The translations under genes and the position numbers were made by a program. A DNA stretch of 33,575 nucleotides from Octopus bimaculoides (Eukaryota). The notes beneath the pieces are model-generated. The model was not told the origin of the DNA, ran no database searches, and saw only the letters and a program-made list of their open reading frames with translations. Each line of letters starts with the position of its first letter. The stretch's first letter is position 1. The stretch is taken from the NCBI RefSeq assembly GCF_001194135.2, contig NC_068999.1:15209552-15243126 (forward strand), in the 5' to 3' direction. Of the stretch, positions 1 to 33,575 are shown piece by piece.

Positions 1-99
1 ATAATAATTTACAATGTATCGGAAAGTATATCCTTTCTCATTCTAGATGTGTGGACAGCACTTCAAATTTCGATTTTATTTTGCTATTGTTTGTCGCAG

Positions 100-1300
100 G
101 TCAGACCCACCTTTGCTGATTTTAACTGGGCAGTAATTAGACCGCATACTAAAACTATGACTTCCGGAAAGTCTGGGCTCTGGAGACTTATGTGGACTCT
201 CACTTTATAGAAGTACGTTAAAAGTAATGTTATCGCGTTACTCAGCGGCAAAACCTTCGACACTAAGTACCATACAAAACTCCTATCGAAATTACTCGCC
301 TTTGCCCTCATTGCTTCCCTACTATCTTGAATCGATAGCTTCTCTGCTTCATCGCTCCATCATGATATATGCGGGTGGGTTCATTTTGTCTCACTGTTGT
401 AAGTCAACTCTGACGTACCTCATGTTTTGAGATTTTCCTCCATTTACTTTCTTCTCAACATCTGCGACCTATCAGGCGTCACGTTCAACGACAACCACGA
501 GGGAATTGTCATTCTTACTTAAAATTCCTGAACAGCGAACCACACCTTTTCGCAAAATCGATACCACTCACCAAATCTTCACAGGTTTCGTAAACGGAAA
601 CATAGAAGGCATACTCAAGTAAGGCTATTCTTAAATATTTTTACAGTATTACTCATATAAATTAAAATTCATCAGAACGTGCACTCCGCATTTAACTGCT
701 ACACAGCCTTCACGATAACTCTAAATAATACCACGTACTCGCACCGACAACAGTGCCTGTGGAAATCTTATGCTTTACAACACCCAAGATTGAAATTTAG
801 GTTTAGATCTATAAAAATATTATAGCTGCTAAAAAGTGTACGAAGGTCAAGTAAAACCCACGGAAGCTTTTCTCTTTCTACATCTACGTCGATGCTGCTT
901 ATACACAATCAGACATGCTGGGCTGTGTCCAAAGTGACGTGAATCAACTCTTTGGCGTTATATTATATCAGTCACAGACACACTACACCGATATCGTCCC
1001 CACTCTTCATTCTTTCTGTCACTACCATAATGGTCGTATTATTGACAATTCTTCTGTCACTACCATAATGGTCGTATTATTGATAATTCTTCTGTCACTA
1101 CCATAATGGTCGTATTATTGACAATTCTTCTGTCACTTATAGAAGAGCACTGCTGAAACACATGGGCTTTCAGTTTCACATTTCCTTTGTGGTACCCAAC
1201 ACCCAGGCAACATAATAACAATTATACCCTGTCTTTCCGTCCTTGAATATTGATTCTCTGTAATTTCCTCTTTGCCCTTGTCTTTCGGTAAGTGTGTGGC
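100..1300 (+). mobile_element. Decayed non-LTR retrotransposon (CR1/L2/Jockey-type LINE): reverse transcriptase to 3' end
   Basis: Hand translation gives RT-like motifs in the expected order despite stops and frameshifts: NYDFRK..GDL (about 153-190, cf. QYGFRxxRSTGDL), VIALLSGKTFDTKYHTKLLSKL (229-294, cf. IALDISKAFDxVWHxxLLxKL), VNSDVPHVLRFSSIYFLLNICDL (403-471, cf. [23 protein letters not shown]), YEGQVKP (about 839, cf. YKxxVRP), LGCVQ (918, cf. LERVQ), SFCHYHNGR (1011, cf. SLFYRYYNGR). Confidence 0.7.
1014..1137. repeat. 38-bp tandem repeat, about 3.3 copies, inside the LINE relic
   Basis: Unit ttctgtcactaccataatggtcgtattattgacaattc starts at 1014, 1052, 1090 and 1128 (partial). One c/t difference in copy 2. 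Confidence 0.95.
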
Positions 1301-1379
1301 TTAACTTCGTTGCAGTATTCGGGTCACGTCTCAGATCTTTGGGTATGTTTCACCCATCTACCAAATTCTCATACTGGAT

Positions 1380-1975
1380 ATGAAGAGCAAGTCATATTTT
1401 ATTCATGTCTGACGAATTTTTGTCTCCCCAATAATGAACAGAAATGAATAAAGTTATGAAATACTATTTCCGAGATCGTTTTGGCCAATGACGAATATTA
1501 TCCTTTTTATTCAGCTTATCTGCTTGTCGTTAAATAGAGTAACATACGATCAACGTCATTGAACGATGTTTCATGTTTCCTGCTCTCAAATGATATATCT
1601 GAGTAACAAATCTATCAGCAAACTGCATAATGAATCGATTACACTCAGCGACAACTAAATACTGTCTTTACTTCTTTCGGCTCCCCGACATTATTTTCCC
1701 GGGTCGTGGCTGTAATGTATATTGAACATAGATTTTCTCAACAAACAATAATTTCATAAAAAAACTATTCTGTATCTACGATTATGATGTAACACAAGAT
1801 TGAATTCTCAAAAAGATATTTCAGTATATGTGCGTATGGATTAATAAATCTGTATATACGGAAATTGTGTGACCCAAGAAATGGATAGCGGACATGTATC
1901 AATGAAAGACGAAATTCTTTTAGATGATTGGGAACTTTTATGCTAACTGATTGGTCTTTAGATACCAAATTCAAT
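1380..1975 (-). mobile_element. Possible heavily decayed Penelope-like RT fragment
   Basis: Weak minus-strand resemblances in the right order: KVPNHLKE followed by an SFDVxSLY-like stretch, a GKIMSGS stretch (cf. GxAMGS), and a degenerate F-x-DD region near 1555-1570. Many frameshifts are needed. Confidence 0.25.
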
Positions 1976-1989
1976 GTAAGATTTCAGGA

Positions 1990-2390
1990 CATAAACCAAT
2001 CAATAAGAATAATTCCAAATATCTAGAACTCGTTTAGATTGGTGATTCTTACAAAAATTAGATTATATAAATCGGTACTCAGAAGTGCTTTAATATATGA
2101 AAGGAAGTCTTGGAATAGCAATCAAACATAGTTAAACGCCTTTGAAAAATAAAGCGTTACGAAGAATCTAGAAGATCAAATGACATGGTTTTGTACGAAA
2201 TGAAGTGGTTTGGCACATAATAAAAGTACCATATATTGAGAGATGAAGAAATAACGAAGCGTAAATGGGGATGGTACAAGCATTTTGGTTCTAGAGAGAA
2301 AGCCGTGTAGTACGTCTGCCATTAAAGTGAATAGTCATAGGTAGAATTAGCAGTTGGTTGAAAAGAATAGAGAAAGAGAAAGAAAGGGAA
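1990..2390 (+). mobile_element. RTE-clade LINE fragment (region C-terminal to RT)
   Basis: KIRLYKSVLRSALIYERKSW from 2054 (cf. KIRLYxSxVxSVLLYGSETW), then LNAFE/NKALRRI*KIK*HGFVRNEVVW (cf. NKCLRRILKIRWQDFVSNEEVW) and KRKWGWYKH (cf. KRKWRWIGH). Confidence 0.7.
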
Positions 2391-2788
2391 AACGACTGAG
2401 CCGAGAGTGAAAGAGAAGTATAGAACATATATAGGAATAAGTAGGGGGAAATTCTGCCATATGATAATTTAAGTAGTTGCAGGTAGAATAACACTAACAG
2501 TGTTCTGTCTATATGTAATGGTTCCGCTGCAGATATTTTAATGAGAACTTTTTGAAATTAATGTGTTGATTATATCGTTTAATTTTCTACAATGCTTAAT
2601 GTAAAATGTATAGTTTTTACAAGAAGCAGTGTATATACTTTAAATATGTTTAATTAATTCAGGTATATTGCACAAGACAAGCTATTAGTCTAAATGTTAT
2701 CCTTGTAACAACCCACTCCCGTGATTCGTGTTTATTTGAAATATCATAAAATGATATATTCTATGTGTTAGAAACGAATGGGTGTAAG

Positions 2789-2789
<1 letters not shown>

Positions 2790-2827
<38 letters not shown>

Positions 2828-2930
2828 CGTGTGTGTGTGTAAGTGAGTGAGCGAGTGAGCGAGTGAGTGAGTAAGTGAGTGAGTGATTGAGTCAGTGAGT
2901 GAGTCAGTCAGTCAGTGAGGGAATGAGTGA
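2790..2930. repeat. Compound microsatellite (GT)n + (GAGT/GTCA)n
   Basis: Directly visible: (GT)n about 2790-2840, (GAGT)n about 2842-2930. Confidence 0.95.
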
Positions 2931-3228
2931 AGGTGCTTGGGTAGGTGGTTGATGCATCGGGCTCGCATCTATGAGGTAGTGATTTCGATTCCCAGACCGG
3001 GCTGTGTGTTAGGTTCTTGTTCCAGTTCACTTAGCTGTAGAAATGAGTTGCACATCATTGGTGCAAAGTTGTATCGGCCTTTGCCTTTCCCTTGGATAAC
3101 ATCGATGGCGTGACTAGAGGAGGCTGGTATCCATAGCCGACAGCTGATCTTCCATAAAGAACCTCGCCCGGACTGGTGCCTCGGAGAAGCAATCACACGG
3201 TCATTCACGACCGAACGGAGGCTTTACC
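2931..3228 (+). mobile_element. tRNA-headed SINE (type C here)
   Basis: A-box-like tgggtaggtggttga and B-box-like tttcgattccc (2983-2993). 20 bp (2983-3002) are identical to the head of the SINE at 22455, followed by a different, GC-richer body. Confidence 0.7.
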
Positions 3229-3589
3229 ATTTTATGTGTGTATATTCGTGTGTGTATCTATGCATATATAAGTGTGTCTATGTGCGTGCGTATGTGTGCG
3301 TATGTGTGCGTGCATTTATAGAAGATTGAATTATTTTCACAATGGTCTGGCATTCGGCGTTACGGGCTTATGTCCTTTTCTACCGCCACGAATAAACCTG
3401 CAATTTAGAAGTAAAATTTGATAGTTAGAACAAGTAATTCGGAAATTCAACCTTGCACAAGGTCTATCGTGCTGATTCACTCAAATAATTATATTAAGTA
3501 TACACATACCTGTGGAACAGATAAAGCATTCAATCCAATAACCCTCCACGCACACTTGATATAAATATATACATACATATATTGACTTG

Positions 3590-4120
3590 GCCAATCTTCA
3601 AGTAAACGAGCAAAAATCCATCGCAGTATGGCATACATTCACCTCTGCTATCTATGCTGTATCAGCCTTCGCTCCAACATATATTTCCGGATTATCCCCA
3701 CAAGGATTACTTTACACGAATTTTTACACGGACATTTACTACTGGAATGAAACTACACTTCAAGTACTGTTCTCTCTTTTTATCAGCGCATCACACTCTT
3801 TACCACCTCATACTAAAAATATCCGCCTATGGATATAATAATAGATTCCTTCATTTTTTCTGTCTCCGATGAAGGGAAGTACTGGATCTTCCCAGAAACA
3901 GCTGTAAGACTCTATCCATAAAATACTTCTCCAACCTTACCATTGCTCTCTTTATCTTTTTATTTCTTATATATTTACATATACACACGCTAATACACGA
4001 CTTTTAATCCCCAATCCTGTTCATACAACGACTGGGGCAAACTAGTCGGTATACAGCACTTACTCGGTATTACCTGTATCCTCTTGGGTTTGGTTAAATC
4101 CAGTACCCTCCTCAACCTTA
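3590..4120 (+). mobile_element. 3' end of a Penelope-like element (end of GIY-YIG region plus terminal repeat region)
   Basis: YISGLSP and TRTFTTGMKLH resemble the PLE endonuclease C-terminus (weak). The hammerhead-like motif at 3862-3910 follows directly, which is the usual arrangement at PLE termini. Confidence 0.5.
3862..3910 (+). ncRNA. Minimal type I hammerhead ribozyme-like motif
   Basis: gtct (stem I) - ccgatga (core CUGANGA with U4C) - a - gggaag / tactggat / cttccc (6-bp stem II) - a - gaaa - palindrome acagctgt (3898-3905) - a (GUA cleavage triplet 3904-3906) - agac (pairs with gtct). Confidence 0.7.
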
Positions 4121-4141
4121 TATATATAAGTATCTATATAT

Positions 4142-4524
4142 NNNNNNNNNNNNNNNNNNNNNNNNNNNNNNNNNNNNNNNNNNNNNNNNNNNNNNNNNNN
4201 NNNNNNNNNNNNNNNNNNNNNNNNNNNNNNNNNNNNNNNNNNNNNNNNNNNNNNNNNNNNNNNNNNNNNNNNNNNNNNNNNNNNNNNNNNNNNNNNNNNN
4301 NNNNNNNNNNNNNNNNNNNNNNNNNNNNNNNNNNNNNNNNNNNNNNNNNNNNNNNNNNNNNNNNNNNNNNNNNNNNNNNNNNNNNNNNNNNNNNNNNNNN
4401 NNNNNNNNNNNNNNNNNNNNNNNNNNNNNNNNNNNNNNNNNNNNNNNNNNNNNNNNNNNNNNNNNNNNNNNNNNNNNNNNNNNNNNNNNNNNNNNNNNNN
4501 NNNNNNNNNNNNNNNNNNNNNNNN
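4142..4524. other. Assembly gap (383 N) flanked by (TA)n
   Basis: N run. Confidence 1.
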
Positions 4525-4526
4525 GG

Positions 4527-4560
<34 letters not shown>

Positions 4561-4712
4561 CTTTCAAATTTTTCACGGGAAACGTTTAGAAAACCCAAAT
4601 AAAGCTCATATTTCATTGTACCGGCCATAGGCTAATGGTGCTGACAGCTAAACAAGTTTTTGGAGGCTGCATCGAATCGTACCGATATAGTACAGGATTA
4701 ATATAATAATAA

Positions 4713-5163
4713 TAACAATAATCCTTGAATGGAATTTATGAACATTTGATGCTTCGCTGCTCGCGTTTCCTCAAGTCGCGTGTCTCTTAAGATCAGAGTC
4801 CGTTTCTGGGAACATTAATGCGTAGTCCGTAGTATTCCTGCGACTCGGGTTGATCATATTCATGGATTTATTTCTTTAGGCGATATAAAGTTAATGGATT
4901 ATAACAGAGATGATTATCTCTATTGTTCAACATGAAGTTTCAGTGGTCAAAAGGGATAAGCATCCCCCTGTTGTACATCCATTAATGTTATATCACCTGA
5001 AGAAATGAATCCATGATTATGATCGACTCGATGCCTAGGGATACTATGGATTGCATTGTAATCATCTAAGGAACGGGGCCTGTAATTTTGAGAGACATGA
5101 GAATTGTGGAAACGCGCGTAGCGATGCATTAAATGTTTATAATCTCCATCCAAAGATTATTGT

Positions 5164-5165
<2 letters not shown>
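4713..5165. repeat. Imperfect palindrome / fold-back: arms about 4713-4924 and 4949-5165, 24-nt loop
   Basis: Left taacaataatccttgaatggaatttatgaacatttgatgcttcgctgctcgcgtttcc matches the reverse complement of the right end, taacaataatctttggatggagattataaacatttaatgcatcgctacgcgcgtttcc. Similarity continues to the centre (tgattatctctatt vs tgcttatccctttt). About 75-80% identity by eye. Confidence 0.9.
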
Positions 5166-5197
<32 letters not shown>

Positions 5198-5758
5198 NNN
5201 NNNNNNNNNNNNNNNNNNNNNNNNNNNNNNNNNNNNNNNNNNNNNNNNNNNNNNNNNNNNNNNNNNNNNNNNNNNNNNNNNNNNNNNNNNNNNNNNNNNN
5301 NNNNNNNNNNNNNNNNNNNNNNNNNNNNNNNNNNNNNNNNNNNNNNNNNNNNNNNNNNNNNNNNNNNNNNNNNNNNNNNNNNNNNNNNNNNNNNNNNNNN
5401 NNNNNNNNNNNNNNNNNNNNNNNNNNNNNNNNNNNNNNNNNNNNNNNNNNNNNNNNNNNNNNNNNNNNNNNNNNNNNNNNNNNNNNNNNNNNNNNNNNNN
5501 NNNNNNNNNNNNNNNNNNNNNNNNNNNNNNNNNNNNNNNNNNNNNNNNNNNNNNNNNNNNNNNNNNNNNNNNNNNNNNNNNNNNNNNNNNNNNNNNNNNN
5601 NNNNNNNNNNNNNNNNNNNNNNNNNNNNNNNNNNNNNNNNNNNNNNNNNNNNNNNNNNNNNNNNNNNNNNNNNNNNNNNNNNNNNNNNNNNNNNNNNNNN
5701 NNNNNNNNNNNNNNNNNNNNNNNNNNNNNNNNNNNNNNNNNNNNNNNNNNNNNNNNNN
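5198..5758. other. Assembly gap (561 N) flanked by (TA)n
   Basis: N run. Confidence 1.
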
Positions 5759-5829
5759 ATATATATATATATATATACATATATATATAAGTCCCAATGT
5801 AATAACTCCTTTCATAAAATTTTTATTTA

Positions 5830-6060
5830 GCTATGCAAGAAAGTTACTTCGCATAAAACTTGTGAGTGAGTATAAATGCTTACATGAAACCATATCATTG
5901 CACGGTCACCCGTACCCAATATAGCAGATAAGAAGTTTCTATACGTCTGTAAGTAATCGAGATGCCTCTGAAGTAGCCGACTCCTAAAAGTGTCTCGTGG
6001 AAAATGTTTTCTAATACAAGGTTTACAATTCGCACCGTGTCTCACCAAAGTATTGCTCCG
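5830..6060 (-). mobile_element. Possible RTE-like LINE RT N-terminal relic
   Basis: Minus strand cgagacacttttaggagtcggctacttcagaggcatctcgattactt resembles KGDxxxCxNYRGISLL, followed by Q*YGFM (cf. QYGFM). Frameshifts are required. Confidence 0.35.
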
Positions 6061-6561
6061 CTGAACAACAGGTGGTAGCTTATTAAGTGGATCGTATTTA
6101 AATGAAATGGAAAATATGCACTTATATTTCTATCAAACTCAACAATTTCGCTGAAGCTGAGATATTTTCTGATAATAGATATGGTTTAGCTCCTTGACTA
6201 CATCACAGCTTCACTAACTCCGACTCTCCTTCGCATTTAACAAATATAAAATGACAGTATTTCTTTTATCTATTTTTCGGCAATGGAGTTGTTATTGAGA
6301 AATTGCAAAGAAGATGTTCCAGAGTGATGGATTTCTAATCAATCAGAATACCTATAAATGTGTGTGCATTCATAGACGATATTCATACAGGCTGCAGTAA
6401 AACCCAAATAGAAAATCCGAAACTAATACTAGCACGATTATATAGAATATTCTAGCAATATCAATCGCAAACTCAGGCCAAAAAGGAGGCAGCGTGTTCT
6501 TAATGTTTGATCACGTTAAATAAATTAGATTGAACATAGCAGAGCACCTAGACATCAATTA

Positions 6562-7854
6562 TCAAGACATCCCATAAGTTCTGCCTGATTCTACCTTTTT
6601 TTTTTTTCAATTGAATGAAATTTATTTGTATTTTAGAATGTCTAATGGAATTTTAAATTATTTTTATGCATTTGTGTACATTTAATCTAATTCAATATTA
6701 TTTTACAAAATAATAGAATTAATGCTTCTTTGTTTAAAACCCTTTCTAACATGGAAGTATCCAAAGAGCGTTTCAGGCACATAATGCTTTATGAGTACAA
6801 AAAAGGAAACTCTGTAGTCGAAACTATTCTAAACATACACCTAGTTTATGGGAAAGAATGCTTGAAAGAACTTGCAGAAGATGGTTTGCAAAATTCAGAA
6901 GTTGAGATTTCAGTCTTGAAGATCAAGATCGAACAGGACGTCCAGTTGAGTTTGATGATAAGCTCCTTGAGGCATAACTTGAAGAAAATCATGCATTGTC
7001 AATTGAAGAATTGGCATGACAGCTTAGTTCAAACCATGCAACTGTTCATCGGCATCTTCAGCAACTTGCAAAGATTCCTAAACTTGGAAAATGTGTGCCT
7101 CATGTATTGTCCGAAAGCAATCGCAAATCCTGAGTTGACATCTGCTCTCTTCTCTATATTCTCGTGAACTCATTTCACCCTTTTTGGATAGACTTGTGAC
7201 TGGTGGCGAAAAATGGATCTTCTATCAAAATGTTAAACGTCGTAAACAGAGGCTTGGTAAAAATGAAAAAAAAATCAACCACAACCGAGAAGGGAACTTC
7301 ATGGGGAAAACGTTCTTCTCTGTATCTGGGGTAGGATTGCAAAGGAATAATTCACTTTGAATTGTTACCACCTAATGCAACAATCTATACTCAAGTCTAC
7401 TGTCAGCAATTAGAGCGTTTGAATCAAGCTTTGAAGAAAAACGACCCGCTTTAGTGAATCGAAAAGGAGTGATGTTTCATCAGAATAATGTGTGACCCCA
7501 CACTGCAAAGATCACATCACAGAAGATCCAAGAGCTTGGTTGGGAAAAATTCCTCATCCACCTTATTCTTCCGAAGTTGCTCTTTCAGACTACTATTTGT
7601 TTCGTATTCTACAGAATCATTTGGGGGACATAACTTTCGCAAGCCAGCAGGAGGTCGAAACTGAAATTTCCGAGTTCTTCGCTTTAAAACCAAAAGAGTT
7701 TTACATTGATGTGATTAAAATGCTTGTAAATAAATGGAAGGAAATCATAGATAATCAGGGCAAGTACATTGATGATTAAATTTCAATTAAATAGAACATT
7801 TGATCACGTGTTTTGTTTATTCAAATTTCGAACAGAACTTATGGGATGACCTGA
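6562..7854 (+). mobile_element. Full-length non-functional mariner (DD34D) DNA transposon, 1293 bp
   Basis: 22-bp TIRs: tcaagacatcccataagttctg (6562-6583) and the reverse complement of 7833-7854, tcaggtcatcccataagttctg (2 mismatches). TA target duplication at 6560-6561 and 7855-7856. The length is typical of mariners. Confidence 0.95.
6751..7779 (+). pseudogene. Mariner transposase pseudogene (mellifera-subfamily-like)
   Basis: ATG at 6751, MEVSKERFRHIMLYEYKKGN. After frameshifts: WFAKFRS*DFSLED, CVPHVL (WVPHEL motif), RLVTGGEKW (first D to G), HQNNV*PH (second D to N), HPPYSSEVALSDY (YSPDLAPSDY motif), ending GKYIDD* at 7779. Several stops and frameshifts. Confidence 0.93.
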
Positions 7855-8831
7855 TAGATTGCCTTGATTTTTATATATATATAGTACGCATTAACGAGGT
7901 AACATATTCCGAAAATAATGATCTGGTACGCTACTATGTTTTCTGCAGATGTTGGGCTGGTAATGTGGCACGTTAAAAATAGCAGCTCTGGAGTATAAAT
8001 AACACATGGCGATTCACTGCATTCGATTGTTAATGCAACCCAAATGACTGGGACGCACCAGAAGAGGCTAAACGAAGAAAAAACATGAAGAAATTATATC
8101 ATGCGATAAACGAACACTAATGAATGCGATGCAAATACAAAAAAAAAAGGTTGTAGTATAAAAGAATAAAAAATGCCTGTTAAATATCAAACTAATGAAA
8201 ATGAAGGAGATATGTTAAGAAGCCTATGTGGACAGCCGGCATATGTGACAACTAAGAAATTTTATCTCAACGTGTAGTGTAGAAAGACAAAGTAACCATT
8301 AATGATAAAACTAAACAAGCGGTGAGAGATTTAATTCCATTCCTGCCAATACTGAATTATTTCATTATTGTCATTAATAAGGAGATTACGCGCTTCTAGA
8401 ACATTTCCTTACAGCACTCAAATCGTCCTAACGGTGTTATTGATGGAATGTCCATGTAGATTTGAATAAACAATCGCATTTTGAGGTATAAAAGAAAAAA
8501 AACCTTTGGCAATACCTCGAAAACACGGTATGCATTTAAACGACATAAATTCATCACTGTAATATTGAAAATACTCTGTAACGTAAGCATGGAGTAGGCA
8601 CATAAACGAAATAGCTAGAAGGCTAGAAACTAAAAAAAAAAAAGAAATGTGTGAGGAAAGTGGGTATGATGGAATACTGTGTGCAATAGAAGAGCAATAT
8701 TTCTCATGTATATTTACTGTATTCTACCTGAGGAGTAATGAAACGAAGCAGAAAAATACATCCGACAGTGATTTATGAAGTGGAAAGGAAAGTAAATGCA
8801 TTTCATCATTGAATATATATATATATATATA

Positions 8832-8993
8832 NNNNNNNNNNNNNNNNNNNNNNNNNNNNNNNNNNNNNNNNNNNNNNNNNNNNNNNNNNNNNNNNNNNNN
8901 NNNNNNNNNNNNNNNNNNNNNNNNNNNNNNNNNNNNNNNNNNNNNNNNNNNNNNNNNNNNNNNNNNNNNNNNNNNNNNNNNNNNNNNNNNNNN
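8832..8993. other. Assembly gap (162 N) flanked by (TA)n
   Basis: N run. Confidence 1.
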
Positions 8994-9000
8994 ATATATA

Positions 9001-9074
9001 TAGTGTACATTTAGACACATAAGAGGTATTCGTCATAGGATTCCTGGCACGCTAGATGCAACAGCCAAAATTCC
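9001..9074 (+). repeat. Direct, non-folded copy of the centre of the 9372-9656 hairpin
   Basis: agtgtacatttagacacataagaggtattcgtcataggattcctggcacgctagatgcaacagccaaaa (9002 onward) vs agtgtacatttaaacacataaaaggtatccctcatagaattcatggctcgctagaaggaacagccaaaa (9475 onward), about 85% identical. Confidence 0.9.
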
Positions 9075-9371
9075 AACCACTATTACGGATAAACATCGAA
9101 GGGAATGAAAATTAAAAATATTTACCATCTATTTCCTGGACCATGGTTTCTGTCTTTTTTTTTTGTTTAGCAAATAAAATCATTTGCTAGGCGAAGTGTT
9201 CATCAACGGGTACACCTAGATTAAACATATAAGTACGAGGCAATCTAGCATGTGCCTCGTGCTTGTACGTCATAATTTTTCAAATCCACCGCGCGAGCGC
9301 AGTTTTTGTATCGGCAGCAAATAAAATAATACCGGCGTTACTTCGAAAATTTTCCAGAAAAGATTATCACT

Positions 9372-9656
9372 AATTAATAATATCAGGGTAACAAAACTTT
9401 TAGAAATGTTTACTAGCAGTGGCCTAGCGTGTAGAAAACTTAGTCAAAAGACTATATATTATTCATATAAATACAGTGTACATTTAAACACATAAAAGGT
9501 ATCCCTCATAGAATTCATGGCTCGCTAGAAGGAACAGCCAAAACCCAATGTACACTGTATTTATATGAATAATGTATAGTCTATTGACTAATTTTTCTAC
9601 ACGCTAGGCCACTGGTAGTAAATTTCTAAATTTTTATGACATTGATATTATTAATT
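9372..9656. repeat. Inverted repeat (MITE-like or fold-back): arms 9372-9484 and 9547-9656, 62-nt loop
   Basis: Hand alignment gives about 12 differences in 113 nt (about 89%). Includes the block cagtggcctagcgtgtagaaaa and 28 identical nt next to the loop. Confidence 0.95.
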
Positions 9657-10014
9657 TATATATAAATTATATTTGAAAAGAAAAGAAGTTTATATAAAAG
9701 TTTACGCTACACTACATTTCTACAAATATTTGACAATATATCAATCGTATTATGAAGAATTTGAGAAAAGTGATTGGTTTTTAGATATAACAAATATTCT
9801 ATCTAGAACAAGTTAAATTTCATAATTATTTCTAATCTACATTGTGATATTCCCTTCGTCTAAATAGGTTAAAATTGCAAATCTGTGCCTAAATAAAACG
9901 GAGGAGATTCTTCACCTGAAGATATTCGGTAATAGGCATGCTCTCTAAGGAAAAACAAAACAACAAAAAACTCCGTGTCGAAGCAACAACACTGATGGTG
10001 TTAGAGGAACGTAC

Positions 10015-10088
10015 TTCAAGCTTCAAACACATAAGTTTATAATGCCAGAATTTGAATCTAAACATGCCCGATTTTTTTCCTGTTATTT
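10015..10088 (-). other. Candidate isolated 74-nt internal exon, unidentified
   Basis: Minus strand: branch-like gctaat, pyrimidine tract gcttttttacatttttgttttcag, exon open in one frame (ITGKKSGMFRFKFWHYKLMCLKLE), donor GAA|GTACGT. No recognisable protein and no confirmed partner exon. Confidence 0.2.
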
Positions 10089-10669
10089 CTGAAAACAAAA
10101 ATGTAAAAAAGCATTAGCCAACAACAGATATTTACTCTTCTACAATGTTTAACATTTCTAACTTCGTTTTAATGTTGTCTGTATTAAATAAGTTAAAAAC
10201 GATTTAAGTAATAATTTCTTGCATTTAACAAGGTGCAAAGAACTCATAATTGGTTGAATAAGTAAACAGTGTGAAAATCACACCTTTCCAACTTTCTCAG
10301 AGGTATTGATCATAGAATTAAAGGTTTGTAGCTCTCTTGGATTATTGGGAAGAAATTAGTTTAACGGAATTCGCCAAACACCCTATAGATATGTGAGTAT
10401 TAGTGTCCGTGCGTGTGTGTGTGAGTGTGTGTGGGTGTGTGCGTGTGCGCACGCAAATCGGTGTTCCGTCTGAATGCGCATAAATGCATTATCATCATAT
10501 ATTGCAGTAATCTGGTGTGTGTACAGCTAAATAACTAGCTTATTGATGTGTTTTGCAGGTGCATGTGATAAGCTGAATACAGCACTAGATGATAACAAAC
10601 ATCACGTTATATTGTTGAACGTAACATATTTCATTTGCTTTATAAACGTGGTTTTATGAAACTGAATCT

Positions 10670-10686
10670 CTCTTTCTTTCACGCTT

Positions 10687-10726
<40 letters not shown>

Positions 10727-10727
10727 G
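10670..10727. repeat. (TC)n microsatellite
   Basis: Directly visible. Confidence 0.95.
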
Positions 10728-10754
10728 CTCTTAGTCTACGCCACATCATTCTTA

Positions 10755-10988
10755 TTTCTTTATTGCCCACAAGAGGCCAAGCATAGAGGGGACAAACAAG
10801 GACAGACAAAGGGATTAAGTCGATTACATCAACCCGAGTGCGTAGCTGCTACTTAATTTACCGACCCCGAAAGGATGAAATGCAAAGTCGTCCTCGGCGG
10901 AATTTGAACTCAGAATGTAACGCCAGCCGATATACTGCTAAGCATTTCGCTCGGCCCACTAACGATTCGGCCAGCTCGCCGCCTTCTC
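10755..10988 (-). mobile_element. tRNA-headed SINE (type A, young subfamily), full length with 16-bp TSD
   Basis: Minus head aaggcggcgagctggccgaatcgttag, B-box gagttcaaattcc, tail aataaagaaataag. TSD cgccacatcattctta at 10739-10754 and 10989-11004. Closely matches 19073-19303. Confidence 0.92.
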
Positions 10989-11009
10989 CGCCACATCATT
11001 CTTAGACGC

Positions 11010-12030
11010 TGACCCAACTCAGGGGCAAATCCCTCTCGGACATACTTCATGCGGATCATGTCACGTGATTTTGATCTTATCTAATCGTCCTCAGTAATGG
11101 ATACTCGCCTGCTAGACATAGCGTTAGTCTGCCATCTATTTTGCTTGTAAGTAAAGTTTTTGAATGTATTTTCGCAAATTCCTTATATTTTGGAATCATG
11201 AAAATTATTTGAACCCAAAAACGTGTCTGAACGGATTTTGTTTCTTTGTATGTAAACTGTCAGCAACCTCTTAGCCAGTTGCACAACTGATATCTCCTAA
11301 AATCACAATCTCGTTGTTTCTAGATTTTCAAACATGAGCTCTTCAATTAGTATGTAATATTGAAATATAATTGGGATGTTCGTAGAAGTTGTGGTTTTAT
11401 CAATGTATTGTGGGCAGGCCGGGAGCAATAATTCTCTTATTCAAGTAGTCCCTTTTATTTTAGATCGAAGCAGAAATTTTCCGGTATGTCTGCATTTCAC
11501 AAAGATTTTTGATGTATCATTTAAAACTTATTTATACTTGCTAATTTGGGGATTACAGTCTTATAGCGGATTAGGAAGAGTTATTTTTTCTGTTTATGTA
11601 AGATTTTCTAGAATATTCCTGAGAAGGTCAAATTTCATTTTGTTGTTTATTAAATCTTCCAGCAATGATGGATCGATTATGTTTACTATAACATTAAATT
11701 CCTTACTAAATCCCGATAAAGTTTTAACCATTTTTTTTACAAGGTTTTGCAGTTTGGAGATTATTTTGTTCTCATATGGGATTGCATCAGCGTTAGCAGC
11801 AGAGACTAAATGGGTATATATCTTTATTCCTAAAATAACTATGTTACCTGTTCGTTCAACGCCATTTGTTCTTATACTTACGTCGTCAATATATTTTTTA
11901 GACGACAATGGATTATTTTGTTGTACAAATGCATTATGTTATTTATGTCGCTTCGCGTCCAAATTCCGCCAATCTAAACGTATCATACATCGTTGGTAAT
12001 AATGTGCCCTTCAAGGTCTGGAGACGACGG
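11010..12030 (-). mobile_element. Penelope-like retroelement fragment (RT palm/thumb, linker, GIY-YIG, 3' terminus)
   Basis: ORF 11594-11908 has KKYIDDVSI (YxDD), ADAIPYENKIISK (cf. LPFLDILIKK) and DPSLLEDLINNKMKFDLLR (cf. YPxxLIEDGIxKAxxIDxxxLR). Downstream are KIFVKCRHTGKFLLRSK (cf. KxxKSKRQPxNLKxxLxRAK), CSRP (cf. CGRP), a C..F-YI..ET GIY-YIG-like motif and a hammerhead-like motif at the end. Confidence 0.65.
11054..11098 (-). ncRNA. Degenerate minimal hammerhead-like motif
   Basis: Minus strand: atta - ctgagga - c - gat / tagataag / atc - aaaa (GAAA with G to A) - near-palindrome atcacgtgac - a - tgat. Two core substitutions, so probably inactive. Confidence 0.35.
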
Positions 12031-12939
12031 TAATCACAAACTACCGCAACTCAAATTGCTCTTCCTTTCTTGAATTAAATAAATTATATAGTTATTTCAA
12101 TTACATTTAAATATGAACGATCACTGGTTAATAACTCCTATAAACGTCAACGTAAAGCAATCATACTGCAGTATTCACTTATAATTATGAAATATCTTAT
12201 TAAGTGATATTTAATCTGCCCCGAAAACATTTTCTCACAGAATATAAATATTGTCAACTCCCATAGCAGTGATAACATTAAGTAAACTTTGATTATATAA
12301 ATAACTTGATGAACAGCATAGGAGCTAGAGGCCCCAATTTAGATAACTGAAAGGATACTAAAGCAATTCACACAGAGATAAATATGAGGAGAGATATTAA
12401 TACAATTTACATGCATTATACTCATTGGTTATATTATATAAGACTGCATCTTAGATCTAGATTCTACAATTACAACTTTCATAGTCACAAAGATTTTAGA
12501 ATGTGCAGCGTAATTCGGCGAGCGTAAAAAGACGGAATTTAAAGCAGGAATTCATCTTACGTTATGGATGCAAAGAATTGCCAAGACATATAACTTATTT
12601 CAAAGACGAAAACAATGAAAATTTCAAAACAGTGGTTGATACTGCACTTCCGCAACAATTATACTAGCTCAGTTTTATAAAGAAACAGTAATGAGGAAAA
12701 TATTTCATCCTCGCCGACAAAAGCAGACAAAAGCAAAAAGATCACAACTAATTGTGCTTTCATAAAAGTAACTATGCTTTTTGAAGCTTGAATAGAAATA
12801 ATGAAAAAAAGCAAAATAAACGATAACACAAGTAAAACCGGAAGTCTGTAGGCCACCAACACGCACGCAGAAATAATCATTGTATTCCAGGAAAGACACG
12901 CACCCACATACATGAGCGTGTCAGTATATACGTAGGCAA

Positions 12940-13017
12940 GTGTGTATATACATGCATTGTCAGAATAAGCATACATAAATACAGACACACACATAAACAC
13001 AAACATATACACGCACA

Positions 13018-13090
<73 letters not shown>

Positions 13091-13749
13091 TCAAATTTAT
13101 AACGTGAGTATGTGAGAAATACTTAGTGTTTTTAAGCACCTGTATTATATGCTTTCTGAAGAGAACATTTCATACTGGAAAATTTAGTATGCCTTAAGGA
13201 AACATACGAATAAATATTCTAAACAATGCTCTCTTTGAACTGTTGATTTCCTAGCGAGAGTATCAGTTTTTCACGCACACACACACACACACAAACACAC
13301 ACACTCACACACACACTCACGCACTACACATACACATACACATAAACACTCACATGCATGCACTCATACTTACAAACGCACACTCTCGAAATATATATTA
13401 CTCTAGGTATAGAGACAAACAGCAGGATGACAGGAAATGTATATATGTATGTGTACGTATGCTTCTACATAGATATATATGCATATATACATAAATACAC
13501 ACACGCACACACACACATACACACACGCACACACACACACGCACACACACACACACACAGATATATACATTTGCACGTATGTATGTATGTATGTACGTAT
13601 GTATATACGTTAAGACTTGTTGACAGCTGTTTAGTATTGTATGTTAGTTCCATAAACCACGCTACATTTGTTGCATTGGAATATAGATAGATAGCGAGAG
13701 AGAAAGATAAATAGATTCATATATATATAGATACATTTCNNNNNNNNNN

Positions 13750-13795
<46 letters not shown>

Positions 13796-13830
13796 GTGCT
13801 TATATATCTGTCTATGTATATACACTTATA
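12940..13830. repeat. Compound microsatellite field: (CA)n, (TATG)n, (GATA)n with a 10-N gap at 13740-13749
   Basis: Pure (CA)n about 13022-13087, degenerate (CA)n 13275-13360 and 13490-13560, (GATA)n 13750-13794. Confidence 0.95.
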
Positions 13831-14284
13831 AATGTAATACAAAGAAGAGACTATGCACCAGGACTATAAGTTAAAACACGAGATTGTTATAAAGTAGCAA
13901 GCATTCTCATGATATAGTTAAGAACTGATGAAATGTATTCGCCGGAATTCACCATATATAAACGCTAGATTTGCAATATACGGAATGTAATCAGAGAACA
14001 AATACAGATTCAGAAATACCGTAAATTAAAAATAATAAAGATAATCATCTGAATGGATTTGCTCACCGCAGTTTTCGCTGGACATCTCCACTATACCTAG
14101 AATTATATACGACATAATAACAATAAAAGATTCGAGGCATGAATATAAATGAAAAATAAAGAAAAAAATAAAGGAAGAGCTGAAAGACAGAAACAAAGAT
14201 AGGGAGAAAGTGTGAGTGACATTATAACAATTATGTGGAAAGAGAAATAGGGTTTAGAAATGAACATAAAGAAAGGAGGCTTGT

Positions 14285-14645
14285 TTTGTATGTAGATATG
14301 TTCTGCATCATCTGCATAGCTTGTGAAGGTGGCATTCAGTGTGGCTGATTCATATCTGAGAGGGTCACTATGAAATGTAGTAGTGCCCCCACGACAGTCC
14401 CGTGCGAGACACCCCTCACTATTTGTGTTCGTTGGAAGTGACCGTGTTGGCCCCTACTGCGTTATTTCTATCGTTCAGAAAGTCATGTAGCCACTTTTCT
14501 AGTTTTTCAACTATGTCGAGATTAGGCAGTTTGTGACTTATCGTTCCGTGGATGACATTATCGACATTATGGAGGTATATACATTTGAGTTGTTGAGCAA
14601 CTGTTTCGTAATTGCTAGGTGAGGCAGCTTCTTCCCCTGGTCAAA
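14285..14645 (-). mobile_element. CR1/L2-type LINE reverse transcriptase fragment with catalytic motif
   Basis: Minus strand: DNVIHG (cf. FDKVDHG), HKLPNLDIVEKLEKWLHDFLNDR, IVRGVSHGTVVGALLHFIVTLSDM (cf. SGVPQGTVLGPLLF), FTSYADDA with YADD at 14307-14318. Confidence 0.8.
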
Positions 14646-14913
14646 GAGGAAAAAGCACAAAAGTATATTCTACAGGATGTTTAATATCTATGTTACAGTG
14701 AGTGATTTAAAATAGAACCGGTTTCGATGTATCCAACGTATACATTAAAAAGAATTTCATTGTAAGACACACAACATAAAAACATGTACCAACACACATA
14801 CACCGCTACAAACATACACACACAGAGACAAAAGAACACACACTACAAAAAAGTAAACACACACTTATACGCAAGCACCACAATATACAAAAACATTTCC
14901 AAATAACAAAAAC

Positions 14914-14915
<2 letters not shown>

Positions 14916-14970
<55 letters not shown>

Positions 14971-15216
14971 NNNNNNNNNNNNNNNNNNNNNNNNNNNNNN
15001 NNNNNNNNNNNNNNNNNNNNNNNNNNNNNNNNNNNNNNNNNNNNNNNNNNNNNNNNNNNNNNNNNNNNNNNNNNNNNNNNNNNNNNNNNNNNNNNNNNNN
15101 NNNNNNNNNNNNNNNNNNNNNNNNNNNNNNNNNNNNNNNNNNNNNNNNNNNNNNNNNNNNNNNNNNNNNNNNNNNNNNAAAAGAAATACAATAGAAACGC
15201 TTTGACAATATATTCC

Positions 15217-15260
<44 letters not shown>

Positions 15261-15282
15261 CATACACACACACACACACACA
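14916..15282. repeat. (CA)n/(TA)n microsatellites around a 208-N gap (14971-15178)
   Basis: Directly visible. Confidence 0.95.
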
Positions 15283-15955
15283 GCTGGTCCTATCCTGAAA
15301 ATAAACTCTCTATTCAATTCCAAAGACTTCCTTTCAATAGAATTCCTGAAACTTGAACTCTTGGACTCCACCCCCAAATGTACATAGACAAAAATGTATA
15401 TATGAAGTAACTCTTTAGTAAAATTTCACTATGCACTAAAACATGTTTATAAACTGTAAACCCCCCCGCCCAATTTTTTTTTTTTTTCCCTTTCAATGCC
15501 CAGAAACATTTTTATATTTGATAAGACGAGACGGATACATCAAAACCGATTATATTTTCAATCACTCACTGTAACTTGGATATTTTGTGCCTTTTCCAAA
15601 TTTACATTTTCATCCATAAATTTTTATTTGTATAGACTCTTAATACCTTTTCATCTATGCGTATATCCTTGCTATATGTTAAACTGTCGTAGGTACAAAT
15701 TTGGCCAAATGCGTTTTTGACATTTATTTTTGCTTGCATTAGCCGGTTATTTTGGTCACATTATCGTATCTCCAACTGCTTCAGATGACAAGATATCAAA
15801 AATTGTCAAAGTGTAGTATAACGATTTTGCTATGGTATGGTCAAACTACTTTTTGGTTTTGTGAAGAAGCAACGTTTTGGACTTACGATAATTTTACATA
15901 ATAGCAATGATATTCGAACGCATTATAGACGTGGAAACAATAGAGCTAATTTTAC

Positions 15956-16124
15956 TTTAGCCTTATAAAACAGGAAAAACTTGTCAGCAGACTGCTATGG
16001 ACCTCGAACTCGTACCTTCAAATAACAGCTGAGTACTCAGCTGGTATGTATTCGTTATGTGAGGGCTACACGTTCGAGTCCCGTAACCATCTACTGAAAA
16101 ATGATCCCGTCGTATATGGGTAAA
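15956..16124. repeat. Head-to-head palindrome centred on the perfect 18-bp cagctgagtactcagctg (16026-16043)
   Basis: Left arm reverse complement actcagctg-ttatttgaaggtacgagttcgaggtccatagcagtctgctgacaagtttttcctgttttataaggctaaa vs right arm actcagctg-gtatg...gttcgagtcccgtaaccatctactgaaaaatgatcccgtcgtatatgggtaaa. About 70% identity with a deletion of about 16 nt on the left. Confidence 0.75.
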
Positions 16125-16335
16125 TGAACCAGTCATTCTGATATATATATATGTAAGTCTAGAGATGAGGACGATGACCTCCCTCGCAAATACTAATCGA
16201 ACACAGAATGTGTTCCGTTGGCCAGCTGGAGAAGATGTCTCCCTGGGGTGGGCTATAAACATCAGTAACACTGTTCCGTATAGGATACGACACTTAGTTG
16301 GCAAATATATGTTACAGTTCCGTACTGCTACTGTT
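16035..16335 (+). mobile_element. Interspersed repeat with tRNA-like head (SINE type D)
   Basis: A-box-like actcagctgg and B-box gttcgagtccc (about 16072-16082). The 3' half (16190-16335) is homologous to the reverse complement of 33355-33520 (ccagctggagaagatgtctccctgggg vs ccagctggaggagatgtcctcctgggg). Confidence 0.6.
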
Positions 16336-16359
16336 TATATATCGATCAGAATTTTAATA

Positions 16360-16607
16360 TAACATTCTCTCTCTCTCTCTATCTCATATATATATNNNNN
16401 NNNNNNNNNNNNNNNNNNNNNNNNNNNNNNNNNNNNNNNNNNNNNNNNNNNNNNNNNNNNNNNNNNNNNNNNNNNNNNNNNNNNNNNNNNNNNNNNNNNN
16501 NNNNNNNNNNNNNNNNNNNNNNNNNNNNNNNNNNNNNNNNNNNNNNNNNNNNNNNNNNNNNNNNNNNNNNNNNNNNNNNNNNNNNNNNNNNNNNNNNNNN
16601 NNNNNNN

Positions 16608-16662
<55 letters not shown>

Positions 16663-16720
16663 GCATGCATGTATGTATCTATGTGTGTGTATGCGCGCGC
16701 GTGCATGCATGCAATCATGC
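16360..16720. repeat. (TC)n/(TA)n/(TATG)n microsatellites around a 212-N gap (16396-16607)
   Basis: Directly visible. Confidence 0.95.
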
Positions 16721-16959
16721 ATACATCCCATCTATATTACTTGTCAGAAATTGATGTCATTTCTTTTATACTTGCAATCGAGTAATACATTATAAAATGA
16801 TTTATTTGCCACTGTATTCTTTACAAATGATGACGGCTGAATTTAGATTTTAATATAATATATCACTTCCTGTGTGTCAAACATCTTCATACATCCAAAT
16901 CTTTGGAATAATATAGGAAAATGTCTAACCGGATTTTCTTCTATTTGCTTATTTTCCTA

Positions 16960-17400
16960 TTATCCTTGATAATATTCAGGTCAATCATTACCTTTAAGAC
17001 GATAGCGTGTGTGTTTTGATGTTGTGATCATCTCTAAACGTTTGATACCATCTTGGAGTAAAAAAAAAATAATTCACTTCTCGTTCTCGTCCATGTGCTG
17101 ATAACATCCTATTTTCGTGTATATATCACATCTCGTTCTAAATAGGCTGGGTATATATCTAAAGGCCCGGTTCTTGGCTGGAGATTAAGAATTTCTTCCA
17201 CACAAAATTATTTAGTGTTCATTATCTTCGGCATCTTAAAACGAATCAATTTTTAGCATCCAGACAAATAATAGGGAAAAAATCCAGTCGTTGATTGTAG
17301 GATGAAAAAACAATTCTTTGTTAGCAATTCAGATATGAACAAGGCCCATCAATTTCCCTTAAATATTCATTGACATAAATTTTCTTCGCTCGAAACTGCG
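16960..17400 (-). mobile_element. Possible decayed Tc1/mariner-superfamily transposase C-terminal relic
   Basis: Minus strand, weak motifs in order: KIYVNEYL (cf. KINAxxYL), an SSPDLNPLDY-like stretch (tccagccaagaaccgggcctttagatatatac), LERDV, KRLEMI (cf. RLEAVI). Confidence 0.3.
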
Positions 17401-19072
17401 ACGAGCTCAATATAAAATGTTTAAACTGCAAAAACTTTGTTTTGTCAGTGAGCAGGTCGCTGTTTCCAGCATGAAATATTTTGATATTATATTAAAAATA
17501 TATGTGTAAGTGAAGTTAACGGCCTTCGTGCGTTTCCAGATTGTTAACTTATGTCTTCTTCGCTGCAATCGATTTTTCTTCGATACGTGATCTGAGAGCA
17601 AAACACTTGTTATGCATGTACATCTGCCTAATATTATCATCATTCCTCACTATTGCATCTCGAACATTCTAGCAGTTATACGAAGGAGACATATGTCTCT
17701 GCAAATGTATCAATCAATTTTGTCTCATGTGAATTGTAGTATGTTGATGCCTACCATACTCTTCCAAAATTCACTCTATTTCCAAATATGGACAGGAACG
17801 GTGGCGAATAATTCTAGAAAGATTGGCTGTTCTTGAAATTTGTCTGTCGCCAAATTAGCATCACGCTATCACGAAATCCATCAAACACAACACGAAAGAT
17901 TTTCCTTGATAATTTCCTATCAAGATAATATAAGCCAACGTACGCTGCAAAAGCAACAAGAATAATAAAAGCGATAGTAAAAGCAGCATAAATGAAATCT
18001 ATAAACATAATGAACAAGAAACACTTAGGTTACACTGATTGCTGCTTAAGAGTTAACAAAATGCTTATCATATAACAGGGAGACAAACTATAACATTCGT
18101 AACAGAGTCAGCATAAACGCAAAATGTTCTTGCTCTCAACGACATGTTTGGTGGATACCAGAAACATAAATATAGCTGTTCACATGTTCTGCAATCGATG
18201 CCTGATTTGCTTTTAAGAACACATTTTATACGTGAAAAAAGTTGGTTAGAGTGATCCTGATTTCTCAAGATAAGGAACCCATTAATAATTCTAACATTCT
18301 TCTTTTTGTCTGTGCTCCTATATCAACTGGTACTGAGCTGACGTTAAATCAAGCTATGACAGCTCATCGTTGATTTAATTAAACTGTCTGAGAAAAAGAA
18401 TTCAGAAATACTTGGACCCTATAATAAGCTTTCTTAATAAATGTGAGCAGTAAAAAATAAGTCCAGTACATTTACTTAGGCCACTATAGTTTTGACACGT
18501 TTAAACCCAAAGATGCATGCCCCTATCATTTCTTATATGCCAAAACATGAAATGGCACTTCATGGGAAGATCAAAGACATCATTTGCATTTTAACCTTGT
18601 CAGAATTTCCTGACATTTAAAAACCTTTTATCAAATAGAACAAGCCATAATGAATCCGTTTATAATACAGAATATTTGCTTGTTTACAATAATGTCAGTC
18701 TACCGTGAAAGACGTTTCTCAAGGGCAAAATGGAAGTGATTATACGCAGAGATTAAAAAAGGCTGCAAATTCCTCAAATATAAGAACAAATACAGAAGAG
18801 CAAAACTATAATGGTGTTGAACACAGATTTTCTCGTTCAAGCCTGACCTGGTCTAAACAACGACGAAAACAAAACAACAGCAACAAGGACAAAAAAAGAC
18901 ACCAACACCAACAAGTACAACAGCTGCAACATTAGCGACTACACCCACACTTTCCTTCTGCTTTAGTCGCGAATGAAACTAATAGTTATGGCTAAACGGT
19001 TTTAGATTCGCTCATATGGACTGTCATCAGATATTCAACAACGATTGTATGTAATTATTGATTTAATCGTGA

Positions 19073-19303
19073 AGGCAGTAAGCTGGCAGAATCGTTAGCA
19101 TGGCGGGCGAATTGCTTAGCAGTATTTCGTCTGCCGTTACTTAATGAGTTCACATTCCGCCGAGGTCGACTCAGCCTTTCATCCTTTCGGGGTCGATGAA
19201 TTAAGTACCAGTTACACACTGGGGTCGATGTAATCAACTTAATCCCATTGTCTGTCCTTGTTTGTCCTCTCTATGTTTAGCCCTCTGTGGGCAATAAAGA
19301 AAT
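19073..19303 (+). mobile_element. SINE type A, young subfamily, full length
   Basis: Head aaggcagtaagctggcagaatcgttagc to tail ggcaataaagaaat. Closely similar to the reverse complement of 10755-10988. Confidence 0.9.
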
Positions 19304-19305
19304 GA

Positions 19306-19439
19306 GGATCGTTAGCATGCCGGGCGTAACGCTTAGTGGTATATCTTCCGTGGCTACGTACTGAGTTCGAGTTCCACCGAGGTCGACTTTACCTTTCATC
19401 CTTTCGGTGACGATAAATTAAGTACTAGTCGAGTACTGA
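19306..19439 (+). mobile_element. SINE type A, older truncated copy
   Basis: gatcgttagcatgccgggcg...ctgagttcgagttccaccgaggtcgactttacctttcatcctttcgg... Confidence 0.85.
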
Positions 19440-19548
19440 ATGAAAAACAAATTTGACCTCTGCTTCATTTTGAACTCAGAGTGAAAAACTAGATGGAACA
19501 CCGCTTTGTAATTTTCCGACGCCCTAACGATTCTGCTAGCGCTCTACA
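19440..19548 (-). mobile_element. SINE type A head, older copy, inverted
   Basis: Minus strand: gcgctagcagaatcgttagggcgtcgg...ctctgagttcaaaatgaagcagaggtcaaatttgtttttcat. Confidence 0.8.
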
Positions 19549-21552
19549 TCGGACGACTAAAATGATAAAGACGTATAAACGTTATTGAATATCTTAAGAC
19601 AGCCCTATATGAGCGAATCTTCAAACAAAATCGTTGAAGACATAACCATTAGAGTTTCATTCACGATTAAACCTGAAACAAAGTGTGGTTGCTGTTGTTG
19701 TCTTTTTTATGTTGTGCTTGTGGTTCTTGTTGCTGGTATTGTTGTTTTCGTAGTTGTTTAGACCCACGTCAGGCTTGAACGAGAAAACCTATGTCCAACT
19801 CCATTACAGCCTTCTCTTCCGTATTTGTTTTTATATTTGAGGGATTTGCAGCCTTTTTTCATGTATGCGTAAAATTGCTTCCGCTTTGCCCTTGACAAAA
19901 GTCTTTGATTGCAAATTGACATTAATGAAAGCAAAGAAATATTTTGTATTAGAAATGGATGCATTGTGGTTTGTTCTGTTTAACAAAAGGTTTTTTGGAA
20001 TTTGAGGAGATCCTGGCAACGTTAAGATCTGAATGAAGCCTTTGATTTTCCCGTGAATGTCCTCTGTACAATATTTCAAGAAATAAAGTGCCATATTATG
20101 TTTTGCCATATTATCTATGATAGGAGCATATTTGAGTCTGAACGTGTCAAACGTGCAGTGGCCTAGGCAAATGATCTGGACTTAATTTTTACTGCCCCCA
20201 TTTAGTACGAAAACTGATTATAGGCTGAATTGGTATTTTAATTTGTTCTAAGACTTGTTCAATAAAAACACCAAAGATTTGTCGTAGTTTCTTCTAACGT
20301 CAGCAGCAGCACCAGTGCGTGTAGGGGTAAATATCTATTAAATGAATCCTTATCTCCAAAAATGTTGAACTCTCTAACCAACCTACATATTCGTATAACT
20401 TAAACCTTTCTGTTGTTAACAGCAAATCATAGATCGACAATATTATGATTATTTTTATTTTTGCTTGACCGCTGAGTATGTAGGCTGCTACATTTAGGCT
20501 TCCAAACGAGTCTCCCGGAGGGCAAGAATATTTCGTGTTTATGGTGATTCCGTTACGAATGGTATATTTTGGCTCCGTGTTATATGCTATGCATTTTACT
20601 ATCTCGTAAGCATCCAATAGTCTATCCTATCTAACTGTTTCTTGATCTTGATGTTGATATATTTCGTCTATTCTTTTATTTCAATCGCTTTTATTATTCT
20701 AGTTGTTGTTACCTGATATCTTGACTTATATTCTATTGATAAGAATTTATCATGGAAATCTCTTCTTGTGTTTGATGGATTTTGTAATACAAGAACGCAC
20801 GTAAGTAGATGACCGTTTGCTAACAGGCAAATTTCAAGAACATCTTATATTCCAGCTGATTTTTGAAAATGCAGCTAACCATTCTTGCCGAGAATATGCC
20901 TTCTATGGATTTGGAAATAGACGTATGATAAACATCGACACACTGCAATTTATATGAGATATAATTGATTGGCTTAATTGCAGAGATATGTCCCCTGTAT
21001 ATAATTGTGAACAGTATCTACGAAGTGTTCTAAAATGTGTTTTGAAAAACCATGCAAATTATATCCTGAGTAGTAACGTCACACCTGAATAAAAATGCCG
21101 TCATTGTCATAATTTTTATGGCGTTCGCTAAATATATCTGACTGATTTTGGTTAAAATATACGTTTTTCGGTATCGACATTCAGTTTAAGAGCCAGCTTT
21201 CATAGATTACCAAGCAAGTTTCTTTTCAAATGCTCATCAGCATTTTATCCATCTTTACATTCTCAATCGAAAATACTATCAAGATATGTATGTGAACATA
21301 CATATACATCATGTCCTCTCATTCTGTACAAACGCACTCACGGACAGAAACACACACACACGCACACGTGCATTCTCTCTTGCGCGCGCTCACTCATGTA
21401 TAAATACGCACACAACGTCTTTAAGTATATATTGTATTCTACGTCCAAGAGTGTAATAATATTGTCAGACAGGCAGACAGTCACACAGAATGTCAGATAG
21501 ATAGCCAGACAGATTGAAAATCTCTCTTAATAGGGTTAACTCTATATAACAT

Positions 21553-21778
21553 AGAAGCGCTTCCAAATTTTGTCACACGGCCAGCAATTCGGGGGGTGGA
21601 GTGTTTGAAGTCGATTACATCGACCCCGGTGCTCAATGGATTCGTATTTCATCGTCCAGGAAAGGATTAATTGAATGGTCAACCTCAATGGTATTTTCTA
21701 TTGAGAACGTAAAGTTGCATAAAATGATGATGAGCATTTAATTATGCGTGCTTACGATTCAGCCAGCTCCCCGCTTTC
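21553..21778 (-). mobile_element. SINE type A, diverged copy with an alternative 3' part
   Basis: Contains aagtcgattacatcgacccc (shared with the other type A copies) and head gcggggagctggctgaatcgtaagc on the minus strand. Confidence 0.75.
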
Positions 21779-22200
21779 TATGTAACACAGTATTATCTTT
21801 ATATGACAAAGCTTCCATTGAAATGTTAGCCTTATGAAAATTGTTTCCTGTTTTCTGTATTTCGATATGCCGTGATACATATTATATTCATCATATATGT
21901 GATCAGTTGTCATACTGTTCATTTTATTATCTTTTAGCTATGGTCCGAGCAATACATAAATTTCTTCTGTATTGTCAATTTTACGTCGAATATAATGCTG
22001 TAAAATGTCGGTATTACACATCACGTTGATTTTTCATTCAATTTTTTCACTTCACTTTGTATGCTAAACTTTAATAGGCAACCGAGTTACATGACTGAAC
22101 ACACAAATTTCATTCATACGTACTACAAATTTGTCTCACCTTTTATGCAATTTTTTGAGAACTTGACAAGAACAACCCATCAATATTGTTTTACATGATA

Positions 22201-22420
22201 GAGCGGCGATATGGCAGAATCATTAGCAAGCCGGGCAAAATGCCCAGCAGTATTTCGTCCATCCTCATGCTCTGGATTCAAACCAAGCCGAGTTGATTGA
22301 AAGCATTGCCTTCAATGCTTTATGATCGACAAAATAAATAACGGTTGAATCCTGGGGTCGAAGTAATCGACTTACCACCTTCCTTGAACTTGCTGCTAGC
22401 GCGCCAAAACTTTAATTGAA
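22201..22420 (+). mobile_element. SINE type A, diverged copy
   Basis: gcggcgatatggcagaatcattagcaagccgggcaaaatgc...ctggggtcgaagtaatcgactt. Confidence 0.8.
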
Positions 22421-22454
22421 TATACCATTTTATATTATATGTTATTACTCCCTC

Positions 22455-22839
22455 GAGGAGGCGCAATAGCCCATTGGTTAGGGCAGCGGACTCGCCGTCA
22501 TACTATCGTAGTTTCGATTCCCAGACCGGGCGTTGTGAGCGTTTATTGAGCGAAAACACCTAAAGCTCCCCGATGATCCGGCAGGGGATGGTGGCGAACC
22601 CTGCTGTACTCTTTCACCACTACTTTCTCTCACTCTTACTTCCTGTTTCTGTTGTGCCTCTAATTCAAAGGGTCAGCCTTGTCACACTGTGTCACACTGA
22701 ATATCCCGGAGAACTACATTAAGGGTACACGTGTCTATGGAGTGCTCAGCCACGTGTACGTTAATTTCACGAACAGGCTGTTCCATTGATCACATCAGCT
22801 GCAACCCTCGATGTCGTAAGCGACGGACTGCCAATAATA
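22455..22839 (+). mobile_element. tRNA-headed SINE (type B), full length with 8-bp TSD
   Basis: A-box tagcccattggttag, B-box gtttcgattccc (22511-22522), short (AAT)n tail. TSD actccctc at 22447-22454 and 22840-22847. Confidence 0.85.
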
Positions 22840-23299
22840 ACTCCCTCTAAATCTCTAAACTCCTATCATTTTATCGCTAGTATTATATTTTGTGCCGATT
22901 GGTTTTCTCGATGTTTTGTCAAGATATAATTGCTTGACCTAAACGTAAATAAATAAAAAAACACGATGACATTTTCGGAGAGCTACTTACGATACGTGTG
23001 ACATTGTTTAATAATATCAGTTTCAATTCCACAGTGTCAACATCGTTCGTTGCACGTGGAGTATTTACATGCATCTATATCTCGTTTATACCTCAGCTAT
23101 TCTCTTCCTCTGTCGCAACAGCATACTCTTCAAACAGGTAATCAATAACTGTTATATTATCTCAAGACTAAGTGTTTTGGTTAGCTCTATTGCGGTCATT
23201 TAATTCCTCTGCAGCAAAACAGATCTGCATGACCGGTTACTGATATACACACGTTTTTGGGGGTTTTTTTTCTCGTTTTTCTTTTTTTCTGGAGACCTA

Positions 23300-23660
23300 T
23301 TGAGTTAGAGGCCAGTGACATCTATGAATGTATATTTACGTTCATCAGTCAACACGTATTGCGAAGGTTTCCGTCCAGCTCTCATTATATTATCTGATTT
23401 GCTTACAATTCTGTTGTTACTCGTGTGCAACAGAGGATACAATTTCAAACCTACATAAGTAAATTTAGCACTCTTTATGAAGTATCGGAACGATAGTCCA
23501 TTTCCTCGAAATATTTCCAGATAAGAAGATATCCATTTAACATTTTACACCAATGTAGGGATATCTATGCTGCAGAAGATACATCGTTCTCATAGATTTC
23601 CACTTGAGGCTTTCAGTGATGTGTTCTTCAGGAAGACATAAGGTTTTCACGGGTTGATAA
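23300..23660 (-). mobile_element. Possible CR1-like LINE relic (region upstream of RT core)
   Basis: Minus strand SGNISRKWTIVPILHK resembles SGxxPxxWKxAxVVPIxKK. Otherwise very decayed. Confidence 0.25.
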
Positions 23661-23768
23661 TTTCTAATCTGTCTCTGGAGTTAGATACGAAGTCCAGACG
23701 TTGCTGTAAACGTTTTGTCGTGTTGTGCGTTTGTGCGGTTTCACATACACGGACAAGCGCGCGCAATT

Positions 23769-23770
<2 letters not shown>

Positions 23771-23808
<38 letters not shown>

Positions 23809-24010
23809 NNNNNNNNNNNNNNNNNNNNNNNNNNNNNNNNNNNNNNNNNNNNNNNNNNNNNNNNNNNNNNNNNNNNNNNNNNNNNNNNNNNNNNNNNNNN
23901 NNNNNNNNNNNNNNNNNNNNNNNNNNNNNNNNNNNNNNNNNNNNNNNNNNNNNNNNNNNNNNNNNNNNNNNNNNNNNNNNNNNNNNATATATATATATAT
24001 ATATATATAT
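23771..24010. repeat. (CA)n and (TA)n around a 178-N gap (23809-23986)
   Basis: Directly visible. Confidence 0.95.
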
Positions 24011-24179
24011 AAATATGATTACGTGTTGTGGTCAGGAATTAGATACACAGACATACAACCGGCTCGTACTTAGCGACACTAGGAGTACATATAATAATGA
24101 TAATAAAAGAAAAATACTGTTTACAGCAACGTCTAGATTTTGTATTTAGCTGCGGAGACGTTAGAAATGATCAACCCAT

Positions 24180-25020
24180 GTAAATAAATGTCCAGTTACG
24201 GAATTGTCCGTTACACAGTTGTCCGGGACGCAAATATCCTCACGCTACTGTCCGTCGACCGGAATTTAGGTTTGGAAAGATGAAGAATTTAAGAATATCC
24301 AAGGTCTGGATGTCGTGCAACTGCCACAACCGACAGAATATTGATCGTGTTCCCTACATGGTAATGGATGACATGCGTTTGACTATAAATCAACATGTCA
24401 ATACCCTTAACATATCTTGAGAGAACATTGAGAACATGTTGCATAATGAACTTGGCATGACGGTTTCCTCGTGGTAGGCGCCACGTCTTCTGACATCTGA
24501 TAAAAATTGCACCAGGTTTATTACATTACAAGAAGATCTGACATTGTTTAAGGCAGATCCAGGTGGATTCCTTGAACTCTTCCTACCACAGGATGAATGT
24601 TGGGTTCATTACTTTAAGCCACAGTAAAGAGACAATTTATACATCGGAAATGTCTCTCCTCATCTGATCAATAGGTCAAGATTGTTTTATTTGCAGTGAA
24701 GGTCATGGTCTTTGTGTTTTTGGATAAAACAAATAATATTGTTTGACTTTCTGTATGAAGAATTTCAAATAGAAAGTGTCTTACATGGTTATCCAACAAG
24801 TACGATTTTGTGATTCTTATTGAGAAACGAAATATGTATAATGCTTAATAAATTATACCATACTATTTTCCAGATTACTGTTTCGTGATATAATAATTCT
24901 GCAAAGAGTGCTTCCAGAATTTTCATCTCCATGCAGCACACAGAAATTCACCCAAAACAACAAACACATAATGGATTCTATTACTGGAATAAGCAGTGCT
25001 TCAAGAATACACAAAATACA
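24180..25020 (+). mobile_element. Second, more decayed mariner transposase relic (different lineage, irritans/Hsmar2-like)
   Basis: Hand translation: PRSGCRATATTDRILIV / NIDRVPYMVMDDMRLTINQ, ENIENMLHNELGMT, W*APRLLTSDKN (WVPRLL motif), LFKADPGGFLELFLPQDECWVHYF (first catalytic D), KVMVFVF (cf. KVMASVFWD). TIRs not recognisable; the 3' boundary is uncertain. Confidence 0.8.
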
Positions 25021-25046
25021 TTTTTCCCTACCTACATAATTATATA

Positions 25047-25109
25047 NNNNNNNNNNNNNNNNNNNNNNNNNNNNNNNNNNNNNNNNNNNNNNNNNNNNNN
25101 NNNNNNNNN
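25047..25109. other. Assembly gap (63 N) flanked by (TA)n
   Basis: N run. Confidence 1.
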
Positions 25110-25394
25110 TATATATACACATACAGTTTCTGTCATAGAGTGATATATGAGCTGTTGATGGAGGAAGTGAAAAACACATAAAATAACAGAAGGGAAAGCG
25201 AAGAAAAGAGGAGGAGAAAACATGAGAAAAGAAAATGTAAAGTTGATTGTGAATATATTCAACAAGTTATAGATAAATAATTAAAGCGAACCTTCGCTAT
25301 TGGAACTTGCTAATACGTCATATGTTGTATACTCTGTTGAATATTTTCTACGTTATCTCGTAATCTTCGTACGCACGTTATCTATATTCACACA

Positions 25395-25664
25395 CACGCG
25401 CACGGGAACACACACACACACACATATACACACTCATATATATATATATATATACAAATACACAGCTGAATTTATTAGATATATGTTTCTTCATAAATGT
25501 TATAAGCGATAGGCATATATGCATACACGTGTACACATCTACATGCATACTTACTTATATATAACTAAATTTACATTTATATCAATATTATATATATACG
25601 GATATATAAATATACATATATATATAAATGTTGTACGTATATGATGCATACATTTGTATATGCG

Positions 25665-25705
<41 letters not shown>

Positions 25706-25710
25706 TGATA
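25395..25710. repeat. Compound (CA)n/(TA)n/(GATA)n low-complexity tract
   Basis: Directly visible. (GATA)n about 25665-25710. Confidence 0.9.
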
Positions 25711-27829
25711 GTTATTGAAATATGCATGTATGTATTTCATTCTGTATTGATCGAAAACATTTTTTAATCTAAAATATGATCAAATATCTGAAATTTAAGA
25801 AAATATGAATAGGGCTTCTCGTGTAATTTAAAGAAAATTTTATCAATCTCTAGAATTATTGAAAATTTTGAAAGTCTTTGAAATTTAATAATATCGCATC
25901 ATAACTTACATGAAAAAATTTCTCTGGCTCAATGTACGTAAAAATCGTACATTTTCTACATGTTATGAAACGTGAAATGCATTGAGGTTAAACTTTAGAT
26001 TATCAATGATAATAGTTTTATATGGATGATCGTATTCAATGTCATAAAATATATAGTTTCATGCAATTTTAATAACGAAATAGTTTAATATATACATTAA
26101 GTTCGTAGGTGTTGCCTAGCCTCTTTTCAAAACTCTTACTTACGTCCAATAGACTTCTTTCAAATTTGGTTATCGCATGATTTTACGTACGTAACCAAGC
26201 CCACAGCTAATAGTATATGATCTGTATTCTTATCGCACTAGGCTTTTTTTTTCTTTACGGAAGATTTAAGTACTGTTTCTGGTGTATTAAGGGATCACGT
26301 TAAAACTGCCGGTTTACTCCTTCATAAGTTAGTGCTGGTATGGCTAAATCGGTACAACCTAGCCTTTTACAAATCATTACGTTTTAGTTTGTATATCCAC
26401 ACATATCATGTGCGTCTTGCTAGGCAAACCTGCACTTTGCATTACCATTATAATGCGTGAGAACTAAGAATAAATCAATAAGTCTGCTACATGACAGCAC
26501 TCTAGTATGGTCATTTCAACTAAAATAAATAGTAGAAGAAAAAAATAATGTGAATTTCTCGATGCTGAAGAAGAACTACAGTGAAACTTACGATACGTAA
26601 TTAGGTAAATGTATCGTAACAAACTCTTATTAAAGATCTTATGACGCAACTCACTTCATGAAGGGAGATAAAAACTGTGACACGTTCTGTCCCTCTCTCT
26701 CTTTCTCCTTTTCTCTCTCTTTCTTTCTTACTCTCTCTGTCCCTCTTCGTCTATATTTTTAAACATAGTCGCACACACACAGGCAGATCTACGTAATTCA
26801 TTCCAGCATGCATTCTTACGATTTCCGAATAAACGCATATTTTATGCCTTCCATATTTGTCAAAAATAATTTGACGAGTAGTGTGAATCTGAGAAAGAAA
26901 CCGGTGGTTGAATATGTTATTATTTTAGCTTTTCATTCCGAGGCCGGCGTTGATCAAACGAATTTGAACCCGTAATTCCCACTCGTGACAATCTTATTGT
27001 ATTCAGATTTCGTTATTATACTTGCCCAATTTTAGGAACATATATGGTAAATAGAATGTGGAACAATTATTTTTCATTCGGGCGTTGTTTCTTCTATATA
27101 TTGATAAAATGTTTCTTAGGACATCACATGATTTTTTTACGTCCCAGCTTGTTCTGATATCTAATCCACCGAGTTAGATTTACCGTTTCCTATACGATGG
27201 CATCTCGCTATTCTGTGAGTTAAGCATTTCACAAGAAAGAATACAATAACTACGGATATTCACATAACAATGGATTTCCGAGCCAACGTCGCCTAGGCGT
27301 GGGCAAAGTTCAAATAATATATCAGAGAAAGGATAAAAAAAATGTAAATTTTCATAAACTAAAATAGAAATACAGTTGCTGGAAATGGTGGCTTTGAAAT
27401 CTTTTATAGATTCAATTTATCACAGACATATCCAACGTGTTAAAATTTACATTAAAATGTTTCGTATATTTTTACAACTTTTCGTTAATATTTGCACACA
27501 CACACTCTTTAACACATATGCACACAAACATATATACACGTAGACATTCAAACACTTGCATATCTAACATCTACGCAATATTTGCAGCGTGCTTTAATAT
27601 AGACAAGATGAATTACATATTTACAATTAAACAATAAAAGAAACCGTGAGAAGCTTTTCAAGATTGCGTTCACATGATTTATGAGTTATATCTAAAGAGA
27701 AAATGTGTTAAGTCAGTAAAGTCCAATTAAACATTTTGCAATCATCAATATCAGGAATTCTAGTGAACAGACGTATGCACAAGCACACATGACACACCTC
27801 TCAAACGTACACTAACACACAGAAGCCCA

Positions 27830-28044
27830 TACATACATTTACATTTACACACGCACACACACACACGAACACACATATGTTTATATTTATATATGTTTAT
27901 ATAAATATATTTATACATGTATATAAACATGTATAAATATATATTTATGCATTCACGCACACGCACACATATTGAGAGATAGATAAATAGAGAGATCGAT
28001 AGATACACAATCAGATAGACATACAGACAGACATACAGGCAGAC

Positions 28045-28126
<82 letters not shown>

Positions 28127-28205
28127 ATAGATATATAGATAGATAGATACTCATTAATATGCACGTAGTTTTACATATATGGTTTGTTAGAATCTGAATA
28201 AATAT

Positions 28206-28246
<41 letters not shown>
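27830..28246. repeat. Compound microsatellite with a long (GATA)n array (about 28045-28148), (GACA)n, (CA)n, (TA)n
   Basis: Directly visible. Confidence 0.95.
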
Positions 28247-29364
28247 AGAATGAGAATTTGAAATGTTATGAAAGAATTCTCAAGCTATCATTTAGTATAA
28301 ATGTTTTTATATACCAATGTCTAACAGAATTAACAAACGTGTCGTTCTGGTCTTCCTTGGCTTGCAAGAAGTGGCAATGAAATAATCTTCAATCACATAG
28401 CACCGCCAAAATTGCTGGAAGCAACCATTAGGTAATCTAACGTCCATTTCATTCGTGTACATTCGAACATATAAACTGATTATGCTGCAAAATGTGTCTC
28501 GAGAGAAGTAATTACCCTTATATATAATATGGATCTAAACACATACTTGGCTATGCATAGTGTCACCGGAAGCTAGAACTACGCTTTTTTGCGTCGTTAT
28601 GTTTCATCCGTTTCGTATATCGAACTGTCGTTCATGTCGTCTAAAAGCTGCTAGCATTTATAATAGATAGCAAATGGTCCTCACAGTATTTTAATCAAGT
28701 GATTCTTAGAGTGTGAGGGAGACTGAGAATTGAAATGGTGTAAATTAATTGCTCATTTCAATAAAATGGACTTGGTATGAAGGAGTTTCGCTTTCGAAAA
28801 GACTGTGTCGGAGCTTATGATATTATATAGATACAATTTGTATTCAAATGCATTAGAAGAAAAGTTTCGATAATATGTTTCATGTGTGATATTGTTAATT
28901 TTCGGAAACCGACAGTTTTCATCTCATGGATACACTGAATGTCATATATGAATATCTAATTTAATCTGATACTGATTATCAGACATAAGGACATTTGTGT
29001 AAGACTAGCTTCTGTGTTAGAGCAAGAGAATAGTTGGTCAGGACCTCTGATAGAATATACTTGAAGAATAACCCTCTTAGTGGACCGAACCACATATGGC
29101 TTGGTTTCGGATCACAACATTGAAATGGCAATGTATGTACACACACGCATACACAGGCACGCAGACACACCCTCCAACAAACAAACACACACACACACAC
29201 ACACACGTAAGTGGATGAGTGTTCGCTCGTAGTCTGAGAATATCTCCTCTGGAAATTCTTAGTGAACAACGTGCAAAATTGATAGTCATGAAATATATAT
29301 GCTGCACATTAGCTCCCTTCCAATACTAGGTCAACATCGCTTCAACATCGCAGACATACACACT

Positions 29365-29431
29365 ACACACGCGCATACACACACATATATATATATATAT
29401 ATAGGTATTATGTGTATATATGTATGTGTAC

Positions 29432-29492
<61 letters not shown>

Positions 29493-29500
29493 TATATATG
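29365..29500. repeat. (CA)n/(TA)n microsatellites
   Basis: Directly visible. Confidence 0.95.
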
Positions 29501-31399
29501 TCCGTTTACGTAGATATGTACATAAGTATATGTGTGTAATATTCATACAGATAGAGGCCGATATTGATGCGTGCATGTTGTTGATATGCATACATCAATG
29601 TTTATGTTATTTGTTTTTTAATTACCTACATAGGAAAATTTCTGACTTCTCAAAAGATAACGGGAAAATGATATCAGTACATGAGAGATTTCAAAGTAGC
29701 AGTATTCTATAATGTTTGATTAGGTAAAGTTATTGTTATTCATCATATGTTTATAACCTATAAAGTGACGTCTTAATGTCTTGTCCTACGATAAGTTGAC
29801 GATAAACGAGCATGGTTGTAAAATCAATGAACGAAACCAGTACTCTGCTTTTACATGCATGGCCGTGTCTCGATCCTCATACAGGGTTTGGTACGAAATT
29901 CTCAATATATATGCTATACTTTTATCGATACGTGAATGAAATTAATCTTAGCCCTTTGTCTAGTCACTTTTATTTTCTTCTCTTCTTTTACGCTCATCTA
30001 CTGATAATTTTCTCTTATCTATTTAGAATTTATCTTCTTTTTTTTTTGTTAATTGAAAAAACGAATTGAAGCAATTCTTCGATCGCACGAAATGCACACA
30101 AGTGCGCTCTATTTGTGCATTCGTCGATTTTATCTCCGTCATCTTATTTTCTGGTGATACACTTATTTAACTGTGCTTTCGCAGTTGTCCGTGTATTGGC
30201 AGTCATTTCACACAGTCTATGCATTCAGAGACATACTATGTTCTTGTGTCCATACGTATATCTATATATATGATTTCCAATACAACGTGAGTATTTAAAT
30301 CTTTAAAATAAACCTACAGCTGTCTTGATGGCGTCACGTATCTTTCGTATATTTGCGTATTTAAAGGATTGACATTGCATTCGAAGGAACAAAATTAATT
30401 ATTTTCTTTCCGCACCAAATATGACAAAATCATTATGAAGGTTGAAAAAGGTTCAATTACACTTGTTACACCGATTATAAATTTGATTAGTGAGGTTCTA
30501 AGCAAATCCCTTTTTTTTTAATCTACAATACATGCATCGAAAATTCTCTACTGTATACATCTGTGACATAGATATTGTGTCTCTAATACAACAACATACA
30601 TCGAAAGTTCCTCAGTCGATGTGCTTAACTATATAAAAATTGAGCCGAAAATATTTTACACCTGTCACCTACGAGATGAAAATAAGTGAGTGAGTCACCA
30701 AGAAAGCACTCCAGTTCACGTATCCTAAAGAATAGTGTAGTAGTAGTGTCATCTACCTTGATAATTACTCGCTACTTTAACAATAATGTCGAGTCTAAAG
30801 CCTTGGTTAGGCTTTCTCATTGCAAAACAGAACTGAGATTCCATGCCATTGCATGAGACAAATCCATCTGAGGTTATCCCAGGTAGCATAATACAAACTT
30901 CTTGTTTTAATTGGATCTAAACTAAAAATATCCATCAAGATATCACATTAATTTTCTTCTAATTTTCAGCTTAAGACTAAGAAAATTACCTTACCCATTT
31001 TCTTCGTTATTTTCAACATTCGTGGAAACAAATTCTGGATATGTCAACAGAAATATAGCAACAAATATGCTAAATCATAGAACATAAAAAATAAGAACGG
31101 AAGCTAAATTACTCATGAAATACAGAATGGAAATTCGCAAATCAACAAGATATAAATTTTTGGTGCTGTAAAGGTCACAGAGATAACCTTACCTGCACAT
31201 TCTGTGGTTGAATTAATCCAACCTAGATTTATGATATAAAAATAATTACATCAACGTCACAAGAGGAATAATTGTCTTGATATCCAAGGGCTCAACAACT
31301 GTTGAGATGGAAATCCATTTTAGAGGGATACACAAAGCGGTAGTTACTCTTGACGAAATCCTTAAAATGATATGCTATATTTCACAAAAAATGATATAA

Positions 31400-31830
31400 A
31401 AGAAAAAAACAGAAATGCTTAGTCATCTATGAGTCAATGCAAGATCTTACCAATTTGTTGAAGGCATTTATCGTCAATGAGACACTTGCTGTATCCAGTG
31501 GTTATTCTATTTAACAACATTAACACGCACACGCATAGATACATAGGCACGCAGAGAGAAACACTGCTGCCAGAAAATGTTATGATGTAGACGAGATTTG
31601 CAAGTGAAGTCAGTTTCAATTTTAAATGCTCTTGCTTTACATGGAATTCTGAGCCTTCCATTATGTTGGGAAATGTTTCACAGGTCGGTCGTCCACACTT
31701 TGTAACTCTTACATCTGTTATTTTTTTAGTACAGTTATGAATTTGTGAGTATCCGCTTCAGTGGATTTGGCTGTTGCTGCCTTGAATAATTTTATCGTTG
31801 AATAGAATTTCAGCGCGAATGACCCTAAGA
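31400..31830 (-). mobile_element. Penelope-like element fragment: linker and GIY-YIG endonuclease
   Basis: Minus strand: RQQQPNPLKRILTNS (cf. KRQPxxLKxILTRAKF), KCGRPTCETFPNIMEGSEFHVKQ (CxxC linker, cf. KCGRPNCGTCP), ANLVYIITFSG (GIY motif, cf. NLIYCITCSGC), CLQQI (cf. HRQQI). Interrupted by a GT-rich insertion near 31520-31570. Confidence 0.75.
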
Positions 31831-32421
31831 CGTAGATCTACACTACACAGACAACAAATCTACCACTCCAATACCGTCAAATACGACTCAGTGGTCGCAC
31901 AGACAGATGTGCTTTGGAACGCCAGTCACAATTCACAATATTCCCACTAATGCAGGGAAGGACCTCGAATGAAAAAAAAAACACTAAATGAAAAGGCTAC
32001 ATTTATTGAAAGACAGAAGCAAAAACTTAATATAAATGTATAATGGAATTCACAATTAAAAACCAACCTGCAAAAAGGAAAAAAAAAACATTAGCCACTT
32101 TTTAGCTCAGAAATATTGCATCCACTGATTATCCCTTAGCCACAATACATTATATTCACTGATTATTCTCCTTGAGCTACACTCTCCTGTATAAGCGCAA
32201 AATTGCATCATACCTGCTTCTATGGAAAATTAAATCAAAAACGTACTATGAATTCATAACAGTGAGTTATGATTAGGAAAGCGAAACAGGTCGACTATGT
32301 ACCTATTGTAATGGATTAAATAATCTTTACCAACACAAATAAGATTTCTGTGCTTTCCCACCTTAAATCTTACTTTATATTTACCAACACATGGAATCTC
32401 CCACCGAATTTTTTTTTACCG

Positions 32422-32423
<2 letters not shown>

Positions 32424-32455
<32 letters not shown>

Positions 32456-32500
32456 ATGTATGTATGTATGTATGTATGTATGTATGTATCTATGTAAGTA
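32424..32500. repeat. (TA)n + (TATG)n microsatellite
   Basis: Directly visible. Confidence 0.95.
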
Positions 32501-33354
32501 TGAATGTATGCACCAATGAATGTATCCATGCGTAGTGGTCTTTATTTGTGTGCATATTACAATATATGCGTGTTGCGATACGTGTTGGTTTGTGTATAAA
32601 TATTGCATCATAATTGGTATGAAAGCTTTGGCAGCATTTCATTTAATCTTCTATATTCGATAAATAAATATAAGTATCGCCTTCACCGTTTATGCTTCTT
32701 TTTGTTTCATCAAATTTCTATCTCAAATATCATCAACACTTTGATGATATTTGCTAATATGGTGAAGGTGACAATGAAAACCGAATTACTTGTCTAAACT
32801 TATTCTTTCCGTTTGTTACACCACCCTAAATTATTCTCATTATTTTTTTCTGGTGTTTGCTTTTCTAGTTTCAATATTAAAATAACAATGCTTTGATGTA
32901 TAGAATATATATTTCGCATTACGTTTCAATAACGTGATATATTCTTTAGTCTATAAAGATGAAAGAAAACGTAAAAAAAATCTATGATTCATATAAATTA
33001 TCATAGGAAGAAATTATACTTAGTGTATTGTGCCAAAAATATATTGATTTTTTTGTTTGTTTATTTGCTTTTATTAAGCTTATTTATTTGTTTTTCGATA
33101 GGCATGACATATGACAATTGAAATGAGTAGAATTCGCTACAATCTTTCTTTTCCTCCATCATTAAGACTCTGTTTGGCTTTGTTCCAACGGATGATTGTT
33201 GTCGAGTGTGGACAGATTTTATTCAGTAATTTTCTTAGCACTGTACAGAAAACAAATAGACTCAAATATACATGCATAGTTATATATGAATATATATATT
33301 CGCATATATACATATATATATATATATATAAGCAATGTTAATTCTCTAAATGAA

Positions 33355-33575
33355 GTATTAACAGTAACTGCACGATAAAGTGTAGTATATTGCCACTTAA
33401 GTGTGGCTGACCCCTAGGGGTGGATGTTACTGTTGCTTTTAGCCCCAGGAGGACATCTCCTCCAGCTGGCTTATCGACACACGACTGTGTCCTGTTTGCC
33501 AAGGGAAGTTATCCCTTTCACCTCGATCTGCAGCACGAACGTATCCGGATTCCAGGGTTATTTCACCAAGGTCAT
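33355..33575 (-). mobile_element. Second copy of the type D interspersed repeat, cut by the window end
   Basis: gccacttaagtgt...tgttactgttgcttttagccccaggaggacatctcctccagctggc aligns with the reverse complement of 16190-16335. Confidence 0.65.

What the first reader, a model, noticed from the sequence alone, without database searches (positions are those of the whole stretch)
17670..21010. Ancient 3.3-kb palindrome that turns around inside a SINE with a 40-nt loop
Seen: about 1.5-kb arms are colinear and inverted at 70-75% identity, including the flank-to-SINE junction (attcaacaacgattgtat...gcagaatcgttag vs attcaataacgtttatac...gcagaatcgttag). Removing the younger SINE at 19073-19303 makes the arms meet at gaggtcgactttacctttcat (19379-19399) / atgaaaaacaaatttgacctc (19440-19460) around a 40-nt loop. 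Established: near-spacerless long palindromes are unstable and are the signature of hairpin-capped breaks or replication template switches. Inference: an old fold-back duplication seeded in a SINE and stabilised by divergence and a later insertion at its centre. Alternatively it is an undescribed long-TIR foldback element. The arm sequence matches nothing I recognise.
Basis: partly seen in the sequence, partly recalled or inferred. Interest (0 to 1): 0.8.

Follow-up and report, generated by a model that had tools for sequence, protein, structure and literature searches.

The report
Old inverted duplication centred on SINEs
A 3.3-kb stretch of non-coding octopus-type DNA is an old, decayed inverted duplication that turns around inside a cluster of three SINE pieces; it is an ordinary relic of DNA breakage or replication error, not a nearly spacerless palindrome or a new kind of element.

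Summary
The inverted repeat is real. Left 17677-19132 aligns to the reverse complement of 21001-19491 (1598 columns, 79% identity without gaps, 68% with gaps, blastn E=8e-160). Its outer ends are sharp, and divergence is even along the arms (K2P 0.24, 55 indels, non-coding). Both arms reach a SINE head at the same nucleotide.

Positions 19069-19553 hold three SINE pieces: A (full, +), B (SINE positions about 17-165, +, in tandem with A) and C (positions 1-125, inverted). Deleting 19073-19303 removes about one period of the A+B tandem, so B falls into register automatically. B matches C at only 63%, A matches C at 73%, and the arms match at 79%. The spacer is therefore 246-485 bp of SINE, not 40 nt.

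C is far more decayed than A, so the two may be independent, oppositely oriented SINEs whose pairing primed a fold-back.

The copy-number and ortholog tests could not be run, because no cephalopod genome is searchable here beyond one 20-kb Octopus vulgaris locus. A dispersed-repeat or foldback-transposon origin is therefore not excluded. No TSD or subrepeats were found. Interest is low.

The parts
17677..19068 (+). Left arm, non-SINE part (1392 nt). It is non-coding and includes an A/C-rich low-complexity tract at about 18856-18945.
   Evidence: Aligned to the reverse complement of 19554-21001. Over 1309 aligned sites: p=0.206, K2P 0.241, 130 transitions, 139 transversions. No Pfam hit for its ORFs. 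Only 11 of the 55 indel lengths listed are multiples of 3 (my count).
19069..19303 (+). SINE A, full length (235 nt). Its head abuts the left arm. No target-site duplication is visible.
   Evidence: 84.5% identical over 233 nt to the full SINE at 10754-10988(-), which has a perfect 15-bp TSD. 84.7% identical to a SINE in Octopus vulgaris locus L006.
19304..19439 (+). SINE B, a partial copy (SINE positions about 17-165) in direct tandem after A's tail. It is cut off at the junction with C.
   Evidence: Direct repeat 19088-19212 / 19305-19429, 79% identical, spacing 217 (D1). 74.5% identical to A and 63% to C.
19440..19553 (-). SINE C, an inverted partial copy (SINE positions 1 to about 125). 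Its head abuts the right arm at the same nucleotide (within 2 nt) as A's head abuts the left arm. It is heavily decayed.
   Evidence: Alignments. About 26 private changes against about 6 for A in about 100 sites. The quartet A,X10|C,Y22 is favoured in 1825 of 2000 bootstraps.
19554..21001 (-). Right arm, non-SINE part (1448 nt), the inverted counterpart of 17677-19068.
   Evidence: Base composition equals that of the left arm (A 0.37, T 0.28, C 0.18-0.19, G 0.16-0.17).

Best explanation
This is a single, old, local inverted duplication of about 1.4 kb of non-coding DNA. The copy was laid down head-to-head next to the original, and the turnaround lies in a cluster of SINE sequence. It has since decayed neutrally. 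It has no evident function today. If transcribed it would fold into a long imperfect RNA hairpin.

Shown: the arms, their sharp outer ends, their even divergence, their non-coding nature, the identical flank-to-SINE-head junction on both sides, and a centre made only of SINE pieces A, B and C.

Inferred mechanism (my favoured sub-variant, about 0.35 on its own). Before the event the locus already carried oppositely oriented SINEs (A/B pointing right, C pointing left). After a break or stalled fork, a resected 3' strand folded back and the two SINEs annealed. The non-homologous 3' tail was clipped at the end of SINE homology (SINE nucleotide 1). DNA synthesis then copied the partner's upstream flank for about 1.4 kb, and the end was rejoined to the chromosome. 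This reproduces the same flank/SINE junction on both sides without A and C being duplicates of each other. It also leaves a SINE-made spacer from the start.

Simpler sub-variant (about 0.25): one SINE was already in the segment and was duplicated with it, and A/B/C reflect later tandem duplication, insertion, deletion or gene conversion at the centre.
For: The inverted repeat is far beyond chance (E=8e-160; alignment). Identity is even along the arms, 0.72-0.87 per 100 columns, as expected for one event. There is no homology beyond 17677/21001.

The SINE is an independent mobile unit. A full copy with a perfect 15-bp TSD lies in unrelated flanks at 10754-10988, and copies occur in Octopus vulgaris. 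Yet both arms meet a SINE head at the same nucleotide.

No other arm copy is present in the rest of the 33.5-kb window or in 20 kb of O. vulgaris. No tandem repeats were reported in the arms. No TSD was found.

For the two-SINE fold-back variant: by hand count against an X-type consensus built from the alignment, A is about 9%, B about 18% and C about 29% diverged. One search gives about 26 private changes in C against about 6 in A. A groups with X10 and C with Y22 in 91% of bootstraps. A has no TSD. Other inverted SINE pairs lie within 500 bp next door (21228-21279 / 21688-21739, I7).

Published precedent: human fold-back duplications always carry a spacer, and 3 of 21 junctions lie in oppositely oriented Alu/L1 pairs (PMC3907307).
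Against: Genome-wide copy number and orthologous loci could not be examined, so 'only two copies' is unproven. The SINE comparisons rest on about 100 sites and two or three reference copies. A vs C at 73% is also compatible with what arm-age duplicates of this GC content would show (about 75%, my estimate from the base-specific mismatch rates). The quartet support is 91%, with informative sites only 6:3:1. The direct abutment of B (cut at about position 165) with C (cut at about position 125) is not explained by the fold-back itself and needs a prior or later deletion. Classical fold-back after a break predicts an arm running to the chromosome end; a 1.4-kb arm needs an early second switch or end joining.
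Confidence: 0.6

Rival explanations
1. The arms are two copies of a dispersed repeat family. Either two independent insertions happen to lie head-to-head, or this is one non-autonomous long-TIR 'foldback' DNA transposon (Galileo/FB-like) whose 1.4-kb TIRs include a SINE head.
For: Both ends of each arm fall at homologous positions, with sharp outer termini TATAC(A/G).GG.GACATAT, as expected for element termini. The window also holds two smaller hairpin-like elements, at 4701-5177 and 9372-9656, so foldback-like repeats exist in this genome. Galileo two-TIR copies reach 1.2-kb TIRs (PMC3573991). Copy number could not be tested.
Against: No TSD was found. The best candidates are 4/7 for a 7-bp TSD (my reading of the flanks), 7/10 at an offset that leaves 6 unmatched nt, and the trivial palindromic TATA. 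No tandem repeats were reported in the arms. There is no transposase or any Pfam domain. No further copy exists in 53 kb of octopus DNA. Two independent insertions would need a SINE head at exactly the same nucleotide of both copies. The SINE moves on its own with its own TSD.
Confidence: 0.2
2. A fold-back inside one SINE gave a near-spacerless palindrome with a 40-nt loop (B/C). It was later stabilised by insertion of a younger SINE (A) at 19073-19303.
For: A is the least diverged piece, at about 9% from consensus against 18% for B and 29% for C (my count). A has no TSD, which is compatible with insertion plus a 16-nt target deletion. B and C are inverted SINE parts 40 nt apart. B and C do not differ significantly in private changes (my count 17 vs 28).
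Against: The left flank-to-head junction that matches the right arm is A's own junction. Removing A leaves B starting at SINE position about 17 with no head. B vs C is 63%, the lowest of all C comparisons and well below the arms' 79%. B and C share only one derived site. The apparent 'meeting' of the arms follows automatically from A and B being a 217-nt-period tandem. The model requires A to have landed within 2 nt of the old SINE's 5' boundary.
Confidence: 0.12
3. Assembly artefact: a contig mis-join inside SINE sequence placed two paralogous segments head-to-head.
For: The window is a gap-rich draft with 8 N runs. The join lies in repeated SINE sequence.
Against: The whole structure lies in one ungapped stretch, 16608-23808. 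A, B and C differ from each other by 25-37%, so they are distinguishable in reads. The arms are 21% diverged, so this is not a collapsed or duplicated haplotype.
Confidence: 0.04
4. A selected hairpin-RNA locus, such as an endo-siRNA/hpRNA gene or a dedicated ADAR substrate.
For: The predicted RNA fold of 17677-21001 has an MFE of -1319.5 kcal/mol, with 1052 of 1238 pairs joining arm to arm. Block-shuffled controls give -746 to -759. Octopus has an unusually high load of dsRNA-forming loci and of hyper-editing (PMC5625713).
Against: The arms decay at an even, neutral-looking rate, with 55 indels and ts/tv of about 0.94. The longest perfect match is 20 nt. There is no sign of compensatory maintenance or arm homogenisation. 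No Rfam family matches. There are no expression data.
Confidence: 0.03

Closest known systems
Fold-back inverted duplications with a spacer, some primed by oppositely oriented Alu/L1 pairs (Hermetz et al. 2014, PMC3907307); replication template-switch models such as ODIRA (PMC4689423, PMC10766183)
   Same: Two inverted copies separated by a short single-copy spacer. The inverted junction lies in oppositely oriented interspersed repeats. No TSD.
   Different: The arm here is only 1.4 kb with a defined outer end, whereas the human cases have arms from about 10 kb to 42 Mb running to a terminal deletion (Table 1). The event is ancient (K2P 0.24) and fixed in a cephalopod-type genome. The mechanism is inferred, not observed.
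Foldback / long-TIR DNA transposons (Drosophila FB, Galileo of the P superfamily; PMC3573991)
   Same: Kilobase-scale terminal inverted repeats with a short middle. Non-autonomous two-TIR copies of 1.7-2.2 kb exist for Galileo.
   Different: No 7-bp TSD, no internal tandem subrepeats, no known transposase relative and no second copy seen. The inner 'TIR' ends are SINE heads.
Inverted SINE/repeat pairs as dsRNA and ADAR hyper-editing substrates (Porath et al. 2017, PMC5625713)
   Same: Neighbouring inverted repeats that would pair in a transcript. Octopus is reported as exceptionally rich in such loci.
   Different: Most of the pairing here comes from 1.4 kb of duplicated non-SINE sequence, not from two short repeat copies. 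At 79% identity it is far from 'nearly perfect'.
Octopus SINE family (copies in Octopus vulgaris assembly GCA_951406725.2, locus L006)
   Same: Central pieces A and B, and the copy at 10754-10988, are 82-85% identical to O. vulgaris copies. A tail-to-internal-position tandem arrangement also occurs there: one full unit plus four units starting at position about 53.
   Different: Here there are only two units, joined at position about 17, and they are 25% diverged. A formal family name and tRNA origin were not verified with tools (ARAGORN and Rfam were negative).

Membership tests
Local fold-back / inverted segmental duplication | Two adjacent, colinear, inverted copies of one genomic segment | tested here: met
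   17677-19132 vs 21001-19491, 79% identity over ungapped columns, E=8e-160.
Local fold-back / inverted segmental duplication | The duplicated unit is ordinary composite genomic sequence (it includes a junction with an independently mobile element), not a self-contained element | tested here: met
   Both arms run into a SINE head at the same nucleotide. The SINE transposes on its own with a 15-bp TSD.
Local fold-back / inverted segmental duplication | A single event: even divergence along the arms | tested here: met
   Identity of 0.72-0.87 per 100 columns across the whole arm.
Local fold-back / inverted segmental duplication | Only two copies in the genome, with a single-arm state at the orthologous locus of an outgroup | not testable with these tools
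   No cephalopod genome is searchable here. Arm and SINE ORF searches were empty. The metagenome and prokaryote scans were empty or gave only 20-22-nt chance matches. Only 33.5 kb plus 20 kb (L006) were checked, with no extra copy.
Local fold-back / inverted segmental duplication | Inverted homology or microhomology at the spacer/inverted-copy boundary | tested here: met
   The inner ends are oppositely oriented SINE sequences (A/B vs C). Base-level microhomology at 19439/19440 is not interpretable at this divergence.
Foldback / long-TIR DNA transposon (FB, Galileo-like) | Long terminal inverted repeats | tested here: met
   Arms of 1.39-1.45 kb.
Foldback / long-TIR DNA transposon (FB, Galileo-like) | Target-site duplication flanking the element | tested here: not met
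   Scan of k=3-15 with boundary offsets of up to 6 nt. Best results are 7/10 at an offset leaving 6 unmatched nt, and the trivial TATA; for 7 bp, TAGCAGT vs TAATTGT match at 4/7 (my reading). All are at chance level, although erosion at 21% divergence weakens the test.
Foldback / long-TIR DNA transposon (FB, Galileo-like) | Internal tandem subrepeats in the TIRs | tested here: not met
   TRF reports nothing between 17677 and 21001.
Foldback / long-TIR DNA transposon (FB, Galileo-like) | Multiple dispersed copies, with autonomous relatives encoding a transposase | not testable with these tools
   No genome to search. The arm ORFs have no Pfam hit.
SINE (central pieces A, B, C) | Short dispersed copies bounded by target-site duplications | tested here: met
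   The 235-nt copy at 10754-10988(-) has the perfect 15-bp TSD AAGAATGATGTGGCG. Other copies lie at 21560-21775 and 22197-22400, and in O. vulgaris L006.
SINE (central pieces A, B, C) | tRNA-related, Pol III-type 5' head | tested here: inconclusive
   ARAGORN finds no tRNA and Rfam has no tRNA hit even at E<=5. A B-box-like GAGTTCAAATTCC is visible by eye only; the tRNA origin comes from my recollection of octopus SINEs.
hpRNA / hairpin small-RNA locus | Long near-perfect dsRNA stem | tested here: not met
   79% identity with 55 indels. The longest perfect run is 20 nt, or 39 nt with G:U pairs.
hpRNA / hairpin small-RNA locus | Transcription and derived small RNAs or editing clusters | not testable with these tools
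   No expression data are available.

The most novel reading that the evidence does not exclude
The locus, together with the two smaller hairpin-like repeats in the same 33 kb, could reflect a recurrent octopus-specific process. This would be either SINE-primed fold-back duplication or a so far undescribed long-TIR foldback element family. Such a process would mass-produce kilobase hairpins and feed the unusually large dsRNA/ADAR substrate pool of cephalopods.
Probability: 0.08. Interest if true: 0.5.

Novelty: new member of a known kind. Interest (0 to 1): 0.2.

Why it matters
The main value is as a worked example. It shows that interspersed repeats lying in opposite orientation can seed small inverted duplications in a cephalopod genome, and that such structures persist once they have a spacer and have diverged. 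If genome-wide counts showed many such SINE-centred hairpins, they would help explain why octopus has so many dsRNA-forming loci (PMC5625713). As a single decayed locus with no coding or conserved RNA signal, it is ordinary.

Tried and rejected
1. Genome-wide copy number of the arm. A protein-level search with a 116-aa arm ORF found nothing, and a 71-aa SINE ORF also found nothing. An arm 23-mer in metagenome contigs gave 0 hits. A SINE 20-mer in metagenome and prokaryote genome collections gave only 20-22-nt chance matches.
2. An exact look-up of a window ORF (11376-11999) found nothing on record.
3. The last protein search, with the mariner ORF, returned one Octopus vulgaris protein. Its 20-kb locus L006 confirmed the SINE and mariner as octopus repeats but contains no arm copy.
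4. Coding potential of the arms: no Pfam hits; only 11 of the 55 indel lengths are multiples of 3 (my count). Rejected.
5. Known RNA families or tRNA: none.
6. Homology beyond the outer ends: none. An apparent 'gaacattc...tag' similarity that I saw by eye is at chance level.
7. TSD search: nothing above chance.
8. A third copy of the arm upstream of the SINE at 22197: only the SINE itself aligns. A 25-40-nt upstream resemblance (D3) did not extend.
9. A chimeric C (part B-derived, part A-derived): there is no positional pattern in the informative sites.
10. A literature search for the SINE sequence strings gave 0 papers.
11. One shuffle-control script did not return. It was replaced by block shuffles.
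Full report
CONTEXT. The window is draft eukaryotic sequence with 8 N runs and many microsatellites. It carries a mariner-type transposase remnant (HTH_48, E=3.8e-8) and several copies of a 235-nt SINE. The only protein homologue found for the mariner ORF is an Octopus vulgaris protein. The 20-kb O. vulgaris locus around it (L006) carries the same mariner at 86-88% identity and the same SINE at 82-85%. The window therefore comes from an octopus or a close relative. The finding lies in one ungapped stretch, 16608-23808.

THE OBSERVATION. The inverted repeat is real. A self-blastn gives 19524-20789 vs 19098-17867 at E=8e-160. A gapped local alignment joins 17677-19132 to the reverse complement of 21001-19491: 1598 columns, 1085 matches, 79% identity over ungapped columns and 68% over all columns. 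Outside 17677 and 21001 there is no further inverted similarity, and 227 of 300 shuffles score as high, so the outer ends are sharp. Over the 1309 aligned non-SINE sites, p=0.206 and K2P=0.241, with 130 transitions, 139 transversions and 55 indel events. Identity per 100 columns stays between 0.72 and 0.87. G/C sites differ more (25-31%) than A/T sites (16-17%). Base composition is the same in both arms. Only 11 of the 55 indel lengths are multiples of 3 (my count), and no arm ORF has a Pfam hit. There are no tandem subrepeats and no Rfam or tRNA hits. The pattern is that of one old event followed by neutral decay.

THE CENTRE. Positions 19069-19553 are entirely SINE-derived. The SINE boundaries are fixed by the copy at 10754-10988(-), which is flanked by a perfect 15-bp target-site duplication, AAGAATGATGTGGCG.
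- Piece A (19069-19303, +) is full length.
- Piece B (19304-19439, +) follows A's tail directly and covers SINE positions about 17-165. A and B form a tandem with 217-nt spacing (D1).
- Piece C (19440-19553, inverted) covers positions 1 to about 125.
Flank homology between the arms runs right up to the SINE heads of A and C, within 2 nt.

Deleting 19073-19303 (231 nt) from a 217-nt-period tandem necessarily slides B into A's register, so the 'arms meeting around a 40-nt loop' follows automatically from the tandem. In optimised global alignments over SINE positions 17-125, B vs C is 63%, A vs C is 73%, C vs unrelated copies is 68-70%, and A vs X10 (the copy at 10754-10988) is 82%. B/C therefore does not continue the 79% arms. 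The spacer is 485 bp between non-SINE arm ends, or about 246 bp if A positions 1-125 are taken as C's partner.

AN UNRESOLVED ASYMMETRY. A and C sit at the same junction but do not look like same-age duplicates. Against a consensus built from A, X10, B and the O. vulgaris copy V1 (alignment, counted by hand), A has about 9% private changes, B about 18% and C about 29%. In one search, C has about 26 unique states against about 6 for A in 103 sites. In a quartet test with Y22 (the SINE copy at 22197-22400), A groups with X10 and C with Y22 in 1825 of 2000 bootstraps, against 156 for A with C (informative sites 6:3:1). This is suggestive, not decisive. A vs C at 73% is also close to the roughly 75% I estimate for arm-age duplicates of this GC content from the base-specific rates.

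MECHANISM. I conclude that this is a local inverted duplication whose turnaround lies in SINE sequence (confidence 0.6). The reading that best absorbs the asymmetry is a fold-back primed by two pre-existing, independently inserted, oppositely oriented SINEs. A resected 3' strand folds back and the SINEs anneal. The non-homologous tail is clipped where SINE homology ends (nucleotide 1). Synthesis then copies the partner's upstream flank. This yields the same flank/SINE junction on both sides, a SINE-made spacer from the outset, no TSD around A, and a C that can be older and of another lineage.

There is precedent in human fold-back duplications. All 21 sequenced junctions had a spacer (766 bp-70 kb), and three lay in oppositely oriented Alu or L1 pairs of 82-95% identity (PMC3907307). 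Inverted SINE pairs within 500 bp exist right beside this locus (21228-21279 / 21688-21739, I7). The simpler variant, in which one resident SINE was duplicated with the arm and the centre was later remodelled, remains possible. The abutment of B (cut at about position 165) and C (cut at about position 125) needs an extra deletion under either variant. The short 1.4-kb arm requires an early second switch or end joining. These steps are inferred.

RIVALS.
(a) Dispersed repeat or long-TIR foldback transposon (0.2). The sharp homologous termini and two smaller hairpin-like elements in the window (4701-5177 and 9372-9656) keep this alive, and Galileo shows that 1.2-kb TIRs exist (PMC3573991). Against it, there is no TSD above chance, no subrepeats, no transposase and no further copy in 53 kb, and the inner ends are heads of a SINE that moves on its own.
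See THE CENTRE above.
(c) Assembly mis-join (0.04). This is unlikely because A, B and C differ by 25-37% and the stretch is ungapped.
(d) A selected hairpin-RNA gene (0.03). The RNA would fold (MFE -1319.5 kcal/mol, 1052 of 1238 pairs arm-to-arm; block-shuffled controls -746 to -759). However, the arms decay evenly with many indels, and the longest perfect run is 20 nt.

WHAT COULD NOT BE DONE. They need a cephalopod genome, and none is searchable with these tools. The single O. vulgaris locus obtained contains no arm copy, but it is far too small a sample to bound copy number.

VERDICT. Octopus genomes are already known to be unusually rich in dsRNA-forming inverted repeats (PMC5625713), so this is a new member of a known kind. 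Interest is 0.2.

Noticed in passing
window 4701-5177: A hairpin-like inverted repeat of about 480 bp (arms 4701-4899 / 4977-5177, 72-78% complementary, 77-nt spacer). It ends in a (TA)n run and an N gap. It is possibly a MITE or foldback-like element.
   Followed up: partly
window 9372-9656: A 285-bp hairpin element. The inner arms 9409-9484 / 9547-9622 are 95% complementary around a 62-nt spacer, and the outer 29 nt are 83% complementary. Its terminus ATATCAGGGTAAC weakly resembles the big repeat's terminus TATACAGGGGAC.
   Followed up: partly
window 6557-7859: A mariner-type DNA transposon remnant. ORF 6730-7167 has a Mos1 HTH_48 domain (E=3.8e-8). The element is 86-88% identical to two copies in Octopus vulgaris locus L006 (9925-11079 and 18010-18799).
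   Followed up: partly
L006 14889-15810 (Octopus vulgaris OX597837.1): The same SINE forms a tandem array: one full unit followed by four units that each start at SINE position about 53 (period about 173). Tail-to-internal-position SINE tandems like A+B therefore recur in octopus genomes.
   Followed up: partly
window 10739-11003: A full 235-nt SINE on the minus strand (10754-10988), flanked by a perfect 15-bp target-site duplication AAGAATGATGTGGCG and followed by a (TC)n run.
   Followed up: yes
window 21228-22400: A SINE cluster just right of the repeat: a 52-nt fragment (21228-21279, +), a full copy with a different 3' tail (about 21560-21775, -) and another copy (22197-22400, +). The first two form an 88% inverted pair 408 nt apart.
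   Followed up: partly
window 1009-1137: A 38-nt unit repeated 3.4 times at 96% identity (ATTCTTCTGTCACTACCATAATGGTCGTATTATTGACA).
   Followed up: no
window 18856-18945 and 19688-19758: An A/C-rich (CAA/ACA-like) low-complexity tract present in both arms about 120 nt before the SINE head. It could be a decayed microsatellite or the tail of an older retroposon that makes up the outer part of the arm.
   Followed up: no
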